From sequence record OR525701.1: a stretch of 64,000 nt of DNA; one strand, given 5' to 3'. Positions within the stretch are counted from its first letter, which is position 1. Every line of letters starts with the position of its first letter. Under the pieces are notes generated by a model. It saw only the letters and a program-made list of their open reading frames with translations. It was not told the origin of the DNA and searched no databases. A program made the translations under genes and the position numbers. Origin of the DNA: Escherichia phage vB-Eco-KMB38. Below are positions 1 through 64,000 of the stretch, in pieces.

Positions 1-1180
1 CGCCAGGATAAGGTTGAACCGGGTGAGAACGACCTTGTGGAATCACCTTGTTTTGTTCTTTAAGGCTATTAAAAATAATAGCATCCCAAGTTTTAATTGG
101 ACTGAACACAGATTGAATCTGAATTTTAGCATAATAACCCATGTCCAAACTCAAGTTGATGAACTGACGCTTAGCATCAATTTGCAATACACGATATACG
201 TCGATAATGTTATAAGAAATATATCGTTGGTGATTGCTTTCACGAAGTTTAGAAATAGGACCGTCGTATTTCAGTTTACCAACGTTCAATTCAAATTCTG
301 AAATGTAATCCAGAGAATACGACGGTTGGTTCGTGAAAGAGAACTTTTTGTAAAGGTCAATGTAATCAAGAACAGAGATACCGAACAATGTAATGATTTC
401 ACGAGAACCATACATGTTTTCGATAACTTTAACACGAGTTTTACGATGTGGTGATAAACGTTTCGCAGTAGATTCGCCAAAAATATTCTTGATTCGGTTA
501 TACACATATGGAATATCAAATGACTCAACGTTCCATCCAGTCAAAATGACAGGAGTTTTCTGTTGCCAGAAGTTGAGATATTCCATCAACAATTCTTTTT
601 CGTTATCGAACGGCATATAAATGATTTTATCGATAATTTCAGATGGAACTTCATCACCGCCTTGTTCTTGAAGCTTAGCAGCGATTTCAATAGACCATTC
701 TTCTACATTACCATATGGAGAATTCAATAGATCAAATACGTAGAACCTGTCGTCAATTGAGTCATAATGGGTGATAGCATCAATCGGATGTTTTGCTTGT
801 GACGGCTCAGGGAACCCATCCGGAGATGTTACTTCGATGTCGAAGTTAGCCACACGAATTTTTGTATGGTCGTATTTGATTTCATAGTTATAAGTGTCAG
901 ACAAATACGCCAATTTGAAATCGTCCATGCCAAGTGCTTCAAGTCCGATATCTTCCATGCGTTTAATCCATTGGGAGGCATCACGCATATTAGCGAACAA
1001 CTTACGAGTACACGGCTTACCGTAGATATCGAAATATTTCGTAGCCTGACTTTCTGGACAATGAGCAAACAGTGATGGTTTATATTCTACTTCACGAGTA
1101 CGTTCACGGCCATTAGAATCGATGTAACGTTCAAAAATTGAATCACCAATCTGTTCAACCGTTAAGTAAAATTCTTTCAT
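1..1180 (-). CDS. 43: DNA polymerase gp43, N-terminal portion (gene continues past window start)
   Basis: Minus-strand frame from ATG at 1178-1180 translates MKEFYLTVEQIGDS..., matching the T4 gp43 N-terminus including exonuclease FDIE motif; plus-strand ORFs in this span are antisense artefacts. Confidence 0.9.
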   Translation of the reverse strand, partial: MKEFYLTVEQIGDSIFERYIDSNGRERTREVEYKPSLFAHCPESQATKYFDIYGKPCTRKLFANMRDASQWIKRMEDIGLEALGMDDFKLAYLSDTYNYEIKYDHTKIRVANFDIEVTSPDGFPEPSQAKHPIDAITHYDSIDDRFYVFDLLNSPYGNVEEWSIEIAAKLQEQGGDEVPSEIIDKIIYMPFDNEKELLMEYLNFWQQKTPVILTGWNVESFDIPYVYNRIKNIFGESTAKRLSPHRKTRVKVIENMYGSREIITLFGISVLDYIDLYKKFSFTNQPSYSLDYISEFELNVGKLKYDGPISKLRESNHQRYISYNIIDVYRVLQIDAKRQFINLSLDMGYYAKIQIQSVFSPIKTWDAIIFNSLKEQNKVIPQGRSHPVQPYPG

Positions 1181-1238
1181 TTAATTTCCTTTAGACGAGT
1201 TATTGTCTTTTGTTTGTTGATGAACTTATTATACTCCA

Positions 1239-1258
1239 AATGGGACCGAAGTCCCATT
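1239..1258 (-). promoter_or_regulatory. stem-loop with UUCG tetraloop between regA and gene 43 (RNA-stability or operator-type hairpin)
   Basis: aatgggac-ttcg-gtcccatt perfect 8-bp hairpin on the minus strand just after the regA stop, followed by a TATAAT-like element. Confidence 0.3.
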
Positions 1259-1261
1259 GCT

Positions 1262-1639
1262 TTAATTACCAATTGTATATTTTGCTTTCAAAGTCCAGTC
1301 ATCTTTCTGTTTAAAAGAGATAACACGGAAGTTATTAGTCAGGCCAAACAGATCTTCACGAGCAGAGTCTTCAATAACAATCAATCCCCAGTCTTCAAGC
1401 AACTGGGCAATCGAATCACGTCGCTGATAGTCTTCACCATCAATATCAACCTGACGTCCATCCATACGCAACATTTCTTTAAAGTGGACGATGTAGTATT
1501 TACCTTGCTTTTGGAGGATATGACAGGACTGATAAAGAACTTTATCCTTGTTATTAGCGATGCCCATACGGGTCAAAGTCTCTTTGACTTTCAGAAAATC
1601 TTCAGGGTTCTTCAATTTAATTTCAATCATTTTTACCAT
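1262..1639 (-). CDS. regA: RegA translational repressor
   Basis: ORF translation [40 protein letters not shown] matches T4 RegA; true start may be the MIEIK Met at 1630. Confidence 0.85.
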
Positions 1640-2196
1640 TCCAATGCTAATTTTTTAAATTGTTTTTGTTCTTTCACATTTTTTGTAACTTCTTTGAGAA
1701 ACTCATCAGTGACCATGGCCTTCAGTTCTTTAAGGACTATTGGCAACTTGTTATTTTTTTCAAGGAGCCGCTTATACTCGGTAGCATCATTCATGTTGAT
1801 TGTGTAATGTTTCATCAACAGTTTGATAACTAGTAACTCTGAAGTGTCTTCGACTAGTTTAGCCCATTTAGAGAATCGACGGCCATGTGGAATTGCCGCC
1901 ATCATATAGTTGAAGTGCGCTTCATCACTTAATTCAGAACCGACTAAGTTCATCATGTAAACAGCTGGCATACATTCTGGGAACTGGGATAATGAGTTCT
2001 CAACCATAAATTTTGAGTAGTCGACCTGAGCAATTGACATAGATTTCTTTTCATTAATAGCATTAATGATTTTAAAGAATTCATTCTCAGGTTTTTCTTT
2101 AAACATATCAGCACATTTTTGAATCGCATCAGCGTCATTAGACTTCCATGCAATTTGGTGCTCGTTAAGCCGGACGTCATCATCGAATAAGTTCAT
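1633..2196 (-). CDS. 62: clamp loader small subunit gp62
   Basis: 187 aa, ends [13 protein letters not shown] and contains [11 protein letters not shown] as in T4 gp62; position between regA and 44. Confidence 0.9.
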
Positions 2197-2197
2197 A

Positions 2198-3160
2198 TTA
2201 TTTCCAAGTCAGTTCGCAGGTCAGTTGAAGAAGCATATACATAACATGTAATTCAATATTACTTGCTAATCCATGAAACTTATTATTTTCGCCTGCAATT
2301 TCATAAAGCGAAATAATACTTTTACCTGGTGCAACTTTGTCATAACACTCAGAAACTAATTTATCGATGAACCATGAATAATCAGCGGCATATTTTGGAG
2401 CTAATGCACGAAGCTGTTTGATATCTTTATTTTTCATTGCTTCTATGACATCATCTACCGTGCCACGATCATTGGTTACAATCGACAAAATACCTGCATC
2501 AAGAACACCTTTAGACGAGTACTGGTCTAATTGACCAATTGTACGACGAAAGTCTGGGAAGTTCTTTTTAACCAGAGCTGCAACAACTTTCATATCAGCG
2601 ATTTCGATATTTTCGTTCTTACAGATTTCAACCATACGATGAATCATTTTCTTCATCATCGATATTTTATCTTCTTCGGTTGGACGTCCGAATTCGATAA
2701 CTCGACAACGACTACGTAACGGTTCGATAATTCCATCGATGTTGTTGGCAGTAATAATAATAGAACAGTTACTAGAGAATTCTTCCATGAATGTACGAAG
2801 GTGACGTTGTGATTCAGCGAGGCCACTACGGTCAAATTCATCAATAACAATAACTTTAGGCTTGCCTTCCATTGAGACTGAACGAGCGAATGCAGTTAAT
2901 GGACCACGCACAAAATCAATCTTACAATCAGAACCGTTGACGAACATCATTTCGGCATTGATATCATTACATAATGCTTTTGCTACGGTTGTTTTACCGG
3001 TACCAGGAGATGGAGAGTGTAAAATAATATGAGGAAGTTTTCCTTTAGATACTAAAGACTTGAATGTTTCATGGTCATACGCAGGCAGAATACATTCGTC
3101 AATGGAAGAAGGACGATATTTCTGTTCTAGAATGTGTTCTTTGGAATTGATAGTAATCAT
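2198..3160 (-). CDS. 44: clamp loader large subunit gp44 (AAA+ ATPase)
   Basis: 320 aa with Walker [11 protein letters not shown] and Walker B VIVIDEFD; T4 gene order. Confidence 0.9.
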
Positions 3161-3235
3161 GTAATTTTCCTCATTATCATTAAACTGGAGGATTTCTCCT
3201 CCATAATCGTATCACAATAAACGTAAAGCTTTGAC

Positions 3236-3922
3236 TTAGAAGTCGTGAGTAGAATCGGCTTCCATCGCAATAACATAACTTACTTGAGAGCTTTCAAACT
3301 TAGCTGCAACTTTATCACCAGCTCCCCACAACATTACTTTATAATTACCTGGCTGGATTTTCATATTAGCCATATTGATTACGAAGTTAAAGTTATTAGA
3401 ACCGTCATAATCAGTAAGAGTCAAAGAATACTTAGGACGAGTTAGTCCGGAATCTTCAACTTTATTATAGCCATTGATAACAATTTTACCATCTTTATTT
3501 GTAATAGCAATTGTATCAATCTGAAGACCACGTGAAACTCGAAGCAATTGTTGAAGGTCTTCAGCTTTAATTTCAGTAATCACAGAAGCCACTGGGAATT
3601 GAATTGGCTTATTAGGAAAAACAATGGTGCTCTTGTCAGCGGCAGGCCAATAAACTGTGGAACGTGTATCTGCAATTTTAATATTGCCATCAGTATGCAT
3701 TGAAATTTCGGCATCATCAGACACTAGACTCAAAATGCTTAAGAAGCTATTCAAATCATAAAGTGCTACGTCAAAATCAATTTCATCAGAGATATTTGCT
3801 TCCGCATAAGTGGTGCCATTAACTGCACGAGTCATAATAAATTTACCTTGACTCAGCAGAATGCCAGAGTTAATAGAGGCAAAGTTTTTCAGAATAGCGA
3901 TAGTATCTTTAGACAGTTTCAT
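3236..3922 (-). CDS. 45: sliding clamp gp45
   Basis: MKLSKDTIAILKNFASINSG...EADSTHDF, close to T4 gp45 along its length; start set at the MKLSKD Met. Confidence 0.9.
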   Translation of the reverse strand: MKLSKDTIAILKNFASINSGILLSQGKFIMTRAVNGTTYAEANISDEIDFDVALYDLNSFLSILSLVSDDAEISMHTDGNIKIADTRSTVYWPAADKSTIVFPNKPIQFPVASVITEIKAEDLQQLLRVSRGLQIDTIAITNKDGKIVINGYNKVEDSGLTRPKYSLTLTDYDGSNNFNFVINMANMKIQPGNYKVMLWGAGDKVAAKFESSQVSYVIAMEADSTHDF

Positions 3923-3964
3923 TTTATTTCCTTTCAAGACAATTCAAAGTTTATAACAAATTTA

Positions 3965-4381
3965 TTATGCAGCAACCATCTGCTTTTTAATAGCTTCAGG
4001 CAGTGATTCAATATATTCTGGAATTTTAGAAGCAACAATTTCGCCAGCTGCAATTAGTTGTTCGTCGGCATCAACACAGTAAAAATCTTCAAGGCGTTCA
4101 GAACCGTCTTTATCAAGAACGATTTTAGCACCTGCTTCGATAGAATCTTTATAGTGCTTACGCATCAAATGAATCCACATATCAGACACATCGTTATCAA
4201 TAAAGCCATAAATCATAAAACGAGTTTCTTGTGGCAAAGATTGGAGTTTTTTAGCACTTGCGTCATCACAATGCAGGACCCATGCTTTACGAACACGATT
4301 ATGGTTATGTGGGTTAGCGTCAGTACGGATAGAAGTAACTTTCAGATCAGCAGCAGTGAAACCTTTAGCAGTAGTAAACAT
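3965..4381 (-). CDS. rpbA: RNA polymerase binding protein RpbA (by position)
   Basis: 138 aa ORF between 45 and 46 as in T4; sequence not independently recognised. Confidence 0.55.
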   Translation of the reverse strand: MFTTAKGFTAADLKVTSIRTDANPHNHNRVRKAWVLHCDDASAKKLQSLPQETRFMIYGFIDNDVSDMWIHLMRKHYKDSIEAGAKIVLDKDGSERLEDFYCVDADEQLIAAGEIVASKIPEYIESLPEAIKKQMVAA

Positions 4382-4393
4382 ATTATTTCTCTC

Positions 4394-4594
4394 TTATTCG
4401 TAGAAGTCGGTAACTGTCCATGCGGAATTGCGATTAGACATTATTTTATTATACTCATCTTTAAAAGCAGATTTGAGCATTTGTTCAGTAACAATATGTT
4501 CTTCACCTGAAAACGTATTGGTCAAAACATATTTTTTAATTTCAGGGACAACGAGAAGATGTTGGCCGGTTGAATACTCCATGTTGTTCTCCAT
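4394..4594 (-). CDS. hypothetical protein (T4 45.2 position)
   Basis: 66 aa ORF in same orientation between rpbA and 46. Confidence 0.5.
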   Translation of the reverse strand: MENNMEYSTGQHLLVVPEIKKYVLTNTFSGEEHIVTEQMLKSAFKDEYNKIMSNRNSAWTVTDFYE

Positions 4595-4636
4595 TTAATT
4601 TGATGTGGTCATTATAACCACATCATGTTAAAGCGT

Positions 4637-6325
4637 TTATGAAACAGTCATCACAGTAAATCGTCCAACTTTGCTCATTTGAAGATGTTGTCCATAAGCT
4701 TGTGGGTCATGGTCTCTGTGACTAATTATAAACACGTTTGCATCGGTTAGAGAGTTAAGAATTGTTGAAATAGCTTTAATACCTTCAGAATCAGTCGCGG
4801 AATCCATGACTTCGTCCATAATTAATGTATTGATTCTAACACCAGAGACCTTTTCAGCAATATCTCGCCATGTAAACAACAATGCGATATCGATACGTGC
4901 CTTTTCACCTTGACTAAATGAAGCATAACTGAACTCTTCACGGCCACGTGATTTTATAGATTCATTGAATTCTTCGTCAATAGAAAACACGTAATCAGCT
5001 TCCATGATTTTAAGATAATGGTTAATCTGCTTGTTGAACAGAGGCACATATTTTTTAATGATAGCACCTTTAATACCAGAATCTTTTAACATATCTGTGA
5101 TAATACCACGATGGTATTTTTCAAGAACGATATCCGATTTTGTTTTAATGATTTTATCAAGTTCTTTTTGAAGCAAAGCTATCTCATCGGCATGGTCGAT
5201 AAATTCCGCCGAGGCTTGTTCTATTGCAGCTTTAACTTTCTTAGCTTTATCAATAGTGGCAATCATTGCTTGTTTCTTGGTGCGAATATCAGATGCAAGG
5301 TCCTGCTTAGTCTTAACATTAGCTCTATATTCGTCCACTAGGACACTCAGATTATCTCTGTGGCAGGTAAGTTGCTCGAATGAGTGATTACATTCATGAA
5401 GCTTATCGGTAATCTTAGAGACAATAGGATCACCCTGGTGCAACTGTGATGCGCAAGTAGGACATGTACCGCCATCATGATACATCTTAATAACTTTGTT
5501 GTATGAGTCAATTTTAGATTTAATCAAGAATGCTTCTTGTCCTATCTTGTTGAATGCCTCAGTAGGGTCTTCATCAAGAACGATATTAAGTAGTCGCTCA
5601 TTAGCTTCTTCGATCTCTGCTTTTAATGAACGAGCTTCTTTGGCTAGGTCGTCATACATATTCTGTAGACGCGCTACATTATCACCAGATAATTTCTTTT
5701 GACGTTCGATATTTTCGTTATAAATCTTAATTTGTTGGATAATACCATCTTTCTTGGCATCGAGAACTTGTCCCTGGGAATTAAGTTCTCGAACTTGAGA
5801 CTTATTGATTTTATCCATTTCAGCGAGTGTGCCAACTTCTAAAAGGTCTTCGACAAGTTTTCTACGAGCAGGGGTGCTAAGAGCCATGAAAGGGGTATAC
5901 CCTGCCGTCCCAAGCACAACGATTTGTTTAAAAGACGCGTATGACATTCCGATGCTACGTTCAAATTCTTCTTGGAAGTCACGACTGCTGGCAGATTCAT
6001 CGAGACGAACACCGTCAACGGAGATTTCGAAAATATTGGGCTTTTGGCCGCGTCTAATGAAGTATTTTTTATCATCGAATTCCATCCAAAGCTCAACTAA
6101 GAGCTCTTTCTTGTTCGTGCTATTAATGATTTGTCCTTTCTTAACATCACGAAATGGTTTACCGAAAAGTCCGAAAGTAATGGCTTCTAACATCGTAGAT
6201 TTACCACCGCCATTTTTACCGGTGATTAAGGTCTTTTGGACTTTATCTAATTGGATATCGATAGGATTCCCACCTACCGACATGATGTTTTGATAACGAA
6301 CACGATTTAATTTAAATGATTTCAT
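4637..6325 (-). CDS. 46: recombination endonuclease subunit gp46 (Rad50/SbcC-like ATPase)
   Basis: 562 aa, Walker A GKNGGGKST, long coiled-coil middle, CPTC zinc hook, C-terminal signature and D-loop region. Confidence 0.9.
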   Translation of the reverse strand: MKSFKLNRVRYQNIMSVGGNPIDIQLDKVQKTLITGKNGGGKSTMLEAITFGLFGKPFRDVKKGQIINSTNKKELLVELWMEFDDKKYFIRRGQKPNIFEISVDGVRLDESASSRDFQEEFERSIGMSYASFKQIVVLGTAGYTPFMALSTPARRKLVEDLLEVGTLAEMDKINKSQVRELNSQGQVLDAKKDGIIQQIKIYNENIERQKKLSGDNVARLQNMYDDLAKEARSLKAEIEEANERLLNIVLDEDPTEAFNKIGQEAFLIKSKIDSYNKVIKMYHDGGTCPTCASQLHQGDPIVSKITDKLHECNHSFEQLTCHRDNLSVLVDEYRANVKTKQDLASDIRTKKQAMIATIDKAKKVKAAIEQASAEFIDHADEIALLQKELDKIIKTKSDIVLEKYHRGIITDMLKDSGIKGAIIKKYVPLFNKQINHYLKIMEADYVFSIDEEFNESIKSRGREEFSYASFSQGEKARIDIALLFTWRDIAEKVSGVRINTLIMDEVMDSATDSEGIKAISTILNSLTDANVFIISHRDHDPQAYGQHLQMSKVGRFTVMTVS

Positions 6326-6576
6326 ATGTATTCTCTTCGAATGAAGTCCTCTACATATTTTAACATGTCATCTCTATCAGCAAAATATTCATCTAGTTCT
6401 GCATACATAACAACACCTGGTGCATACTCACAGGTAACATACATTGTTCCAAAGAAACGAGGAGTTGATTCCTCGTAATTCTCAGTCCATTCAACGATAC
6501 CAATATAACCGTCACCAATACTAAATTCATGACGATGGATTTCACAATCAGTCTTCGTCATTATACGCATCCTCAA
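6322..6576 (-). CDS. hypothetical protein (T4 46.1 position)
   Basis: 84 aa ORF, start overlaps gene 46 stop region. Confidence 0.5.
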   Translation of the reverse strand: MRMRIMTKTDCEIHRHEFSIGDGYIGIVEWTENYEESTPRFFGTMYVTCEYAPGVVMYAELDEYFADRDDMLKYVEDFIRREYI

Positions 6577-6805
6577 TACACGCTTCAGCCATTTTAAGAA
6601 TAGAGCCGGGAGTATCGTTGTCCATTATATTAAAGCTAAATTCAATAGCCCAGTCGGTGCAGACATGAACTGCTTTAACTTCATTGCCTTCAACGCGTAA
6701 TGGCTCAATCCAATACTTGATGGTGTTCTCGAATCCATCATCATCTTTAACGTCTATTTCAACTTCAAGCCCGAGCCCAGCATTGTTAAATTCATCTAAA
6801 GTCAT
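6548..6805 (-). CDS. hypothetical protein (T4 46.2 position)
   Basis: 85 aa acidic ORF between 47 and 46. Confidence 0.5.
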   Translation of the reverse strand: MTLDEFNNAGLGLEVEIDVKDDDGFENTIKYWIEPLRVEGNEVKAVHVCTDWAIEFSFNIMDNDTPGSILKMAEACIEDAYNDED

Positions 6806-7821
6806 TGTGTTGCCTCAATATAAAGTTCGTTGGAATATTTGACCAGCGCTTCTCTGTCTTCGTCTGAGATATCTGGAATCGCGTCAATATATTCTTTAAT
6901 GATATCTTGAAGTGATTTAATCTCGATTTCCTGGTCATCATCAGATTCAACACTGTTATCAACTTTAGAAACCATACGAAGAGAGTGAACTACTTTTTCA
7001 AGTTCAGATTCAAACTTAGTCAACTCTGAATCAATTTCTGATACTATAACACGTAAGGCTAGATTAGTATAATCAGAATAATTGATTTTGCCTTTAAACG
7101 GATAAGTGATTCGTCGATGCCATGTTGTTTCATTAGGAATAAATTCCATACGTTCAACATCAGTGTCAAATACCCAGAATCCGCGCGGGTCATTCTCATC
7201 ACCTGCAGTAAGTGTCCATGGTGTCCCAATATATTTGACGTTAGCAGCTTCAGAGATTGTGTGGAAGTGGCCGGACCAGACTTGTTTATAGGTCTTTAAG
7301 AAATCAGGTTCAAGCCCATGAGACTTCATTCCTTTATAGAAATAAAAGCCGTTTAATTCCCAGTGACCAACACAATACGCGGCAGAAGAAGTCTTGATGT
7401 GCTCTAAGATTTCACCTGTATTTTCTTCACACATCCATGGAACGATATCAATCAAACATCCGCCAAAATCTACAGTAGTCGGATGCTCGTAAATAGTAAA
7501 GTTTTCAAATTGAGTTAACAATTCAGAAACAGTGTTAGGTGTTATTGTATTCTTAAACGCCATGTCATGGTTTCCTATCGTGACATGAACGTGAATGCCT
7601 GCTTTAGAAATCATATCAACGATTTCACGATTGAATTCCATTGTACGATGTGTTATTGCTTTACGGACGTCAAACCAATCGCCGTACTGAATCCAAGTTT
7701 TAATCCCGTGTTTCTTAGAGTATTCAATTGCTTGACGAATACCATCACGTTGAATATCTTGAACCCATGGGTCGTCTTGTTTGACTCCGATATGGAAGTC
7801 GCCTAAGTGCAAAATTTTCAT
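6802..7821 (-). CDS. 47: recombination nuclease gp47 (Mre11/SbcD-like)
   Basis: 339 aa, MKILHLGDFHIG and GNHD phosphoesterase motifs, close to T4 gp47. Confidence 0.9.
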   Translation of the reverse strand: MKILHLGDFHIGVKQDDPWVQDIQRDGIRQAIEYSKKHGIKTWIQYGDWFDVRKAITHRTMEFNREIVDMISKAGIHVHVTIGNHDMAFKNTITPNTVSELLTQFENFTIYEHPTTVDFGGCLIDIVPWMCEENTGEILEHIKTSSAAYCVGHWELNGFYFYKGMKSHGLEPDFLKTYKQVWSGHFHTISEAANVKYIGTPWTLTAGDENDPRGFWVFDTDVERMEFIPNETTWHRRITYPFKGKINYSDYTNLALRVIVSEIDSELTKFESELEKVVHSLRMVSKVDNSVESDDDQEIEIKSLQDIIKEYIDAIPDISDEDREALVKYSNELYIEATQ

Positions 7822-7867
7822 ATTATTTCCTCATTAGTTAATTCATTTTATCATCCGTTTATAAAGC

Positions 7868-7896
7868 AAAAAAAAAAAGGAACTCCGAAGAGTTCC
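7868..7896 (-). terminator. intrinsic terminator upstream of gene 47
   Basis: ggaactc-ttcg-gagttcc hairpin followed by an 11-nt U run on the minus-strand transcript. Confidence 0.65.
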
Positions 7897-8069
7897 TATC
7901 CACATAGTACACCGTACAGAGGCTCATTTGAACTTTTAAATCGAATGGGCTTGTATGTAATAGTTCCTTCGGCTTTAGCTTTATCATAAGACTCTTTAAA
8001 ACGTCTCATTCTTTCTGCTTTGCCTTTACGGATTTTATCGAAATTTTCAGAAGTCGGGATGTTCGTCAT
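7896..8069 (-). CDS. small hypothetical protein (57 aa)
   Basis: ATG at 8067-8069, translation MTNIPTSENFDKIRKGKAERMRRF...; below the ORF-track cutoff; ends in the terminator. Confidence 0.3.
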   Translation of the reverse strand: MTNIPTSENFDKIRKGKAERMRRFKESYDKAKAEGTITYKPIRFKSSNEPLYGVLCG

Positions 8070-8108
8070 GCATAAGCACCTCTCAGAAAATGCCTAAATC
8101 AATTTCTC

Positions 8109-8330
8109 TCATCGTTTCCACCATTTCTTAACTTGAAATGAATCGACCCACACGAGTTGTTTTGGGTCTGCCTTTACAATAGGCGGACAAATTTCTGTAA
8201 TAGAACCGTCGTGATATTCCTTTTCAGAAATTTTAACACAAAGAGGACCACCCAATTTAACGGTGAACCCTGCGTTCAGCTTCAGACGTTTAAACTTTGT
8301 TTGAACTAGCGCCATTAATGATGTCCTCAA
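8109..8330 (-). CDS. hypothetical protein
   Basis: 73 aa ORF; no a-gt-sized gene present here. Confidence 0.4.
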   Translation of the reverse strand: MRTSLMALVQTKFKRLKLNAGFTVKLGGPLCVKISEKEYHDGSITEICPPIVKADPKQLVWVDSFQVKKWWKR

Positions 8331-8613
8331 TAGCCTGACGAGTAGTAACCCACTGGATTTTAATTAACTTGTCATTATACGGTTGTCGTAGAATATCCCG
8401 AGATTTCTTAATAGCATATTCGTAAGCTTCGAAGTTGTTTTGAATTGCTGCTTCTTGAGCATGTGCATAAAGACGGTTTAGTTCAAAACGATTCTTTTTA
8501 AGAATCTTTTCGGATTTTTTACGTGCTTCAGCTTCATTTTTCTTTTGGATTTCTTGTAGCATTTTAGCTACTGCATCTTCTGCTTCTTTATTTTCAATAA
8601 TCTCGGTAGTCAT
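8290..8613 (-). CDS. hypothetical protein
   Basis: 107 aa ORF, charged helical composition. Confidence 0.5.
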   Translation of the reverse strand: MTTEIIENKEAEDAVAKMLQEIQKKNEAEARKKSEKILKKNRFELNRLYAHAQEAAIQNNFEAYEYAIKKSRDILRQPYNDKLIKIQWVTTRQAIEDIINGASSNKV

Positions 8614-8614
8614 A

Positions 8615-8830
8615 TTATCTCATTAAATTAAAATAAAAACGTCCATCCTCTTCAATACAGAACTCATATTCAACTGGAGTCCCGTTTATCGAAAATGACA
8701 CGTCATGTGGGTTCAAAGGGTCGATGTCAAAATTAATTTTAAATTCACGACCCAACAGTTTTACCAAATAAGGGATTGCTTCGTCAAAAGGTTCTTCTAA
8801 GTAGTTAGAGATGTCAATTGTCATCCTCAT
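8615..8830 (-). CDS. hypothetical protein
   Basis: ORF 8615-8908 trimmed to the internal Met (MRMTIDIS) so it does not overlap gene 55. Confidence 0.45.
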
Positions 8831-9389
8831 ATAAAAAATCCAAACTAGGCGAATCGCTAACAACTTCCTTCTTTTCAGCCCCAGGAGCTTTATAAGCGGA
8901 TTCTTCATAATGCGTCATTTTATCGTAGATGTCTTGAATAAACGTTTCATCTACCAACGCTACCATATCATCGTCATGACTGTCGTAGACATTATGAACG
9001 AAGTAACTATATTTCTTTGCAACTTCCTTACGTTCTTTTTTGATACGTTGGACAAAAGCATTAAAACAAGCTCGAGTTATGTATGCATGTGGGTTATTGT
9101 ACTTAGTTTCGTCGAAATTATGAAGTCCCTTAATAGAGGCTTCAATCCCATCTGCAATCATCTCCTGCTTCCAAGACTGGGTATATCCTGAAAAGTTGAA
9201 ACGTTTGGACAGGCCTTCGGCGATAAGCATAATTGCTAAACCGATGGTATCATTCTGACGAATAATTTTGTTTGGGTCTTTATTATTTAAGAGCTCCTTT
9301 TTCCACTCGATTATAGCGGCGAGAAGCTCTTTATTATTCACATAGTTATTTTTAGGTTTTTGTTCAGTCATAAGTACCTCTTGGCTCAA
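8814..9389 (-). CDS. 55: late sigma factor gp55
   Basis: [27 protein letters not shown]...SPSLDFLYE, near-identical to T4 gp55 over most of its length. Confidence 0.9.
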
Positions 9390-9443
9390 TTCATAGGTCT
9401 ATTATATCATAATATTTAGAGACCTATCTTAAAGCACGAGATA

Positions 9444-9713
9444 CTATCGGAGCAAACAATACGCCTGGAATACTTTTTCCATTAAACGTTTGAACTCATG
9501 GTTATCGATATAAAGCTCAGTAAGACCGGCATTATAAAGAAAATCTAAAAAGTTCTCATGTGTTTCGTTATAGTCGCCTTCGTTTAATTGAGATACATGA
9601 GTTTCCCAAAAACCAACACCTTTAACGAATGGAAAATACGTGACTTTCATGTATTCGTCAACATAAAATTCGCCCAGCTTTTCTTCAGTTATACTGATTC
9701 GAGTTAATTTCAT
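9444..9713 (-). CDS. hypothetical protein
   Basis: 89 aa ORF. Confidence 0.5.
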   Translation of the reverse strand: MKLTRISITEEKLGEFYVDEYMKVTYFPFVKGVGFWETHVSQLNEGDYNETHENFLDFLYNAGLTELYIDNHEFKRLMEKVFQAYCLLR

Positions 9714-9937
9714 TCTAGTTCCTTTGCTGCTTCAAGAGCAGCATCCAGCGAATCAAATTGGTCAACGAAATCAATATTCAACGCATCGTCAACCGTAGCA
9801 TATAACCACCATTGTTTGAATTCGTATTCTAGAATAAATCCAGGACCTTCAATCTGAGGAAGACCTAGACTATTTGTACCAACTTCGTAACCAGCTAGAC
9901 GCAGGTCATTAATCAAAGTTTCTGTTAATACGCTCAT
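9710..9937 (-). CDS. hypothetical protein
   Basis: 75 aa acidic ORF, 4-nt overlap with neighbour. Confidence 0.5.
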   Translation of the reverse strand: MSVLTETLINDLRLAGYEVGTNSLGLPQIEGPGFILEYEFKQWWLYATVDDALNIDFVDQFDSLDAALEAAKELE

Positions 9938-10266
9938 TTTACCGCCTTAACAATTTTAAGGTCAACGAATTTTTTCTTACGTTGATTTTTCATACGACGG
10001 ATAGTCTTTTCAGAGATTTCATGTTTCTGATAAGCTTTAGATTCAACACCAAATGCAGCAACGTCAAATTCAGAAAGAATATATTGTACTAGAATTTCAC
10101 GAATAGAATTACGTCCAATTTTCTGGTCGTGTTTTTGCATGATTTCATAAAGACGGAATTCCCACGCATCAAGAACTTGAGGAGTAACAATATTGCCAGA
10201 TTCCAGAAGAGCAACAACTTTATCGAAAGCGAAAGAATTAACTACGTTTTTGATTTTAGTAGACAT
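9934..10266 (-). CDS. hypothetical protein
   Basis: Start moved to ATG at 10264-10266 (MSTKIK) preceded by gaggaaa Shine-Dalgarno. Confidence 0.5.
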   Translation of the reverse strand: MSTKIKNVVNSFAFDKVVALLESGNIVTPQVLDAWEFRLYEIMQKHDQKIGRNSIREILVQYILSEFDVAAFGVESKAYQKHEISEKTIRRMKNQRKKKFVDLKIVKAVK

Positions 10267-10303
10267 ATTATTTTCCTCGGTTATTTTATTATCCAACGAG
10301 AGA

Positions 10304-10332
10304 ATTATACTCTGCTCTCAAGAGTTTGTATA
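10304..10332 (-). promoter_or_regulatory. sigma70-type early promoter (copy A of a repeated about 28-bp promoter element)
   Basis: Minus strand TATACA-N17-TATAAT; element attatactctgctctcaagagtttgta recurs at 40641. Confidence 0.4.
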
Positions 10333-10572
10333 CTATTTTTTAAGCATGAAAAGCAAGTAATTTGTATCGCGTGGAGTAATATCAACACCCATATCAAAGA
10401 TGCCTTTATAGATTGGGTATTTGTTTTCGGTTGTATCGAAGCTGAAACTATTTCCATCACATCTAACAGTAATAGCATCTGTTAAAATGTCATACTCAAT
10501 CCTAACAATTGAATCCCCGATTTTAACGTCGAGGTGTTTTTTGAATTTGATAAAATCTAATTCTTGAGCCAT
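10333..10572 (-). CDS. hypothetical protein
   Basis: 79 aa ORF. Confidence 0.5.
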   Translation of the reverse strand: MAQELDFIKFKKHLDVKIGDSIVRIEYDILTDAITVRCDGNSFSFDTTENKYPIYKGIFDMGVDITPRDTNYLLFMLKK

Positions 10573-10635
10573 GATATTTTCCTCATTTTAAGACGATAGG
10601 AAGACATGTTATTATCTTCCTATCGTTGTACATTA

Positions 10636-10848
10636 TTAACCGAACTTTTTAGCGCCTTTCCAGCCTTCGTACATAACTGCGCAAGTCAATAGCACGGCAT
10701 GTTGGCATTCTTTGTATTTGTAAATCCAGAACCAGCGTAAAAAGTCTTCATCCTCAACACCGTTGAGTTTCATATTGGCAAAGAATTCGGCACGTTCTTC
10801 ACGAAGTTGCCATGACACAATATTTTCAGGATTCATTTTGTGTTCCAC
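10636..10848 (-). CDS. hypothetical protein
   Basis: 70 aa ORF. Confidence 0.45.
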   Translation of the reverse strand: MEHKMNPENIVSWQLREERAEFFANMKLNGVEDEDFLRWFWIYKYKECQHAVLLTCAVMYEGWKGAKKFG

Positions 10849-10967
10849 GCCCCATTTTCATCGATGAACTTAATCCAGTCATTTACAGACCATTTAGTTG
10901 TATCGCCCTTTGGATTAACATTTAAAGTATATAATCCCTGCTTAAAAAGCATTCGTTTGATATTCAT
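10833..10967 (-). CDS. small hypothetical protein
   Basis: ORF 10833-11060 trimmed to the Met with gaggaaatt SD to avoid a long overlap. Confidence 0.35.
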   Translation of the reverse strand: MNIKRMLFKQGLYTLNVNPKGDTTKWSVNDWIKFIDENGAWNTK

Positions 10968-10974
10968 AATTTCC

Positions 10975-11268
10975 TCAACTGTAACGATAACATTCGTTAG
11001 CTTTACGTTTGGCTTCAGTATGAGAAGTATTATAATCATAATCTTCTTTACTGTAAACATCTTTTTTCAACTTACGAACTTCTTTGCGGAGTTGTCGATT
11101 CATTTCGTTCTTGACTTCAGAATCAACGCCTTTCATACGTTTCCATTTATCTGAGCGGAAGATGTTTTCAACCATGTCTTTGTGGCTAACACCGTCAGGA
11201 GCTTTACGCTTACCAAAATAGTCATAATCACGAACTTTCAAATCTTTACGACGATATGTTTTACCCAT
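10975..11268 (-). CDS. hypothetical basic protein
   Basis: Start at MGKTYRR Met preceded by gaggtac SD; K/R-rich. Confidence 0.5.
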   Translation of the reverse strand: MGKTYRRKDLKVRDYDYFGKRKAPDGVSHKDMVENIFRSDKWKRMKGVDSEVKNEMNRQLRKEVRKLKKDVYSKEDYDYNTSHTEAKRKANECYRYS

Positions 11269-11275
11269 AAGTACC

Positions 11276-11524
11276 TCAGAGGTTGATCGATACAACGCGT
11301 TTGATAAAATTCACTTCACTTACTGAAAGGTCTTTAAGACCGATTGATTCTAAACGCTGAGTAAGCGTCAACATCGGGATATAATCCCAATGAGTTTTAT
11401 TTGCTTGATAAGTACGAACGCCATTAGCAATTTCAACATGCAAATCGGAAATGGTAATGAATACCGGATGCTCGTCATTAACTTTAAGGGTTAGAACAAC
11501 CTTCTTTGAATCTAAACTAATCAT
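11276..11524 (-). CDS. hypothetical protein
   Basis: 82 aa ORF. Confidence 0.5.
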   Translation of the reverse strand: MISLDSKKVVLTLKVNDEHPVFITISDLHVEIANGVRTYQANKTHWDYIPMLTLTQRLESIGLKDLSVSEVNFIKRVVSINL

Positions 11525-11703
11525 GGTTTAATTTCCTTCGCAATTGAACAGAAGATACCACGGTCACAAAGCATTTCACCAATTTCTGGATATTTGATTG
11601 AACGGTACCAAACATCCAGGCTTGAAACTCTGGTTATCTGTATGGCATTACCATTGACAGAATAGTACTGGTCAACCTTAATTTCTTTATCTTCAATTGT
11701 CAT
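11521..11703 (-). CDS. hypothetical protein
   Basis: Internal Met (MTIEDKEIKV); upstream part of the long ORF reads through a promoter-like region. Confidence 0.4.
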   Translation of the reverse strand: MTIEDKEIKVDQYYSVNGNAIQITRVSSLDVWYRSIKYPEIGEMLCDRGIFCSIAKEIKP

Positions 11704-11869
11704 TTTATTTTCCTCTATAGTAGATGGTTTAATCTTAACACATTTATTGAGGATGTAAACTGTTTTATGAAAATATTTTTTGATTTGAGAGGGGCACAAG
11801 GAGATAGTGAAGTGAAGATTCCAATGGATTATATTAGAAATGAGATAAAGAAGACCAGGCGGCACCTGG

Positions 11870-12193
11870 TCAATCTTCTATGATATCAGAGTCATATCCT
11901 AATGAAATCAAGGACTTTTTAAACTCTGCAATATTCTTTTGTTTCTTATCATTTAAAAATATGACAGGATAACGAATATTAAGTGAAGTGAATCCTGCAC
12001 GTTTAGCAAGAGATACGATTAAAGGACGGTCATATTCAATCTTACCATTATTAGTGAGGACTTTATAAAATGTATAAGGAGCATTGAGCTCCTTTAAAAG
12101 TTTTGTAACAGTATAACATCCTGGACAACGTCCAACTTCTTCAGGGATGCCATAAATTTCAATCTTGTTCTTTAAGTTCGAGTTTTGTTCCAC
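11870..12193 (-). CDS. nrdH: glutaredoxin/NrdH-like redoxin (thioredoxin fold, CPGC)
   Basis: KIEIYGIPEEVGRCPGCYTVTKLL thioredoxin-fold start with CxxC; probable GTG start at 12191-12193; adjacent to nrdG/nrdD. Confidence 0.55.
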   Translation of the reverse strand: MEQNSNLKNKIEIYGIPEEVGRCPGCYTVTKLLKELNAPYTFYKVLTNNGKIEYDRPLIVSLAKRAGFTSLNIRYPVIFLNDKKQKNIAEFKKSLISLGYDSDIIED

Positions 12194-12476
12194 GAGAAAT
12201 AATTCCTTGGTAAGCCCAATAAGGAGGATTAACAGAATCCTCACCCGAGTTTTCTTCAGGAAAATAAACCTGGATAACGAAGCCGGATTCATCAAATGTA
12301 AAATAAACTGTAGGCAGTTCACCTAACAATTCGACACGAGCATTAATTTCTTCGAGATCTCGTTCACGTCCAGCCCAAAAACTAGGATTTAGATTACATT
12401 CGTAAAAATAATAGTCATTACCGAACATATCAAACCCCTTCCAACTCTCTACCACGTACCGCTCAAAACTAATCAT
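12159..12476 (-). CDS. hypothetical protein
   Basis: 105 aa ORF. Confidence 0.5.
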   Translation of the reverse strand: MISFERYVVESWKGFDMFGNDYYFYECNLNPSFWAGRERDLEEINARVELLGELPTVYFTFDESGFVIQVYFPEENSGEDSVNPPYWAYQGIISRGTKLELKEQD

Positions 12477-12478
12477 AA

Positions 12479-12694
12479 TTAAGCCTTTTTATCAAGAACA
12501 GAATTCAGTTTGTTAGTAATTTTGTCCAGACGCTCATTGAACTCACTAGAAGATAAACCCTTTTCTGGAGAAATTAAACTAATCACGAAAAATACACCAG
12601 TAAAAGGAATAAGAAAAATAGCTCCAACTGCCATAAACAAAAAGAACGTTACAGTTGTAAGAAAATCAGCTAAACCTTTACGAAATTTGTACAT
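12479..12694 (-). CDS. hypothetical small membrane protein
   Basis: 71 aa, one long hydrophobic segment. Confidence 0.5.
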   Translation of the reverse strand: MYKFRKGLADFLTTVTFFLFMAVGAIFLIPFTGVFFVISLISPEKGLSSSEFNERLDKITNKLNSVLDKKA

Positions 12695-12804
12695 ATTTAC
12701 CCTTAATTAACTAAGCATTGATAATCATTAAACTATATTGCGAATAAAATTCTGGACCAAAACGAAAAATCATATCATTTATAGTATCCATAATGTAATT
12801 CAAT

Positions 12805-13275
12805 TTAATCATGTTTCCACACCCCATCGGTATTTGACCAAAGACGCTGATTATCTGATCCTCGCCACAGCTTTTTAGTCGGAAGATTTTTCTCATACTT
12901 CCCATCAATAATAACATCAACATATTTAAGCATTTCTAGTTGTTTAATATCTTCAAACTTATATCCTGTCCACAACCAAATGCTTTTATTGGGATAAAGA
13001 TTTTTTACTGTTTGAGCAATGCGATGAATAACATCTCGGTTATCAGGATAGAGAGGGTCTCCTCCGGTTATAGTTAATCCTTCTATATAATCATTATTCA
13101 AACATTCAATCAATTGTTCTAGTGTTTCACCAGTGAATGGAATACCATTTCTAGCATTCCATGTTGATTTATTATAACACCCTTCGCATTTATGCAAACA
13201 ACCCGTAACGAAAAGAACGACCCTGCAACCAGGGCCATTCACAAAATCGCAAGGATAAAATCTATCATAATTCAT
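12805..13275 (-). CDS. nrdG: anaerobic ribonucleotide reductase activating protein NrdG (radical SAM)
   Basis: 156 aa with CxxxCxxC-type cluster (GCLHKCEGCYN), overlaps nrdD stop. Confidence 0.85.
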   Translation of the reverse strand: MNYDRFYPCDFVNGPGCRVVLFVTGCLHKCEGCYNKSTWNARNGIPFTGETLEQLIECLNNDYIEGLTITGGDPLYPDNRDVIHRIAQTVKNLYPNKSIWLWTGYKFEDIKQLEMLKYVDVIIDGKYEKNLPTKKLWRGSDNQRLWSNTDGVWKHD

Positions 13276-15089
13276 TGGTGTTTAACCCTATGCATGATTT
13301 CTTTATTTTTGCCGAGATTAAATCCGCGTTCGTTCGGATTTCCCAAATAACCACAAGTTCTTCTTATTGTGTTCATCTTTTTAGGGTCAGTTTCTCCGCA
13401 AACTGAACAAACAAATCCGTTTTCAGTAGGAGTCATTTCATGGGTACTTCCACATGTAAAACATTTATCTACTGGCATATTAACACCAAAATAATCTAAA
13501 TGTTGTGCGGCATAATCCCATACAGCCTCAAGACCTTTTAAGTTATTTTTCATATCAGGAAGTTCAACATAAGAAATGTGACCACCGGTCGCAATGAAAT
13601 GATATGGCGCTTCACGAGAAATCTTTTCAAACGGAGTAATATTTTCTTCTACTGAAACATGGAAACTATTAGTGTACCAGCCTTTATCAGTAACATCTTT
13701 TACACTTCCATATTTTTCTGTATCAAGTTTACAGAAACGATAACACAAGTTTTCAGCAGGAGTAGAATACAAGCTAAAAGCAAAACCGGTTCTTTCAGTC
13801 CACTGTTTAAGATGAGCATTCATTTTAGTTAAAATTTCTTGTCCAATATCACGACCGACAAGAATATTCAATTCGTGAATACCAATGTATCCTAGGGACA
13901 CTGAACTTCTACCGTTTTTAAATAACTCAATTATATCGTCATCAGGTTTAAGACGAACCCCGAATGCACCTTCTTGGTAAAGAATAGGAGCAACAGTCGC
14001 TTTAACTCCTTTTAAGGAACTAATTCTACACATCAAAGCTTCAAAACACAAATCCATTCGTTCATTGAACAATTCGGCAAATTTCTGTTCATTGAATTGT
14101 GTTCCAATATAAGAATCTAACGCAATGCGAGGAAGATTCAGTGTTACAACACCAAGATTATTGCGTCCATCAAGAATTTCATTACCAGTCGAATCTTTCC
14201 ATACACTCAAGAAACTACGGCAACCCATTGGAGAAACTGGAACTGAAGAACCAGTAATAGCTTTATTATTCTTAACCGAAATAATGTCAGGATACATTCT
14301 TTTGCTTGCACATTCTAACGCAAGTTGTTTAATATCATAGTTCGGATCATCTTTATAAAGATTAACACCTTCTTCAACGAACATAACAAGCTTAGGGAAA
14401 ATAGGAGTTATTCCATCACGACCAAGGCCTTTAATGCGGTTTTTAAGAATTGCTTTCTGAATCATTCGTTCAGTCCAGTCGGTTCCTGTACCAAATGTAA
14501 TTGTTACAAAAGGAGTCTGTCCGTTTGAACTAAAGAGAGTATTTACTTCATATTCATAAGCTTGGAATGCATCGTATACGTCTTTTTCTGTTTTAGATTG
14601 AGCATAATTCAACGCATCAGCGATTTGCCATTTTTCTGCATCTTCAACATGTTTAGCGTATGTGCGTTTAACATAAGGAGAAAGAACTTTATCGACATTC
14701 GCAAATGTAGTTCCGCCATATTGGTGTGAAGCAACTTGTGCGGTAATTTGTGCCATAATTGCAGTAGCAACGCCAATAGATTTAGGCGTTTCAATTTGAG
14801 CATTGCCTAATTTAAATCCATTCTCAAGCATCCCCTTTAAATCGACTAAACAGCAATTAGTAAATGGAAGAGCAGGAGAATAATCAATATCATGCATGTG
14901 AATGATTCCGCTTTCATGCGCATTCATAATAAAAGACGGGACCATATTTTTGGCAATGTGCTTAGACACAATACCAGCCATAAGGTCCCGTTGAGTTGGA
15001 AAAACACGAGAATCTTTATTAGCATTCTCGTTTAAAAGGTCTTTATTAGTTTTATGAATTAATCCTTCAATTTCTTTTTCAATTTTCAT
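13272..15089 (-). CDS. nrdD: anaerobic ribonucleoside-triphosphate reductase NrdD, uninterrupted
   Basis: 605 aa continuous ORF, C-terminal Cys cluster CFTCGSTHEMTPTENGFVCSVCGE and glycyl-radical region RRTCGYLG; no intron. Confidence 0.9.
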   Translation of the reverse strand: MKIEKEIEGLIHKTNKDLLNENANKDSRVFPTQRDLMAGIVSKHIAKNMVPSFIMNAHESGIIHMHDIDYSPALPFTNCCLVDLKGMLENGFKLGNAQIETPKSIGVATAIMAQITAQVASHQYGGTTFANVDKVLSPYVKRTYAKHVEDAEKWQIADALNYAQSKTEKDVYDAFQAYEYEVNTLFSSNGQTPFVTITFGTGTDWTERMIQKAILKNRIKGLGRDGITPIFPKLVMFVEEGVNLYKDDPNYDIKQLALECASKRMYPDIISVKNNKAITGSSVPVSPMGCRSFLSVWKDSTGNEILDGRNNLGVVTLNLPRIALDSYIGTQFNEQKFAELFNERMDLCFEALMCRISSLKGVKATVAPILYQEGAFGVRLKPDDDIIELFKNGRSSVSLGYIGIHELNILVGRDIGQEILTKMNAHLKQWTERTGFAFSLYSTPAENLCYRFCKLDTEKYGSVKDVTDKGWYTNSFHVSVEENITPFEKISREAPYHFIATGGHISYVELPDMKNNLKGLEAVWDYAAQHLDYFGVNMPVDKCFTCGSTHEMTPTENGFVCSVCGETDPKKMNTIRRTCGYLGNPNERGFNLGKNKEIMHRVKHQ

Positions 15090-15559
15090 TTTAAACTCTT
15101 TCTAAGCTGCTTTTTGAATGAAGCTATTAATTGTGTTTTAGTATCTGATTCATTATATTCAAATCCTCTTTGAAGCATCTCGGTCATCATTTCCTCTTTA
15201 CCTAGTCTTGAGAACTCTTTAGTTTTGTCTGGAACAAAATTAGGATGGATATTATTATCAGAATAATCTTGTTTCAAATAAGCGAGAAGAGCTTCAAGCC
15301 ATTCTAGGTAGTCGACATCACGGCCTTTAAGACCAGAACGGTTGAACTTATGCTTCATTTGACCTTCTGCTGCGTTGCACAGATTACAGAGTAATCCACG
15401 AACTCTACCGGCTTTTGGCCCGTTTAATTCATGGTCGTGGTCAAGATGGTTACCTTGAACATCAGGGTCTAATTCACGGTGGCAAATAGGACACTTACCG
15501 TTCTGTGCATCATAAAATTTTTGTTTTTCTTCTTTATATTTTGCGCCTGATAATAACAT
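15086..15559 (-). CDS. 49: recombination endonuclease VII gp49
   Basis: MLLSGAKYKEEKQKFYDAQNGKCPICHRELDPDVQGNHLDHDHELNGPKAGRVRGLLCNLCNAAEG, close to T4 endo VII. Confidence 0.9.
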   Translation of the reverse strand: MLLSGAKYKEEKQKFYDAQNGKCPICHRELDPDVQGNHLDHDHELNGPKAGRVRGLLCNLCNAAEGQMKHKFNRSGLKGRDVDYLEWLEALLAYLKQDYSDNNIHPNFVPDKTKEFSRLGKEEMMTEMLQRGFEYNESDTKTQLIASFKKQLRKSLK

Positions 15560-15594
15560 GATAAACCCTTACCTTAAATAGATAAGGGTATTTA

Positions 15595-16008
15595 TTAACT
15601 TAAACGTCTTTCTAAATATTCAATGTATTCTGCGGCTGCTTGCATCAGGTTACCTTCATAGCCGTCGTTATTTTCTTGTCCGGCTAATTTAGCTAAAGCA
15701 TAAGAAATACGTTCACCTTCGAATTCGCCAAGTCCACCATCACAAACTACTTGGTCAATTTCTTCGAGTTCATCTATTGAATGGGATTCCCAGAAGCACC
15801 AAAGAGAAGTATCACGGTCATAGATGCAAAGTTTCTCACCTGTGTTCAACATCACTTCGATAATGCCATGGTCGCCATAACCATCTTCGGTAGTAGTACC
15901 AATTACCTTGATGATCATATCTTTCTTTAATTCAGGAAACTTGACTTGTAGTTCTTCATCTTCTTTAACAATCTTGAACCATTTACCGCGAGTTTCAGAA
16001 ATATTCAT
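15595..16008 (-). CDS. hypothetical protein
   Basis: Start set at ATG 16006-16008 (MNISETRGKW) where the upstream small ORF ends. Confidence 0.5.
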   Translation of the reverse strand: MNISETRGKWFKIVKEDEELQVKFPELKKDMIIKVIGTTTEDGYGDHGIIEVMLNTGEKLCIYDRDTSLWCFWESHSIDELEEIDQVVCDGGLGEFEGERISYALAKLAGQENNDGYEGNLMQAAAEYIEYLERRLS

Positions 16009-16009
16009 A

Positions 16010-16180
16010 TCAATATTCTCTATAAAAGTTACGATGAGAACGTTTAGCTTTGCGAAGCTGACGTTTAGTAGGACGAACTGTAAATGGTTGTCCAGAGAAA
16101 AAATTCGGATCGGTTTTAATAAGCAAATACCAATCATGTTTGCCATTTTTTAATAAACGGTACAATAATTTAACTTGCAT
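16010..16180 (-). CDS. small basic hypothetical protein
   Basis: 57 aa from MQVKLLYRLL; K/R-rich tail; adjacent non-overlapping with next gene. Confidence 0.35.
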   Translation of the reverse strand: MQVKLLYRLLKNGKHDWYLLIKTDPNFFSGQPFTVRPTKRQLRKAKRSHRNFYREY

Positions 16181-16308
16181 AATAATCTCTTCCCATTTCC
16201 ATATCAATTAATTCATTTATTGAAGGTTCATCATAACACGTTTCTTCGTCGTTGTAAACTATTTCAACGTCTGGCTCGACAGTCTCCCAACGAGCAGAAT
16301 ACCACGGT

Positions 16309-16665
16309 TTAACCCCGGAGTTTATTGAGCTCTTCATAATCAATCCAGGATTCTAGCCCTGACGGCAGGTCACATTCAATGTTCCACAGAAGCTCTTCAA
16401 TAGCTTGCAGGCGATTATATTCTTCAACGGTAATGGTAACCATTGGTGCAACCGGTTCTGCCTTTTTAACCATCATATCGTTCATCAGGACGTAAAGGTC
16501 ATCACGAACGGCAGTGTCGCTCCATCCCCATGATTTGGCTTCGTAAGCTAATGATGAAGGGAGCACATTTAAAACTTCAATAATAGTTGGAGCATCAGGA
16601 CCAAGTTCATTGGCACAAACTTCGTATACATCTTGGAAATCTTTAAGATTTAATGAATATGACAT
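16309..16665 (-). CDS. hypothetical acidic protein
   Basis: 118 aa ORF. Confidence 0.5.
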   Translation of the reverse strand: MSYSLNLKDFQDVYEVCANELGPDAPTIIEVLNVLPSSLAYEAKSWGWSDTAVRDDLYVLMNDMMVKKAEPVAPMVTITVEEYNRLQAIEELLWNIECDLPSGLESWIDYEELNKLRG

Positions 16666-16683
16666 TTAAAATATTCTCGCAGT

Positions 16684-16980
16684 TTATTGTTCTACACATG
16701 CACAGGAAACTTCGAAGTCAGGACCACCGTATTCCCAGTGGTATTCACCAACAGGAATCCAGTCACCATGCTCGTTTTCTTCATAGTCCTCAGGCTCAAG
16801 GCCAACGAATCGCCATTGGACACCGATGATTCTATTACCCATCATTACTCGAAATTCGCCCCATGGATTATCAATAGCATACTGAATATCGTTCTTAGCA
16901 CGAGAGCACATTTCTTGATATAACAAAGTTTCTAATTCGTCCTGGTCATAAGGGCCTGGGAAAGTTAAATCGATATTCAT
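16684..16980 (-). CDS. hypothetical acidic protein
   Basis: 98 aa ORF. Confidence 0.5.
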   Translation of the reverse strand: MNIDLTFPGPYDQDELETLLYQEMCSRAKNDIQYAIDNPWGEFRVMMGNRIIGVQWRFVGLEPEDYEENEHGDWIPVGEYHWEYGGPDFEVSCACVEQ

Positions 16981-17240
16981 TTAAAATATTCTCGCAGTTG
17001 GTCAAATCCACCAATGTGACTTCCGTCAGGAGCAAACACTTGAGGCATCGTCAATCCAACATGTGTTTCACGTCCAAGCTTAGCCAGAAGCTCAGCAATT
17101 TTTTCTTCATCGAATACACCTTTTTCCGGCATAACATTAATGAATTCGAATGGCTGTTTCTTAACAGTCAGCAATCGTTTCGCGTTATCACAATAAATGC
17201 ATTTATGAATAGTAGAGTCATACCCGTACACTTTAAACAT
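16977..17240 (-). CDS. nrdC: thioredoxin/glutaredoxin NrdC
   Basis: MFKVYGYDSTIHKCIYCDNAKRLLTVKKQPFEF...GGFDQLREYFK, near-identical to T4 NrdC. Confidence 0.85.
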   Translation of the reverse strand: MFKVYGYDSTIHKCIYCDNAKRLLTVKKQPFEFINVMPEKGVFDEEKIAELLAKLGRETHVGLTMPQVFAPDGSHIGGFDQLREYFK

Positions 17241-17646
17241 TATTTTTCCTTTCATCGATTAAATATGCAATGCCAAATACAATACATGTAATAAAACCTG
17301 TGATACAGATAGAAACCAACAACACTGTACCAAAGAACCAAATCAAGTTATCTTTAGTAGTTTGTTTGATATCCATCTCACGAATTTCTATAGCTATCGT
17401 ATCACCTTTATTCAGAAGCGTATAAAACGACGGTGATACACGCCTGTCAAAAACTCGTCCTTGTTCATCTTTATAAACTGCAATAAATTCTAATTTAGAA
17501 TATTTTCCTGTAGATTGTCCTGAGATTAATTCCACTACCTCCACAGGAATTACTTTAGTTTCCATGTAAGTATTCTGGCTGTTCCAAATGAATGGAATAA
17601 TAGCAAAAACTAAAGCTGCGATAAAACAACGAAGGCTATATCTCAT
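17233..17646 (-). CDS. hypothetical membrane protein
   Basis: 137 aa, N- and C-terminal hydrophobic helices. Confidence 0.5.
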   Translation of the reverse strand: MRYSLRCFIAALVFAIIPFIWNSQNTYMETKVIPVEVVELISGQSTGKYSKLEFIAVYKDEQGRVFDRRVSPSFYTLLNKGDTIAIEIREMDIKQTTKDNLIWFFGTVLLVSICITGFITCIVFGIAYLIDERKNNV

Positions 17647-17951
17647 TATAATGTTCTCTCAAATTTGTGGAAGCATTTACGGCATTTCAATTTCAAGTTA
17701 TCAGTGGTCCAGTTAACCAGTTGGACTTGGATAGTTCCACATTCCGGGCATGGATGTTTTGCTGCCGATTTGGCAGCATTTTCACGTCGTTCAACCATTT
17801 TCATTATTTCGTTCCATGCCGGAGGAACGAACTCTTCTTCACTATGAATTTTATCTCGTTGAACAAATTCAATCTTTGAACTATCGTCAATAAACTTAAC
17901 CAAGCCATGATTAGTGCTCATATCAATATCCTCTAAAAGACGTAGTTTCAT
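17646..17951 (-). CDS. hypothetical zinc-ribbon protein
   Basis: 101 aa with CPEC...CRKC pair. Confidence 0.5.
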   Translation of the reverse strand: MKLRLLEDIDMSTNHGLVKFIDDSSKIEFVQRDKIHSEEEFVPPAWNEIMKMVERRENAAKSAAKHPCPECGTIQVQLVNWTTDNLKLKCRKCFHKFERTL

Positions 17952-18895
17952 TATAAAACCTCAATGGCATTTCGTAAACCGTCCGCTTTCGCATTCAGAG
18001 CTTTTAACGATTTAGTTTGTTCTGCAATCTGGGCTTCGACTTCTTTCAGACGAGATTTGAGGTACTCACGTTCTTCAGCCATGATATCAACCTTTTCTGC
18101 TTTAGGTTCTTTAATAGGCTTAAACACATTAGGGTTCTTCAGTTTAATTTTAATTCGAGAACTGAATAACATTGAACCGTTATCTTCGGTTTCGTCGAAC
18201 ATTTCAACAACATCCATAGTCTGTAACATCATACGAAGTTTATAAGACAGCGAACGAACGGTTTTGTTGTGCTTATTAATTTCTTCGGCTTTCATTGTAC
18301 CGAGATTACGTGAGTAATAATAAGGAACCTGGATATCAATTGATAATGATGCGTTACCATTACCTGTTGGTTTGAATACTGCAGTAACCCAATCTTTAAC
18401 ATGAACTTTATTTGTACGTCCATCGCCACCTGTGAATAATTTACGAGAATGTTTAAAAAGCATATTCACTTGGTTATTGAATTCACAAGCAAATTTATCA
18501 GCAAATTTAGTTTCAGGAATGGTAGATAACCAATCAGCTAAATGAGTCTTTTTAACATCATTAACAATAGTGAATTCAACCAAATCGGTTTTAGATGTCA
18601 CAGATTTAATAAAGCTCGGCTTCATAAAGTTTTTAATGTTATCGCGAGCTACAGTAGAAGATAATAAACGAGAACGTTTGAACCATTGAAGCAGTGTCCC
18701 TAATGAATGAGAATACGCATTTTGAGTATCTTTACAGATATGATTTTCTTGGCCTGTGTATGTACCAAAATCGCGAAGAATACCACTTACTACATCTCGG
18801 TGTGGAACATCAAATCCTAATGAACCAGAAGCACGTTGGGCATGAACGTTAGCGATAAGACCTGCAAAGTATTCAATGTAATGTGAACGTGTCAT
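17951..18895 (-). CDS. hypothetical protein, paralog family member 1 (C-terminal coiled coil)
   Basis: 314 aa ORF with own upstream promoter; shares local similarity with the next ORF. Confidence 0.6.
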   Translation of the reverse strand: MTRSHYIEYFAGLIANVHAQRASGSLGFDVPHRDVVSGILRDFGTYTGQENHICKDTQNAYSHSLGTLLQWFKRSRLLSSTVARDNIKNFMKPSFIKSVTSKTDLVEFTIVNDVKKTHLADWLSTIPETKFADKFACEFNNQVNMLFKHSRKLFTGGDGRTNKVHVKDWVTAVFKPTGNGNASLSIDIQVPYYYSRNLGTMKAEEINKHNKTVRSLSYKLRMMLQTMDVVEMFDETEDNGSMLFSSRIKIKLKNPNVFKPIKEPKAEKVDIMAEEREYLKSRLKEVEAQIAEQTKSLKALNAKADGLRNAIEVL

Positions 18896-18924
18896 AATAT
18901 TTTCCTCTCGTTAAGATAGATTCA

Positions 18925-18953
18925 TTATACTCCAACCATCCTTGGTTGTAAAC
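18925..18953 (-). promoter_or_regulatory. sigma70-type early promoter
   Basis: Minus strand GTTTAC-aaccaaggatggttggag-TATAAT. Confidence 0.5.
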
Positions 18954-18957
18954 TGAT

Positions 18958-19917
18958 TTATGATTTTAATGCATTCATTGCGTTAAAAAGTTTAGAGTAC
19001 TGCAACTGGAGATTCGTTACAACACTTTGAGCATCACGAAGCTTAGCTTGTGCTTTGTCAAGTTCAACAGACAGTTGGTCTATAGTGGCCTTGATTTGAT
19101 TGTAATGGTAATCTTCGGCCGGAAGAAGGTCATTAGAAACATTTAGTTTTACTGCAGACAGTTTGCACACATTTGGCAAACCTTTAAACATTGATTTACC
19201 CGAAGTAGAATAAGCACTTAGGACTTCGGCCTGTTCAATTGGGGTTCCAGTAAGCGATGCTTCAAACAATGCATTTTCCTTTTTAAGATTTTGATAGTAT
19301 TCAGAGTCTTTGTGCCACCATGGCGCAGGAACCTTTTTACCAATAGATACACGAGCCTGGATAGCGATATTGCCCTTATTCTTGATAGGGTCGATAATAT
19401 TAAGCTCACGAGAATAAATTGCTTTAATCTGGTGGATATTATCACCTAAAACTTCCAGTGCTTGGTGGAATACACGAGCAACATTATCATTCTTAGGTTT
19501 ATATGTAAGAGTGAACTCATTCTCACTGATAACCATGATTTCTAACTTATCGTAAGTATATTTCAAATGTTTCATGTTAATTGCTTGAGGACGAATACGA
19601 GAAGCAATGGCCATCAGATTGTTAAGGTTATTTCGGAACTGTTTAGCAAAATATTGTCCGCAGCCGCCGATACAAAAATTACGAAGTTTCTGTTTGGCTA
19701 ATAAACGGCTGAACTCACCATTTTTAATGAACTCTTTAACGGGTGTGTTAGTAACGCATTCAAATTGAGTAAACATACGAGAATTAATCCCATAATATGA
19801 ACAGATTTCCTCAATCTCTTCAGGAGTCTTTACAGGCATACGGATAGGATTAGGTCCTGGAGTATATGCGTTCGAGGTAAATTCTTTGATAAGTTCTCTA
19901 CGTGTAATAAAAGCCAT
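18958..19917 (-). CDS. hypothetical protein, paralog family member 2 (C-terminal coiled coil)
   Basis: 319 aa ORF with own promoter. Confidence 0.6.
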   Translation of the reverse strand: MAFITRRELIKEFTSNAYTPGPNPIRMPVKTPEEIEEICSYYGINSRMFTQFECVTNTPVKEFIKNGEFSRLLAKQKLRNFCIGGCGQYFAKQFRNNLNNLMAIASRIRPQAINMKHLKYTYDKLEIMVISENEFTLTYKPKNDNVARVFHQALEVLGDNIHQIKAIYSRELNIIDPIKNKGNIAIQARVSIGKKVPAPWWHKDSEYYQNLKKENALFEASLTGTPIEQAEVLSAYSTSGKSMFKGLPNVCKLSAVKLNVSNDLLPAEDYHYNQIKATIDQLSVELDKAQAKLRDAQSVVTNLQLQYSKLFNAMNALKS

Positions 19918-19944
19918 TTTATATTCCTCATGTTGAAAAATTTA

Positions 19945-19971
19945 TTATACTCCAACCGTCCTTGGTTGTAC
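19945..19971 (-). promoter_or_regulatory. sigma70-type early promoter (near copy of 18925 element)
   Basis: Minus strand GTACA-aaccaaggacggttggag-TATAAT. Confidence 0.45.
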
Positions 19972-19972
19972 A

Positions 19973-20968
19973 TCATTCCTTAAGAAGTTTTACTACTTGA
20001 ATAAGATTAGCTCGTTCTGTTTTATTTTTACCGTTTAAGCCCGCTAATCGTGAGATTTCATCATCAGTCTGTTGAATAGTTACATTAAGTTCGTTAATCA
20101 AAGCTTCAAAGTATTTGATTTGCTCAGCATGTTTTGATTCAAATTTCTGAACCGGAATAACGTCTTGGTTTAGTTCATCAATAAGGTCTTTAAGAGCATC
20201 TTCTTGGTTGATATCATATTCAACTTCTTTTATTTCTTCAACGAGCTCGTCTTTATATCTAACGTCTTTTAGTCCTGGTGCTGGTCCTGAAATCTCTTCT
20301 TTAAGAGTGCAAACATATCCAATACGATATCCAGTGCCGTCTCGCTTGATATCAACTTCGTCGATAAATCCACAATGTTTGAGACCAGAGCCGATTAGGT
20401 CAAAATATCCTTGACGACGTCCTTCAAACGTTACACGAACTACTAAGACAGTTTTGCCTGCAACCTTTTGAAGCTCACATTTATAAAAGTCAGTTGAACC
20501 TGAATAACGTGGATGAGTTTTAAAGTTCATCTGACGATATATGCCCATTTGTAAACGTGCTGTTACGGCCATAAAACGTGTTTGGTTCTCGTTAAGATGA
20601 GCAACAATCCATTTCAAAGGCATTTTACACTGTTCACGACCGAACAAATCAGTACGTCCTAGATTACGCAGGATGTTGTTAGAGTTAATCATCGACAGAA
20701 CGTTAAGTTTATTCAGCGCGCTGAAGATTCCATCAGCCATTGATTTTCCGTAGCCTTTACACGCTTTAATAAGCGCTCGCGGTAGATTAGTATAGATTTC
20801 AGACGGCATATGAAAATCAAATTTACTAACCAGTAATTGATGAACTTGGATAGCAATTCGTTCATAATTAAGTGCTCTGCGATCATTATGGTCTTTAAAC
20901 CACACTTTAATCTGTGAAGCACATAAACCGTTAATTTCATGTTTTACCGCATCAGATGTAATGCTCAT
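19973..20968 (-). CDS. hypothetical protein, probable paralog family member 3 (C-terminal coiled coil)
   Basis: 331 aa ORF with own promoter. Confidence 0.6.
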   Translation of the reverse strand: MSITSDAVKHEINGLCASQIKVWFKDHNDRRALNYERIAIQVHQLLVSKFDFHMPSEIYTNLPRALIKACKGYGKSMADGIFSALNKLNVLSMINSNNILRNLGRTDLFGREQCKMPLKWIVAHLNENQTRFMAVTARLQMGIYRQMNFKTHPRYSGSTDFYKCELQKVAGKTVLVVRVTFEGRRQGYFDLIGSGLKHCGFIDEVDIKRDGTGYRIGYVCTLKEEISGPAPGLKDVRYKDELVEEIKEVEYDINQEDALKDLIDELNQDVIPVQKFESKHAEQIKYFEALINELNVTIQQTDDEISRLAGLNGKNKTERANLIQVVKLLKE

Positions 20969-21003
20969 AACTATTTCCTCAGATTGAATTGGAACTCAAA
21001 ACC

Positions 21004-21027
21004 ATTATAACCCGTCCTTGGGTAAAG
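21004..21027 (-). promoter_or_regulatory. sigma70-type early promoter
   Basis: Minus strand CTTTAC-ccaaggacgggt-TATAAT, same spacer element with covarying flanks. Confidence 0.4.
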
Positions 21028-21030
21028 CGT

Positions 21031-21558
21031 TTATGCGTGAACCGACTTTAAACGTTCTTCAAATTTCCGAAGAGTACTAATACGTTCTGCTTTCTGTTTT
21101 GTATAGTTTGCAATACGTTCTGAAGTGAGAGCGTATCGTTCGTTTACTGTTTCTTTCATGAAGTCAGGGATTTCACGAGAAGCTTTAATTTCATCAAACT
21201 TATCGAGTACTGCCTGGTCTTCAGCGATTAAATTTTCGTACATCTCGATATCTTTCTTGATAAACTCGATATCTTCCTGGGTTACTTTGGATAAACGAGA
21301 TGCTTTATCCTTTTTGTACTGCTCGTTAGTTTCACGAGACCAGAATAATGTACGTTTTTTGTTAGTGTTTTTGTAGACTTCCACAATTCCAACCGAATCG
21401 ATGATAACAATCCAATTCCAGCGAGATTTGAAAATCTGACCTCCGTCCACGGTAATCTCGTTACCATAAGCAACGTCATTAAAGAACTTGCTTTGTGCTT
21501 CAGATTTAAATTTACCGTCGTTATAATTTACCAGGTTGAAAATATCTTTAGCGTTCAT
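21031..21558 (-). CDS. hypothetical protein
   Basis: 175 aa ORF with helical C-terminus. Confidence 0.55.
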   Translation of the reverse strand: MNAKDIFNLVNYNDGKFKSEAQSKFFNDVAYGNEITVDGGQIFKSRWNWIVIIDSVGIVEVYKNTNKKRTLFWSRETNEQYKKDKASRLSKVTQEDIEFIKKDIEMYENLIAEDQAVLDKFDEIKASREIPDFMKETVNERYALTSERIANYTKQKAERISTLRKFEERLKSVHA

Positions 21559-21585
21559 GTTTTACCTCCAGTAGTTGATAGGTCT

Positions 21586-21614
21586 ATAATAACATAATCA
21601 TAGACCTTGTAAAC
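21586..21614 (-). promoter_or_regulatory. sigma70-type early promoter with inverted repeat
   Basis: GTTTAC-N17-TATTAT followed by agacctatcaac; arms aggtctat/atagacct flank the -10. Confidence 0.5.
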
Positions 21615-21616
21615 AA

Positions 21617-21904
21617 CTAAAAGAAACTTTTTTCGGTATTTTTTCCACTGAACCAAACCGACTTCGGGATTTTTTGTAATTTTTCAGATTTAAGTTTCTC
21701 TTCCTGTTCTTTCTTATACACATCCTTATCGTACTGGAGCATCTCTATGGCATTCTTTTGCAAACGATCTAAGGTAATTAAGGCTTTAGTTTTTCCTTTC
21801 AAGGAAGAGTCCTGGCGAACCTCCTCGCTATATTGCATTGTAGAACTAACCATACGATGAGCATAGAGTTCGACTGCGGCTTTAATTTTTTGCATAAAAT
21901 CCAT
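21617..21904 (-). CDS. hypothetical protein
   Basis: 95 aa ORF with aaagagga SD. Confidence 0.5.
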   Translation of the reverse strand: MDFMQKIKAAVELYAHRMVSSTMQYSEEVRQDSSLKGKTKALITLDRLQKNAIEMLQYDKDVYKKEQEEKLKSEKLQKIPKSVWFSGKNTEKSFF

Positions 21905-22042
21905 AACATATCCTCTTTGATTTGTACATCATTATTTTTAAATATTTCTATGCCCTCAGTAGGTTCCTGGTGTCCTTCTTTGAGGTAAGCCATATGATTA
22001 TTCATCTTTATGGCTTTTGTTACCTCAGAACTTCCTATAAGC

Positions 22043-23023
22043 TTATTTCAGTAAAGTTACTTCAGAGATTTCCTCCCAACCATCTTTATCAGTTGAAATA
22101 AAATCTGCTACATAAAGAGCCGTACGTAATGACACATTGCGAAGACGAGATATGTTAGCCTTCATCCAGGACAATGCTTTATACGTTTCTGCATCCGTCA
22201 GACCACGTTTCTGCATCATGTCAGTAGATAATATTACATCTTCAACTCGAACCATAATCTCTTCATTAGAGTGTACTCCAAGGTCAAGATACACTGAACG
22301 AGATACTAAAGCTTGAAGGTGTGGAGCAAGTTTCGAACCACGTTCTAACTCTTTATCGATATCAACGTTTGTAATGAAAACGATAGTACCTTCAAACTCA
22401 AATTCTTTATCAATACCCTTATCATCAAGATAAGATGATGCAGTGCTCCAGCAAACTTTGCGTTTATCACCAGTATCTAATGCTGCTTTAAGAAGGTTCA
22501 AGATATCCATATCCGAGAATACGTCAACGTCGTCGATTAAGAGAACGCTGTCTGCATCACGGTTGAGCCAAAGTTGTTCGTAAAGGCCAATACCTGAGAT
22601 TTTACCATTAATGCTTTTGTATTTGATGAAACCGTTATCATTAGCATTATTAAGCGCTCTATCCAGAGAATACGTCTTACCAATACCGGCTGCACCTGAA
22701 ATAATGAGTGAACGAATTTTGCCATCGATAATGCCATTCGTCATCATGTTCATTACTTTAAAGCGTTTGTTGATACGAGTTTTCATATCTTCAGTGCTTT
22801 CAACAACTGCAACTGGTGATGTCTCAGCTCCTTCCATTACGATATCTGATTTGAAGACCCATACTCCACGTTCAGAACCATCAATCATAACGAAAATTTT
22901 ACCGTCACCTAAGTGGGAACATTCAGGATTAAGCTTTGCCGGGAACCAGGTCTTTGTGGCAACATAAGAACCGGAGATTTCGTTATTACGATAGATACCT
23001 TTTTTGATTTGAACGTTGAACAT
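22043..23023 (-). CDS. P-loop AAA+-type ATPase, function unknown
   Basis: Walker A GAAGIGKT, Walker B VLLIDDVD, sensor-like FITN; start set at second ATG (MFNVQ) which has a ggaga SD. Confidence 0.65.
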   Translation of the reverse strand: MFNVQIKKGIYRNNEISGSYVATKTWFPAKLNPECSHLGDGKIFVMIDGSERGVWVFKSDIVMEGAETSPVAVVESTEDMKTRINKRFKVMNMMTNGIIDGKIRSLIISGAAGIGKTYSLDRALNNANDNGFIKYKSINGKISGIGLYEQLWLNRDADSVLLIDDVDVFSDMDILNLLKAALDTGDKRKVCWSTASSYLDDKGIDKEFEFEGTIVFITNVDIDKELERGSKLAPHLQALVSRSVYLDLGVHSNEEIMVRVEDVILSTDMMQKRGLTDAETYKALSWMKANISRLRNVSLRTALYVADFISTDKDGWEEISEVTLLK

Positions 23024-23061
23024 TTTATTCTCCAATTTACTCATTTCGTTTCGATAGGTCT

Positions 23062-23090
23062 ATAATAACATATCCTAAAAGCATGTACAC
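23062..23090 (-). promoter_or_regulatory. sigma70-type early promoter
   Basis: GTGTAC-N17-TATTAT-agacctatc on the minus strand upstream of the ATPase gene. Confidence 0.45.
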
Positions 23091-23137
23091 TACTTTTTAA
23101 AAATATTTTGACCCCCTAAAGGGCCCGAAGGCCCTTA

Positions 23138-24127
23138 TCATTTATAGTATGAATTGTGGTTTTCTAAGTAGACTTGCTCAAGGAAGTCATCCCAGAAACT
23201 CATATCTACTTTTTGCTGCATACCGTTCTTAGCAGCTTGTTCTGCCGCATGTTCAACTTGGTCAACGATATCTTCTAGGAATTCTTGTACAGTTTTAAAT
23301 GTATGTTTACCAAGCTTAACATCGAGAATAAATGGAGCATCCTTAAGCGGGTAAACCAGGTCGCCGGTTTTGTAAATTTCTAAGAGCTGAAGTCCACCAC
23401 GGCATGCATGACTCAATGCTTTCCAATCAATACCTTCATTGGCTTCTGCCTTACGAGCACGTTCACCGTAGTTCTCTTCAAGTTTAACCAGGATGGCATT
23501 GAACTCTTTATTGGTTAACGTATCTTGGAATTTACGGTCCAACAGACTATAGAATGTTTGCTTACCTGTTTTCTCGTTTTCAGTTTCAACCCATGAAGCA
23601 AATTCACCTACAGGCAGAACATTCTTCATATGTGATAAACGAATTACTGCACCATTATCAAAGTATTGTCCCCATTCATTAGAACGTTTAAGGGCTTGGC
23701 GGAGAACAGCCAGACGAGAACCCTTGACACCGTATTTAGAAGCTTGCTTACGGACGTACCCTAAATAAGATTTCATGTTAGTGGTATAGAAACGAGACCT
23801 GTTATCTTGAATATACTTCCATACATCAGGCAAATCAGATTTAACTACTAGACTTGGTGGAGTGTGAAGCATATCTAATGCGACGGTTTCACCATCTGCA
23901 GCTAGTTTAAAGAAATATTTGAGACTATACAACTCGTGGTCAATATCATCTTTAGTGTTTTTAGATGATGTGTTATTCGTGTTCTTGCTCATGTGTTCTT
24001 TAACATTACCGGTCAAGATATCACGAGCGTGAGGGACATAAATTTCTTTAAAATCGACGTCAGATTCAGGAGTAGACGTTCCATAAAGGTGGCTACCAAA
24101 GTAGCCTTTCATAATTGTTTTCATCAT
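23138..24127 (-). CDS. Pol-beta-superfamily nucleotidyltransferase-fold protein, function unknown
   Basis: N-terminal GSHLYGTSTPESDVDF (G-S...D-x-D) then ALDMLH acidic strand and helical C-terminal half; ATGA stop-start overlap with upstream membrane ORF. Confidence 0.6.
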   Translation of the reverse strand: MMKTIMKGYFGSHLYGTSTPESDVDFKEIYVPHARDILTGNVKEHMSKNTNNTSSKNTKDDIDHELYSLKYFFKLAADGETVALDMLHTPPSLVVKSDLPDVWKYIQDNRSRFYTTNMKSYLGYVRKQASKYGVKGSRLAVLRQALKRSNEWGQYFDNGAVIRLSHMKNVLPVGEFASWVETENEKTGKQTFYSLLDRKFQDTLTNKEFNAILVKLEENYGERARKAEANEGIDWKALSHACRGGLQLLEIYKTGDLVYPLKDAPFILDVKLGKHTFKTVQEFLEDIVDQVEHAAEQAAKNGMQQKVDMSFWDDFLEQVYLENHNSYYK

Positions 24128-24597
24128 TTAGCCTTATATTCAAGGGTAGGACAGACTTTTTCTTTACGAGCTTTAAGGTATTCACCTATTAATGATTTCT
24201 TACGTTCAATAGGCCCAAGTCCATTTTTAATTCGTTCTTGGTTTTGTGCAATGAGCTCAATTTCTTTATAATATTTTCTGTCGTTATATTTGTCTAACAA
24301 CCAAGATGGACCAATTACCGCCCCGACAGCAATAAGAACCATTACTGATATTGTTAAAATGCCTATACCAATTGAGGCTGGAACTAATGTCCATAGACTG
24401 CTAAAAACAAAGAATTTAGTTAAAATTTCCTGGCCAATGATTGTGGCTGCTGCTAAAATCGCAAATCCAATAATCGAAACAGCTAATACCGGAATAAACG
24501 TTTTCCAAAAATAAGCACATAATGTTTTCGGACGATTCCATGTACTATTGAATGCGGCATAAATTTTATAGTGCCAAGAGTTTTCATTGATAATCAT
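24124..24597 (-). CDS. hypothetical membrane protein
   Basis: 157 aa, two to three hydrophobic helices, basic C-terminal tail. Confidence 0.5.
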   Translation of the reverse strand: MIINENSWHYKIYAAFNSTWNRPKTLCAYFWKTFIPVLAVSIIGFAILAAATIIGQEILTKFFVFSSLWTLVPASIGIGILTISVMVLIAVGAVIGPSWLLDKYNDRKYYKEIELIAQNQERIKNGLGPIERKKSLIGEYLKARKEKVCPTLEYKAK

Positions 24598-24606
24598 AAT
24601 AATTCC

Positions 24607-25137
24607 TTATTTCAAAGTTGGGATAATAGAATCAAGATAAGCTTTAAGAGCAACTGCTTCATCTTTGTCTAATGCAACGATATGTTGACGAAGGTCATCA
24701 ATTTGGCGAATAACTACAACATCACCATCTTCATAAGAAGGATTAACACTCAGGACTGTTGTATAGTCAGGGTTGTCCGGATTTGTAATAAAAGCATTAC
24801 GGCATTTAGCCCATTGAAGTTTGGCCTTTTTGGCTGTTTCAGATTCCATGAATTCTTTCACTTTAGTGACGAATGTTTTCCAATTATTAATAGAAAAACA
24901 TTCGTCTTCTGTTTCGATATTAACCCCACTATAAAGTCCATGATAAAAACGAACTTGAAGGTCTTCGTTAATGTTAATTACAGATGCATGGCCTGGTGGA
25001 TTGAGTTTCAAAATCTTGTCCAGTTCCATAGGAAGAATAGTAACCGCATCATCTTCTTGTGTCAGAACGTAAGCATACCCGCGTTTTTCAATACATAAAT
25101 CACCAAACAACTCAGTCGTTTCAATTACAGTTTTCAT
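24607..25137 (-). CDS. hypothetical protein
   Basis: Start at MKTVIETT ATG; track start is a TTG. Confidence 0.5.
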   Translation of the reverse strand: MKTVIETTELFGDLCIEKRGYAYVLTQEDDAVTILPMELDKILKLNPPGHASVININEDLQVRFYHGLYSGVNIETEDECFSINNWKTFVTKVKEFMESETAKKAKLQWAKCRNAFITNPDNPDYTTVLSVNPSYEDGDVVVIRQIDDLRQHIVALDKDEAVALKAYLDSIIPTLK

Positions 25138-25138
25138 A

Positions 25139-25318
25139 TTATTCACCAATTAAAGTTTCAACAAAATTCACCAAATCATTCTGACAAGCATCAACCTGAT
25201 TTTCATAAAAGTCTACGTTATCATTTACCGCGTGATAAGCTACATCATTCAAATCTGAATCGGCTTCACGTAAGTCACGGATAAGGTCCATCAATTTATT
25301 AGCTTGTTCACGGGTCAT
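25139..25318 (-). CDS. small hypothetical acidic protein (59 aa)
   Basis: MTREQANKLMDLIRDLREADSDL...; stop overlaps next start (TAATATG); below track cutoff. Confidence 0.3.
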   Translation of the reverse strand: MTREQANKLMDLIRDLREADSDLNDVAYHAVNDNVDFYENQVDACQNDLVNFVETLIGE

Positions 25319-25483
25319 TTTACCATACTCGCTTCAATAAGATTCACTATGCCGTTTACCATGTTATAAGTAAACATTGGATAATTGTATTGTACTACAA
25401 CATAAGCGATAAGCAAAAGTTTCATTTTGTTCTCCATTTGTTTTTGGTAGGACTACTATAACACAGTCCTACCAAGATGTAAA

Positions 25484-25717
25484 CTACCGATTGTGTTTTA
25501 AATGTTGATAAAGTTCTTCAACTTGTTTAGGGTCCAAAACAATTAAGTCATTTTCTTGACGAAGATAAATCCATCCCTTATCCCCAGGACCATTTTTACA
25601 AAACATCACCACCGTATCATCATCTTCAGCGCTTTCAGGTAAAAGTTCAAGTACACCGTCTTCAGATTTTCCAGTATAATCGTAAAGCATAATATCCTCA
25701 CATAATCTCGTTAACAT
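25484..25717 (-). CDS. hypothetical protein
   Basis: 77 aa ORF downstream of a promoter at 25455-25484. Confidence 0.45.
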   Translation of the reverse strand: MLTRLCEDIMLYDYTGKSEDGVLELLPESAEDDDTVVMFCKNGPGDKGWIYLRQENDLIVLDPKQVEELYQHLKHNR

Positions 25718-25877
25718 ACATTTGCAATTCGGTGTGCGTATCAGCCATCTTTTTCATAGCTCTGTTAATGTCGATATCACCGTCTTCACACCCATGGGCA
25801 TTTTCCCAATCAGATACAGCGTTAGCATACTCTTCAATCAAAAACATTAACTTAGAAATTTTTTCTTTACGTGACAT
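25698..25877 (-). CDS. hypothetical protein
   Basis: Start at MSRKEK ATG with gaggaga SD. Confidence 0.4.
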   Translation of the reverse strand: MSRKEKISKLMFLIEEYANAVSDWENAHGCEDGDIDINRAMKKMADTHTELQMYVNEIM

Positions 25878-25944
25878 AACGTTCTCCTCTAGTAAGTAAG
25901 GTCTACTATAACACAACCTGAGGAGAAGTAAACTGTTAAATGCA

Positions 25945-25980
25945 AAAAAGCCCCAACCTTTCGGAAGGGGCTTTGATTAG
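25945..25980 (-). terminator. intrinsic terminator, copy 1 of a 36-bp direct repeat
   Basis: agcccc-ttccgaaaggtt-ggggct hairpin (GAAA loop) then UUUUU on the minus transcript; identical 36 nt at 26568-26603. Confidence 0.6.
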
Positions 25981-26534
25981 TTTTTGTAATATCGTAAAGG
26001 GTTGATATGGAATGAAAGCATTGCGCGTGGAATAGGACGACTCAAAAGACTCTTAAGTTTCCAACCACAGTAAACACGCAGATAAAATGTAATACCACCA
26101 ACCTTAAGATAAGGTATAGCAGCGAATAATCCCCATGCAGACTCGTTCCAAACTAAAAGATATCCATGATGTGCCGGATCAGGAGATCCAGATTTAGTTT
26201 CAGCGTTGCCTTTATAGTGCCATTCTGATGAAGCTTCGCGACCTAAAACATGATACGAAAAATTATATGCTTTGTTGCGCCATAACCAAGCTACGCGTTG
26301 AGCATATTTACCTATAACAGGAATTTTACGTATTTTAGACCAACGTTCAACATGACCACGGTCACCATCGATAGGATTATCGTAAGTCATCATCCAGTCA
26401 AAGCCATAAGGTAGTTTACCTGTTTTTTCACTATGGAATGGAACTACAAATGGTGCTAGAATAATTGCTAAAATCGCTGCGATCCAATCTATAGGAACAA
26501 GAACAACCCAACTTATGTATTTTAAAAATTTCAT
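25977..26534 (-). CDS. hypothetical membrane protein, late-promoter driven (T4 rI.1 position)
   Basis: 185 aa, N-terminal TM segment; TATAAATA late promoter 25 nt upstream; flanked by identical terminator repeats. Confidence 0.55.
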   Translation of the reverse strand: MKFLKYISWVVLVPIDWIAAILAIILAPFVVPFHSEKTGKLPYGFDWMMTYDNPIDGDRGHVERWSKIRKIPVIGKYAQRVAWLWRNKAYNFSYHVLGREASSEWHYKGNAETKSGSPDPAHHGYLLVWNESAWGLFAAIPYLKVGGITFYLRVYCGWKLKSLLSRPIPRAMLSFHINPLRYYKN

Positions 26535-26558
26535 ATATCCTCTCTTAGTTTACAAGGA

Positions 26559-26566
26559 TATTTATA
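26559..26566 (-). promoter_or_regulatory. late promoter TATAAATA
   Basis: Exact TATAAATA on the minus strand 25 nt upstream of the 26534 start. Confidence 0.55.
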
Positions 26567-26567
26567 C

Positions 26568-26603
26568 AAAAAGCCCCAACCTTTCGGAAGGGGCTTTGAT
26601 TAG
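26568..26603 (-). terminator. intrinsic terminator, copy 2 of the 36-bp direct repeat
   Basis: Same 36 nt as 25945-25980, immediately after the rI stop. Confidence 0.6.
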
Positions 26604-26902
26604 ATAGATGTAGGCTCTAATTTTATTTTCATGAACTCGGCAAATTGTCTGGCAGTTTTTATGCCTTGTTCCTGGCATTCAAATGCATCATCACAGGGGC
26701 TATTTTTGTAATGCTTTGCCATATACTTATAGAATTTTTCAGAATTCTCGACATTTTGAATTTCGAACAAAGTATATACGTTTTTAATCCCTGATTCCAT
26801 AAAGTTATCAAAGTACGGGTCAACATATGCAGTGCCAACAATAGGAGTCGTTGCTGCAAAAAACCCCAGCATCGCCACAATGGCTATCGCTCTTAAGGCC
26901 AT
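26600..26902 (-). CDS. rI: lysis inhibition regulator RI (antiholin)
   Basis: MALRAIAIVAMLGFFAAT...VDPYFDNFMESGIKNVYTLFE resembles T4 RI; signal-anchor N-terminus; position next to tk. Confidence 0.8.
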   Translation of the reverse strand: MALRAIAIVAMLGFFAATTPIVGTAYVDPYFDNFMESGIKNVYTLFEIQNVENSEKFYKYMAKHYKNSPCDDAFECQEQGIKTARQFAEFMKIKLEPTSI

Positions 26903-26914
26903 ATAGGCCTCCTG

Positions 26915-27127
26915 TTAATTTTGGCCAGTATTTATTTTTCGCCTTTGGACGGCCTTAACATCTGCGAGGTATTTTTCCAGCTTGCGCTTGCGTGTATAAT
27001 CAGCTTTAGAACCAGTTTGACGGATATCCTCGTTTAAATGAGAAATAGAATGTCCTAATTCTCTTCGGATTTCATCCAATTGGGTTACAGTAAGATTACG
27101 AAGTTGTCTTTCGTTTAATTGCTGCAT
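26915..27127 (-). CDS. hypothetical protein (T4 rI.-1 position)
   Basis: 70 aa ORF with minus-strand TATAAATA 25 nt upstream. Confidence 0.5.
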
Positions 27128-27151
27128 ATATACCTCTTGGTTAGATATTAG

Positions 27152-27159
27152 TATTTATA
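27152..27159 (-). promoter_or_regulatory. late promoter TATAAATA
   Basis: Exact TATAAATA on minus strand between tk and the 26915-27127 ORF. Confidence 0.5.
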
Positions 27160-27736
27160 ACAACCCTGTCAAATCATTCCAATGCTTCCGGCATAATGAC
27201 ACATATCTATCAGTATCACCAATTTCAATTTGACTGCCATCTGTAATTGGAAGTCCGTCTTCCGTGACTCTAGCTACCATTGTGGCCTTTTTACCGCAAT
27301 GACAGACACCTTTAAGTTCAACAAGCTTATCGGCGATAGCCATTAATGCTTGAGAACCTTCAAATAGATTACCTTTAAAATCTGTTCGTAGTCCATATGC
27401 CATTACCGGCACATTGTATACGTCAACAATACGACTAAGTTGATACACCTTTTCAGTAGTTAAGAACTGAGCTTCGTCAACAAATACACAGTGAATATCC
27501 TTTTGTGCTGCAGCCCATTTATAAAATTCAAAGATATCCATGTCTTTTGTAATTATATTGGCATCCTGACGAATACCAATGCGAGAGACTATTTCACCTT
27601 TTGAATCACGAGTATCAATAGCCGGTTTAAGAACTAATACACCCATGCCACGTTCTTTATAGTTATGTGCGGCAGTAAGTAATGAAGCAGACTTACCTGC
27701 GTTCATTGCTGCATATGTAAAAATTAAACTAGCCAT
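27155..27736 (-). CDS. tk: thymidine kinase
   Basis: 193 aa, P-loop AMNAGKSASLL, DEAQF, C-terminal CHCGKKA...C zinc motif. Confidence 0.9.
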   Translation of the reverse strand: MASLIFTYAAMNAGKSASLLTAAHNYKERGMGVLVLKPAIDTRDSKGEIVSRIGIRQDANIITKDMDIFEFYKWAAAQKDIHCVFVDEAQFLTTEKVYQLSRIVDVYNVPVMAYGLRTDFKGNLFEGSQALMAIADKLVELKGVCHCGKKATMVARVTEDGLPITDGSQIEIGDTDRYVSLCRKHWNDLTGLL

Positions 27737-27745
27737 AAGAGTCCC

Positions 27746-27928
27746 TTATAGTGAATTCACATAGTCAATGAGTTCTTGTTCTTTCCTGTCAAATGATTCC
27801 ATCAATGCTTGATATTCTTCGTCTGTCAAAGGAGCGTATTCATCATACGCACTGGTGGCTGCTTGTTCATCCAATAGGTCATGGATAAGTTCGAACAGTT
27901 TAGTTTTCTCTTCTTTAGTCAATTTCAT
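27746..27928 (-). CDS. hypothetical acidic protein
   Basis: 60 aa ORF. Confidence 0.45.
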   Translation of the reverse strand: MKLTKEEKTKLFELIHDLLDEQAATSAYDEYAPLTDEEYQALMESFDRKEQELIDYVNSL

Positions 27929-28152
27929 TTAGGTTCACCTTCTTTAACGAAATCCGGGTAAGGGTAAAATCCTGAGTAAAACCCTTCACCTTTATGATTG
28001 CTACAACCTTTGTTCGAACAGTAACACCAATAATCAAAATCACAAGCCATTTCGTCATTGCATAAAGCAAAAACTACAGGCCATTCGCATTTTTCGCATT
28101 TAGCACCTGTAAGAATTTTTGTTTGACTCATAGCCATGTCACCTTTAAGCAA
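27925..28152 (-). CDS. hypothetical cysteine-rich protein
   Basis: 75 aa with CEKCEW...C..C.C...C pattern. Confidence 0.45.
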   Translation of the reverse strand: MLKGDMAMSQTKILTGAKCEKCEWPVVFALCNDEMACDFDYWCYCSNKGCSNHKGEGFYSGFYPYPDFVKEGEPK

Positions 28153-28355
28153 TATTCTTCTACATGTTGTTTACGGCCTTTCTTATCAATAAAGGTATAT
28201 TCAACGAATGTTCCGATGTAGTCTTTATCTACATCATGTGGACTATTAATTGGACATTTAGTACGACAAATGCGTTCCCATTGACGAATAATTACTGTCT
28301 TATTCTTTGGGTCATATGGATGTGGATAGTGTATATTCATAACAATGGTTCCCAA
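28128..28355 (-). CDS. hypothetical protein
   Basis: 75 aa ORF. Confidence 0.45.
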   Translation of the reverse strand: MGTIVMNIHYPHPYDPKNKTVIIRQWERICRTKCPINSPHDVDKDYIGTFVEYTFIDKKGRKQHVEEYCLKVTWL

Positions 28356-28834
28356 TCAACAATCACAATTTCTAGTTTAGTGGAATATGTATCTAAAATC
28401 TCTTCGATGACATCCCAGTTTCCACCACCGATACCTGCACCAATTCTTGGCATATAAATTACAGGCTTTGTTATCTTATTCTTTCCGAATTCATTTAATT
28501 CTATTATACAATTCATTAAAGCAGAGTACTCAAAATTAGGTCCCGGCTCAAACTGTGTATAAAGATTAAAGCAATAAGCTTTATGGGTCTTAAAATATTT
28601 TTCATAAACTGAATAAGTCCCGAGTTTAGACTCATCTCCATATACAGTTTGAAGTTTATCGGCTTCCAGAATTTTTGGATAAGCCTTTGCTAATTGTCCT
28701 GCTACACCGGCGCCCATTGTATGAAAACAATTACACCCATGAGCAATATTATTACCTTTAGAAAACAGGGCGACAATATCGCCCTTGATATAGTTTTTAA
28801 TCACTTGCTGCAAGTCCTCTAGTATAAGAGTCAA
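28337..28834 (-). CDS. macro-domain (ADP-ribose binding/processing) protein
   Basis: NIAHGCNCFHTMGAGVAGQLAKAYP aligns to the macro N-x-x-N...GGGVxGAI loop and PRIGAGIGGGN to the second glycine loop (compare E. coli YmdB VNAANPSLMGGGGVDGAIH / FPAISTGVYGYP). Confidence 0.65.
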   Translation of the reverse strand: MTLILEDLQQVIKNYIKGDIVALFSKGNNIAHGCNCFHTMGAGVAGQLAKAYPKILEADKLQTVYGDESKLGTYSVYEKYFKTHKAYCFNLYTQFEPGPNFEYSALMNCIIELNEFGKNKITKPVIYMPRIGAGIGGGNWDVIEEILDTYSTKLEIVIVDWEPLL

Positions 28835-29144
28835 CTAGGCGGTCTACCATAGAATTGCATGCTGCCTTATCTTTAGGTTCCGCCACCGAGCATTCTAATA
28901 TTTGCCATTTTTTATGATATCGTTTAATTAAGGTAGACGCCTTGAACCTACTAGACGCCCCATCTTTTTCTCCGTCTTTATACGCATATAACAATTTTTG
29001 TGAAAAATCTACTTTACACTCTTGACTTTTACCACAATAATCAGACGCCGTTCTGTTTGTATACTCCGTTACATCAGTATATGTAGTATTAGCAAGAGCG
29101 TTAAATGAAACCAAGCCAACTATTAAAGCCAACATTTTGGTCAT
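28797..29144 (-). CDS. hypothetical secreted protein
   Basis: 115 aa with signal peptide MLALIVGLVSFNALA. Confidence 0.45.
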   Translation of the reverse strand: MTKMLALIVGLVSFNALANTTYTDVTEYTNRTASDYCGKSQECKVDFSQKLLYAYKDGEKDGASSRFKASTLIKRYHKKWQILECSVAEPKDKAACNSMVDRLVDSYTRGLAASD

Positions 29145-29683
29145 TCTTTTATTTCCAGTAGTTTATTTGATTTAAGGTAATTAGCCTTTTCTAGGACTTC
29201 AGAAGCATATTTACTTCCAGCACTTGTCTTCCATCCCGCATTGTATGAGGATATAGCTTTTCTTATATCCCCGTTATGTATATTTAACCAATAAGAAAAT
29301 TCGATATAAGCCCATCTGGTTGAATTAGACCGCTTAGATAGCATTTTCTTAATTTGGGCATCAGTCATATTATAACCAAGCTGGTTAATTCTTGCCCTCA
29401 TTGTTGGTAGATAGTTTTGGAACATTCCATACGCATGGTGACCTTTCTTATCTTTAAGATTAATACCAGCAGATGATTCCTGCCATAGTATTGCGGCCAT
29501 TATGTATCCAAGTCCTTTCTTATGCATATTTTCATGCGTTTTAAATTTTCCATCCTTAGAAAACTGCTCCCCAAACTGATAAGCATAATTCAAGTTATCG
29601 AGTTGGACATTACTAAAAGTATGCTCGGAGCTATGTGCTGATAATGAAAGAGCAAATAGACCAGCGAGTAGTGCTTTTCTCAT
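29141..29683 (-). CDS. periplasmic lytic transglycosylase-like protein (SLT domain)
   Basis: Signal peptide then WQESSAGINL...YGMFQ, the SLT catalytic E-S...GxxQ pattern. Confidence 0.6.
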   Translation of the reverse strand: MRKALLAGLFALSLSAHSSEHTFSNVQLDNLNYAYQFGEQFSKDGKFKTHENMHKKGLGYIMAAILWQESSAGINLKDKKGHHAYGMFQNYLPTMRARINQLGYNMTDAQIKKMLSKRSNSTRWAYIEFSYWLNIHNGDIRKAISSYNAGWKTSAGSKYASEVLEKANYLKSNKLLEIKE

Positions 29684-29691
29684 GTTTACCT

Positions 29692-30150
29692 CTAGATTTT
29701 AATCACTGCTTTAGAAGCTTTTCCTGGTAGTCGTTTACTGTTAATAATAGCCATTCTGCATTGAAGAGTCTTCATTTTGAACGCTGGATTTTCGCGACAA
29801 ACTGTAAGTCCTAACCAAAGATTTCCATCAGTTATTTCTAAACGGCCCGGGCGATATTCGACACCTTCGACAAAATCTTCATCAACATCTGGACGTGCCG
29901 GCATTGATAAAAATTCTGCAACTTCTTTAACATGATTTTTTACTTTACGAAATAATTCAAAAACGTAATTCTCATCTATTTCTCTCTGGATGGCACGATC
30001 TAAGAGATGTTGAGAATACTTGATATGAAAGCCGGGTAGCCCAAGAGACTTTGCAGCATCTTTTATACCGGCATTTATTTTGCGGAACTCCGTTTCAAAG
30101 ATTCGACGGAGTTTATTACGGCGGATAAAAACGTCTGAATTGATAGTCAT
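29692..30150 (-). CDS. regB: RegB endoribonuclease
   Basis: MTINSDVFIRRNKLRRIFETEFRKIN...RLPGKASKAVIKI, close to T4 RegB; start at the MTIN Met. Confidence 0.85.
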   Translation of the reverse strand: MTINSDVFIRRNKLRRIFETEFRKINAGIKDAAKSLGLPGFHIKYSQHLLDRAIQREIDENYVFELFRKVKNHVKEVAEFLSMPARPDVDEDFVEGVEYRPGRLEITDGNLWLGLTVCRENPAFKMKTLQCRMAIINSKRLPGKASKAVIKI

Positions 30151-30178
30151 TTTGATTTCTCCTCTAGTTGACATGTCT

Positions 30179-30207
30179 ATAGTAACACAACTAGAGGAGA
30201 AGTAAAC
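30179..30207 (-). promoter_or_regulatory. sigma70-type early promoter
   Basis: GTTTAC-ttctcctctagttgtgt-TACTAT on the minus strand upstream of regB. Confidence 0.45.
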
Positions 30208-30211
30208 TACT

Positions 30212-30427
30212 TTATTGATAAAATGGAGTTAAAGCCCAAGATTCTTTAGATACCATATTGGCGAAATGCCTCATCTCTTCGATTTGGCGACGACGTTGGT
30301 CAGCATAGTCTTCTTCGCCTTCTTCCTTACAATCTTCAAGGTCTTCTTCAAGATACTTTAAGTATTCACTACAAATTTTGTTGACTTTTTCTTGAAAGTC
30401 CAATAACCCGGTAATAGTAGAAGCCAT
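30212..30427 (-). CDS. hypothetical protein
   Basis: 71 aa acidic ORF. Confidence 0.45.
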   Translation of the reverse strand: MASTITGLLDFQEKVNKICSEYLKYLEEDLEDCKEEGEEDYADQRRRQIEEMRHFANMVSKESWALTPFYQ

Positions 30428-30693
30428 TAGTATTTTTCCTCAGGTCGAAATACTGCACGGCATGCCCACATACTAGCTTCTTTTAGATGTTGCTTAGCAT
30501 ACTTAAGAGCCTGCACTGCATCCATATCTTCTTTGGTTTGTTGCTCTGTTTCGTTTTCTTTCAAGATATATGCTTCTTCAATCAGAGCATCAAACATCAA
30601 TCCAAGACGGACTTCAGCATCTTTGATAGCGTTCACTTTATTGATTTTATCGTCGGTATGCGGCTTGTAGCCTTTGATGTCTTCAATCGACAT
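30427..30693 (-). CDS. hypothetical protein
   Basis: Start at MSIEDIKGY ATG with gaggaaatt SD. Confidence 0.45.
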   Translation of the reverse strand: MSIEDIKGYKPHTDDKINKVNAIKDAEVRLGLMFDALIEEAYILKENETEQQTKEDMDAVQALKYAKQHLKEASMWACRAVFRPEEKY

Positions 30694-30907
30694 AAGGAAT
30701 TTCCTCATCGGTGGCAAGGTCATATTCGACCAATTGGATAGGCTCGTTAATACCATATCCACGTACAGTGATATCAGTTGTCGGATAGTTTCCAGTAATA
30801 TCACCCATTCTAAATGCTTCAATGAATGATTGCTCGCCTGAGCAACTAAACCAGGCGGCAAAACATTTTAAAACATCTTCAGACCCTTCTATAATCAATT
30901 TAGCCAT
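30683..30907 (-). CDS. hypothetical protein
   Basis: 74 aa ORF. Confidence 0.45.
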   Translation of the reverse strand: MAKLIIEGSEDVLKCFAAWFSCSGEQSFIEAFRMGDITGNYPTTDITVRGYGINEPIQLVEYDLATDEEIPYVD

Positions 30908-31269
30908 TATAGACTCTCGGTAAAGGTACGAGCGATAACGTCGCGCTGCTGTTCCGGAGTCAGAGAGTTAAAGCGAACTGCATAACCGGATACACGGATG
31001 GTCAGCTGCGGATATTTTTCTGGATGCTTAACTGCATCTTCCAGAGTTTCACGACGCAGAACGTTAACGTTCAGGTGTTGACCACCTTCAATTTTAACTT
31101 TAGGTTGATGTTCAATTTCAATTTCACGAGCATTCAAACCGTAGAAAATTTCCGGGTCTACAATAGCGTCTTCTTTAAAAGTCTTAGAGACAATAATCCG
31201 GGCTTGAGTACCGTCTTCAAAATAAATAGTGCCTTTATGTTCACCTTCAAGAATTTGATATGCTTTCAT
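30907..31269 (-). CDS. autonomous glycyl radical cofactor (GrcA/YfiD-like)
   Basis: C-terminus [33 protein letters not shown] is essentially the E. coli GrcA tail including the RVSGY glycine-radical motif. Confidence 0.8.
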
Positions 31270-31275
31270 ATAACC

Positions 31276-31584
31276 TCAATTAGAAAATAAATTTATCCAA
31301 GATTTTTCTTTAATCAAAAATGGGTCGGAATTAAACGCCATTAAACTTTGAGTGATTAATCCCTTAAATGGCCCATCAATAAATTCCATTTTGAAATGCG
31401 GAATACTAGTCATCAACCGTGCATTAGGAGCAGTACAAAGAACCTGCTGCCCTGCGAACGGACCTTTAGTCAAACGATATCGTTTAGGTTTAAAATGGTA
31501 AATCTCATAATTTTCTACAAGGGCCCTTTTATTGCATACTGGGCTATTATAACAATACTCAAAAACTTCAATAGTGGTCATCAT
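31276..31584 (-). CDS. hypothetical protein
   Basis: 102 aa ORF. Confidence 0.5.
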   Translation of the reverse strand: MMTTIEVFEYCYNSPVCNKRALVENYEIYHFKPKRYRLTKGPFAGQQVLCTAPNARLMTSIPHFKMEFIDGPFKGLITQSLMAFNSDPFLIKEKSWINLFSN

Positions 31585-32120
31585 TGCATTCCAATCACAA
31601 AAAATTGAGGACGAGCATTACCGCCGATGCAATATTTGCTTTTGCAACAGTGTTGGACTGTTTTAATATGGATGTCGTAAATCTTATCCATATCAGGAGC
31701 TTTAATAGGCTCGTCAATTATATACAGAATACGAGAAAGCGTTAATCCACGGAATTTATGTCCTTCATTACCAATAAAACTACGGACAGAATCAGTAAAT
31801 AAACGGAATCGAATATCGTCGCTAGAATAACGAGAAAATTCTTTTTTAATGTTGCCAACAGAAATTTTAGCATAAGCTGAAGTATTAGAAAGAACAATAA
31901 CTGTTCCACCATCATATAGCCAATTAACAGCAAAATTAGTTACTGCGGTCGATTTACCTGATTGTCTGCCGCCGTCTAAACGAAGTGTACAGTACTGCTT
32001 GAGTACGTCTTCAAATGGTGGGGCATAACCGTTCTTACAAATTTCTTCTACTCTAGCATCAGAATGGTGTGTAAAAGCATTCATCAGGGATAGATAAGGT
32101 CCGGTTAAAAATGTTCTCAT
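31581..32120 (-). CDS. small P-loop NTPase-like protein
   Basis: GGRQSGKST Walker A and ILYIIDE Walker B-like strand. Confidence 0.55.
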   Translation of the reverse strand: MRTFLTGPYLSLMNAFTHHSDARVEEICKNGYAPPFEDVLKQYCTLRLDGGRQSGKSTAVTNFAVNWLYDGGTVIVLSNTSAYAKISVGNIKKEFSRYSSDDIRFRLFTDSVRSFIGNEGHKFRGLTLSRILYIIDEPIKAPDMDKIYDIHIKTVQHCCKSKYCIGGNARPQFFVIGMQ

Positions 32121-32292
32121 TTAGTTTCTCTTAAGGTTGGGGCCGTTCCGTGGCACATGTTAGGTCCTTCGACTCGCTATGTAAACCCATTACCGCATTG
32201 CGCTCGACCTTATTACAGGTTGGAAAAGGTACATCACTCAGAGGACTCGACGTTCATGAGGAGAGGTTGCGTTTCCCTTTATTAGGCAAGAA

Positions 32293-32622
32293 TTATACTC
32301 TAGGCTTTTGAGCTTGTTTGGTATTGGATTCCCATGCAGCTTTGGTAATTTTGTTAGCGGCATAACCAAAGGCATTAGATAGAACACCTTTAGAGTTGAA
32401 TACATCCAATCCAATAAGTACACCGGCTGTGTTAAATTTAGGAGCAAAGTACGCATTAGTTTTAGAAAGAGCTTTTTTCAATTCAGGGTCTTGAACCAAA
32501 CCATCAAAAACGCCTTTACTATTTACTTTATATGTTACTTTGGGATTTTTACCTTCTTCGATAGCAGCTTTCTGTTCCGCAGATAATGTAACTTCAGTGA
32601 TAAACTCTTGATACGTTTTCAT
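32293..32622 (-). CDS. internal protein (capsid-targeted, CTS MKTYQEFITE)
   Basis: N-terminus matches the T4 internal-protein capsid targeting sequence consensus MKTYQEFIAE. Confidence 0.65.
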   Translation of the reverse strand: MKTYQEFITEVTLSAEQKAAIEEGKNPKVTYKVNSKGVFDGLVQDPELKKALSKTNAYFAPKFNTAGVLIGLDVFNSKGVLSNAFGYAANKITKAAWESNTKQAQKPRV

Positions 32623-32647
32623 TTTGTTCCTATTGTTTTAATTTATG

Positions 32648-32962
32648 TTATTCTTTAGGGAAGTTTTTAGAGTATGCATCATAAAGTTTATTACCAATAC
32701 GACGGAAGACTTTAGCTGCAAAACGGTTTTCAGGGTTTTTAATCATGATTTGCATCATGTAAGTTCCTGCATCCGAAAGAGCTTCTTCATAGTACCCATT
32801 AATTTCTTTAAGAGTCCTACGTTTACCGCCAGGACCATCAACAGTAATTTTCCATTTACCTGTAGAAGTGCGGCTCGGTGGTTCAACTTGTTCAATCCAA
32901 ATATAACCGCCTTCAACGCGTTGGTTGGCGGATTCTGCAATAAATTCTTTATACGTTTTCAT
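32648..32962 (-). CDS. internal protein (CTS MKTYKEFIAE)
   Basis: CTS at N-terminus; body unrelated to neighbouring IP. Confidence 0.65.
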   Translation of the reverse strand: MKTYKEFIAESANQRVEGGYIWIEQVEPPSRTSTGKWKITVDGPGGKRRTLKEINGYYEEALSDAGTYMMQIMIKNPENRFAAKVFRRIGNKLYDAYSKNFPKE

Positions 32963-33025
32963 TTTTGTTTCCTTGTTTGTTTTGATAGAGCAATTATACC
33001 ATATTAATACTTAAGCGTAAACCGT

Positions 33026-33286
33026 TTAAGCTTTACCGCCAGAAATAATTCCGAAGTTGTTAAAATCATATCCAATATCGCCAACGTCTACTTTAGGGCT
33101 TGCTACAACATAAGCAATTTCACTACGTTTTGCATAGGTGTTGATTTCTTTACCATCGCCACCTAAGAAAGAATATCCATTACGTTTTAACGAGCCAAAG
33201 TCTTCCGCATCACCAATGAAAGCTTTAACTTTAAATTTAGGACCTTTGGCATCTGCTTCAAAGATAAATTCTTGATACATTTTCAT
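33026..33286 (-). CDS. internal protein-like (CTS MKMYQEFIFE)
   Basis: CTS-like N-terminus. Confidence 0.6.
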   Translation of the reverse strand: MKMYQEFIFEADAKGPKFKVKAFIGDAEDFGSLKRNGYSFLGGDGKEINTYAKRSEIAYVVASPKVDVGDIGYDFNNFGIISGGKA

Positions 33287-33292
33287 TTTTCC

Positions 33293-33706
33293 TTAGTAAA
33301 TTGATTTACCATAGTATTTGTACCAAGTCGGACGTTGAGCAATTTTTTCATCTAAGCGTGCTTGACTTATCGCAATGGACGCTTCGGACGGGACATAATT
33401 ATTACGAAATTCGGCAGGTATGTCGGAAATATCCTGGACCGTCGTGTCCTTTATTTTGAAACCGCGTTTCAAACATTCAGCGATTAGCTCGATTTGACGT
33501 AAACGTAAAAATTCGAGTTTGTCGTAAAAGAATGTTACGTGACCTGTGCCTAAGATAAATGTTGGAGAGATTTTAAAATCCTTTACACGTTTACCATTTT
33601 GGACATGTTTACGGACTGCACCAAATACGCGTGGTAATTCACGATACTCAGCCATAAGATGTTGGTCGGTCAGTTCAGAAACAAGTGTTAAATTGATACG
33701 AGTCAT
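33293..33706 (-). CDS. denV: endonuclease V (pyrimidine dimer DNA glycosylase)
   Basis: [35 protein letters not shown]...[13 protein letters not shown], near-identical to T4 DenV. Confidence 0.9.
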
Positions 33707-33733
33707 AATTTCCTCCAAGTAGTTGATGAATGT

Positions 33734-33763
33734 ATAGTATCAAAACCCTTGGAGGAAGTAAAC
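33734..33763 (-). promoter_or_regulatory. sigma70-type early promoter
   Basis: GTTTAC-N18-TACTAT on minus strand upstream of denV. Confidence 0.4.
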
Positions 33764-33764
33764 A

Positions 33765-34046
33765 CTATTTTTCTGAAGCGCCTGAAATATATTTTTCAAG
33801 ACGTTGTTTCATCAGCGAGCCGTTCTTAGCGATTTCTTCCGGTTTATCGCACATACGCAACAAGGCTTCAAGCTTAACGATATCACTGGTGCGCTCAAAT
33901 TTGCGAGTATCTATCTTACTAGCAAGTTCAGAAATACGTGCTAATAGACTTTCAGCTTCAACCAAAGCTGCACCTAGCTTAGTTGCAAATGTGTCAGTAG
34001 CTTCGTTAAGAATAGATTCTGATAAAAATTCACTATATGTTTTCAT
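33765..34046 (-). CDS. internal protein-like ([13 protein letters not shown])
   Basis: Start set at the MKTYSEFL Met; helical body. Confidence 0.6.
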
Positions 34047-34531
34047 ATATACGCTTTCCAAGTTCCTGTTTTAAATGTTGATATTACGCGTTTCGCGCGA
34101 TTGGGTGTCTGACGATACCATTTAGATTGGGCTAGATTTACTGCCGCTTCGTCCCAACGTTTCTGTTGAAGCATACGAAGAGAATTAGTAAAACCGGCGA
34201 CGCCTGCTACACCCATTTGGAAGACCATATTGACCAATGCACAACGACGAACCGCATCTAAAGAATCGTATACCGGTTTAAGTTTAGCATTACCCAAGAT
34301 TCCGCGAACGGCTTTATCAACGTCTTCATTAAATAGCTTTTCAGCCTCATCAAGGGTAATTGGACCGTTGCATTTACGGCCGATCATTCTGTCAAGTTCA
34401 GCTTTAGCTACGGCTAAAGATGGGTTCTTTGTTACTAAATGGCCTATGCCAATCGTCCAAAAGCCTTCAGTGTCTTTGTATAAAGTCAGTCTAAGACCTT
34501 CGTCATTACGAAGCATTTCAAATATATTCAT
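34043..34531 (-). CDS. e: lysozyme (endolysin) e
   Basis: [32 protein letters not shown]..., close to T4 lysozyme; ggaggtatt SD. Confidence 0.9.
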
Positions 34532-34565
34532 AATACCTCCCACGTTTATAGGAGGTATTTATTAC

Positions 34566-35024
34566 TTATAGGAGGGTAGTGAGCACCTTATATAATGATT
34601 TGCCCATTACATATTCCCATTGAGAAGGTTTAATTAAAGCGAATGCATCAAATTCAGGAATCTGACGTCCGTCCGGGAATGTATGATAGGAATTACAAAC
34701 ACTATTTCTGAATTGCTCGTGCTCTACAGGGATGGTATATAGGAACAGGTGAATATTCTTATTGTCTGAGTAATGATGTTCACCTAGGTCTTTCAGGAAG
34801 GCAGGGTCATATTGTGTAAACCCAGTTTCTTCTTCGCATTCACGAATAGCGGCTTCGATAGGAGATTCGCCGGGCTCGACACGACCTTTAGGAATATCCC
34901 ACCGATGAGCTAAAGAACCTTTAGGACGAGAACCAGTTACACGCCCCATGAATAATTCTTTATCTTCGGTAAGGAAAATAATACCAGCTGATAGTTCTTT
35001 CACTTTATTTTTCTTACTCATCAT
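34566..35024 (-). CDS. nudE: Nudix hydrolase NudE
   Basis: Nudix box GRVEPGESPIEAAIRECEEETG; start at ATG overlapping upstream stop (ATGA). Confidence 0.75.
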   Translation of the reverse strand: MMSKKNKVKELSAGIIFLTEDKELFMGRVTGSRPKGSLAHRWDIPKGRVEPGESPIEAAIRECEEETGFTQYDPAFLKDLGEHHYSDNKNIHLFLYTIPVEHEQFRNSVCNSYHTFPDGRQIPEFDAFALIKPSQWEYVMGKSLYKVLTTLL

Positions 35025-35512
35025 CTCAAATTCCTGCATTCAGTAATAAAACGTTCAACTTCATTATTCTTGGCCTTTATCTTGGCTTTATGTTCTTGTA
35101 AACTACTTTTAATAAGATTAATAATGATGGCGGCGGTACCGCCGCCAATGATGCCACCAACACCACTTATGATACTAGATGCTAATAAGATAGCAATAAT
35201 ATCAACAAAACCGAAAGAACTCACCTTAGTACTGAAAAACCATATAGACGGTGCAAATATAATCCATCCTGTTATCCATTGACACTTATTGAAAAACTTT
35301 TCAAGCTCAGCTTGAGTTGTTCGTATTACTTCATCGATAGGTTGATATCCATTAATGTATCTGTTCACGATAATACCTGCTGGCTGGTCGATTTTAAATG
35401 CTTGACAATGGCGTTTCACTAAGTATGATGGACATCCTGTCCAATCTATAGAATAATATGAAATACCTTCGTCGCCATCGTCCATGTTTGTCCAGTGAAT
35501 TTTATGTATCAT
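35021..35512 (-). CDS. hypothetical membrane protein, C-terminal FITECR motif
   Basis: 163 aa, glycine-rich TM segment, ends ERFITECRNLR. Confidence 0.5.
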   Translation of the reverse strand: MIHKIHWTNMDDGDEGISYYSIDWTGCPSYLVKRHCQAFKIDQPAGIIVNRYINGYQPIDEVIRTTQAELEKFFNKCQWITGWIIFAPSIWFFSTKVSSFGFVDIIAILLASSIISGVGGIIGGGTAAIIINLIKSSLQEHKAKIKAKNNEVERFITECRNLR

Positions 35513-36198
35513 TACCAGCCTTCCATAGGGAATTCCAGATAAACTTGGGCGTTGACACGAATTTCATTGGTAATCTTTTTAACTCGGTCTGTATTACGAG
35601 ATACACGTCCGAACCAACGCCATCCATTACTAATTGCACGAGAACCAGTGTGCCATGTTTGCCAATCAAACTGAAGAAGAGTACGATCTGGAGCTTCCCA
35701 TTTCTCTAGTTCGCCTTTTTCGATTTTTTCGAGGACTTCTTTGTGCCACTGGCGATAGATAAGTTCGCCATCAGGAATCTGACTGAACTCTGCAGTTCCT
35801 GTTGCAAAATGAGTAGGACACACATCAGCGTTAACAAGACCAAGAATATGTTCAGAATGGTAACGAGGGTTGTCATAATCAGGTTGTCCTGCAGTAATAA
35901 AGTGTTGACCTACCGGAATATCAGGGCGTGGTACATCGTCATGGTGATAACCTGGGATAGCAGGGTACCAACCAGGCATCAGCATGTGGACTCGTGAATC
36001 AAATACAACCTGGTCGGTGTTCCAATCATCAGGCAAGTTCATGATGAAGCTGCGAGTAATAGGACCGCCGTTATTATAAGCAAATTCTAAACTACAGTTA
36101 AAGAACATAGGCTCGTTCTTGATTTTATCATTAGAAATACCGCCGGCAAAACCACCTACTGCACGAGCTTGACTATTAAACACTTTAGAACTATTCAT
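35512..36198 (-). CDS. hypothetical protein
   Basis: 228 aa ORF, W/H-rich. Confidence 0.5.
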   Translation of the reverse strand: MNSSKVFNSQARAVGGFAGGISNDKIKNEPMFFNCSLEFAYNNGGPITRSFIMNLPDDWNTDQVVFDSRVHMLMPGWYPAIPGYHHDDVPRPDIPVGQHFITAGQPDYDNPRYHSEHILGLVNADVCPTHFATGTAEFSQIPDGELIYRQWHKEVLEKIEKGELEKWEAPDRTLLQFDWQTWHTGSRAISNGWRWFGRVSRNTDRVKKITNEIRVNAQVYLEFPMEGW

Positions 36199-36199
36199 A

Positions 36200-36505
36200 T
36201 TATTTTCCTCGACATTCTTTAATGAAATTTTCTAGATTGGTAGATTCAATAGCTTTTTTACGAGCTTCTGCGTGTTCTTCTTCAGACAATTTACGTTTAT
36301 AATTGACCCAGACATTATGGTCGAAACCAGTCGTGGCATATAATATCAATGCTCCAACGAATAGCAAAAACGGCGATAAGAATACAAAACCAGGAACACC
36401 ATCCATATCGTAAGCCTTTTGTAATACTGCAACAGAAAGAGCTACGTAAAAAGGTGATGCAAGTATTGTTAAAAGACCAATTCGGTTGGTTTCTGTTAAT
36501 TTCAT
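36200..36505 (-). CDS. hypothetical membrane protein, C-terminal FIKECR motif
   Basis: 101 aa, two TM helices, ends LENFIKECRGK. Confidence 0.5.
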   Translation of the reverse strand: MKLTETNRIGLLTILASPFYVALSVAVLQKAYDMDGVPGFVFLSPFLLFVGALILYATTGFDHNVWVNYKRKLSEEEHAEARKKAIESTNLENFIKECRGK

Positions 36506-36531
36506 AATATTCTCCTCAAGTTGATAGGACT

Positions 36532-36561
36532 ACTATAACATAGTCCTATAATTGTGTAAAC
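36532..36561 (-). promoter_or_regulatory. sigma70-type early promoter with inverted repeat around -10
   Basis: GTTTAC-N18-TATAGT; arms ataggacta/tagtcctat flank the -10. Confidence 0.5.
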
Positions 36562-36573
36562 AGTTTTGTGAAG

Positions 36574-37530
36574 TTATTTGAAAGGTTTTACCATATGGAA
36601 ATTTTGTTTGAAACGTTTGACGTAATCGTCATGTCCTAAGCGTTGGTACATACTTACAACTTTGCTGTAGTTTTCCCAGGCGTATTCACGGAACCAACCG
36701 GAGGTGATGCTTGTGCAAACTTTTTCTAATGCCATCATGAAACTGGCTTCAGAGTTAATTTCAAAGTTATTAGGAATCTGAGAACGTTCTAATGCTAGTA
36801 CACATGATTCTTCATATACACCGGCCAATTTGACCATTTCTGGTAACGATTCGAACTTCTCGCGTGAGGTCATGACTTCAGAACCATCTTTCATGTAAAA
36901 TGTATAAGCCGGACGGTCTGTTAGTGCAATGGCTTCGTGAATAGTATCATGGTCATATGTGTAGATGTCATCTTTAAAGAATGCGCTTTTAGAAGTGTCA
37001 AGAATCGGGTGAGCATAGTTCAAGGTTTCTTTCTGGCGTTTCAGCATAATTTCAGTAAGTTCATCGTTCAGTGTAACACCTTTACCACGAAGATACTGGA
37101 TATGGTTCATAGTCTTTAAAAAGAATGGATTATTTTTCTTGAAACGATGAGACATTTTAATTGCAAGACATATCTCAGGAGTTGCCCAGTAAAACCCGGT
37201 CAAACGATCTTTAGTCAAATTTTTCTTGGCGTATTTTAAAAGGTCATAAGAAGACGTGAAATCTTCAGGAGTGAGTTCACCGACTAATTCACGAACATTA
37301 GTGATTGCCGGAACAATATATGCTTCAAAATGAGTTTCGCGTCCATTATGGAAGCATTTGAAAACTTGGACATCAGGGTTATCTTGGTGAACATATACAC
37401 CCATCATTTGATTTTTGAATGCATTCCAAGAACCTTGGTCCGCAATAAAGTCCCAATCGCTATTTTTGATAGCGCTAGAATCAATAAGACCATGATAGTG
37501 AAGTGCACGAGAACCAATAACTAACATCAT
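36574..37530 (-). CDS. hypothetical protein, possible nucleotidyltransferase fold
   Basis: N-terminal VIGSRALHYHGLIDSSAIKNSDWDF resembles a G-S...D-x-D NTase core; weak. Confidence 0.5.
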   Translation of the reverse strand: MMLVIGSRALHYHGLIDSSAIKNSDWDFIADQGSWNAFKNQMMGVYVHQDNPDVQVFKCFHNGRETHFEAYIVPAITNVRELVGELTPEDFTSSYDLLKYAKKNLTKDRLTGFYWATPEICLAIKMSHRFKKNNPFFLKTMNHIQYLRGKGVTLNDELTEIMLKRQKETLNYAHPILDTSKSAFFKDDIYTYDHDTIHEAIALTDRPAYTFYMKDGSEVMTSREKFESLPEMVKLAGVYEESCVLALERSQIPNNFEINSEASFMMALEKVCTSITSGWFREYAWENYSKVVSMYQRLGHDDYVKRFKQNFHMVKPFK

Positions 37531-37558
37531 AATATTTTCCTCGGATTAATTCATCAAC

Positions 37559-37810
37559 TTAAATTTCACGACATGCGATATTATATTCATCCCATAGGTC
37601 ATCATGTGAAGCCTCTACCAATGGAACGATTGTACCGTTTATGTCTTCATTATAAGGGCAAATTGTACAGTGCGCATCTTCGAATCGGATGCCTTTGTGT
37701 TCAGATTTTTTATAACGCATATCGAATAACTTTGCAAACTTTTCACGAGTAATAGTTTTAGCAACTACTTCGGTTCCAATACTTTCGTAATAAATCATTG
37801 TGGACTCCAT
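37559..37810 (-). CDS. hypothetical protein
   Basis: 83 aa ORF. Confidence 0.45.
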   Translation of the reverse strand: MESTMIYYESIGTEVVAKTITREKFAKLFDMRYKKSEHKGIRFEDAHCTICPYNEDINGTIVPLVEASHDDLWDEYNIACREI

Positions 37811-37826
37811 TTAATTTGATAGGACT

Positions 37827-37856
37827 ACTATAACATAGCCCTATCTTGTTGTAAAC
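37827..37856 (-). promoter_or_regulatory. sigma70-type early promoter with inverted repeat
   Basis: GTTTAC-N18-TATAGT-agtcctatc; spacer atagggcta pairs with downstream tagtcctat. Confidence 0.45.
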
Positions 37857-37860
37857 TGTT

Positions 37861-38058
37861 TTAGCAAGAATAACTAGACGATACCCAGCCTTGAACAGTA
37901 ATGCTATTATTAGATAATGAGATTGCGTTCTGGAGATTCAGACCTGCGTTATCTTCAATCCATAATGTAACTTCTTCGCGTTCTTCTGTTGCAATTTGGA
38001 ACAGGTTTTCCAGGGCAGCTACTGCCGTACGTACAGCACAATCTAATTCACGAGACAT
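37861..38058 (-). CDS. hypothetical protein, family ending W-V-S-S-S-x-x-C (member 1)
   Basis: 65 aa, ends GWVSSSYSC. Confidence 0.5.
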   Translation of the reverse strand: MSRELDCAVRTAVAALENLFQIATEEREEVTLWIEDNAGLNLQNAISLSNNSITVQGWVSSSYSC

Positions 38059-38067
38059 ATGGTTTCC

Positions 38068-38340
38068 TTAGCAAGTGTGAGAAGATGCGATCCAACCACC
38101 AGTTTCGAGGCTCAGGTTGTAGTCGTATTGGTAAACGTCAGCCCATTCAGCATAGCCGTTTTTTGTACAACGTTCAAGATCGGCTTTAAGCTGTCCGGGT
38201 GAATGATATGTTCCACCCATACCATAAGCTGGATACAAGTCGAATGTTGTGTTTTGTTTATCAGCAATTTCTTTGGCAGCCTCAATAGCTGCATAGATTT
38301 TTGCTACAGCTTCAGCCAGTTCGGTTTGTTCTTTAGACAT
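38068..38340 (-). CDS. hypothetical protein, same family (member 2)
   Basis: 90 aa, ends GWIASSHTC; internal GMGGTYHSPG. Confidence 0.5.
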   Translation of the reverse strand: MSKEQTELAEAVAKIYAAIEAAKEIADKQNTTFDLYPAYGMGGTYHSPGQLKADLERCTKNGYAEWADVYQYDYNLSLETGGWIASSHTC

Positions 38341-38349
38341 AATGATTCC

Positions 38350-38655
38350 TTAGCACAACGCAGAAGACGAAACCCAAGCACCTTCAGTAATAACGTAACC
38401 ATTACCTTCACGCTTAACATCGCCACCATTATTTTCAATTTCATCTTTCATCCACTGGGATACGATTTCACCCTTAGGATAATAAGTACGACCGCTACCA
38501 TAATCACCTACAGAAAATGATACAGAATATTGGTCTGCGATCTTTGTTGCTTCTTCTTCGATACGTTCAGCTTGATTCAGAAGTTTATAAATTGCATCTG
38601 AAGCGGATTTGGCATCATTAAACTCTGGTACTTTAATTTCAATAATCTTACTCAT
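38350..38655 (-). CDS. hypothetical protein, same family (member 3)
   Basis: 101 aa, ends AWVSSSALC; internal YGSGRTYYPKG. Confidence 0.5.
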   Translation of the reverse strand: MSKIIEIKVPEFNDAKSASDAIYKLLNQAERIEEEATKIADQYSVSFSVGDYGSGRTYYPKGEIVSQWMKDEIENNGGDVKREGNGYVITEGAWVSSSALC

Positions 38656-39011
38656 TTTCTACATTCCTTAATAAAGTTTTCTATTGTTTCATTTTCACGT
38701 CTAGCTAGGAGTTCATTATAACTAATCATTTGAGAAGCGTAAACCTTTTTATTTTTCTTGTTATGGTTTATAAAATCGTAGTAAAAATAGACTACAGTAC
38801 AAAAGGATGCGATGGATGCAAAGGCTTGGGTATACCGTAAGTCCTGCCATTGGTCTGTGAATCCACCAGTGTTCCCTATAAATCCTAACACAACGCCGTC
38901 AATAAGAAATCCAACTAATCCAAAGGCAAATCCCATGCCAATACTCATAATAAAAATTAGAATGTTCTCACCAAGAGAAGGCCATACGGTTAAGAGTTGA
39001 GGTTTTTGCAT
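38652..39011 (-). CDS. hypothetical membrane protein, C-terminal FIKECR motif
   Basis: 119 aa, two TM helices, ends IENFIKECRK. Confidence 0.5.
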   Translation of the reverse strand: MQKPQLLTVWPSLGENILIFIMSIGMGFAFGLVGFLIDGVVLGFIGNTGGFTDQWQDLRYTQAFASIASFCTVVYFYYDFINHNKKNKKVYASQMISYNELLARRENETIENFIKECRK

Positions 39012-39385
39012 CTTATTTCCTTAACGAATTCCATAGCTTCTTCATATTCATACTTTTTAACAGCTTCATCATACTGAGCTTGGGCTTTTGCGCACTGAAC
39101 TTTCCACTCGCGAACTCGAGCTCTGTGATGACGGCCTTGGTGCCAATATCCTGCCCAATTAATAGGCATTAATAAAAACGGTACAATAAGTGGTGCGACG
39201 AACATTAATGAAAACGCTGCATCAGACGATATAACTTTATTGGAATCTAAAATAGCTCCTATAATCATAAAGATTAAAAATGCTAAAGCTAAAATAGGGC
39301 CAAATAGTACTTCGTTTGGGATTAATTTACGTTTGTATTCGTATGCCCATGGCTTAATTGGCATGTACAGGGTTGGCTTTGACAT
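38990..39385 (-). CDS. hypothetical membrane protein, C-terminal FVKEIRCK variant
   Basis: Start set at MSKPTLY ATG inside the upstream ORF end; TM helices. Confidence 0.45.
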   Translation of the reverse strand: MSKPTLYMPIKPWAYEYKRKLIPNEVLFGPILALAFLIFMIIGAILDSNKVISSDAAFSLMFVAPLIVPFLLMPINWAGYWHQGRHHRARVREWKVQCAKAQAQYDEAVKKYEYEEAMEFVKEIRCKNLNS

Positions 39386-39956
39386 ATTCTCTACATTCCA
39401 TAATAAATTGCTCAAGGATTAAATTGTTAGTGAAATTAGGACTAACAACCATAGTTTCATAAAGCGCATCAATAGCACTTAAAGCATCAACTCTTTTAAG
39501 CAAAGGCTTGCCTTCATACATAGTTTCAGAATCGACGATTAACGTAAAGTAATATTTTTTATTATCGACTAGAACTTCTGTGTCGATATAAAACATATTA
39601 GACCTCAGAAGCTTATCTCTAAAACCATAATAATCTTCTGAACGTTCGCTGATATATTCCCATTCAGTGTTTAAACAACAAACAGACCACGTAGGAGCAA
39701 CGAAATCAGTGAATCTAATATCATGGTCTGCAACTAGTTTAGCAATAGCTCCGATATCATGAATCATAATACCTGGGGCTAATAAAGATTTTCTGCTATG
39801 GCTAGCCGTTTTCTCAGTGGTCTCATAAGAAGCTGACCAGTACCATTTACGTCCGGTTGCAACATATCGTAATGAATCAACTAAAGACGTAGGTGGATTT
39901 ACCTTATCTCGGAACTCTTCGAACATCGAGTCAATATCATTATTTTGGTTTCGCAT
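39354..39956 (-). CDS. hypothetical soluble protein with FIMECREY near C-terminus
   Basis: Start at second ATG (MRNQNND) which follows an aaggag SD. Confidence 0.5.
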   Translation of the reverse strand: MRNQNNDIDSMFEEFRDKVNPPTSLVDSLRYVATGRKWYWSASYETTEKTASHSRKSLLAPGIMIHDIGAIAKLVADHDIRFTDFVAPTWSVCCLNTEWEYISERSEDYYGFRDKLLRSNMFYIDTEVLVDNKKYYFTLIVDSETMYEGKPLLKRVDALSAIDALYETMVVSPNFTNNLILEQFIMECREYVKANPVHAN

Positions 39957-39974
39957 GTTAACTCCTTTATCATC

Positions 39975-39997
39975 CAAAAGGAGGACCGGAGTCCTCC
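39975..39997 (-). terminator. intrinsic terminator
   Basis: ggaggac-tccg-gtcctcc hairpin followed by UUUUGG on the minus transcript. Confidence 0.55.
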
Positions 39998-40005
39998 GTA
40001 TTATT

Positions 40006-40599
40006 TTATTTCAAAGAGTTAATATATTCTTGTACATCAGCAGAAGTGGTTTCGACACCGGCTGGAGTACCATTGAACGTTTCAACACGAGTCAGAGTGT
40101 CTTCGATATCAACCTTAGTCAGTGCAGCGATTTCAATTACATCATCGGCCGTAGAGATACCAAGGGCATTGGCTGCTCGAGTTTCACGAATGTATTCGAG
40201 TTTGATTGCCAGATTCTGACGAGCATCATCAAGTTCAACCACCTTACGAGCAATTTCAATTCGCATAGCGGCATACCCGTCGGCTTTTGTATTAAGTTGT
40301 TCGGCAGTTCGACGATACAGAAGACCAAGCTTAGCATGCATGGTAACATCTTGTCCTTCGGCCAAGAGCTTACGAATTTCACGTTCCTTAGAAGCGGCTT
40401 GTTTATTCTTTTCAATAACAAGTTCGCGAATACGTTTTTCTTCATTAATAGATTTAACAGAAGCCGTTTTTAGTTCTTTGATTTGGGTAATCAACTTATC
40501 TGCAGCTGCGTTATACTGTTCTTCGACAGTCAGATTTTTAGCCATAGCAGTACCCAGTTTAGTGCGGATGAATTCAACAAGTTTCTTCAGTGTGTTCAT
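40006..40599 (-). CDS. hypothetical coiled-coil protein
   Basis: Start at MNTLKK ATG with aaagg SD; heptad-like charged helical sequence. Confidence 0.5.
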
Positions 40600-40640
40600 A
40601 TTATTACCTTTCAATTGGTGGTTTATTATCCAATGAGAGC

Positions 40641-40670
40641 ATTATACTCTGCTCTCAAGAGTTTGTAAAT
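40641..40670 (-). promoter_or_regulatory. sigma70-type early promoter (copy B of the repeated element)
   Basis: ATTTAC-N17-TATAAT; 27 of 28 nt identical to 10304-10332. Confidence 0.4.
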
Positions 40671-40897
40671 TATTTTTTAATCAAATTGACATAAAACTTG
40701 GCGTCTTCCGGGTGCATGCCTTCACAGTATTCTTCAACCATGAACTTCTTAACAGCTTCATAAGGACCACTCAGATTAAGCTCAGTTGTCCAGAACTTGG
40801 AATCTTGGGCTGAATCGATACGAACTTCAGGGTGACGGTTGCGAATAACTTCTTCGGTATATTCATAATCAACGACATCAATACTAACTTTAGCCAT
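40670..40897 (-). CDS. hypothetical protein
   Basis: 75 aa acidic ORF. Confidence 0.45.
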   Translation of the reverse strand: MAKVSIDVVDYEYTEEVIRNRHPEVRIDSAQDSKFWTTELNLSGPYEAVKKFMVEEYCEGMHPEDAKFYVNLIKK

Positions 40898-40943
40898 TTT
40901 GTTTTCCTCTTGATTTGATGTGATTACTATAACATAAACTTAC

Positions 40944-41108
40944 TTAGATGTAAATTATTTCAACGTCACCTTTAGCGGCTTTATAACCTTCAGCCCAAGA
41001 TACAACAGAGTTTTTATCTGAGGATTCAAATTCAGGCATTGGACTTTCACCGATATTCACACAGTATGTTTCTTCATTTTCATCGAACCAAATAATTAAA
41101 GTAGTCAT
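40944..41108 (-). CDS. small hypothetical protein (54 aa)
   Basis: ATG at 41106-41108 after gaggag SD and a promoter; below track cutoff. Confidence 0.35.
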   Translation of the reverse strand: MTTLIIWFDENEETYCVNIGESPMPEFESSDKNSVVSWAEGYKAAKGDVEIIYI

Positions 41109-41138
41109 TTTGTTTACTCCTCTGTAGTTGATAAGTCT

Positions 41139-41166
41139 ATAGTATCACCATCCTTGGTGCTTGTAC
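41139..41166 (-). promoter_or_regulatory. sigma70-type early promoter
   Basis: GTACAA-gcaccaaggatggtga-TACTAT-agacttatcaac. Confidence 0.4.
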
Positions 41167-41176
41167 ATCGTTATTT

Positions 41177-41482
41177 TTAATTTTTCCAACTTAACAACTT
41201 GTAGTGTCCTTCATTCGTACGAGGTTTATCCCAAGAAATACTAATATATGATTCGCTATCAATAGAAGTCGCCGGGTTTTTCTCTACCGTAAGACCTTCA
41301 CTTTCCAGCCATTCAATAGTATTTGCGCATAAATCAGAAGAACACCTCATCGGGAACCGGCAAGATTTTTCACCTTTAGCTGCAGTGTTATACATCTTTT
41401 CTAGAATACGCTTTTGCACGTTTTTAAAAATAGTTTCAGCAGATTCTTCAGATTTTTTATTCAGTTCAGTATAAAGACTCAT
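41177..41482 (-). CDS. hypothetical protein
   Basis: 101 aa ORF. Confidence 0.5.
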   Translation of the reverse strand: MSLYTELNKKSEESAETIFKNVQKRILEKMYNTAAKGEKSCRFPMRCSSDLCANTIEWLESEGLTVEKNPATSIDSESYISISWDKPRTNEGHYKLLSWKN

Positions 41483-41510
41483 AACATTTTCCTCTGCGGT
41501 TGATAAGTCT

Positions 41511-41539
41511 ATAGTATCATGTCCTTAGAAGAAGTAAAC
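41511..41539 (-). promoter_or_regulatory. sigma70-type early promoter
   Basis: GTTTAC-N17-TACTAT-agacttatcaac. Confidence 0.45.
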
Positions 41540-41571
41540 ATCTTTATGAAATATTTTTATGCCCTAGATAC

Positions 41572-41605
41572 CAAAAAGCCCCAACCGTAAGGAAGGGGCA
41601 TTCTA
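41572..41605 (-). terminator. intrinsic terminator (variant of the repeated hairpin)
   Basis: gcccc-ttccttacggtt-ggggc hairpin then U run on minus transcript. Confidence 0.55.
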
Positions 41606-42070
41606 TTATTTAATTTGTTTAGCAGACCAGATACGGTCTTTAATAAGTTTTTGGATATCTTCAACATACTCAAGGCTATGAGCGTGAGGATTATCTTTGA
41701 AACTATGTGCTCGTGCCAGTTTCTGGCCTTCTGTTTTGATTACTAAAAGCTCTTTAAGAATTGCTTCATACTTAGAAATAATTCCTTTGGCGATATTTTT
41801 TTCTTGAGCTGTTTTAGGGTCCGCTTTTGGCGCAGGTGCTTTACCTGTAGCTTTCTGGAACAATTCACCTGATGCAGCTAGGCTTTTAAAAACTCGGCTA
41901 ACAGTATTAGCATTAGTAAAACCTTCGGCTTTAAAATCTCTAATAAAACGGAAACGTTCTTCATCGGAGGCGTCTTTGTAAGAATATTTACCTGCTTGAA
42001 TTGCTGCAATCGCAGCGGCTTTTACATCTGAACTAGATTGTTCAGTCAAAAATTCAGCGTATGATTTCAT
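41606..42070 (-). CDS. internal protein-like (CTS MKSYAEFLTE)
   Basis: 154 aa with CTS-like N-terminus, Ala/Lys-rich body. Confidence 0.55.
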   Translation of the reverse strand: MKSYAEFLTEQSSSDVKAAAIAAIQAGKYSYKDASDEERFRFIRDFKAEGFTNANTVSRVFKSLAASGELFQKATGKAPAPKADPKTAQEKNIAKGIISKYEAILKELLVIKTEGQKLARAHSFKDNPHAHSLEYVEDIQKLIKDRIWSAKQIK

Positions 42071-42115
42071 GTTGCTTTTCCTAAGTTAATTAACTTATCT
42101 ATTTATTATTATACC

Positions 42116-42143
42116 AAAAAGCCCCAACCTTTCGGAAGGGGCT
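42116..42143 (-). terminator. intrinsic terminator (third identical copy of the hairpin repeat)
   Basis: aaaaagccccaacctttcggaaggggct identical to 25945 and 26568 copies. Confidence 0.55.
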
Positions 42144-42149
42144 AAGCCT

Positions 42150-42456
42150 TGCGGCAACCTTGTCGGGGTTCCACCTGCTAAGGCAAGTGTTTGTACGAAA
42201 CGCCGGGATTCGAACCCGGTTATTAAGTAGTTGACGCTACTCAATATTTTTAAAAGGCCATATCTCGACCATATCCGAACGTTCCGTCAAAAACGCTACT
42301 CGGCTTACGGCAAAGATATTTCCTCGAATCGATAATTCTGTGCGCCGTTTCTGCTGTGAGATAAGGGACTTTAAGATGTCAACTCATGTACGCCTTAAAG
42401 TCGGGTCTTATTCAGGGAACATCAGTCCGACGACTTGCCGGTAGCGACCCGGCTTC
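42150..42456 (-). ncRNA. putative stable small RNA(s) with tRNA-like T-arm
   Basis: About 300 bp with no ORF and high GC for this genome; minus strand has canonical CCGGG-TTCGAAT-CCCGG T-arm and a 7-bp acceptor-like pairing. Confidence 0.4.
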
Positions 42457-42801
42457 TTATTTTGGCATATCATCAATTTGCTCTCGACGCCGACGCCATA
42501 GATTAATCGCTTCATTAACACATTCGGCGTTTGGTATATGACGGCAATAATATAATGATTCACGTTTCTGGAACCGATGTTGCAACGGGATTTCGTTTAA
42601 AAGGTCTTTACGGTCAAAGTATTCAAAACTAGTTAACCCAGAACGGTTTTTAATGAACTTCCAATGTCCAAATTCATTTTGAACATAGATGTAATCGGCA
42701 TGCTGATACAGCGAATTAATCAATCGATGAGAAATAACTGTATCATATTCGTTAAAATAAAACGTTAAATCATGAACTACCAGATAAACATTGCCTTTCA
42801 T
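42457..42801 (-). CDS. hypothetical protein
   Basis: ORF 42457-42849 trimmed to the internal Met so it does not overlap tRNA-Arg. Confidence 0.45.
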   Translation of the reverse strand: MKGNVYLVVHDLTFYFNEYDTVISHRLINSLYQHADYIYVQNEFGHWKFIKNRSGLTSFEYFDRKDLLNEIPLQHRFQKRESLYYCRHIPNAECVNEAINLWRRRREQIDDMPK

Positions 42802-42821
42802 ATTTTCCTCACTTAAAGTTG

Positions 42822-42896
<75 letters not shown>

Positions 42897-42902
42897 AATA
42901 TA

Positions 42903-42976
42903 TGACCCAGACCAGATTCGAACTGGTAACCTTTCCCTTATGAGGGGACTGCTGCTAACCGTTGAGCTACAGGGCC
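42903..42976 (-). tRNA. tRNA with anticodon CAT (Met, or Ile2 if lysidine-modified)
   Basis: GGCCCTGTAGCTCAACGGTTAGC...CCTCATAAGG...ACCAG-TTCGAAT-CTGGT; anticodon loop CTCATAA; D-stem pairing imperfect by hand. Confidence 0.6.
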
Positions 42977-43055
42977 TAAATAACTTTCTATTATGAAAGG
43001 CACTTTAGAGCACCTTTGGTAATAGATGGTATGAATTAATAATAACACATAATTC

Positions 43056-43571
43056 TTAAAGCAAATCAATCATTTTAACAGTTGGCAAAACGATTTCTTC
43101 TTCAATATAAGCAAATTCAACACATTCAACTACACGCAAGAAATCATAATCATAATATTCAGAAGCATGACCAAGAATACCAACGAGACCTTCTGATACT
43201 AAATATCCATTCTCACGGAACAGGTCGAATACACGCGATTCGTCTTCTTCAGATTTATTACCAAGGTCGACTTCAATATCAAAGACCTTTTTAATGAATT
43301 CTGGATAAAGCTGGTCTGAGAACAGTCCTTCAACCAAGTATTCGTAGATTAAAAGCGAGCAATCACTGAATGGTGTATTACCACAGTAACGTTCAGCTTT
43401 AGTGCTGGAATGACGACTCTTAAATTTCTTCAAAAGATATTTAAACTGTTGGAGCTCATGCTCTTCCACTTCAAACAATGTTTTGGTTTTATAGTTGTCA
43501 CCATCATTTTCATAAGTAGTGACATCAATTACGTAACCCTTAGGAATTGTACTGCCTAAACAAATATTCAT
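43056..43571 (-). CDS. hypothetical acidic protein
   Basis: 171 aa ORF. Confidence 0.5.
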   Translation of the reverse strand: MNICLGSTIPKGYVIDVTTYENDGDNYKTKTLFEVEEHELQQFKYLLKKFKSRHSSTKAERYCGNTPFSDCSLLIYEYLVEGLFSDQLYPEFIKKVFDIEVDLGNKSEEDESRVFDLFRENGYLVSEGLVGILGHASEYYDYDFLRVVECVEFAYIEEEIVLPTVKMIDLL

Positions 43572-43575
43572 TTAC

Positions 43576-43866
43576 TCACCGTACCATATTAATGTAATTA
43601 TATTCAATGCAACGTAATTTCAAAGGATTCTTGAAAATATCATATTCAAGAGGGCCTTTTTCTGTTTCAATAAAGAAATCAAAGTTAACTGTGTTAAATT
43701 TATCATCTTCACAGAGTAATTTAACTTGCGAAGATGAACGGTCGATATAAACCTTTTCAACCTCAAAGTTAGTCAGAATACCATAGTCATTAACTAGTGC
43801 TTTAGCTGCACGTTGATCGCTTTCATATCCATTCTCGACAGATTTTACTTTAGCATAAAGAATCAT
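43576..43866 (-). CDS. hypothetical protein
   Basis: 96 aa ORF. Confidence 0.5.
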   Translation of the reverse strand: MILYAKVKSVENGYESDQRAAKALVNDYGILTNFEVEKVYIDRSSSQVKLLCEDDKFNTVNFDFFIETEKGPLEYDIFKNPLKLRCIEYNYINMVR

Positions 43867-44225
43867 GAGTGTTCCACCACTTCAAAGGTATGAGCATCAA
43901 CAATATGATACCAGTCAAAATTTTCTTCTGCGTTTTTATAAATTTCGCGAAGAGCCTCAACAGTTTTTCCTGTAGCAACAAGGTCGTCAATACCGCCAAG
44001 AGGATAACAGTCATATCCAGCAAACAGAAGGAAATTAATAGTTTCTGTAGGTTCTGGATGCAGAACACCGTTATCGTCTACCACTTCAAAGAAAGTGTAA
44101 GAAGGAGTACAAGTTTTAATCCAAGCCCATGCTTGAGCTGCTGAATCAAATGGTCTGCGTATCAAACGACAATCAGGGTCTTTAGAAGGATTTGCTTCAA
44201 AATCTGCATATACATGATATTTCAT
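43863..44225 (-). CDS. hypothetical protein
   Basis: 120 aa ORF; 43850-44068 ORF is an alternative frame. Confidence 0.5.
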   Translation of the reverse strand: MKYHVYADFEANPSKDPDCRLIRRPFDSAAQAWAWIKTCTPSYTFFEVVDDNGVLHPEPTETINFLLFAGYDCYPLGGIDDLVATGKTVEALREIYKNAEENFDWYHIVDAHTFEVVEHS

Positions 44226-44432
44226 TTACTCACCTTTTGCAATTTTATCCATAACAATAGCGATTAAACCGATTAGAAATGCTACTACCAATGAGATAGA
44301 ATTTTCTGTTGTTGTCAGTAGTCCACAAATGAATCCTACAAACATCGAAAAACTAAAGGCCATTGAAGCAATTACTACAGCAACATTACGAATCAGTTCA
44401 GCGCGTTTCATTTTATTTCTCCATTTACTCAT
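44226..44432 (-). CDS. hypothetical small membrane protein
   Basis: 68 aa, two hydrophobic helices. Confidence 0.5.
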   Translation of the reverse strand: MSKWRNKMKRAELIRNVAVVIASMAFSFSMFVGFICGLLTTTENSISLVVAFLIGLIAIVMDKIAKGE

Positions 44433-44446
44433 TTGTTTTGATAGGA

Positions 44447-44478
44447 CTACTATAACATAGTCCTATCGTGTTGTAAAC
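44447..44478 (-). promoter_or_regulatory. sigma70-type early promoter with inverted repeat
   Basis: GTTTAC-N18-TATAGT; arms gataggacta/tagtcctatc. Confidence 0.5.
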
Positions 44479-44481
44479 TAC

Positions 44482-44769
44482 TTACAGAAGAGTTTTTGCA
44501 ATAATTTTAAGCTGAGCTACAGAAATATGCTTAGCTTTAAACAGTGCAGTCTCTTCAGCCGGAGAGATAACAATAGTAGCGCCATCTTTCTTAGCAGACC
44601 ATCCATCCCCTAAGTAAACAGTACCTTTTACTTCTTCACCATCAACCAGACTAATCATTGGTTTACCCTCACGTCCTTTATTTGTTTTAATAACTTCAGA
44701 AGTAAGGGATGCTTCGGTCAGAGTAGAAACGTTAGCAACAGGTGATATAAATTCTTTATAGGTTTTCAT
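44482..44769 (-). CDS. internal protein (CTS MKTYKEFISP), T4 ipI position
   Basis: 95 aa with CTS N-terminus located just upstream of 57B as ipI is in T4. Confidence 0.6.
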   Translation of the reverse strand: MKTYKEFISPVANVSTLTEASLTSEVIKTNKGREGKPMISLVDGEEVKGTVYLGDGWSAKKDGATIVISPAEETALFKAKHISVAQLKIIAKTLL

Positions 44770-44803
44770 TTTATTTCCTTGAGGCTGTTTATTTGATAGG
44801 ATG

Positions 44804-44832
44804 ATAGTAACACACCATCATCCTTATGTAAA
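44804..44832 (-). promoter_or_regulatory. sigma70-type early promoter with inverted repeat
   Basis: GTTTAC-N17-TACTAT; arms aggatgat/atcatcct. Confidence 0.45.
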
Positions 44833-44846
44833 CTGTTTTGTGAAAA

Positions 44847-45532
<686 letters not shown>

Positions 45533-45536
45533 TTTA

Positions 45537-46271
45537 TTACCTTAAGATTTTTTCAATTTTAGAATAAAGCTCTTCTAAAGAGCCGTCGTTTGTAATAACT
45601 AAGTCGCCTTCTTCAATAGGCAACCCAGCTTCTGTAATATGTTTATCAGTGGATTCCGTACCAGAGCGAACCACATGAATAACTGTAGCACCCATCGCTC
45701 TAGCGGTTTCCATTTCATGGACTTGGCGTGTATCGGTCACAACGTAGTAATCGAAATCACTTCCAATATAATCCATATAGTTTAATGCAAAAAGCTTAAC
45801 CCAATACATACGGTCAAATAAATTAACGACAACATCCGTACCGAGGGCTTGCATAAGACGGCGGATCGACCACGTGTCGTTGATATTATTTATAGCTTCA
45901 CGCAGGGCTTCGTACGGTTTAATATCTAGATATGAGTATCCACCTTCTAGTGATGATAATACGTTAACACCATTAATTGGCAGGTATTGTCGTTGTAAAT
46001 AAATTAGCGTTTCTTCCATTAATTCAATAACATCTAATTTATTGAGATTTAATGGTGTTTCACGGTCGTATCCAATACCTTCAAAGTATTCGTATTTCAA
46101 CTCAGTGAATACATCCGGGTTTTCGACGTGTTTACGCTCCCAAGCTATTGCTAGAGAGTCTTTAATTGGATATGCTAATTGATATTTTATGGATTTAAAG
46201 TTTGAATTGATGTAATCAGCAGTAGTGTCTTTACCACTACGTTTGATGCCGCTTAAAAAGATTAGCTCCAT
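45537..46271 (-). CDS. 1: deoxynucleoside monophosphate kinase gp1
   Basis: MELIFLSGIKRSGKDTTADYINSN...WSIRRLMQALGTD...GATVIHVVR, close to T4 gp1. Confidence 0.9.
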   Translation of the reverse strand: MELIFLSGIKRSGKDTTADYINSNFKSIKYQLAYPIKDSLAIAWERKHVENPDVFTELKYEYFEGIGYDRETPLNLNKLDVIELMEETLIYLQRQYLPINGVNVLSSLEGGYSYLDIKPYEALREAINNINDTWSIRRLMQALGTDVVVNLFDRMYWVKLFALNYMDYIGSDFDYYVVTDTRQVHEMETARAMGATVIHVVRSGTESTDKHITEAGLPIEEGDLVITNDGSLEELYSKIEKILR

Positions 46272-46325
46272 AGGTTTTTCCTCATATAATTTATGAACGA
46301 TTATAACATATGGAGCTAGAAGCGA

Positions 46326-46916
46326 TTAGCGCAAGGAAGGATGTCTAGAAATGGATTTAGATTCGGCAGCTTGACGTGGTTGTTGAGATACAATGACTTC
46401 GCCATCCTTTTCTATCGTCATATACGCGTAGTGAATAGTTGCTACGCACGTAACGGCAGGATCAGAGTCTTCAGTGTAACTAAATTCAATTTCGCTCAAA
46501 TCGGAAATCCATGGTTTATAGAAATTTGCCGTCAAAACCACTTCAGTCTTATTGTTGTTTAAAATGTGCAAAGTAACAAACTCAGGACCATCGGAGTGTG
46601 CCGTATTATGGCCGGTTATATAGTTATTAGTGCTGAGCATCCATTTATACATGTTCATCCAGGACGTCATGTCTTCATCAACTATAAATCGTACAATAAA
46701 AGGGTCATATTCAAATGTAGTGCCTGCACGCATTGCACGACCTAGCCCCATTGTGCCAGTCACAGTTTCAACAACAGGAATTCTCACACCTGGCAGTGGA
46801 GCCGTTTGGGCATTGAGCACAAAACCTGAAGTTCGTGTACTATCCGGGATATCCACAACAAAGTTTGTTATATTTGTTTGGTTAAAAATCTGTCTCGCTG
46901 GACGAGTCATAAGCAC
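46326..46916 (-). CDS. 3: tail completion / sheath stabiliser gp3
   Basis: 196 aa ORF in T4 gene 3 position; start may be a few codons downstream. Confidence 0.7.
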   Translation of the reverse strand: MLMTRPARQIFNQTNITNFVVDIPDSTRTSGFVLNAQTAPLPGVRIPVVETVTGTMGLGRAMRAGTTFEYDPFIVRFIVDEDMTSWMNMYKWMLSTNNYITGHNTAHSDGPEFVTLHILNNNKTEVVLTANFYKPWISDLSEIEFSYTEDSDPAVTCVATIHYAYMTIEKDGEVIVSQQPRQAAESKSISRHPSLR

Positions 46917-47012
46917 CTCAAAAACGCTTTAATAAAAATGCAGTATAATGGTTTTAGGTCTCTTCCATTAATCCGGTTCAACAGAATATCAGACGAACGG
47001 AAGAGAATAGAA

Positions 47013-47834
47013 TTAAGACTTCCAAACAGTATTCGCAGAGAAACGTTTTCCTTTTGACATAAACTGCTGAGTAGGTAACATGATTATGTTAGCCCAGTCT
47101 TTAGGAGCTATTTCTGTTATTGTTCCTCTAATGTGGCCTGGCAGGTATGCTTTAATCATTTTGTCGGCACCTTGAAATCCTTTCACCTTGCTCCAATCTA
47201 TCTTCAACTTTGTGTTATTAGTAATAGTAGTTGTGCTAGCATATTGCTTCAGCAATTCTTCAAGAAACTGTTGACGTGCTTTAGGTGGGATATAGTGCAA
47301 GTTTAACCCATACATCAAATTATGTTTACCTAATCCTAAATAAATAATCAAAGGATATCTGTCCCAATACGGCAGAGTATCCTTATGTTTAGCATCATAC
47401 ACGTAAGTATAAATTTTGCCTGGCGTAGGCTTGACTACTTTATGACCTTTTACACTTTTCTTAATTGTTTCAACAAACCACTTAGATGATTTGTTGTTTA
47501 CTGCTGCGCCTTCATTTCTAATCTTTTCTCGTATTGAACTGCGAAACGAGTTTATCATCAGAAGTTGACGTTCTTGCTTATTGAGTTTATTTTTAGGTTT
47601 AGATTCAAGCGTTTCAATTTTCTGTGCAGTCTTAATAGATGATGCATATCTAGACATTGCAGATGTAAACGACGAGTATTTTATTCCTTTTGATTCTGCA
47701 AATGCTTTTGCAGTGATTCCTTTCTCTTTAGCTTTCTTGTATTCTAATCCTATCTCAATCCATTTTCTTTCATTTATAGACTGAGCAATCTTAGGGGCTT
47801 GTACGCCTTCAGATATAATTTGGAATATGCTCAT
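47013..47834 (-). CDS. 2: DNA end protector gp2
   Basis: 273 aa basic ORF between 3 and 4 as in T4. Confidence 0.75.
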
Positions 47835-47836
47835 AA

Positions 47837-48286
47837 TTACCCCTTGTATCCGAGTTTCCTAAGTCCGTCTTCGGTTAGAACTCGAAATTTTATATTTCTC
47901 TTTTCAGCAACAGCTGAGGCGGCTTTCCATTTGTCACAGTTCACGGACCAGGTATATATTTCGTTCATATAACGTTTCTTTGCGGCGGTCGTAAGATTTA
48001 CAGGCTTAATAGGCGGCTGAGTTTCTTTCTTTGGTTTTATTTCTACAAAGAACTCTTGACCTGATGCATCTTTCATCCATATATCCATAAAGTATCGACG
48101 TTTTTTACCTTCTGCGTTACAGAAATATGGAATTACTGCTGTTTCGCTGCCCCATGCAATAATTTCTGGATTTTTATCTAACCATTCGAAAAAGAATTTT
48201 TCCCAGTTTGAACGATATGTTATTTTGGTATGGTCTCCACGGTATTTTTTTAAATTTTTCGGGACCCATTTACCAGAGTAGGCCAT
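47837..48286 (-). CDS. 4: head completion protein gp4
   Basis: Start set at [10 protein letters not shown] Met, about 150 aa as in T4 gp4; minus-strand late promoter 27 nt upstream. Confidence 0.75.
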
Positions 48287-48297
48287 GTTGTCCTCCT

Positions 48298-48305
48298 TAT
48301 AAATA
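48298..48305 (+). promoter_or_regulatory. late promoter TATAAATA for gene 53
   Basis: Exact TATAAATA 43 nt upstream of gene 53 start. Confidence 0.6.
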
Positions 48306-48312
48306 GTATTAT

Positions 48313-48320
48313 TATTTATA
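48313..48320 (-). promoter_or_regulatory. late promoter TATAAATA for gene 4 (divergent)
   Basis: Exact TATAAATA on minus strand, back-to-back with the gene 53 promoter. Confidence 0.6.
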
Positions 48321-48347
48321 CCAATTTCATATTGGAAGGAGACTATT

Positions 48348-48923
48348 TTGTTATTTACATTCTTCGACCCAATAGGATATAGTGCTAAAACCATTAATAA
48401 GAATGCACCTACTATTCCTATGACAGACATATTTCGTAACTATAAAGAGTACTTTAAGCGTGTTGCTGCCAATTATAGATTACGTTCTTATTATATTAAA
48501 GGTTCTCCGCGTCCTGAAGAACTAGCAAACATAATTTATGGAAACCCTCAATTATACTGGGTCCTTTTGATGTGTAATGATAACTATGATCCGTATTATG
48601 GTTGGATTACATCTCAGGAAGCAGCGTATCAAGCTTCTATTCAGAAATATGCAAATGCCGGCGGAGACCAAATTCTTTATCATATTAACGAAAAACGCGA
48701 GAAATTTTATAACTTAGTTTCGTATCCAGATGAGCCATTAGTATGGTATGATAAAGGCGATAAAGCTCGTAAGTATCCACAATATAAAGGACCTTTAGCT
48801 GCAGTAGATACTTATGAAGCGGCAGTATTAGATAATGAAAAACTTCGTAAAATAAAAATTGTTGCAAAAGAAGATATAAACTCGTTTATCACAGATTTGA
48901 TTCGTGAGATGGAGATTGCATAA
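48348..48923 (+). CDS. 53: baseplate wedge protein gp53
   Basis: 191 aa ORF at the T4 gene 53 position, immediately upstream of gene 5; sequence not independently recognised. Confidence 0.8.
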   Translation: MLFTFFDPIGYSAKTINKNAPTIPMTDIFRNYKEYFKRVAANYRLRSYYIKGSPRPEELANIIYGNPQLYWVLLMCNDNYDPYYGWITSQEAAYQASIQKYANAGGDQILYHINEKREKFYNLVSYPDEPLVWYDKGDKARKYPQYKGPLAAVDTYEAAVLDNEKLRKIKIVAKEDINSFITDLIREMEIA

Positions 48924-50656
48924 TGGAAATGATTAGCAGTAGCCTTAATTGGTTCGTGGGTGTTGTCGAGGACAGAATGGACCCATTAAAACAAGGGCGA
49001 GTTCGAGTTCGAGTCGTTGGTCTTCATCCGGCACAGAGAGCACAAGGTGACGTACAAGGTATTCCTACAGAAAAACTTCCGTGGATGACTGTTATTCAAC
49101 CTATTACGTCTGCGTCAATGTCAGGTATTGGTGGTTCTGTTACAGGTCCTGTTGAAGGAACTCGAGTATATGGTCATTTCTTAGACAAATGGAAAACAAA
49201 CGGTATTGTACTCGGTACATATGGTGGAATTGTACGCGAAAAGCCTAATAGACTCGAAGGTTTTTCCGACCCTACAGGTCAATATCCACGGCGTTTAGGT
49301 AATGATACGAACGTATTAAACCAAGGTGGCGAAGCTGGTTATTATTCGAACTCTAACGTAATTCAAGATAACAACTTGGATTATGGTATAAACCCAGACG
49401 ATACAGATTTAGCAAATATTCCAGAAGATGATGACCCTAATTTTACAATAACAGAAATGTTACGTCGTGACGAAGGTCTTCGTGATAAAGTGTATTGGGA
49501 CCATCTCGGGTATCCTACAGTAGGTATTGGACACCTTATCGTAATGGAAAAGACCCGAGACATGTCTCGAATTAATAAATTGTTATCCGATCAAGTAGGG
49601 CGTGAAGTAACAGGAAATCCGGGAACTATTACATTAGAAGAAGCAACAGCGTTATTTGAGAAGGACCTTGCTAAGATGCAGAAAGACATTCGTTCTAATT
49701 CTAAAGTAGGTCCTGTTTATGCTAAAATGAACAGATCTCGCCAAATGGCATTAGAAAACATGTGCTTCCAAATGGGCGTTGGTGGTGTAGCAAAATTCAA
49801 TACTATGCTTAAAGCAATGGCCGAAGGTGATTGGAAAACTGCATACAAATCTGGGCGCGATTCATTATGGTTCCAACAGACTAAAGGACGCGCTTCACGT
49901 GTAACAACAATTATTTTAACCGGTAACATGGAATCATATGGTGTTCCTGTTAAAACACCGCCTTCACCAGGAGTTGGTGCTGATTTAGTTACTAGAAATA
50001 CCGATCCAGACGACCCGGCAGGTCCTCCTGTTCCATTAGATTCACGCATCCTTTTTAAAGAACCAGAATCAAGTTATCGCGGTGAATACCCGTATGTTCA
50101 TGCTATGGAAACAGAAAGTGGTCATATCCAAGAATTTGACGATACTCCAGGTAATGAACGTTATCGCTTAGTTCATCCAACAGGGTCATATGAGGAAGTT
50201 TCTCCGTCTGGTCGTCGCACTCGTAAAACTGTAGAAGACCTTTTTGACATCACTAATGGTGATGGGAATTTCCTGGTTTCTGGTGATAAACTTGTTAACG
50301 TTGGTGCTAACGAAATATATTATAACATGGCGGACCGCCTCCATCAAATAGACGGCAATGACACAATCTTTATTCGTGGCAACCAAGTTAAAACTGTTGA
50401 AGGTGATGGAACTCTTTACGTTAAGGGCAATATCAAAATAGTCGTTGACGGGAATGCAGATATTCTTGTTAAAGGTGATGCTAAGACTCAAGTTGAAGGG
50501 AATCATGACTATACTGTCAATGGTAATGTTAAATGGACTGTCAATGGTAATGTTGATATGACTGTTGCTGGCAATTGGTCGGAGACAATGACTACAATGA
50601 GCTCAATAGCTTCAGGACAATATACTGTTGACGGATCTCGTATTGATATTGGGTAA
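48923..50656 (+). CDS. 5: baseplate hub / tail lysozyme gp5
   Basis: 577 aa, N-terminal OB domain, central T4-lysozyme-like domain (EGLRDKVYWDHLGYPTVGIGHL) and C-terminal VxGxxxxx beta-helix repeats. Confidence 0.92.
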   Translation: MEMISSSLNWFVGVVEDRMDPLKQGRVRVRVVGLHPAQRAQGDVQGIPTEKLPWMTVIQPITSASMSGIGGSVTGPVEGTRVYGHFLDKWKTNGIVLGTYGGIVREKPNRLEGFSDPTGQYPRRLGNDTNVLNQGGEAGYYSNSNVIQDNNLDYGINPDDTDLANIPEDDDPNFTITEMLRRDEGLRDKVYWDHLGYPTVGIGHLIVMEKTRDMSRINKLLSDQVGREVTGNPGTITLEEATALFEKDLAKMQKDIRSNSKVGPVYAKMNRSRQMALENMCFQMGVGGVAKFNTMLKAMAEGDWKTAYKSGRDSLWFQQTKGRASRVTTIILTGNMESYGVPVKTPPSPGVGADLVTRNTDPDDPAGPPVPLDSRILFKEPESSYRGEYPYVHAMETESGHIQEFDDTPGNERYRLVHPTGSYEEVSPSGRRTRKTVEDLFDITNGDGNFLVSGDKLVNVGANEIYYNMADRLHQIDGNDTIFIRGNQVKTVEGDGTLYVKGNIKIVVDGNADILVKGDAKTQVEGNHDYTVNGNVKWTVNGNVDMTVAGNWSETMTTMSSIASGQYTVDGSRIDIG

Positions 50657-50659
50657 TAT

Positions 50660-51175
50660 ATGGCACAAATACTTCCTTTAAATACCGACTTAGGAGAAGA
50701 CATGGAAGGGGCGTCTATTAACGTCCTTTTTACTCCACAGTTAGAAACAACCGAAACTTTAGTGTCAATAAATATAACAGATTATGAACCAACACAAGGC
50801 ATTACTGTAGATGGTAATCGTTTATATGGAACATATGAAAGTGTGTTTAGCTTTTCTTCGGATGCATTGAAATACCGATTAAATGATGATTTTGAAACCG
50901 CATCTTCATGGGATGATTTACCAAAAGATGAATCAACACAGTTATATTTGTGGAGAGCTCCTCAGAATCTTCGTAAAGTGTTTAGTTATACGGTTGAAAT
51001 GATTTATAACCACCAAGAAGAAAGTTCATCAGGCGGTTCTAGAAGTGACTCTGGTGTAGAACCTCCACCGGCTCCAGTACAAAAAACTCTTACTAAGGTT
51101 TATACAAAAACTATAGTAGGAAATTGGAGCAAATGGGCTCATCAATTACGAAACTATGTTTATGCGAGGCCATAA
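50660..51175 (+). CDS. 5.1: gp5.1-like protein
   Basis: 171 aa ORF between 5 and 5.4. Confidence 0.6.
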
Positions 51176-51176
51176 A

Positions 51177-51470
51177 ATGTCTGGATTAAGTTACGACCAG
51201 TGCGTTACAACAGGTCATGAAGCATGGCCTCCTACTGTAATAAATGCTTCCCAATCTAAAGTGTTCACCGGCGGTATTCCTGTTCTTGTAGCAGGAGACC
51301 AAATAACACCTCATACAGAAATTAAAAAACCGTACGAGACTCATGGAGGTGTTACTGAACCTCGTACATCTAAAGTATATGTCACCGGTAAAAAGGCCGT
51401 TCAAATGGCTGACCCAATTTCATGCGGGGATACTGTTTCTCAGGCCTCGTCAAAAGTCTTTATAAAATAG
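51177..51470 (+). CDS. 5.4: PAAR-repeat spike tip protein gp5.4
   Basis: [21 protein letters not shown]...[18 protein letters not shown], near-identical to T4 gp5.4. Confidence 0.85.
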
Positions 51471-51478
51471 GAATTAAA

Positions 51479-53449
51479 ATGGCAAACACTCCTGTAAATT
51501 ATCAATTAGCCAGAACAGCGAATGCTATTCCCGAGATTTTTATCGGTGGTACATTTGCCGAAATCAAACAAAACATTATCGAATGGCTCAATGGGCAGAA
51601 TGAATTTCTTGATTATGATTTTGAAGGTTCACGTTTAAATGTATTGTGCGACCTTTTAGCATATAACACTCTTTATATCCAACAGTTCAGTAATAGTGCA
51701 GTGTATGAAAGCTTTATGCGTACTGCTAACTTGCGCAGTTCCGTTGTACAAGCGGCGCAGGATAATGGATATCTGCCTGCATCTAAATCAGCAGCACAAA
51801 CAGAAATTATGCTCACATGTACGGATGCATTAAATAGAAACTATATCACTATTCCACGTGGTACTCGTTTCCTGGCGTATGCTAAAGGTACTTCTGTAAA
51901 TCCATATAACTTTGTTTCCACCGAAGACGTCATTGTAGTTAAAGACAAAAATAATCAATATTTCCCACGTCTTAGGTTAGCTCAGGGACGTATTGTTCGT
52001 ACTGAATTAACATTTGATAAATTAAAACCTATCATTATTCGTGATAAGAACATTGACCGTAATTTGGTTAAATTGTATGTTGACGGAGCAGAATGGATTA
52101 ACTGGACTCGCAAATCGATGGTTCATGCTGGTTCTACTTCAACCATTTATTATATGCGAGAAACTGTTGACGGGAACACTGAATTTTATTTTGGTGAAGG
52201 TGAAATCTCTATTAACACATCAGAAGGTGCTTTAACATCCAACTACATTGGTGGCCTTAAACCTGTCCAGGGTTCTAAAATCGTAATTGAATATATTTCT
52301 ACTAATGGTGCTGAAGCAAATGGTGCAGTAGGATTCTCTTATGCTGATACATTAGCTAATATCACAGTTATTGGAATTAATGAAAACCCAAGTAATAACC
52401 CTGACTTCGTTGGTGCGGATGGCGGTGGCGACCCTGAAGATATTGAACGTATCCGTGAATTAGGTACAATTAAACGTGAAACTCAACAACGATGTGTGAC
52501 TGCGACAGATTACGACACATTCGTCTCTGAACGATTTGGTTCTATTATTCAAGCGGTTCAGACATTTACAGATTCATCTAAGCCTGGGTACGCATTTATT
52601 GCTGCTAAACCTAAGTCTGGGTTATATTTGACTTCCGTCCAACGAGACGATATTAAAAATTATCTTAATGAGTATAACTTAGGGACGATAACTCCTGTTG
52701 TTATTTCTCCTGATTATTTGTTTATTAAAATGAATATTCGCGTTACGTATGCATTGAACAAATTACAGGAATCTGAACAATGGTTAGAAGGCCAAATTAT
52801 TAATAAAATCGACCGGTATTATATTGAAGACGTGGAAATTTTTAACTCGTCATTCGCAAAATCTAAAATGCTAACGTATGTCGATGACGCAGATATTTCT
52901 ATCATTGGTTCGTCTGCGACTATTCAAATGGTTCGCGAGGTACAGAACTTCTACAAAACACCTGAAACAGGTATTAAATACAATAACCAGATTAAAGATA
53001 GAACATTAGAATCTAACGTGTTTTCATTTGATAGTTTACGCGTTGACCCTGAAACAGAAGCTACTATTAAATATGACGTTCGCATTGTAGGTTCAGATAG
53101 AAATGACCGTGGCATTGGACAAGTTATCATTGGTCCGTTTGCAGATGGCGACGTTATAGAAAATGCTTATATTCAACCATATACTGGTGACGATTTTAAT
53201 AAACTTCATGTTACGGACGGAAGAAACAAATATTACTCTATAGGTGAAGTAAATTATCCGGCTGATTCAATTTATTGGAATATAGCTAAAATTGATTTAA
53301 CTTCTGATAGGTTTGAAGTTCAAACTATTGAACTCTATTCAGACCCAGCTGATGATGTTATCTTTACTAAAGACGGGTCGTTAATTGTATTTGAAAATGA
53401 CTTACGTCCGCAATATTTAACCATAGATTTGGAGCCTATTTCACAATGA
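51479..53449 (+). CDS. 6: baseplate wedge protein gp6
   Basis: MANTPVNYQLARTANAIPEIFIGGTFAEIKQN..., near-identical to T4 gp6; start at the MANTPV Met. Confidence 0.92.
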   Translation: MANTPVNYQLARTANAIPEIFIGGTFAEIKQNIIEWLNGQNEFLDYDFEGSRLNVLCDLLAYNTLYIQQFSNSAVYESFMRTANLRSSVVQAAQDNGYLPASKSAAQTEIMLTCTDALNRNYITIPRGTRFLAYAKGTSVNPYNFVSTEDVIVVKDKNNQYFPRLRLAQGRIVRTELTFDKLKPIIIRDKNIDRNLVKLYVDGAEWINWTRKSMVHAGSTSTIYYMRETVDGNTEFYFGEGEISINTSEGALTSNYIGGLKPVQGSKIVIEYISTNGAEANGAVGFSYADTLANITVIGINENPSNNPDFVGADGGGDPEDIERIRELGTIKRETQQRCVTATDYDTFVSERFGSIIQAVQTFTDSSKPGYAFIAAKPKSGLYLTSVQRDDIKNYLNEYNLGTITPVVISPDYLFIKMNIRVTYALNKLQESEQWLEGQIINKIDRYYIEDVEIFNSSFAKSKMLTYVDDADISIIGSSATIQMVREVQNFYKTPETGIKYNNQIKDRTLESNVFSFDSLRVDPETEATIKYDVRIVGSDRNDRGIGQVIIGPFADGDVIENAYIQPYTGDDFNKLHVTDGRNKYYSIGEVNYPADSIYWNIAKIDLTSDRFEVQTIELYSDPADDVIFTKDGSLIVFENDLRPQYLTIDLEPISQ

Positions 53450-56400
53450 CAGTAAAAGCGCCAGCAGTCACGAGTCTCAGATTATCTAAATTGTCCGCAA
53501 ACCAAGTTCAAATTCGCTGGGATGAGGTTGGCGCTAATTTCTACTATTTTGTGGAAATAGCTGAGACCAAAACAGCTAATGGGGAAGCAATTCCCCGTAA
53601 TAGCTATAGATGGACTAATTTAGGATATACCGCTGATAACAATTTCTTTGAGTCTGGTTTAAATTCATTAACAACATATATGATGCGTGTGGCTACAGCA
53701 GCGGAGGGATTTGAGCAGTCTGATTGGAGATACACCGAAGAGTTTGAAACATTTGAAATAAACGCTTACACATTCCAACATATGATTGAAATGCAATTAG
53801 CTAACGAGTTTATTTCTGAAAAATTTACAAAAAATAATACCAACTACGTTGATTTTAATAATGACACGATCATGGCAGCACTGATGAGCGAGTCGTTCCA
53901 ATTTAGTCCTGCATACACCGATGTGTCATCGATTAGAAATTTTATAATTGGCGAAAATCAGTATCATGAAATCCAGGGGCATATCCAGGACGTATGTAAA
54001 GATATAAATCGAGTATATCTAATGGAATCTGAAGGAATTCTTTACCTTTTTGAAAGATTCCAACCTATTGTAAAAGTGTCTAATGATAAAGGCCAAACAT
54101 GGAAAGCTGTTAAATTGCTTAATGACCGTGTAGGATATCCACTTTCACGAACTGTATATTACCAATCAGAATATACGACGTATTTGCTCGGTTATGATAA
54201 GATTTTTTACGGGCGTAAATCATCCGATATTCGTTGGTCTGCTGATGATGTTCGTTTCAGTTCACAAGATGTAACATTTGCTAAAATCGGGGACCGATTA
54301 AATTTAGGTTTTGATGTAGAGATTTTCGGTACATACGCGTCATTACCAGGAAACGTATCACGTATTGCAGAAGCTATTACTTGTAATGACGACTATGTTT
54401 ATATTGCGGCAAGAGATAAAGTTCGCTTCGTTAAAACCAGTAACGCTCCTATTGATTCAGATCCATTATCTCCGACCTATTCCGAACGGTTGTTTGAACC
54501 CGAGACGTTTACAATAACAGGCAACCCTAAAGCAGTTTGTTATAAAATGGATTCTGTTGGTGGAAGAATATTTGCTCTTATTATTGGTGAAGTCGAAAAT
54601 GTTAATGACGACCCAAGAACAAAGCCTATTTTGGATTCTGTTGATAAAGGTGTATACGTTTTAGACCATGACGCTGGAACATTTAAAAGGATATTTGGTA
54701 ATACCGAAGAAGAACGCCGTCGTATAGAACCGGCTTTCACCAATATGTCTACTGATGGTGTTGAGCTTTATATCTCTTCTAGTAATTTTAAATTTTTAGA
54801 ATCTGATATTGTTGACGACCCAGAAACGCAATCTAAGTATGAACTTTTAAGAGCAGTTAAGTATGAATATCCTAGAGAATGGCTCGCAGATAAACATTAC
54901 CATATGATGATTTTCGCATCAAACGAAGAAAGTAATTGGGAAACTTTTTCACCAACTCCTATGCAGTATTATGCAGAACCTTTCTTTAGTTATTCTAGAA
55001 AATCAGGCACACGTTCTTGGATTAATAACTCTGATAGAGCGGTAGTGATTTATTCTGATTTGCTTTACACAAAGGTAGTGGAAAGCCACCCTAGCACTTC
55101 ACCTGATCGTAAAGTTCATGAATACTGGAATGATGGCGATTGTAAGATTGTTATGCCGAATATAGAATTCACTGGATTTAAAAAATACGCATCTGGTATG
55201 TTGTTTTATAAATCATCAGGTGAAATAATTTCATATTACGATTTTAGTTATCGTGTTAGAGATAACGTTTCTATAATTTGGAAGCCCACTAACGTATTCT
55301 TGACCGCCTCATTACAAAACCAAGAAAAAGAAACTTCTTGGGTTCCTGTTGAAGAGACAGGTCTAGCTGATCCGGATTTACGCCCATTACTCACTACAAT
55401 GATGCCAGAGTCTTATCTGTTGGATAATACAAACTTTGAAGCATTTTGTGAAGCGTATATTCAATATCTTTCTGATGGATACGGGACTCATTATAATAAC
55501 TTATTGAATTTGATTAAAAATAAATACCCACGAGAAGAACACGCATGGGAATATCTTTGGTCCGAAATTTATAAACGGAACATTTATTTGAATGCTGAGA
55601 AACGTGATTTAGTTTCTAGGTTCTTTGAGTCCAGAAGTTATGATTTTTATTCTACTAAAGGAACTGAAGCGTCGTATAAGTTTTTGTTTAAAGTTCTTTA
55701 TAACGAAGACGTTGAAGTGGAAATTGAGTCATCTGCTGGAACAGAGTACGATATCATAATTCAATCTGATTCTATAAGTGAAGATTTGGTTGGACAAACT
55801 ATATACACCGCTACAGGTAGATGTAATGTTACATATTTAGAAAGAAGCTATTCTAAAGGTAAATTACAATGGACTGTGACTATTCATAACCTTTTAGGTA
55901 GGCTTTTAGTCGGTCAAGAAGTAAAAGCCGAAAGACTAGCAGATTTTGAAGGTGAAATAGTTCGCGGTATTAAAGGTAAAGAACTTGCCCAAAACACTAT
56001 CGATTATTTTAATCGTGGTAGAGCTTATTACGTCATGAAAATAAAGTCAAATCTTCCGTCCTCTCGTTGGAAATCTGACGTACTACGTTTTGTACATCCG
56101 GTAGGATTTGGATTTATTGCAATAACCTTATTAACAATGTTTATTAATACAGGATTAACGCTTAAACATGTTGAAACTATTATTAATAAATATAAAAATT
56201 ATAAGTGGGATTCCGGACTGCCTACGGAATATGCAGACCGCGTCGCTCGTTTAGACCCTCAAGGTAATGTAGAATTCAGTCCTGTTACAGGTGAAGTAAT
56301 TTATGATGCTGGTCCTTATGCTGGTATCGAATACCCTTTACCTGCAAATTATAACGAAGAAAATGATAACTCTATTTTCCAAGGACAATTACCATCTGAA

Positions 56401-56544
56401 CGACGCAAGCCAATGAGCCCATTATTTGATGCATCAGGTACAACGTTCTCTAGATTTAGAGAGCTTGTTAATGAAAGATTGCTAGATAACGTGGGAAATC
56501 CTAGAGACCCGATTAATCCACCACAGGTTAAATTAGATGAATGA
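53446..56544 (+). CDS. 7: baseplate wedge initiator gp7
   Basis: 1032 aa ORF in T4 gene 7 position and size. Confidence 0.88.
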   Translation: MTVKAPAVTSLRLSKLSANQVQIRWDEVGANFYYFVEIAETKTANGEAIPRNSYRWTNLGYTADNNFFESGLNSLTTYMMRVATAAEGFEQSDWRYTEEFETFEINAYTFQHMIEMQLANEFISEKFTKNNTNYVDFNNDTIMAALMSESFQFSPAYTDVSSIRNFIIGENQYHEIQGHIQDVCKDINRVYLMESEGILYLFERFQPIVKVSNDKGQTWKAVKLLNDRVGYPLSRTVYYQSEYTTYLLGYDKIFYGRKSSDIRWSADDVRFSSQDVTFAKIGDRLNLGFDVEIFGTYASLPGNVSRIAEAITCNDDYVYIAARDKVRFVKTSNAPIDSDPLSPTYSERLFEPETFTITGNPKAVCYKMDSVGGRIFALIIGEVENVNDDPRTKPILDSVDKGVYVLDHDAGTFKRIFGNTEEERRRIEPAFTNMSTDGVELYISSSNFKFLESDIVDDPETQSKYELLRAVKYEYPREWLADKHYHMMIFASNEESNWETFSPTPMQYYAEPFFSYSRKSGTRSWINNSDRAVVIYSDLLYTKVVESHPSTSPDRKVHEYWNDGDCKIVMPNIEFTGFKKYASGMLFYKSSGEIISYYDFSYRVRDNVSIIWKPTNVFLTASLQNQEKETSWVPVEETGLADPDLRPLLTTMMPESYLLDNTNFEAFCEAYIQYLSDGYGTHYNNLLNLIKNKYPREEHAWEYLWSEIYKRNIYLNAEKRDLVSRFFESRSYDFYSTKGTEASYKFLFKVLYNEDVEVEIESSAGTEYDIIIQSDSISEDLVGQTIYTATGRCNVTYLERSYSKGKLQWTVTIHNLLGRLLVGQEVKAERLADFEGEIVRGIKGKELAQNTIDYFNRGRAYYVMKIKSNLPSSRWKSDVLRFVHPVGFGFIAITLLTMFINTGLTLKHVETIINKYKNYKWDSGLPTEYADRVARLDPQGNVEFSPVTGEVIYDAGPYAGIEYPLPANYNEENDNSIFQGQLPSERRKPMSPLFDASGTTFSRFRELVNERLLDNVGNPRDPINPPQVKLDE

Positions 56545-57541
56545 TTCAAGTGTTGTCTATCGTGCGATAGTTACTTCAAAATTTAGAACTGAAAAAATGT
56601 TGAATTTCTACAATTCAATAGGTGATGGTGATAATAAAAACACCATCTTTATAACGTTTGGTCGGTCTGAACCATGGGCTGCTAATGAAAATGAGGTGGG
56701 CTTCGCCCCACCGTATCCAACAGACTCGGTTTTAGGTGTAGCAGATATGTGGACTAACATGATGGGTTTAGTTAAAGTTATCCCATCTATGTTAGACTCG
56801 GTTATTCCTAGACGTGACTGGGGAGATATTCGTTATCCAGACCCTTATACATTCAAAATAAATGATATAGTCGTATGTAATACAGCCCCTTATAATGCTA
56901 CTGAAGTCGGGGCTGGATGGTTAGTATATCGTTGCGTAGATGTTCCTGATGTTGGGATGTGTTCTATTGAGTCTCTCGACAACAAAGAAGAATGTCTTAA
57001 ATTAGGTGGTAAATGGACACCTTCTGTTAGGTCAATGACTCCTCCTGAAGGTCGTGGAGATGCTGAAGGGATTATCGAAGTTGGTGATGGATATATATGG
57101 GAGTATCTTTATGAGATTCCACCTGATGTGTCTATAAACCGATGTACTAATGAATATATAGTCGTTCCATGGCCGGAAGAAGTTAAAGAAGACCCTGCTC
57201 GTTGGGGATATGAAAACAATCTAACCTGGCAACAAGATGATTTTGGCCTTGTGTATAGAGTTAAAGCAAACATAATTCGTTTTAAAGCCTATTTAGACTC
57301 AGTTTATTTCCCTAATGCAGCACTGCCTGGTAATAAAGGATTTAGACAAATTTCTATTATCACAAACCCCTTGGAAGCTAAACTCCGTCCTAATGACCCT
57401 AATATAAAGGCTGAAAAGGATTATTATGACCCTAGAGATTTACAGCGTCATTCTGGTGAAATGATTTATATGGAAAACCGTCCACCTATTATTATGGCAA
57501 TGGACCAAACCGAAGAGATCAATATTTTGTTTATGTTCTAA
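56537..57541 (+). CDS. 8: baseplate wedge protein gp8
   Basis: 334 aa ORF in T4 gene 8 position and size. Confidence 0.88.
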   Translation: MNDSSVVYRAIVTSKFRTEKMLNFYNSIGDGDNKNTIFITFGRSEPWAANENEVGFAPPYPTDSVLGVADMWTNMMGLVKVIPSMLDSVIPRRDWGDIRYPDPYTFKINDIVVCNTAPYNATEVGAGWLVYRCVDVPDVGMCSIESLDNKEECLKLGGKWTPSVRSMTPPEGRGDAEGIIEVGDGYIWEYLYEIPPDVSINRCTNEYIVVPWPEEVKEDPARWGYENNLTWQQDDFGLVYRVKANIIRFKAYLDSVYFPNAALPGNKGFRQISIITNPLEAKLRPNDPNIKAEKDYYDPRDLQRHSGEMIYMENRPPIIMAMDQTEEINILFMF

Positions 57542-57545
57542 TTTA

Positions 57546-57567
57546 GGGAGACTTCGGTCTCCCTTTC
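57546..57567 (+). terminator. hairpin terminator after gene 8
   Basis: gggagac-ttcg-gtctccc hairpin followed by TTTCGTG, directly before a late promoter. Confidence 0.5.
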
Positions 57568-57570
57568 GTG

Positions 57571-57578
57571 TATAAATA
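57571..57578 (+). promoter_or_regulatory. late promoter TATAAATA for gene 9
   Basis: Exact TATAAATA about 26 nt upstream of gene 9 start. Confidence 0.6.
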
Positions 57579-57603
57579 GTATAAACTATTAAGGATTAGC
57601 CAC

Positions 57604-58467
57604 ATGTATATTCAAACTCCAAAACAATTGATTGACGTTGGCGAAATTGGTAACGCTTCTACAGGCGATATCCTTTTTGACGGCGGTGTTAAAATAAACA
57701 ATGATATAAACGCTATTTACAATGCGTTTGGTGACCAACGAAAAATGGCAACTGCTAATGGGACAGGACCGAATGGACAAATAATCCATGCCACTGGATA
57801 CTACCAAAAAGGAGGCCCTACTGATTATTTCACCCCTGTTCCAGTAGGAAGTAGACACGACATAGATGCTTCTACCGGTGGTGTTATTGTTACTGTTGCT
57901 AGAGGTGAACTCGGCGATTCCGTGGAATTTATAAATTCAAACGGATCAATTTCGGTAAACAACCCATTAAGTATCCAAGCATTAGATTCTATTAAAGGTG
58001 TTGCAGGTAATTTAGTTATAACCACACCTTATACTAAAGTTACTCTTCGTTGTATTTCTTCTGGTGCAGGCGGTTCAATATGGGATTATTCTACAGAAAG
58101 TATGTTTAGTCATACCGAAATTCCTGTAGACGGGACATGGAATATTATTTCGGACTATGTCAATATTCCTCTATTTTATAAAACTGAATATAACGCTGCT
58201 AAACTTTTGGTTACATGCCAATCTGCCAACGGTAGAAAAATTAAATCATGTGAAATAAATATTCTAATAGATACAATTAATTCAAGAGTTATTTCAACCG
58301 AATACGCCGTGATGCGCGTTGGTAATGATAACGAAGAAGATGAAATTGCGAATATTAGTTTTTCGATAATTAACAATTTTGCCACTATGACAGTTTCTTC
58401 ACATATAAATGGTCTTCGAGTGGCAGCTAAAGTTATTTCAACTCAGAAAATTAGGGTCGCTCAATAA
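57604..58467 (+). CDS. 9: baseplate wedge / long tail fibre socket gp9
   Basis: MYIQTPKQLIDVGEIGNASTGDILFDGGVKINNDINAIYNAFGDQRKMA, close to T4 gp9. Confidence 0.9.
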   Translation: MYIQTPKQLIDVGEIGNASTGDILFDGGVKINNDINAIYNAFGDQRKMATANGTGPNGQIIHATGYYQKGGPTDYFTPVPVGSRHDIDASTGGVIVTVARGELGDSVEFINSNGSISVNNPLSIQALDSIKGVAGNLVITTPYTKVTLRCISSGAGGSIWDYSTESMFSHTEIPVDGTWNIISDYVNIPLFYKTEYNAAKLLVTCQSANGRKIKSCEINILIDTINSRVISTEYAVMRVGNDNEEDEIANISFSIINNFATMTVSSHINGLRVAAKVISTQKIRVAQ

Positions 58468-60281
58468 TGAAACAAAATATTAAAATTGGGAACGTCGTTG
58501 ATGACGGACAAGGCGATTACCTTCGTCGTGGTGGTGCAAAAATTAATGAAAACTTTGATGAGTTGTATTATGAATTAGGCGATGGCGAAGTTCCGTATTC
58601 CGCTGGTGCCTGGAAAACATACCATTCTTCAGATGGACTTAATTTAGCTGCTGAATGGGGTAAATCATACGCAATTGATACTTCAACAGGGCGTGTTTCT
58701 ATAAATTTACCTAAAGGAACAGTGGAAGATTATAATAAAGTAATTAGAGCCCGTGATGTATTCGCCACATGGAATATTAACCCTGTAACATTAATTGCTG
58801 CCAGCGGTGATACTATTAAAGGTTCTTCTAGCCCAGTAGAAATCAATGTACAGTTTTCAGACTTAGAATTAGTTTACTGTTCTCCTGGGCGCTGGGAATA
58901 TGTTAAAAATAAACAAATAGACAAAATTACTAGTTCTGATATTAGTAGTGTAGCTCGTAAAGAATTTTTAGTCGAAGTTCAAGGTCAAACTGATTTTCTT
59001 GATGTATTTGGGCCTGTTTCTTATAATGTGAATAATATCCGTGTAAAACATCGTGGTAACGAATTATACTACGGTGATGTGTTCAGTGACAATAGTGACT
59101 TTGGTTCTCCAGGAGCTAATCCTGGTGAAATCGTTGCATTAGATGGTAAAAACATCCGTTTAAGACAACCATGTAATATCGGCGACACCGTACAAATTGA
59201 AACCTTTTTAGATGGGATTACACAATTACGTAGTTCTTATTCTCGCCGCCAAATACGTATTTTAGATTCGAAATTAACAACCCGTCCTTCCTTAGAAGGA
59301 AGTGTATATGTCGCGGATTTGTCAACTTTGAAATCTATTCCTTTTTCGGCATTTGGAGTTAATCCTTCAGAACCGGTCAATACCAATTCTTTAGAAGTTC
59401 GTTTTAACGGTATTCTTCAAGAATTAGCTGGTACTGTTGGTTTACCTATGTTCAGATGTGAAGGTGCTGATGCAGAAACTTCTACCGAGTGTTCAGCTTT
59501 AGGTGGGACTTGGGTTACATCTAACACCGATTATTCTATTGAATACGATGATAACGATGCAACTATTGCACGTGCTTTAGTCTTTGACCGTAAGTTTGAA
59601 GACCAAGACATTATTGATATTACATGGTTTAATAACGATTTAGGCACTTTATTAAGTATCGATGACATTTTAGATACAACTGATGAAAGGTATGTCGCAC
59701 AAGGTGCAACCGTAAATGTGACCGGCGATGTGGCTTTGACCGATTTCAATAATATCGGATGGCCTAATGTAGAATCTGTTCCTGCATATAGCAGGGAATT
59801 CTCGTCTATTGCAAATATTTTTAACACCATTTACCCTGTCGGTACTATTTACGAAAATGCAGTGAACCCTAATAACCCAGCCACGTATTTAGGATTTGGT
59901 TCTTGGAAATTATGGGGACAAGGAAAAGTATTAGTTGGATGGAACGACGATATTAGCGATCCTAATTTTGCATTAAATAATAACGACCTTGATTCTAGCG
60001 GGAATCCTACACATACCGCCGGTGGAACACTCGGAACAACGTCTAACACACTAACTAATTCTGATTTACCTCCTACTCAAACTGACGAGAAAGTTCTTAT
60101 TTCCGATGAGAACGGTACAATTATTATTGGTGGTTGTCAATACGACCCTGATGCAGAAGGTCCTATATACACCAAATACCGTGAAGGCCACGCCACAACG
60201 AATAGTACACACATACCGCCTCAAGCCGTAAATAATATTCAACCGTCAATTACCGTATATCGTTGGGTAAGGATTGCATAA
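58467..60281 (+). CDS. 10: baseplate wedge protein gp10
   Basis: 604 aa ORF in T4 gene 10 position and size. Confidence 0.88.
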
Positions 60282-60940
60282 TGACCATACTTAATACTAA
60301 AGCGGGAGTAATATCCCGCGAAGCAGATTTTTTAGGATTTAGAAAAAATCCTACTCAAATTGATATTTTAAACAACCAAGGCGTAGGTTCTGTAACCATT
60401 TCTCAATTGGCAAAAGGATTCTACGATGATAACGTAGAATCTGCAATAAACGATGTTCATAATATTGCTAGAGCAGATGTAGGAACAGTTACAATTAACA
60501 CCTCAGGTGTATCTCCTGAAGGAACTTCACAGGTAGATTATTGGTCCTTTAGTGGAAGTGTAACTGACCCTAGTTTGCCCGATGGAAGCCCTGTTATTGT
60601 AAAAGTTTATGGGCTTCCTGTTAATGCTACTGTAGGTATGACAGCCGACGAATTTGTTGTACAATTACGTACTACTCTCCGGAATGCGATTTCCGACCAA
60701 TTGGCTATTGCAGAGTATAAAGATGACCCTAATGTTGGGACTAAATTACAAATAACATATTTAGATAACCAAAGACACGTACTCCCAACGTATTCCGCTT
60801 ATGGTATCACGGTTTCTCAAGAAATAGTGTCTCAGGCTAAGTCTGGGTACGGCACTTGGAATTTACTAGGTGCGCAAACCCTTACTCTTGACAACCATAC
60901 TTCACCTACAACCTTTTATTATTTTGTGAGAACCGCATGA
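60281..60940 (+). CDS. 11: baseplate wedge protein gp11 (short tail fibre attachment)
   Basis: Start at [20 protein letters not shown], like T4 gp11; TAATG overlap with gene 10. Confidence 0.88.
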
Positions 60941-62487
60941 GTAACAATACATATCAACACGTTTCGAACGAATCCGTATATGTTGAATTTGACCCTGTAG
61001 GGTCAAATTTTGATAGTTCAATAACCAATGTCCAGGCAGCCTTAGCCTCAATTAGCGCATATGGTGTTAAAGGTGTTCCTGACGCAAGCGAAGCAGAAAA
61101 AGGTGTAATTCAATTAGCGACAGAACAAGAAGTTCTTGATGGATTTAATAGTACTAAAGCCGTTACACCCGCCACATTAAATGCAAGACTTCAGTATCCG
61201 AACGCGTCAGAAACACAGTACGGCGTAACTAAATATGCAACACAAGAGGAGGCCATTGCTGGCACTTTAGACACTGTTTCTATTACTCCGCTTAAATTAA
61301 ACCAAACTATTGATAACACGTTCTCTACTCGTTATTCAACAGAAACAACTAACGGTGTTATTAAAATTGCAACTCAAACCGCTGCACTTGCCGGGTCTGA
61401 TGACACCACAGCAATGACTCCGCTTAAAACGCAGCAATTAGCAATAAAATTAATTTCTCAAATAGCTCCTAATAATGACCCGGCTTCAGAATCTATTACC
61501 GGTGTTGTGCGTTTAGCTACGGTGGCTCAAACACGTCAAGGAACTCTTCGCGAAGGATATGCAATTTCCCCGTATACCTTTATGAATTCTGTTGCAACAC
61601 AAGAATATAAAGGTGTTATACGTCTAGGAACACAAGCGGAAATTAATAGTAATTTGGGAGATGTTGCTGTAACAGGTGAAACGCTAAATGGTAGAGGAGC
61701 TACCGGTTCTATGCGTGGAGTCGTAAAATTAACGACGCAGGCCGGTGTTGCACCCGAAGGCGATGGCTCTGGAGCATTAGCATGGAACGCAGATGTAATT
61801 AATACACGCGGTGGGCAAACTATTAATGGTTCTTTAAATTTAGATCACCTCACAGCAAATGGAATTTGGTCGCGTGGCGGAATGTGGAAAAACGGTGACC
61901 AGCCAGTTGCAACAGAGAGATATGCATCTGAACGTGTTCCTGTTGGAACAATTCAAATGTTCGCAGGTGATAGCGCTCCTCCGGGTTGGGTTTTATGTCA
62001 TGGTGGGACCATTTCTGGAAACCAATTTCCGGACTATCGAAATGTGGTTGGAACGAGATTTGGCGGTGATTGGAATAATCCTGGAATTCCAGACATGCGC
62101 GGTCTTTTTGTTAGAGGAGCTGGCACAGGCAGCCATATTTTAAATAATCGCGGTCAAGACGGCTATGGAAAGGATAGATTAGGTGTAGGATGTGACGGCA
62201 TGCATGTTGGCGGTGTCCAAGCACAGCAAATGTCATATCATAAACACGCTGGTGGATGGGGCGAATATCAACGTCATGAGGCACCATTCGGAGCATCCGT
62301 ATATCAAGGTTATTTGGGTACTAGAAAATACTCTGATTGGGATAATGCGTCATATTTCACAAATGACGGCTTCGAATTAGGTGGTCACCGTGACGCAACA
62401 GGCACTCTTAACCGTGAAGGACTTATCGGATATGAGACTCGTCCATGGAATATATCTTTAAATTATATTATTAAAGTCCATTACTAA
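60937..62487 (+). CDS. 12: short tail fibre gp12
   Basis: 516 aa with repeated GVIx[10 protein letters not shown] motifs and C-terminal receptor-binding domain, T4 gp12-like. Confidence 0.88.
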
Positions 62488-62496
62488 GGGTAAAAA

Positions 62497-63939
62497 ATGA
62501 TCGAATTAAAAAGTCTACCATACGTTGATGGCCCTCCTGATGAGGGTCAAAAACGTTTAAACTGGATTAAAAATTCAGAAGAAATAACTGGCGCTGATAC
62601 GTTATACGGTTCTGAAGGAGTAATGAACCGTCCAATAACAGAAGTTCAACGAAATGTAGAAACAATTAACGATAACGTTAAGACTATCGCAGAATCTTTA
62701 GATATCGCTAATGCTGATATTGTCACAATTAAAAGTATCTTGGATGTTTCTGGTGATGTAGATGCTTTAGCACAAATTGGACATAACACTGATGATATTG
62801 AAGTATTAAAACACACCGTAAATTCACACGGTGTTGATATTTTAAACACTGAAGAAAAACTAGATGATACTATTGCTAATATCGGAGTAGTTAATCCAGA
62901 AACAGATTCGGTGTATCGTACGGTGCGTAACGACCTTCTTTGGATTAAAACCGAATTAGGGCAATATACTGGACAAGATATTAATGGTGTCCCAACCGAA
63001 GGTAATGAAAGCACCGGGATGAAACGACGTATTATTACTAACAGTTCAGTGTTGGTTGACCAAGGCGTTCGTTTAACCGAGTTAGAAAATAAATTTGCCG
63101 ATTCTGACGTTGGGGCTCTGACAACCGAAGTTGAAAACCTCCGTCAAGAAATAGGTCCTAGACCATCGTTAACAGTACCGGTTTACACTCGTTTATCCGG
63201 TATTGATTCATCCATTTCTATCCAAACTAGAGATATTGCGGCATTAAAAGATTTTGTTGGATATCCTAATTCAACCGCTATTAAAACTCAAGTCGAGGCC
63301 AATCGTCTTTCTATATCAACAATAAATTCAGACATTAACTCGCCTGGCGGTATTAAACCACGTTTGACAACGTTAGAAACTACTATAGGCTCTCCAGATT
63401 TACCAACTACTCTTCAGGGTAAGATCAAATTAAATACCGATTCCATTTCAGGTATTAACACAGTTTTAGGTGTTGATTCTTCTAGTGGTTTACGTTTTAA
63501 CGTAGCATGGCTCAATCAGGTGGTTGGCGTTGATTCAAATGGTGGACAACCTGAACCGGCTGGTTCACTTTTATATAGGACTCGTATTCTTGAAACTGGT
63601 GTTACTGACCTAGGCAATAACATTCAAAACGTTCAAACCGAATTGGGAACTAATTCGTCCGGTATTAAAGGACAAGTGACTAGTTTAAATAAACTTATAA
63701 GCGGCACTAACCCAAACGGTCAAACCATAGAAGAACGTGGTATATTGCCAACAGTTAAAAACCATGACACAACAATTATGGCTTTAACTACGCGTGTTAC
63801 CACTTTAGAAACAGACCTTGCTGCAGCAGAAGCAGAAATTCAGGCCCTTAAAGAGGCTGGATATATTGAAGATGCTCCTTCAGACGGTAAATTCTATGTT
63901 CGCAAAGATGGTGCATGGGTTGAACTTCCTACAGCTTAA
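62497..63939 (+). CDS. wac: fibritin (whisker) Wac
   Basis: 480 aa coiled-coil protein ending in foldon-like GYIEDAPSDGKFYVRKDGAWVELPTA. Confidence 0.88.
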   Translation: MIELKSLPYVDGPPDEGQKRLNWIKNSEEITGADTLYGSEGVMNRPITEVQRNVETINDNVKTIAESLDIANADIVTIKSILDVSGDVDALAQIGHNTDDIEVLKHTVNSHGVDILNTEEKLDDTIANIGVVNPETDSVYRTVRNDLLWIKTELGQYTGQDINGVPTEGNESTGMKRRIITNSSVLVDQGVRLTELENKFADSDVGALTTEVENLRQEIGPRPSLTVPVYTRLSGIDSSISIQTRDIAALKDFVGYPNSTAIKTQVEANRLSISTINSDINSPGGIKPRLTTLETTIGSPDLPTTLQGKIKLNTDSISGINTVLGVDSSSGLRFNVAWLNQVVGVDSNGGQPEPAGSLLYRTRILETGVTDLGNNIQNVQTELGTNSSGIKGQVTSLNKLISGTNPNGQTIEERGILPTVKNHDTTIMALTTRVTTLETDLAAAEAEIQALKEAGYIEDAPSDGKFYVRKDGAWVELPTA

Positions 63940-63943
63940 TGAA

Positions 63944-63963
63944 AAGGGCCTTCGGGCCCTAAA
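63944..63963 (+). terminator. GC hairpin after wac (weak terminator / RNA-stability element)
   Basis: agggcc-ttcg-ggccct hairpin, no strong U tract; same hairpin in inverse orientation at 23119-23134. Confidence 0.35.
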
Positions 63964-63971
63964 GGATTTAT

Positions 63972-64000
63972 ATGTCAGGTTATAATGCACAAAACCCTAA
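63972..64000 (+). CDS. 13: neck protein gp13, first 9 codons (runs off window end)
   Basis: ATG at 63972 after aaagga SD; MSGYNAQNP matches the T4 gp13 start. Confidence 0.6.

Follow-up and report, generated by a model that had tools for sequence, protein, structure and literature searches.

Three consecutive genes of similar size, seemingly preceded by the same promoter element, raise the question of whether one ancestral gene was multiplied together with its promoter or whether separate genes came to share a promoter type, and what role such a block would serve. We addressed this question for a locus of Escherichia phage vB-Eco-KMB38 (OR525701.1), within a window of 64,000 nucleotides representing the whole stretch analyzed. 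The original prediction had described a tandem array of three divergent paralogs, each behind its own duplicated early promoter. The account favored here, to which we assign a probability of roughly 55%, is that of a T4-type accessory cluster with members of a proposed nrdC.3/.4/.5 family, with a likely role in counter-defence or host range and equipped with a reused, structured promoter cassette.

Gene content and orthology of the block

All four predicted ORFs were recovered on the minus strand, each behind a good Shine-Dalgarno sequence: member 1 (17951-18895, 314 aa), member 2 (18958-19917, 319 aa), member 3 (19973-20968, 331 aa), and ORF 4 (21031-21558, 175 aa). The assignment to the nrdC-tk accessory region held as well, the block being located between nrdC (16977-17255) and tk. 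It corresponds, in Mosigvirus form, to the early accessory cluster nrdC.3/nrdC.5/nrdC.6 of T4, followed by nrdC.8, and judged by sequence similarity its genes are orthologs of these T4 genes. No terminator was found between the genes of the block, which would be read leftward from several internal promoters.

Member 1 (phrog_1435, PF26897) shares 57% identity with T4 nrdC.3 across the full length (E 5e-123) and matches phrog_1435 with residues 1-314 against positions 1-333 of 334 (E 5.5e-102), a profile matched by both T4 nrdC.3 and T4 nrdC.4. Member 2 (DUF7235, phrog_2351) represents a diverged ortholog of T4 nrdC.5 (BLASTP, 25% identity, E 2e-10), and its RB69 copy is annotated as NrdC.5. 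With a score above the Pfam gathering threshold over the entire model required for membership in PF23882, member 2 reached 411.9 bits (cut-off 30, E 2.4e-123; residues 15-318 on model positions 1-307) and T4 nrdC.5 420.6 bits (E 5e-126), both proteins matching the DUF7235 model end to end. Member 3 (phrog_2257, PF26899) is a diverged ortholog of T4 nrdC.6 (BLASTP, 29% identity, E 1e-16); it matches phrog_2257 at full length with an E value of 2.4e-125, compared with 6e-126 for T4 nrdC.6, and belongs to a narrow family with six matches among 1.84e9 representative proteins (HMMER). ORF 4, predicted as a fourth promoter-driven gene and indeed preceded by an early promoter, is the ortholog of T4 nrdC.8 (83% identity) and unrelated to members 1-3 (0.1% against the merged family profile in hhalign). 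In the block proteins, neither a catalytic nor a binding motif was seen, and PDB, NCBIfam, and PADLOC gave no match. Orthology of all three members to T4 genes of known function had been named as an outcome speaking against the original prediction; it applies by half, all three corresponding as orthologs to catalogued T4 genes, of which nrdC.5 is characterized.

Copy-number variation, suggested as a check, was found: the number of these genes varies among T-even phages, and natural phages lose nrdC.3, nrdC.4, and nrdC.5 freely. Member 2 is present in 132 phage records, and approximately 150 records carry the Mosigvirus-type member 1 or member 3. The present phage has the nrdC.3 ortholog with a hairpin-bearing promoter upstream, as in T4, but differs from T4 by the absence of nrdC.4; in Gaprivervirus and Dhakavirus, nrdC.4 is kept and nrdC.3 is absent. 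Phage ESCO47 is devoid of nrdC.5, and its nrdC.6-to-nrdC.3 junction is a hybrid, in which the member 2 promoter contributes the 5' half and the member 1 promoter the 3' half.

Probable distant relationships and C-terminal tails

In pairwise BLASTP, no significant similarity linked any of members 1-3 to another; they are assigned to three separate PHROGs and Pfam families, and a HMMER search across 1.84 billion representative proteins gave no match crossing between the families. By profile comparison, the T4 tandem neighbors nrdC.3 and nrdC.4 are clear paralogs (hhalign 96-97.5%, E 1e-9 to 1e-12, irrespective of the tails; reciprocal HMM matches, E 1e-14 to 1e-8). Compared with nrdC.5, the joint nrdC.3 and nrdC.4 profiles reached 77%, 91%, and 94.5% (E 7.5e-8) in hhalign and still 94.3% after removal of the tails; this tail-less alignment starts at residue 1 and runs collinearly through approximately 200 columns (E 1e-7), and controls with reversed sequences and neighbor families remained at or below 0.3%. 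In addition, phrog_26858 bridges nrdC.4 and nrdC.5. The link depends on profile diversity, since subsets of the profiles scored only 1-40% and Mosigvirus-only profiles about 1%. A remote kinship between nrdC.5 and the nrdC.3/nrdC.4 pair is probable, and the three would constitute one old, fast-diverging family. The paralogy proposed for the array thus survives in part: members 1 and 2, connected via T4 nrdC.4, probably go back to a very remote common origin, and for member 3 a relation is at most hinted at. The motif pairs put forward for members 1 and 2 (VTAVFKPTGNGNA/FTLTYKPKNDNVA and YYSRNL/IYSREL) do not fall opposite one another in the best of the profile alignments, and one of them is aligned in a weaker one.

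For member 3, pairwise hhalign comparison with the families of members 1 and 2 gave at most 21%, and at most 10% without tails. The merged profile reached nrdC.6 with 55% (E 1.2e-4; controls, E at least 0.18) and 4.7% once the tail was removed, with member 3 being the only other ORF of at least 200 aa in the window to stand out against this profile. Two motifs keep a common register throughout the three pairwise alignments. In the AF2 models, members 1 and 3 resemble each other in the order of predicted secondary-structure elements (score 150 vs. 87±21, reached by 0 of 500 shuffles). Their Foldseek lists, a comparison likewise suggested with the original prediction, have no significant match in common, and with mean pLDDT values of 53 and 49 both models are poor, so that no fold can be assigned or compared. 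Member 3 was not confirmed as a paralog; nrdC.6 resembles the others in length, predicted helix/strand order, and C-terminal tail motif and may or may not share their descent.

Coiled-coil tails had been predicted for all three proteins. Helical C-terminal tails are supported, with an AF2 helix at residues 273-313 of member 1 (pLDDT 61-79) and broken helices within residues 257-330 of member 3, but a crude heptad score was strong only for member 2, and Pfam coiled-coil matches were weak. The tails share the terminal motif L-x-x-A-[LI]-x-x-L-[LI]-K. Among orthologs of nrdC.5 and nrdC.6 the tail is the best-conserved part (44-71% identity vs. 16-28% in the N-terminal 100 residues); for member 2 and T4 NrdC.5, which occupy the same slot between nrdC.6 and nrdC.4/.3, are both early genes, and carry the same tail motif, identity amounts to 23% in the head and 44% in the tail. 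This layout of conserved tail and variable head suggests where specificity is located. The quickly evolving N-terminal and middle head would recognize a host target, and through the helical tail the proteins may self-associate or dock to a shared partner.

Promoters and a hairpin cassette in the spacer

T4-type early promoters were defined by a GTTTAC-like -35 box, a spacer of 17±1 nt, and TATAAT, a pattern found on the minus strand upstream of members 1 and 2 and of nrdC.8. The member 1 promoter (18924-18953, GTTTACAACCAAGGATGGTTGGAGTATAAT) consists of GTTTAC, 17 nt, and TATAAT, followed by GGAG, and matched the consensus at 11 of 12 positions in a sigma70 scan. The member 2 promoter (19944-19973, ATGTACAACCAAGGACGGTTGGAGTATAAT) combines ATGTAC, 17 nt, and TATAAT and is identical to the former at 28 of 30 positions; T4 nrdC.5, in contrast to member 2, has no promoter of its own, and neither has T4 nrdC.6. 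The nrdC.8 promoter (21586-21613; TTTACA, 16 nt, TATTAT with TG) belongs to a different cassette type, common to the nrdC.10 promoter. Coordinate mapping identified the published RB69 promoters Pe:51019, Pe:52042, and Pe:53683 as counterparts of the member 1, member 2, and nrdC.8 promoters, respectively. A sigma70-type promoter for each gene, as initially proposed, is hence found for members 1 and 2 but not for member 3. The promoter-like site upstream of the latter (21004-21029, minus strand, CGCTTTACCCAAGGACGGGTTATAAT) is non-canonical, with TTTACC only 11 nt from TATAAT; it received no call in the sigma70 scan and appears in neither the early nor the middle published RB69 promoter predictions. 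Read as cGCTTTA, 13 nt, TATAAT, it may be a T4 middle (MotA-dependent) promoter, defined by a (a/t)(a/t)(a/t)TGCTTtA box, 11-13 nt, and TAnnnT, from which its aaaCGCTTTA deviates by C instead of T at the first box position. The site is orthologous to the one downstream of nrdC.8 in T4, VR7, and Bp7 and to the T4 nrdC.7 promoter.

The same spacer element does recur at the three sites, as had been noticed, with zero chance matches expected for the 30-mer. Comparison of its instances identifies it as a predicted small covarying hairpin with the core CA-AGGA-TG, located on the minus strand at 18933-18948 (CAACCA-AGGA-TGGTTG, present in the minimum-free-energy fold) for member 1, at 19953-19968 (CAACC(A)-AGGA-(C)GGTTG) for member 2, and at 21010-21023 (ACCC(A)-AGGA-(C)GGGT) upstream of member 3. 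A fourth instance at 41146-41159 (minus strand, CACCA-AGGA-TGGTG) lies in an early promoter ahead of an unrelated ORF of 54 aa (40944-41108). Paired cells accounted for 85.9% compared with 61.7% in shuffles, and the covariation score was 0.564 compared with 0.139, neither value being reached in 500 shuffles; the instances were gathered with a stem requirement, which biases the statistics on pairing. Thermodynamically the hairpin is weak (z-scores -1.1 to +0.3). The whole T4 genome contains only four perfect AGGA-loop hairpins with a stem of at least 5 bp, all four within early-strand promoter spacers. The cassette occupies the same positions in T4, RB10, T2, VR7, TH44, Bp7, and Mosigviruses, and its orthologous placement is conserved across Tequatrovirus, Mosigvirus, Gaprivervirus, and Dhakavirus. 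In T4 it is further found in front of the unrelated genes rIIA.1 and nrdC.7, the rIIA.1 cassette differing from the nrdC.4 promoter by one mismatch in 30 nt. The cassette is older than the split of the four T-even genera and has been reused before unrelated genes, and the hairpin itself may be functional. No description of a hairpin-in-spacer cassette was found in the searchable literature.

The known elements most comparable to it are the promoter-early stem-loop (PeSL) cassettes of T4-type phages (Arbiol et al. 2010; Comeau et al. 2014). They, too, combine an early promoter of the sigma70 type with a stem-loop and occur as repeats, clustered in hyperplastic regions and on either side of variable ORFs, and have been linked to modular gain and loss. 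By definition, the stem-loop of a PeSL precedes the -35 box and serves as a terminator (PMC4122927), whereas the present hairpin lies between -35 and -10, is weak, has a conserved AGGA loop, and shows neither a U-tract nor a terminator call. In terms of repeats at indel boundaries the two agree, the cassettes flanking nrdC.3/.4/.5/.6/.7 and the hybrid at the ESCO47 deletion junction fitting the PeSL model. The cassette would provide short homology where genes of the block are deleted or inserted.

Competing explanations and a probable counter-defence role

The occurrence of the cassette at unrelated genes and at gain/loss junctions marks it as a reused promoter cassette and not as proof of promoter-plus-gene duplication. 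Tandem duplication of such units with subsequent divergence, leaving the shared spacer as a relic, was the initially proposed origin and could draw on the near-identity of the member 1 and 2 promoters and on the true paralogs nrdC.3 and nrdC.4 each having a hairpin promoter in T4. We nevertheless consider it improbable: orthologous positions in four genera, unrelated downstream genes, and the ESCO47 breakpoint mean that a common spacer does not imply duplication, T4 nrdC.5 and nrdC.6 lack the promoters expected of such units, and the site upstream of member 3 corresponds to that of T4 nrdC.7. Moreover, the stems covary while the proteins have diverged past BLAST detection, which speaks against passive inheritance and for selection on the element, along with recombination or gene conversion among cassettes. 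Three unrelated accessory genes of like size and common promoter type, with heterogeneous functions and a generic helical or coiled-coil tail whose amphipathic helices cause weak profile similarities, would account for the missing BLASTP, HMMER, and Foldseek links, the separate PHROGs and Pfam families, the low values of member 3, and the fading of the member 1-2 link with reduced profiles. This explanation is possible yet rather unlikely in view of the collinear tail-less alignment with its clean controls, the register being consistent three ways, and the robust nrdC.3/nrdC.4 paralogy.

A further alternative is that the block, or one of its genes, serves host takeover instead of counter-defence, for example as the factor destabilizing host mRNA. 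Rapid host-mRNA destabilization after infection is lost in T4 Δtk2, whose deletion of 11.3 kb runs from tk to nrdC.2 and spans nrdC.3-nrdC.11, the responsible gene not being pinned down (PMC3014915), and the early expression of the block genes would agree with this. As the deletion spans about 30 genes, the prior for any one of them is low; together with the direct anti-Dsr1 phenotype of nrdC.5 and the free natural loss of nrdC.3/.4/.5, which fits host-specific accessory roles, this renders host takeover very improbable.

Dsr1 is a sirtuin defence neutralized by T4 nrdC.5, and expression of nrdC.5 in trans restored T4 infection of Dsr1-carrying cells (PMC9391042; Srikant, Guegler & Laub 2022, eLife). 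Anti-defence cargo, predicted for the nrdC-tk region, is thereby documented for one family member, making an early counter-defence or host-range role the most likely one for the block. Member 2 may keep anti-Dsr1 activity, but with only 25% identity to T4 nrdC.5 the same target cannot be assumed; members 1 and 3 would act in counter-defence as well. A bolder extension, which we regard as doubtful, would unite nrdC.3,.4,.5, and.6 in one modular early counter-defence family whose conserved helical handle at the C-terminus carries hypervariable heads for individual host immune effectors (Dsr1 in the case of nrdC.5); this family would be diversified and reshuffled via the hairpin cassette as promoter or RNA element and recombination hotspot, similar to a built-in cassette exchange in T-even phages. 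If nrdC.3 and nrdC.4, perhaps also nrdC.6, are related to the anti-Dsr1 NrdC.5, the cluster would supply a set of candidates that can be tested for inhibition of other defence systems, and the cassette offers a concrete sequence for testing accessory gene swapping in T-even phages.

The block resembles known anti-defence islands (the T4 dmd-tifA-adfA anti-TA island, the T-even internal-protein locus, and anti-CRISPR loci) in its clustered, non-essential, early, and fast-evolving genes and in a presence/absence polymorphism determining host range. If the relationship of nrdC.3 and nrdC.4, perhaps also nrdC.6, to NrdC.5 holds, presence and absence across hundreds of T-even phages could help to explain host range, which matters when choosing therapeutic phages. 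Those islands mostly encode small unrelated proteins, whereas the present proteins comprise approximately 300-340 aa and, in at least three families, seem to have ancestry and a tail in common.

Gene identities and content of the block

Gene assignment by BLASTP versus the T4 reference region and by profile scans placed all four ORFs among the known accessory genes of the T4 family. Member 1 (17951-18895, minus strand) represents nrdC.3 with 57% identity to T4 (BLASTP) and a match to phrog_1435, and member 2 (18958-19917, minus) is a diverged nrdC.5 (25% identity, BLASTP) covering the Pfam model DUF7235 in full length (E 2.4e-123), a model likewise matched by T4 nrdC.5 in the profile scan (E 5e-126). 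Member 3 (19973-20968, minus) was assigned as a diverged nrdC.6 (29% identity; phrog_2257, E about 2e-125) and the fourth ORF (21031-21558, minus) as nrdC.8, sharing 83% identity with T4. Coordinates, lengths and the common minus-strand orientation of the original prediction were borne out, and a Shine-Dalgarno sequence precedes each ORF. The same holds for its placement of the block in the nrdC-tk accessory region, since nrdC.9, nrdC.10 (AAA ATPase), nrdC.11 (nucleotidyltransferase), nrdC.2, a relocated nrdC.7-like membrane protein (17233-17646, minus; 41% identity to T4 nrdC.7) and nrdC adjoin it. The nrdC.7-like gene is found between nrdC.2 and nrdC here and between nrdC.8 and nrdC.6 in T4. 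None of the genes in the block is an orphan, and one of them has a published function. The observation is largely real; its interpretation is right only in part.

Escherichia phage PTK (MW512264), a Mosigvirus, matches the region at 100% identity, and many RB69-like phages match it at 96-99%. Member 2 was found in 132 phage records and Mosigvirus-type member 1 or member 3 in about 150. The gene content differs among the T-even phages compared: T4 and RB10 carry nrdC.3,.4,.5, and.6, PTK carries nrdC.3,.5, and.6, VR7, TH44, and Bp7 carry nrdC.4,.5, and.6, and ESCO47 carries nrdC.3 and.6, with ACG-C40 hosting an nrdC.5::nrdC.3 fusion remnant besides nrdC.6. The fusion remnant lies at 7805-8213 of the ACG-C40 locus and reflects a natural in-frame or near-frame deletion joining the nrdC.5 5' end to the nrdC.3 3' end, with loss of nrdC.4. 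In the T2 record AP018813, nrdC.6 and nrdC.4 each appear as two separate ORFs (4963-5853 and 7001-7940), representing either pseudogenes or sequencing errors.

Relationship between the protein families

BLASTP found no similarity for any pair of the three proteins; therefore, family alignments were built from the window, database homologs, and the loci of T4, RB10, T2, ACG-C40, VR7, TH44, ESCO47, and Bp7. On this basis, nrdC.3 and nrdC.4 aligned by hhalign at 96-97.5% probability (E 1e-9 to 1e-12) irrespective of whether the C-terminal helical end, hereafter the tail, was included, gave reciprocal HMM matches (E 1e-14 to 1e-8), and both matched phrog_1435 end to end. Their paralogy is thereby robust; consequently, T4 possesses tandem paralogs, of which the window phage retains only one.

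The joint nrdC.3+nrdC.4 profile was aligned with nrdC.5 at 77%, 91%, and 94.5% in separate hhalign comparisons, the last with an E of 7.5e-8 and 207 collinear columns starting from residue 1. Removal of the tails left 94.3%, and the controls (reversed sequences, nrdC.8, nrdC.10, and nrdC.11) all stayed at ≤0.3%. Reduced profiles yielded 1-40% for subsets and ~1% for Mosigvirus sequences only. As the signal requires the most diverse profiles, homology of members 1 and 2 is graded as probable rather than proven. This probable deep relationship of the anti-Dsr1 family with nrdC.3/nrdC.4 is new here. The short motif pairs originally taken as similarity between members 1 and 2 are mutually unaligned in the best profile alignment. 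A seemingly stronger nrdC.3-nrdC.5 link (98.5%, hhalign) was spurious, because the protein P0033, a natural chimera with its N-terminus from nrdC.5 and its C-terminus from nrdC.3, was present in both alignments and was then taken out. On the nrdC.8 control, the fourth ORF was rejected as a further paralog.

For member 3, the merged nrdC.3/.4/.5 profile reached 55% versus nrdC.6 (E 1.2e-4, 208 collinear columns), and member 3 was the only further window ORF of at least 200 aa to stand out against this profile (E 0.0016; next best 0.056). The motifs LSRxxAxxxLRNF and FxxxFRxNxxxLLAxAxR occupy an identical register across all three pairwise alignments. When aligned, the secondary-structure strings that AF2 gives for members 1 and 3 outperformed 500 of 500 element shuffles, both models being poor: derived from shallow alignments, they show mean pLDDT values of 53 and 49, respectively, too low for fold assignment. 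Tail removal decreased the member 3 signal to 4.7%, and pairwise hhalign of member 3 versus the other families gave ≤21%, or ≤10% without the tail. HMMER, run exhaustively with member 3 on 1.84 billion representative proteins, returned six matches, being nrdC.6-type proteins or short proteins with only the tail in common, and no bridge to other families. Owing to the poor models, Foldseek searches of BFVD with members 1 and 3 recovered chiefly the own family of each, and their lists had no significant match in common. Hence, the proposed paralogy of three genes is probable for members 1 and 2, linked via nrdC.4 by hhalign, but unproven for member 3.

The top cross-genus Foldseek match to the poor member 1 model was the 370-aa protein gp088 of Serratia phage PS2 (11364-12476 of its locus), located two genes off nrdC in the same genomic slot. 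It was rejected as a relative, showing no significant HMM similarity to any family of the block.

Conserved tails and possible function

The C-termini of all four families (nrdC.3,.4,.5, and.6) close with L-x-x-A-[LI]-x-x-L-[LI]-K, a common tail motif contributed by the present analysis. Conservation among the nrdC.5 and nrdC.6 orthologs is highest in the last 55 residues (44-71% identity, compared with 16-28% for the first 100). Only the tail is left in short proteins and natural deletion products (P0061, P0062, ACG-C40, Salmonella phage Manna). In P0061 (129 aa), P0062 (88 aa) and the Manna (H210) locus, an nrdC.6 or nrdC.4 tail is joined to unrelated or truncated N-termini, which suggests that it survives as a module of its own. 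The pattern of conserved tails and variable heads, i.e., N-terminal and middle parts, suggests a common handle equipped with target-specific heads.

An evolved T4 clone with deletions loses the infection of ECOR17 owing to the Dsr1 sirtuin defence, and nrdC.5 supplied in trans lets T4 infect Dsr1-bearing cells again (Srikant, Guegler and Laub, eLife 2022, PMC9391042). In T4, deleting the interval from tk to nrdC.2 (Δtk2), which includes the block, does away with the destabilisation of host mRNA that the phage induces; that study did not assign the effect to a gene (PMC3014915). The searchable literature yielded no mechanistic follow-up on nrdC.5 and nothing on nrdC.3, nrdC.4, or nrdC.6, and searches of PDB, NCBIfam, and PADLOC gave no solved structure or curated family match. 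In agreement with the original prediction, no catalytic motif was found. Four points suggest, as the best-supported reading, that the block encodes several counter-defence or host-range proteins: the precedent of nrdC.5, expression early in infection, dispensability along with presence/absence variation in nature, and rapidly evolving heads joined to conserved tails. Evidence-based here is only that member 2 is linked, at family level, to an anti-Dsr1 protein; the other functional claims we infer.

Promoters and the spacer hairpin

The promoter scan called canonical T4-type early promoters for members 1 and 2 (18924-18953 and 19944-19973), and coordinate mapping identified published RB69 predictions as counterparts of the promoters of member 1 (Pe:51019), member 2 (Pe:52042), and nrdC.8 (Pe:53683). 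Upstream of member 3 (21004-29), the gap from TTTACC to TATAAT measures only 11 nt, the scan made no call, and the published RB69 early and middle promoter predictions contain none at this site; this third site, predicted as an early promoter, is accordingly not a canonical one. From its resemblance to a MotA box (cGCTTTA, 13 nt, TATAAT), we hypothesize a middle promoter. As the nrdC.7-like gene sits elsewhere, the counterpart of the T4 nrdC.7 promoter directly precedes nrdC.6 in the window.

The common spacer element forms a small hairpin, in which the core CA-AGGA-TG is invariant and the outer pairs vary. In Mosigvirus, the arms read CAACCA/TGGTTG upstream of nrdC.3 and nrdC.5 and ACCCA/TGGGT upstream of nrdC.6; in T4, GCCACA/TGTGGT upstream of nrdC.4 and AGCCA/TGGCT upstream of nrdC.3; upstream of nrdC.4, CTTCCA/TGGAGG in VR7 and CATCC/GGATG in Bp7. 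Downstream of nrdC.8, TTATACCA/TGGTATAA is found in T4, RB10, T2, ACG-C40, VR7, TH44, and Bp7, and CACCA/TGGTG, at window 41146-41159, precedes an unrelated 54-aa ORF. Just four perfect AGGA-loop hairpins with a stem of at least 5 bp exist in the complete T4 genome, all within promoter spacers of the early strand; the fourth is found ahead of rIIA.1, in a promoter differing from that of nrdC.4 in 1 of 30 bases. Across 13 distinct variants, collected by a stem-requiring scan that biases the set toward pairing, 85.9% of cells were paired (61.7% shuffled) and the covariation score was 0.564 (0.139 shuffled); none of 500 shuffles matched either value, and slid registers reached ≤0.12. Thermodynamic stability is unremarkable, and no Rfam family was matched.

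Terminator scan and fold analysis rejected the hairpin as an intrinsic terminator. It is also not a promoter-early stem-loop (PeSL) of T4-type phages as defined, because in a PeSL the stem-loop precedes the -35 box and serves as a terminator, whereas the hairpin of the block is positioned within the -35/-10 spacer. A scan of viral contigs for further hairpin promoters used a pattern that proved too loose (118 of 120 matches by chance).

At the ESCO47 junction from nrdC.6 to nrdC.3, the cassette is a hybrid: its left arm and upstream context are those of the PTK member 2 promoter, its downstream leader is that of the member 1 promoter, and one stem pair is mismatched. This fits recombination between cassettes, as proposed for PeSLs, by which genes may be lost or gained at block junctions. 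Considering this hybrid and the variable gene content, the common spacer is therefore read as a reused, selected promoter cassette. The original conclusion that the same spacer implies duplication of promoter-plus-gene units is not shown by the spacer alone; nrdC.3 and nrdC.4, as true paralogs, may have had such a history. The covarying hairpin-in-spacer cassette at gene-turnover junctions is an addition of the present analysis.

Whenever the stem ends 3-5 nt before the -10 box, the filler is GGAG, the target motif of the RegB endoribonuclease (window 18924-18932 and 19944-19952; T4 locus about 7885-7895; VR7 locus about 9800), so that read-through transcripts would bear the hairpin followed by GGAG. 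A 9-bp-stem AGGA-loop hairpin (AGTTTTCTA-agga-TGGAAAATT; window about 29545-29566, minus), kept in ESCO47 (about 125-146 of its locus), lies in apparent coding sequence outside a promoter context.

The terminator search found none within the block; the sole convincing intrinsic terminator across 17.6-23.2 kb lies between nrdC.11 and nrdC.10 (23110-23136) and is GC-rich, strong and bidirectional, its hairpin loop reading UUCG/CGAA. The nrdC.8 and nrdC.10 promoters (21586-21613 and 23062-23089, minus) share a second cassette type, reading ...ATGTTATTATAGACCTATC... in PTK and ...TGGTACTATACAACTATCAACT... in T4 (about 11900-11945 and 13340-13400 of its locus). Within one phage, the two copies are closer to each other than to their orthologs in the other, suggesting concerted evolution of the promoters. 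At 17950-17978 (minus), the last codons of member 1 (…GLRNAIEVL*) encode a perfect early-promoter consensus (GTTTAC-17 nt-TATAAT), the -10 box of which overlaps the nrdC.2 start codon; the T4-type counterpart is without this -10 box.

Follow-up and report, generated by a model that had tools for sequence, protein, structure and literature searches.

The window analysed here is a 64,000-nucleotide stretch of Escherichia phage vB-Eco-KMB38 (OR525701.1), an RB69-like T-even phage (Mosigvirus). Four of its intergenic regions, preceding genes of 314, 319, 331 and 54 amino acids (aa), carry a promoter and, inside it, a small hairpin, all four hairpins lying on the minus strand, the same strand as the genes. 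The regions measure 61-74 nt from stop codon to ATG and are nearly filled by the promoter. A co-oriented gene ends 5-17 nt before each of the four sites and a terminator scan found no terminator-like site between 21600 and 17950, so that read-through across the promoters is plausible. The region is variable among relatives, at least 80% coverage being reached in just 130 of 647 records. The features are listed below, with dG and z calculated for the local fold of each hairpin and SD standing for Shine-Dalgarno.

18924..18952, minus: promoter 1, TTTACA-17-TATAAT, early type; orthologous promoter annotated in phage NBG1
18934..18947, minus: hairpin 1, AACC-AAGGAT-GGTT, promoter spacer of the 314-aa gene; 5 bp counting 18933/18948; dG -6.9, z -3.3
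18903..18905, minus: SD-region GGA before the 314-aa gene, 36 nt downstream of the hairpin GGA; CsrA might make a second contact here
19944..19972, minus: promoter 2, TGTACA-17-TATAAT, early type
19954..19967, minus: hairpin 2, AACC-AAGGAC-GGTT, promoter spacer of the 319-aa gene; 5 bp counting 19953/19968; dG -6.2, z -3.1
19925..19927, minus: SD-region GGA before the 319-aa gene, 34 nt downstream of the hairpin GGA
21004..21032, minus: promoter 3, AAACGCTTTA-N13-TATAAT, similar to the consensus of MotA-dependent middle promoters
21010..21023, minus: hairpin 3, ACCC-AAGGAC-GGGT, in the 331-aa gene promoter, flanked by the MotA-box-like sequence and the -10; dG -4.9
20976..20978, minus: SD-region GGA before the 331-aa gene, 39 nt downstream of the hairpin GGA
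41139..41167, minus: promoter 4, TGTACA-17-TACTAT, sigma-70 type with a 17-nt spacer
41146..41159, minus: hairpin 4, CACC-AAGGAT-GGTG, promoter spacer of the 54-aa gene; dG -5.7, z -3.4
41118..41120, minus: SD-region GGA before the 54-aa gene, 33 nt downstream of the hairpin GGA

The hairpins share the form NNNC-AAGGAY-GNNN and are part of the MFE folds of all four intergenic RNAs. An earlier note on this DNA had described the same four AAGGAY hairpins at the right sites, with starts or ends off by 1-3 nt, and had proposed a motif search. In the window CCAAGGAYGG occurs four times against 0.06 expected, and only four of the 69 AAGGAY sites have a 4-bp stem, all in intergenic promoters and none in coding sequence. 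Rfam gave no match at the hairpin sites, either at gathering thresholds or at a permissive E-value. A role as terminators was rejected, as the hairpins have no U-tract and were not called by the terminator scan. The description of the first three loci as a paralog array proved wrong, since the 314-, 319- and 331-aa genes show no mutual BLASTP similarity below E = 0.1, fall into three separate PHROG families and have different Pfam families or none.

Sites 1, 2 and 4 each have a sigma-70-type promoter whose spacer measures 17 nt. Site 3 lacks a correctly spaced -35 and carries instead a MotA-like box, AAACGCTTTA, 13 nt from TATAAT, in which C replaces a consensus T (the MotA middle promoter consensus being (a/t)3TGCTTtA-N11-13-TAtaAT; PMC1524935); on these grounds promoter 3 resembles the MotA type and is a candidate middle promoter. 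The idea of three promoters of one kind is wrong in detail. Promoter-early stem-loop (PeSL) cassettes, known from T4-type phages (Arbiol 2010, Comeau 2014; PMC2839356, PMC4122927), likewise combine a conserved sigma-70-like early promoter with a stem-loop; they lie in hyperplastic regions, flanked by small or unknown genes, and occur as multi-locus copies alike enough to recombine. The window promoters agree with the PeSL promoter form (TTTACW-N17-TAYWAT, T4 group, hyperplastic region). The PeSL stem-loop, however, is described as a terminator or attenuator just upstream of the promoter, with variable loops and stems of the type G(n)...C(n) or AGNA...TCNT, whereas the window hairpin lies inside the spacer, has 4-5 bp, an invariant AAGGAY and no U-tract, and is not terminator-like. 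Small hairpins within phage early promoters are also found in the promoters of the N4 virion RNA polymerase, a phage single-subunit polymerase; these form in DNA, have 3-nt loops and lack -35/-10 hexamers. An N4-type DNA hairpin promoter was rejected on size and because the hexamers of the window are canonical sigma-70 or MotA-type.

Conservation was assessed on 17 distinct promoter variants from T-even phages, three imperfect ones among them; the search for relatives with the 175-aa neighbour gene gave eight loci. Across these variants the stem is paired in 95.6% of cells as compared with 58.4% in shuffled sets (0/500). Covariation scores 0.93 versus 0.17, and controls slid along the sequence are 24-49% paired. 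Stem pairs 1-3 each occur as 4-5 base-pair types (T4 included), while all 17 variants share the loop AAGGA (A9 A10 G11 G12 A13) and 15 of the 17 the closing C-G (C8/G15); the sixth loop position is taken by U, C or A. The compensatory stem changes noticed earlier within the window are borne out and much extended by these relatives: AACC/GGTT at window site 1 corresponds to AGCC/GGCT at the T4 ortholog nrdC.3 through double changes, and ACCC/GGGT at site 3 to TACC-AAGGAT-GGTA at T4 nrdC.7, with indels on both arms. T4 hairpins lie at 2435-2448, 49893-49906, 50950-50963 and 53336-53349, and about 4-5 such hairpins are found per T-even genome. AAGGA is on the sense strand in all T-even hairpins (4/4 in the window, 5/5 in T4), every G.U wobble pair in the stems of intact promoters is on the sense strand, and the distance from hairpin to -10 shifts by 7 nt, from -2 to +5. 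In more distant T4-like phages, found through NrdD and infecting the same kind of hosts, no such hairpin occurs within 10 kb of nrdD.

Arms that vary yet stay complementary around a fixed loop and closing pair point to a selected base-paired structure rather than a protein site in duplex DNA. A DNA-level role would make the hairpin a spacer element, a site for a DNA-binding protein tuning or closing the promoters, or the conserved core of a mobile PeSL cassette kept alike by recombination. Such a role would explain why the hairpin always sits within a promoter, in T-even and other phages alike, and would suit the known recombination of PeSL stem-loop cassettes in T4-type hyperplastic regions (PMC2839356, PMC4122927) and the near-identical 27-30-nt promoter copies seen at separate loci, such as window sites 1 and 2 or the T4 promoters at 2458 and 50973; copying of this kind could account for part of the loop invariance within a genome. 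The mechanism of T4 early-promoter shut-off, moreover, is not understood. Yet changes in the arms with pairing kept are unexpected for a duplex site, the phase to the -10 varies, orientation and wobbles are strand-specific, and nine different stems around one loop are not explicable by gene conversion, so that a DNA-level role is unlikely and the protein-binding site in DNA offered by the earlier note is unsupported. Cruciform extrusion was rejected on size, a 4-bp stem with a 6-nt loop being too small. The other option in that note, an element present only in read-through transcripts, fits the sequence evidence best.

The invariant core C-A-A-G-G-A-Y-G corresponds to the published CsrA/RsmE consensus CANGGANG. 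The SELEX consensus of E. coli CsrA is RUACARGGAUGU, of which the phage loop fits ARGGAU, and that of RsmE is (A/U)CANGGANG(U/A) (PMC6692469); RsmZ hairpin 2, with an identical AAGGAU loop, binds RsmA with a Kd of 264 nM (PMC3791407). The T4 hairpin CCAC-AAGGAU-GUGG contains ACAAGGAUGU. Units of E. coli CsrB have the form N3-4-C-AGGA[U/C/A]-G-N'3-4, the K-12 repeats including ACACC-AGGAT-GGTGT, CTCC-AGGAT-GGAG and GTC-AAGGAT-GAG, and hairpin 4 equals the CsrB unit CACC-AGGAT-GGTG plus one extra loop A. The phage hairpins thus resemble the repeats of the host CsrA antagonist RNA, and share with CsrB, CsrC, RsmZ and the glgC and hcnA mRNA leaders a 4-6-bp stem closed by C-G and a loop GGA preceded by A: in the MFE folds GGA takes loop positions 3-5 above the covarying 4-bp stem, A is invariant at loop position 1, and U, C or A follows GGA, as in CsrB. 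CsrB units, in contrast, mostly have an AGGAU pentaloop where the phage has a hexaloop; Csr sponge sRNAs gather about 20 hairpins in one molecule as against one per intergenic region in the phage; and, unlike CsrA sponge or leader sites, the phage hairpin lies in a promoter spacer upstream of the start site and is absent from the local transcript. It is at the level of this motif that CsrA can be proposed as the reader. CsrA sites and PeSL cassettes are already known kinds of element, of which the hairpin is a variant. The match to the CsrA consensus had been overlooked in the earlier note. No phage-encoded CsrA was matched in T4, the window or the relatives' loci with a CsrA query sequence, and a literature search on CsrA with T4, phage mRNA or sponges found no prior description and no paper tying CsrA to T4 mRNA.

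A loop that exposes GGA might instead be read by RegB, an endoribonuclease of the phage, acting alone or together with ribosomal protein S1, in which case read-through early RNA would be cut between cistrons and RNA from the local promoter spared. Targets of RegB in early mRNA are intergenic GGAG/U sequences, and by itself the enzyme cleaves small RNAs in which an unpaired GGA is followed by a constrained base (PMC3014915). The hairpins are likewise intergenic, expected in early transcripts and with GGA exposed; most T-even loops read GGAU followed by a stem G, GGAG stands directly 3' of the stem at sites 1 and 2, and regB is widespread in T-even phages, RB69 included. Five of the 17 T-even variants, however, have GGAC or GGAA, as do most hairpins of unrelated phages (GGAC), and neither the conserved loop A1 and A2 nor the closing C-G is known as a RegB determinant. 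The known strong RegB sites coincide with the SD and follow the consensus GGAGRAYARAA, whereas the A-rich 3' part of that consensus (GG*AGRAYARAA) is absent from the hairpins, whose 3' side is stem and then GGAG/TATAAT. The nuclease site envisaged in the earlier note keeps some plausibility, but these departures weaken it and make RegB an improbable reader.

Evidence beyond the T-even phages came from IMG/VR. A pattern used earlier on viral contigs, CCAAGGAYGG..TATAAT, gave mostly chance matches, with only weak stem enrichment outside T4-likes (10/76 versus 4.75 expected, P = 0.02), and was replaced by a sense versus antisense design on consensus TTGACA..TATAAT promoters. With this design, spacer C-AAGGAT-G was accompanied by at least three further pairs in 6/29 cases (0.45 expected, P = 5e-6), and by at least two in 0/13 of the antisense control. 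Unrelated uncultured phages therefore carry the hairpin in the spacers of consensus sigma-70 promoters, in sense orientation only. In one contig (L163) it is found in 11 of 17 promoters, with the loops ACGGAU, AAGGAU, AGGGAC, AUGGAC and AAGGAC; A1 and GGA are constant throughout, and so is the closing C-G with a single exception, as would be expected from the CsrA consensus. The lineages with the hairpin comprise the T-even phages, a 363-kb jumbo phage and uncultured phages of 71, 102 and 160 kb; BLAST against cultured phages assigned no host to the non-T4 contigs. These results also bear on a purely historical resemblance, by which one ancestral cassette would have spread and its quasi-palindromes been kept perfect by template-switch mutation. 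The promoters are indeed related cassettes, and correction of quasi-palindromes from a template has been documented in T4, but a fixed loop beside fully variable stems, the independent appearance in unrelated phages with differing loops, and the enrichment over the antisense control make this explanation very improbable.

The L163 loops and the distances to the start codon bear further on an RNA hairpin with a reader other than CsrA or RegB, which would act as an SD mimic holding 30S or have a structural role, such as shielding AU-rich promoter RNA against RNase E or changing how RNA polymerase pauses at the -10-like sequence. AAGGA is able to pair with the 16S rRNA 3' end, and about 40% of T-even early promoters have other, longer hairpins around the -10, so that hairpins in read-through RNA seem to be favoured. 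A structural role nevertheless leaves the invariant loop unexplained. An SD mimic is contradicted by the loops AUGGAC, ACGGAU and AGGGAC, and by the position of the hairpin loop 36-41 nt from the ATG, outside the 5-12 nt upstream of a start codon expected of an SD, each gene having an SD of its own 10-12 nt before the ATG. The SD-like ribosome site suggested earlier is weakened by the same distance and by loop position 2, which can be any of the four bases in other phages; a reader of this other kind is on the whole doubtful, though less so than RegB or a DNA-level role.

The best reading, to which we give a probability of about one half, is that of an RNA hairpin present on read-through transcripts only and bound by host CsrA, with an insulating or decoy effect. 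As the promoter nearly fills each intergenic region, the 17-nt spacer is the only free space, and the phage would use this sole freely variable stretch to encode a 4-5-bp, C-G-closed stem with the hexaloop A-A-G-G-A-Y. Each promoter starts transcription downstream of its hairpin, which would therefore be carried only by transcripts from further upstream, that is, by polycistronic early mRNA. If this RNA folds accordingly in vivo, host CsrA dimers would be expected to clamp the C-AAGGAY-G hairpin, a CsrA recognition motif with GGA in a hairpin loop. CsrA might then bridge the hairpin and the SD GGA found 33-39 nt downstream at all four window sites, which would damp translation of the next cistron or alter decay on read-through transcripts only and so insulate tandem units. 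An SD with GGA is, however, equally common downstream of promoters with the hairpin (7/8) and without it (51/68), which leaves this two-site CsrA model without specific support. Alternatively, the hairpins may be decoys keeping CsrA off GGA-containing ribosome sites of phage mRNAs. The low number per T-even genome (about 4-5) speaks against a CsrA sponge, and strict confinement to the spacer speaks against an RNA-only role unless the argument from the lack of other free space, or from read-through only, is accepted. That the hairpin is missing near nrdD in more distant T4-likes with hosts of the same kind also counts against the CsrA reading.

Together, the conserved spacer hairpin and its recurrence in unrelated phages suggest a so far undescribed phage route to the host Csr system. 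More tentatively, CsrA-type decoy hairpins in early-promoter spacers, present on read-through transcripts only, might be a general device of several unrelated large virulent phage lineages, recruiting or titrating host Csr to insulate tandem units or to free GGA-rich ribosome sites; if so, it has gone unseen in T4 itself for decades. The recurrence also suggests a design rule whereby tightly packed genomes use promoter spacers as coding space for RNA signals, and annotators may note that spacers taken to be "neutral" can be subject to selection at the RNA level. Although few viruses have been studied as closely as T4, its early mRNA is, to our knowledge, not known to be read by any RNA-binding regulator of the host, and early-gene shut-off is explained only in part. 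The conserved hairpin offers a directly testable link between lytic phages and host Csr, and its likeness to CsrA sites is consistent with two published observations, namely the unusual stability of CsrB in T4-infected cells and the altered fitness of csrA knock-downs under attack by many phages.

Four promoters on the minus strand of the window hold, within the spacer, a mini-hairpin with a C-G-closed AAGGAY loop.

Promoters with spacer hairpins in the window
18924-18952, minus strand: promoter and hairpin of site 1, TTTACAACCAAGGATGGTTGGAGTATAAT; hairpin proper 18934-18947
19944-19972, minus strand: promoter and hairpin of site 2, TGTACAACCAAGGACGGTTGGAGTATAAT; hairpin proper 19954-19967
21004-21032, minus strand: promoter and hairpin of site 3, AAACGCTTTACCCAAGGACGGGTTATAAT; hairpin proper 21010-21023
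41139-41167, minus strand: promoter and hairpin of site 4, TGTACAAGCACCAAGGATGGTGATACTAT; hairpin proper 41146-41159

All four hairpins of the earlier note exist, its coordinates being 1-3 nt off. CCAAGGAYGG was found four times in the window against 0.06 expected, and a 4-bp stem flanks only 4 of the 69 AAGGAY sites (sites 1-4), none of them in coding sequence, where the earlier note had wanted the motif frequency compared. Sites 1, 2 and 4 are inside sigma-70-type promoters whose spacers measure 17 nt; site 3 is without a -35 at the proper distance and has a sequence resembling the box of the middle-promoter factor MotA 13 nt from TATAAT, like T4-type middle promoters. In all four intergenic RNAs the hairpin is within the minimum-energy fold (local dG -4.9 to -6.9 kcal/mol). 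AAGGA also occurs without a mini-stem in the spacers of the minus-strand promoters 41500-41545 (TTCT-aaggac-ATGA) and 44795-44840 (where AAGGATGAT is the left arm of a long hairpin), which may be decayed or alternative versions of the element.

The window was 100% identical to Escherichia phage PTK over the tested stretch; its identity to RB69-like phages (Mosigvirus, Straboviridae) was about 96-98%. Its genes run on the minus strand, and the nrdC.x hyperplastic region is where the hairpin sites lie. The three genes that sites 1-3 precede, previously taken for a paralog array, belong to three different PHROGs and to different Pfam families or none, and BLASTP among them returned no similarity, so the array is dismissed. 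The hairpin observation is upheld and extended, and the earlier interpretation is supported in part. The 319-aa gene downstream of site 2 is DUF7235, and the two genes directly upstream of this group (22043-23044 and 23138-24127, minus strand) matched AAA-ATPase/HTH weakly and the RlaP nucleotidyltransferase family (PF10127) at 4e-13. Two tRNA genes (Rfam RF00005) lie at 42823-42896 and 42903-42976 on the minus strand (71 and 52 bits).

The element was further gathered from T4 (whole genome), JS98 and T-even contigs of IMG/VR.

Hairpins in T4 (NC_000866)
2435-2448: stem CCAC/GTGG, before rIIA.1
49893-49906: stem AGCC/GGCT, before nrdC.3
50950-50963: stem CCAC/GTGG, before nrdC.4
53336-53349: stem TACC/GGTA, before nrdC.7
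167057-167086, minus strand: variant in the promoter between denB and ndd.6, UACCAC-AAGGACC-GUGGUA (6-bp stem, 7-nt loop, z = -3.4)

The stems observed were AACC, ACCC, AGCC, ATCC, CACC, CCAC, TACC, TATC, TTCC/GGAG (U.G) and AGGC/GCTT (G.U). In an alignment of 17 distinct variants, three imperfect ones among them, AAGGA does not vary in the loop, whose sixth base can be U, C or A; C-G closes the stem in 15/17, and four or five kinds of pair occur at each of stem positions 1-3. The arms are paired in 95.6% of cells, compared with 58.4% in shuffles (0/500), with a covariation score of 0.93 versus 0.17 and only 24-49% in slid controls, which bears out and extends the compensatory change first proposed from the window. 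Orthologous sites differ by double changes, as in site 1 and T4 nrdC.3 (AACC/GGTT versus AGCC/GGCT) and in site 3 and T4 nrdC.7 (ACCC/GGGT versus TACC/GGTA, with indels in both arms). An element devoid of function is highly improbable. No hairpin was found near nrdD in more distant T4-like phages. At the nrdC.3 promoter of one T4-like IMG/VR contig (L123) the closing pair is broken (AGCC..AGCT) and the -10 degraded (TACAAA), and hairpin and promoter seem to have decayed together in this relative.

The earlier note had offered a protein-binding site in duplex DNA as one alternative. Four observations speak against it: the arms covary, the distance from stem to -10 ranges from -2 (overlap) to +5 nt, the G.U wobble pairs among intact promoters are all on the sense strand, and the non-palindromic loop always has AAGGA on that strand. 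These also make a role at the DNA level, or one confined to a promoter cassette, rather unlikely, although near-identical promoter copies at separate loci (sites 1 and 2; T4 promoters at 2458 and 50973) would suit a cassette. A transcript begun at the local promoter starts downstream of the hairpin, which would therefore be carried only by RNA initiated at promoters further upstream. The sites lie 5-17 nt behind co-oriented genes, and no terminator-like sites were found on the minus strand from 21600 to 17950. T4 early transcription is polycistronic, from which we infer that read-through RNA exists. The intergenic regions span just 61-74 nt, stop and start codons included, so the spacer is practically the sole unconstrained sequence. 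The only strong candidate stop of upstream transcription near sites 1-3 is a GC-rich hairpin, GGGCCTTCGGGCCC, at about 23110-23136 between two minus-strand genes, with a UUCG-type tetraloop (minus strand) and a terminator-like call on both strands.

The invariant C-A-A-G-G-A-Y-G is identical to the consensus for RsmE/CsrA sites, (A/U)CANGGANG(U/A), and to the core of RUACARGGAUGU, the consensus obtained for E. coli CsrA by SELEX (PMC6692469). The loop AAGGAU is identical to that of RsmZ hairpin 2, which RsmA binds with a Kd of 264 nM (PMC3791407), and T4 CCAC-AAGGAU-GUGG contains ACAAGGAUGU. The repeat units of E. coli K-12 csrB, whose RNA antagonizes CsrA, are N3-4-C-AGGA[U/C/A]-G-N'3-4 hairpins (e.g. 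ACACC-AGGAT-GGTGT and CTCC-AGGAT-GGAG), besides a single GTC-AAGGAT-GAG unit; an extra A in the loop is all that separates site 4 from a CsrB unit. A CsrA homologue, encoded by some other phages (PMC11879866), is absent from T4 and from the window, and the reader of the hairpin would therefore be host CsrA. The unusual stability of CsrB in T4 infection (PMC9697503) and the broad fitness effect of csrA knock-down under phage attack (PMC7553319) are compatible with this; no description of these hairpins, or of a link between CsrA and T4 mRNA, was found in the literature.

The same hairpin recurs in unrelated phages. IMG/VR was scanned for consensus promoters TTGACA..C-AAGGAT-G..TATAAT, with C-ATCCTT-G as antisense control. 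Beyond the closing pair, three or more Watson-Crick pairs are present in six of the 29 distinct sense promoters (0.45 expected, P = 5e-6), and two or more in 8/29 sense versus 0/13 antisense promoters (Fisher P = 0.036). BLAST of the hairpin-bearing non-T4 contigs gave no cultured relatives.

Hairpin-bearing IMG/VR contigs
363-kb contig: loci L022 and L191
102-kb contig: loci L059 and L178
71-kb contig: loci L163 and L211
160-kb contig: locus L171

Locus L163 has 17 consensus promoters within 5.2 kb, each preceding a small co-oriented ORF, and 11 of them carry a 4-7-bp spacer hairpin (0.22 by chance), C-G-closed in all but one and with sense-oriented U.G wobbles in two. The loops are ACGGAU, AAGGAU, AGGGAC, AUGGAC and AAGGAC, so that only A1, GGA and, with that one exception, the closing pair are constant, a pattern that is, at the sequence level, exactly CsrA-type. 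This argues against the Shine-Dalgarno-like role once suggested for the loop, since a mimic requires contiguous AGGA, and some RNA reader other than CsrA, or a purely structural role, is unlikely overall. It argues likewise against the phage endoribonuclease RegB, which requires GGAG/U; the GGAG immediately 3' of the hairpin at sites 1 and 2 (18930-18933 and 19950-19953, minus strand; GGAGUAUAAU) partially fits GG*AGRAYARAA, the consensus of RegB/S1 sites, and RegB could cut read-through RNA there, but the hairpin itself is doubtful as a RegB target. The remaining six L163 promoters (IMG/VR 3300044568_002742, plus strand: 1904-1932, 2862-2890, 3083-3112, 4314-4342, 5136-5164 and 6002-6030) have spacers of the common form agt(a/g)gtaattacc, whose GTAATTAC-like palindromes resemble a duplex operator, and two kinds of signal may thus use the spacers there.

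The best reading, at a probability of about one half, is an RNA hairpin that would be carried by read-through transcripts, early or middle, and clamped by host CsrA. CsrA might bridge the hairpin to a Shine-Dalgarno GGA 33-39 nt downstream, insulating tandem units translationally, or the hairpin might be a decoy; bridging has no specific support, because 51/68 hairpin-less promoters also have GGA in the Shine-Dalgarno window. As judged from its sequence, the element is a CsrA-type GGA hairpin and a relative of the PeSL (promoter-early stem-loop) cassette, unusually placed inside the spacer, and this placement makes for a clear testable prediction.

PeSLs are described as lying directly upstream of promoters, attenuating upstream transcription and mediating recombination (PMC2839356, PMC4122927). 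The mini-hairpin shares their cassette context, including the near-identical promoter copies, but its position and size are different, its loop is fixed and it has no terminator features. Significant hairpins (z < -2) accompany about 40% of GTTTAC-type promoters (14/37 in T4, 7/16 in the window). The majority have long stems (8-15 bp) whose arms bracket the -10 (left in the spacer, right just after the -10) and vary in sequence between promoters, and are probably PeSL cassette stem-loops of T4-type phages; two of the 14 in T4, those of the promoters at 167086 and 50973, are AAGGA-loop mini-hairpins.

Window promoters with significant hairpins
44795-44840, minus strand
44440-44485, minus strand
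37818-37863, minus strand; one G.U, sense orientation
36523-36568, minus strand
25446-25491, minus strand
21577-21621, minus strand

Two minus-strand promoters 30 kb apart (10304-10332 and 40641-40669) share the identical 17-nt spacer aactcttgagagcagag and a matching arm after the -10, with a similar T4 counterpart at 7215, and look like copied promoter cassettes.

Follow-up and report, generated by a model that had tools for sequence, protein, structure and literature searches.

A hairpin-bounded DUF7338 gene next to rI as a probable exchangeable cassette of Mosigvirus phages

In phages of the genus Mosigvirus, a 623-bp unit made up of one hairpin, a late-promoter motif and a single membrane-protein gene of the DUF7338 family is either present next to the antiholin gene rI or missing with base-pair precision. 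A unit of the same build is polymorphic at another locus in the genus Dhakavirus. We propose that this unit is a late-promoter analogue of the PeSL (promoter-early stem-loop) cassettes, and that it is probably gained and lost by homologous recombination between copies of its hairpin (HP). The window, that is the whole stretch of 64,000 nucleotides of Escherichia phage vB-Eco-KMB38 that was analyzed, comes from a Mosigvirus (RB69-like, T4 family), and its rI region is 99.9% identical to that of Escherichia phage PTK.

Anatomy of the unit

The genes next to the repeat pair are homologues of tk, rI.1, rI, mobD.2a and RB69ORF107c, and the minus strand carries all genes around the pair. The features considered here are the following.

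25905-25932, minus strand: T4-type early promoter (TTTACT, 16 nt, TATAGT, with an upstream TG) directly after repeat copy 1 and before the mobD.2a-like gene (promoter scan)
25945-25980, minus strand: repeat copy 1, with the TAA of the DUF7338 ORF (25977-25979), hairpin (25949-25972) and U-run; its first 28 nt (25945-25972) are the core common to other phages (exact match, RNA fold, hairpin scan, junction survey)
25977-26534, minus strand: cassette gene, 185 aa, DUF7338 (PF24027, phrog_2143) (ORF list, Pfam, PHROGs, AlphaFold model)
25981-26603, equally 25945-26567, minus strand: 623-bp present/absent unit of one hairpin copy, late promoter and DUF7338 (empty sites lack exactly that length)
26538-26545, minus strand: Shine-Dalgarno-like AGAGAGGA upstream of the DUF7338 ATG (sequence)
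26559-26566, minus strand: T4 late-promoter motif TATAAATA directly after the U-run of copy 2, 24 nt before the ATG (sequence; conserved junction in relatives)
26568-26603, minus strand: repeat copy 2, with the TAA of rI (26600-26602), hairpin (26571-26596) and U-run; its spacer is TTTGA, as in copy 1 (exact match, hairpin scan, junction survey)
26600-26902, minus strand: rI antiholin gene (Pfam Antiholin PF24205, E = 5.7e-24; annotation of related records)
41572-41605, minus strand: variant hairpin with loop CCGTAAGG (plus strand), ending an internal-protein-like gene at 41606-42070 (minus strand) (sequence comparison, hairpin scan)
42116-42143, minus strand: third copy of the 28-bp core, a terminator directly after an rnaC-like stable RNA (sequence match; homologous hairpin after rnaC in T4)

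The 36-mer AAAAAGCCCCAACCTTTCGGAAGGGGCTTTGATTAG has exactly two copies in the window, 623 bp apart from start to start, and its chance expectation is none (0/100 shuffles). On the minus strand, each copy runs from the TAA stop of the upstream gene through a GC-rich hairpin into a U-run. The original prediction, an exact 36-nt repeat at both positions that holds the stop codon of the upstream gene in each case, is thereby confirmed, and so are the two further hairpins that it had pointed to: the copy at 42116-42143 is an exact match to the first 28 nt of the 36-mer, and the one at 41572-41605 is a variant with a different loop. Downstream of the third copy follow a late-promoter-like AT-rich stretch and then an internal-protein-like gene.

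The minus-strand RNA of each copy folds as AAAGCCCC-UU-CC-GAAA-GG-UU-GGGGCUUU, followed by 5-6 U, with a fold energy of -17.9 kcal/mol (z = -3.4). A GC-rich stem-loop with a U-tract directly after a stop codon is the signature of an intrinsic (Rho-independent) terminator, and HP qualifies as one by this pattern. A simple terminator consensus scan missed HP because its stem has an internal UU/UU mismatch; a dedicated hairpin scan recovered it. According to the latter, the minus strand of the window has about 21 terminator-like hairpins, and 4 of them belong to the HP family. This rules out that HP is a generic terminator of the region and removes the objection that the repeat might be the standard terminator of every gene there.

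With 6 occurrences against 8.5 expected, the motif TATAAATA shows no enrichment in the window. What speaks for a promoter is therefore its position and its conservation in relatives. Its placement after HP is conserved in JS98, IME281, VR5 and LF82-8, and the junction hairpin-TTTTT(T)G-TATAAATA precedes DUF7338 in JS98 and relatives and internal-protein-like genes in other phages. The 185-aa membrane ORF had been described as bracketed and provided with an exact late promoter; the ORF, its hydrophobic N-terminal helix and the exact motif all stand, whereas a motif count at chance level weakens the promoter part of that description. On the other side of the gene, copy 1 is followed by the early promoter, and a terminator plus early promoter occupies the equivalent place in JS98 and T4 in a homologous arrangement. 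HP presumably terminates transcription, and TATAAATA presumably promotes it.

DUF7338 is the sole long ORF of the 623-bp unit and its sole ORF with a family match. The remaining ORFs of at least 30 aa that overlap the unit measure 30-38 aa, and neither the ORF list nor Pfam or PHROGs revealed a transposase, recombinase or endonuclease in it. The gene lies just downstream of rI, between the two repeat copies, and its product matches Pfam DUF7338 with 209.1 bits (cutoff 27) over residues 1-184, and phrog_2143 with E = 4e-79. In the confident AlphaFold model (pLDDT 94), a membrane helix at the N-terminus (residues 9-33) is joined by a helical region and a beta-sheet, and the fold gave no convincing match among the solved structures in the PDB. 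Invariant residues of the family include D52, G57, H61, R64, W65, WLWRN at 83-87, Y90, R153 and GWK at 157-159.

Homologues of DUF7338 were found in 553 phage records; the family is widespread, strongly conserved and often embedded in tRNA clusters. Pfam and PHROGs label its function only as "unknown", PADLOC returned no defence-system match, and a literature search retrieved no paper that mentions the family. A few Felixounavirus and Citrobacter records carry the label "holin" on DUF7338, as an annotation alone. T4 rI.-1 was considered as a homologue and ruled out (BLASTP, E = 0.16).

Presence and absence at two loci

The 1801-bp region used as query is 96-98% identical to many Mosigvirus genomes. 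It was covered in full in 22 of 192 matching records, and tblastn likewise returned 22 records with DUF7338 at an amino acid identity of at least 95%, so that carriers make up about 22 of some 160 Mosigvirus records. Because 13 of the 22 are sibling LF82-n isolates from one source, about 10 carriers are independent. Among the matches listed, RB69 and all others that cover two thirds of the query align in two pieces spanning 1172-1182 bp, and in most cases the span is 1179 bp, equal to 1801 - 622.

We read the empty-site junctions of seven of these phages (RB69, NHEP10, phiC120, SF, ChristianSchoenbein, 172859UKE1 and p000y). All seven join the left (early-promoter) flank of copy 1 to the right (rI) flank of copy 2 through one hairpin; as far as the junctions tell, recombination inside the hairpin should yield just this product. 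Here and at the empty site of the Dhakavirus dhabil described below, the boundaries of the indel fall within the repeated element. A comparison among related genomes had been suggested as a check, and most relatives indeed lack the bracketed gene and keep one repeat, both in RB69 and the other listed two-piece records and at 7/7 junctions read. This precise presence and absence in sister phages supports the proposal that the membrane gene is an exchangeable cassette next to rI.

The flank haplotypes are mosaic, with filled and empty genomes intermingled. Five of the seven filled phages are closest in flank haplotype to an empty phage. Between NHEP29 (filled) and NHEP10 (empty), which both come from Hyderabad sewage, 15 of 1180 flank positions differ. 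The inserts vary somewhat less than the flanks: from carrier to carrier, 2-12 positions in 601 nt are different. As judged from these haplotypes, the pattern shows that the filled or empty state has been changed or exchanged repeatedly, and it is compatible with gain, loss or flank exchange. The flank haplotypes give no direction, gain versus loss, because of recombination.

The perfect 36-bp repeat is peculiar to one lineage. In the six other gene-carrying Mosigviruses that we read (NHEP29, PTE-Eco05, AV109, FL18, LF82-1 and TH58), the copies have only the 28-bp core AAAAAGCCCCAACCTTTCGGAAGGGGCT in common, and a few bases fewer in three of them, where the rI-side copy carries a single base change (in the loop in PTE-Eco05 and AV109, at the last base in TH58). 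The difference lies in the spacer between core and stop codon. On the DUF7338 side it is TTTGA in all six other carriers. On the rI side it is TAGTAAA in the other carriers and in five of the seven empty sites, with one-base variants in TH58 and 172859UKE1; all 13 other Mosigvirus genomes read thus have TAGTAAA or a one-base variant at this position. TTTGA at both positions occurs only in the window and PTK, among the genomes read and the matches listed. Altogether 160 records match the rI junction; among the matches listed, the 83-bp match of the window recurs only in PTK, and 29 other records align over 85 bp at 95.3% identity, which corresponds to the TAGTAAA form.

By this comparison, the 36-bp repeat is a lineage-specific extension of a 28-bp repeat, and the homology apparently open to recombination in most carriers is 28 bp, not 36 bp. 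The spacers point to conversion or patch exchange between the copies as the most economical cause of the 36-bp identity, and this identity counts, indirectly, in favor of copies that interact with each other.

In the Dhakavirus JS98 (locus 100% identical to EF469154), the unit lies after rnaC and not after rI. The order there is the rnaC end, the hairpin GGCCCTTCCGAAAGGTTGGGCC, TTTTTTGTATAAATA, DUF7338 with a TGA stop, HP again, TTTTTGTATAAATA and an internal-protein-like gene that starts with MKTYNEF. The HP repeats are spaced by 623 bp, as in the window, and the leader from promoter to ATG is homologous to that of the window. This locus is polymorphic as well: among the matches listed, four Dhakaviruses carry the unit (JS98, UP19, IME281 and AnYang) and four do not (dhabil, CLBP2, IME08 and SHP1), the latter aligning in two pieces that span 379-380 bp, in agreement with 1001 - 622 = 379. 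At the dhabil junction, a single HP lies between the end of rnaC on one side and TATAAATA with the internal-protein-like gene on the other. Taken across these genomes, the alignments demonstrate the anatomy of the unit, its precise polymorphism at two loci in two genera and the position of the boundaries inside HP.

Further arrangements were found in more distant phages. In vB_EcoM_005 and QL01-type phages, an internal-protein-like gene is followed by DUF7338 and then by HP with an early promoter. Gaprivervirus (DK-13, VR20) has HP and a late promoter upstream of DUF7338 only, with a different terminator downstream. In Karamvirus, Felixounavirus and RB16, DUF7338 lies in or near tRNA clusters without HP. 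The cassette idea could be challenged by relatives that have the same gene without flanking repeats, and these distant homologues are of that kind; in JS98, however, the gene is again flanked by HP, and the idea stands. No close donor of the Mosigvirus DUF7338 was found at 80-95% amino acid identity in the phage database, in IMG/VR or in a search of 5.8 billion proteins. Because no donor above 80% amino acid identity was found, the move between loci is old and its steps are beyond reconstruction.

The hairpin itself can be traced to rnaC. T4 has the homologous hairpin GCCCCGACCGAAAGGTTGGGGC after rnaC, and exact matches to HP plus TATAAATA in IMG/VR all lie after rnaC or after DUF7338; on these matches, HP is the terminator sequence of T-even rnaC. 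Rfam holds no family for the rnaC-like RNA beside the third hairpin of the window. In Mosigviruses, the internal-protein-like gene that fills the slot after rnaC varies from phage to phage. In JS98 and T4, the stretch downstream of rI holds rI.-1 and then an unrelated terminator with an early promoter. An HP after rI appears specific to Mosigvirus, and it may have arrived there together with the cassette.

Routes of gain and loss

The 623-bp module would be read in the order HP, U-run, TATAAATA, Shine-Dalgarno sequence, DUF7338 ORF, TAA and next HP. The upstream HP (copy 2) would end the rI.1-rI transcript, the late promoter would drive DUF7338, and the downstream HP would insulate the early promoter of the next gene. 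Because of this insulated layout, the module could be added or removed without disturbing its neighbors. Two routes can be envisaged. The unit could move by Campbell-type excision and integration via a small circle, or it could be lost and gained by unequal exchange or replication slippage; both routes would leave one HP at the empty site and two at the filled site. We infer that the crossover takes place at HP itself rather than in the flanks, and also the direction of events, gain or loss; the circular intermediate is likewise an inference. With 28 bp of homology in most carriers, HP-to-HP events should be rare; PMC2839356 cites T4 literature in which the homology is described as small patches (<50 bp).

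Within Mosigvirus, ordinary exchange in the conserved flanks, rI and mobD.2a, could by itself account for the spread of the unit, with HP playing no part.

Several other explanations of the pattern have to be weighed. The hairpins could be terminators and nothing else, the unit a single unrelated insertion, and its patchy distribution the result of recombination in rI and mobD.2a between co-infecting filled and empty phages. In its favor, the flanks are 95-98% identical among Mosigviruses and visibly mosaic; flank exchange is therefore certainly ongoing and would suffice for spread within the genus. It leaves unexplained, however, that both boundaries of the indel fall inside one 28-bp hairpin, that an HP-bounded unit of 623 bp is polymorphic at an unrelated locus in Dhakavirus, and that the copy-1 spacer is found in copy 2 of the lineage of the window. 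As the whole explanation, we consider it unlikely. Loss without any re-integration, from a Mosigvirus ancestor that had HP-DUF7338-HP after rI, would turn the single hairpin of about 85% of the genomes into a scar of repeated deletion, through recombination or replication slippage from one direct repeat to the other. Deletion between direct repeats is mechanistically easier than integration, the empty sites look identical to the expected deletion products, and HP at the rI locus is seen only in Mosigvirus, JS98 and T4 having rI.-1 and the unrelated terminator instead. But the cassette takes at least three positions relative to rnaC, the internal-protein-like gene and rI across genera, so the unit must have been inserted or translocated at HP sites on at least a few occasions, and the lower diversity of the inserts (2-12 differences in 601 nt) fits a recent spread as well as an ancient presence. 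Loss alone is somewhat improbable in our estimate.

The formal likeness to integron cassettes, with one ORF plus hairpin and one site left at the empty position, might suggest that a dedicated hairpin-specific recombinase or nuclease moves the cassette, in the manner of integron attC/IntI or of homing, and Arbiol et al. speculated about GGGG...CCCC stems as possible protein targets (PMC2839356). The 623-bp unit, however, encodes DUF7338 only and neither a recombinase nor an endonuclease, and homology-dependent recombination by the phage's own machinery suffices. We know of no hairpin-specific recombinase or nuclease of this kind in T-even phages, and regard such an enzyme as very unlikely. The probability that the repeat matches by chance or stems from misassembly is negligible: short-read assemblies can mishandle repeats, which calls for general caution, but zero chance matches are expected, two copies were read in six other carriers, and about 10 distinct gene-carrying isolates are on record in addition to the LF82-n set from one source.

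Gain and loss by recombination between HP copies remains our preferred reading. A bolder version of it would make the rnaC-terminator hairpin plus late promoter a dedicated portable recombination linker, a "late-promoter stem-loop", with which late genes (DUF7338, internal-protein-like genes) hop as mini-circles between loci and genera. Single hairpins, such as the one after rI in RB69, would then be scars or landing pads, conversion would maintain the identity of the copies within a genome, and a factor that binds the hairpin might help. We put this version forward tentatively and think it rather doubtful.

Relation to known mobile elements and significance

PeSLs are mobile regulatory cassettes of T4-like phages (Arbiol 2010, PMC2839356; Comeau 2014, PMC4122927). 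In RB49 and phi1, PeSL mini-circles were shown by inverse PCR, with crossovers inside the repeated element (PMC2839356); for the PeSL-bounded indels between PST and T4 and between nt-1 and KVP40 the mechanism was inferred, and a middle-promoter variant is named PmSL (PMC2839356, PMC4122927). The unit described here resembles these cassettes in several ways. In both cases, a terminator stem-loop, short and conserved, is combined with a promoter and found repeatedly in hyperplastic regions. What it encloses are small units, often of one gene each, by which close relatives differ; the indels end within the repeated element; and each unit is self-contained in its transcription. Copy 1 together with the early promoter (25905-25980) even has the PeSL layout of the PST/T4 type, whose promoter consensus is TTTACW..N17..TAYWAT (PMC2839356, PMC4122927).

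The differences are as follows. Copy 2 is followed by the late TATAAATA and not by an early or middle promoter. The expression "late promoter" has zero occurrences in the 2010 text of PMC2839356, and the combination of copy 2 and TATAAATA is a late-promoter analogue that PMC2839356 and PMC4122927 do not describe. The homology in our case is the hairpin itself, over 28-36 bp, whereas the mini-circle crossovers of RB49 lie between the -10 box and the Shine-Dalgarno sequence or start codon, and the ORF192 deletion lies in an AT-rich region (PMC2839356). HP is moreover a specific, widely conserved sequence, the rnaC terminator. Finally, mini-circles were shown in RB49 and phi1, whereas the present unit is known from sequence alone.

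The internal-protein (IP) loci of T-even phages (Repoila et al. 1994, as summarized in PMC2839356 and PMC4122927) hold polymorphic genes between conserved flanking blocks. As far as these later summaries go, the likeness is that conserved non-coding blocks enclose late-expressed accessory genes whose number, order and identity change by shuffling, and the DUF7338 unit of JS98 adjoins an internal-protein-like gene. According to Arbiol et al., the elements of the IP locus consist of T4 early promoters and weak AT-rich stem-loops (PMC2839356). The HP stem, in contrast, is GC-rich, its promoter motif is late, and DUF7338 is without an internal-protein leader, in a comparison made through the summaries of these loci.

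Like integron cassettes, the unit consists of one ORF and a site that can form a hairpin; an empty position retains one such site, a filled one has two around the cassette, and a circular intermediate is the natural model. Unlike them, the unit comes without an integrase or attI and carries its own promoter, and its recombination is presumed to be homology-driven via the phage machinery. To our knowledge, T-even phages have no integron integrase. As in the formation of solo LTRs, recombination between flanking direct repeats removes the DNA between them and leaves one repeat, but here each repeat, 28-36 bp long, has a regulatory function and is not the end of a transposable element.

The phenomenon as such is an already described class, PeSL-mediated modular shuffling, and our findings are a neat extension of it rather than a surprise. 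They add to it a late promoter, a hairpin that derives from rnaC, polymorphism at two loci in two genera, and conversion from copy to copy. The locus offers matched phage pairs that differ there by one gene, NHEP29/NHEP10 and LF82-1/p000y (p000y being the empty-site phage with the closest flanks). These pairs are usable for probing the role of DUF7338, and PTK (36 bp) versus LF82-1 (28 bp) for the effect of homology length on recombination between the repeats. The unit offers a clear illustration from nature of how accessory genes come and go in T4-like phages while their neighbors stay undisturbed. It carries the PeSL idea beyond early and middle promoters, to a module with a late promoter, and it suggests that terminators of ordinary appearance are in some cases landing pads or the scars of recombination.

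The hairpin copies and the left flank of the cassette

The cassette beside rI is bordered by two copies of a terminator hairpin, which have not fared alike in all cassette-carrying Mosigviruses. In PTE-Eco05 and AV109, the rI-side copy is a loop variant, CCATAAGG (L004, 1373-1394) and CCTTTAGG (L005, 1377-1398), respectively, versus CCTTTCGG, while the DUF7338-side copy of both phages is unaltered. The two copies thus diverge from each other in certain lineages, while other lineages homogenise them.

The cassette carrier TH58 (L008) has a left flank that is wholly diverged from other Mosigviruses past the mobD.2a-like gene, more than about 200 nt left of the hairpin. This indicates a further replacement event close to the cassette, within the same hyperplastic region.

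A late-promoter motif upstream of rI.1

The T4 late-promoter motif TATAAATA also has a second exact copy:

27152-27159 (-), at the start of tk (27155-27736) and 24 nt before rI.1 starts (27127)

Late transcription of rI.1-rI could start from this motif, in which case it would stop at the rI-side hairpin copy.

The rnaC locus and the slot behind it

Upstream of the third hairpin (42116-42143), the stretch 42144-42450 (-) shows homology to the 3' portion of T4 rnaC (species 1 RNA) and contains a tRNA-like GGTTCGAATCC arm; ARAGORN and Rfam made no call there. The parts of the window that were scanned (40000-46000) yielded only two tRNA calls:

42820-42896, tRNA-Arg
42903-42976, tRNA-Met

Association of DUF7338 with tRNA clusters recurs. 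The gene lies inside tRNA gene arrays in Karamvirus and Felixounavirus (PG7, L017; JohannRWettstein, L019; Felixounavirus-like IMG/VR contigs, L036-L059), with about 60% amino-acid identity spanning two phage families, and likewise at the rnaC/tRNA locus in T-evens.

The slot after rnaC lies between the hairpins at 41572-41605 and 42116-42143 and holds one gene:

41606-42070 (-), 154-aa gene starting MKSYAEFLTE

Proteins annotated as internal head proteins have a similar leader (MKTYKEFIAEA at the start of JS98 IpIII). In other Mosigviruses the slot is occupied by different phrog_2280 members (MKTYAEFLTEA..., MYTFNEFLAE...) or has an additional gene (loci including L081 and L082). Given this differing gene content, the second hairpin-bounded slot is hyperplastic too.
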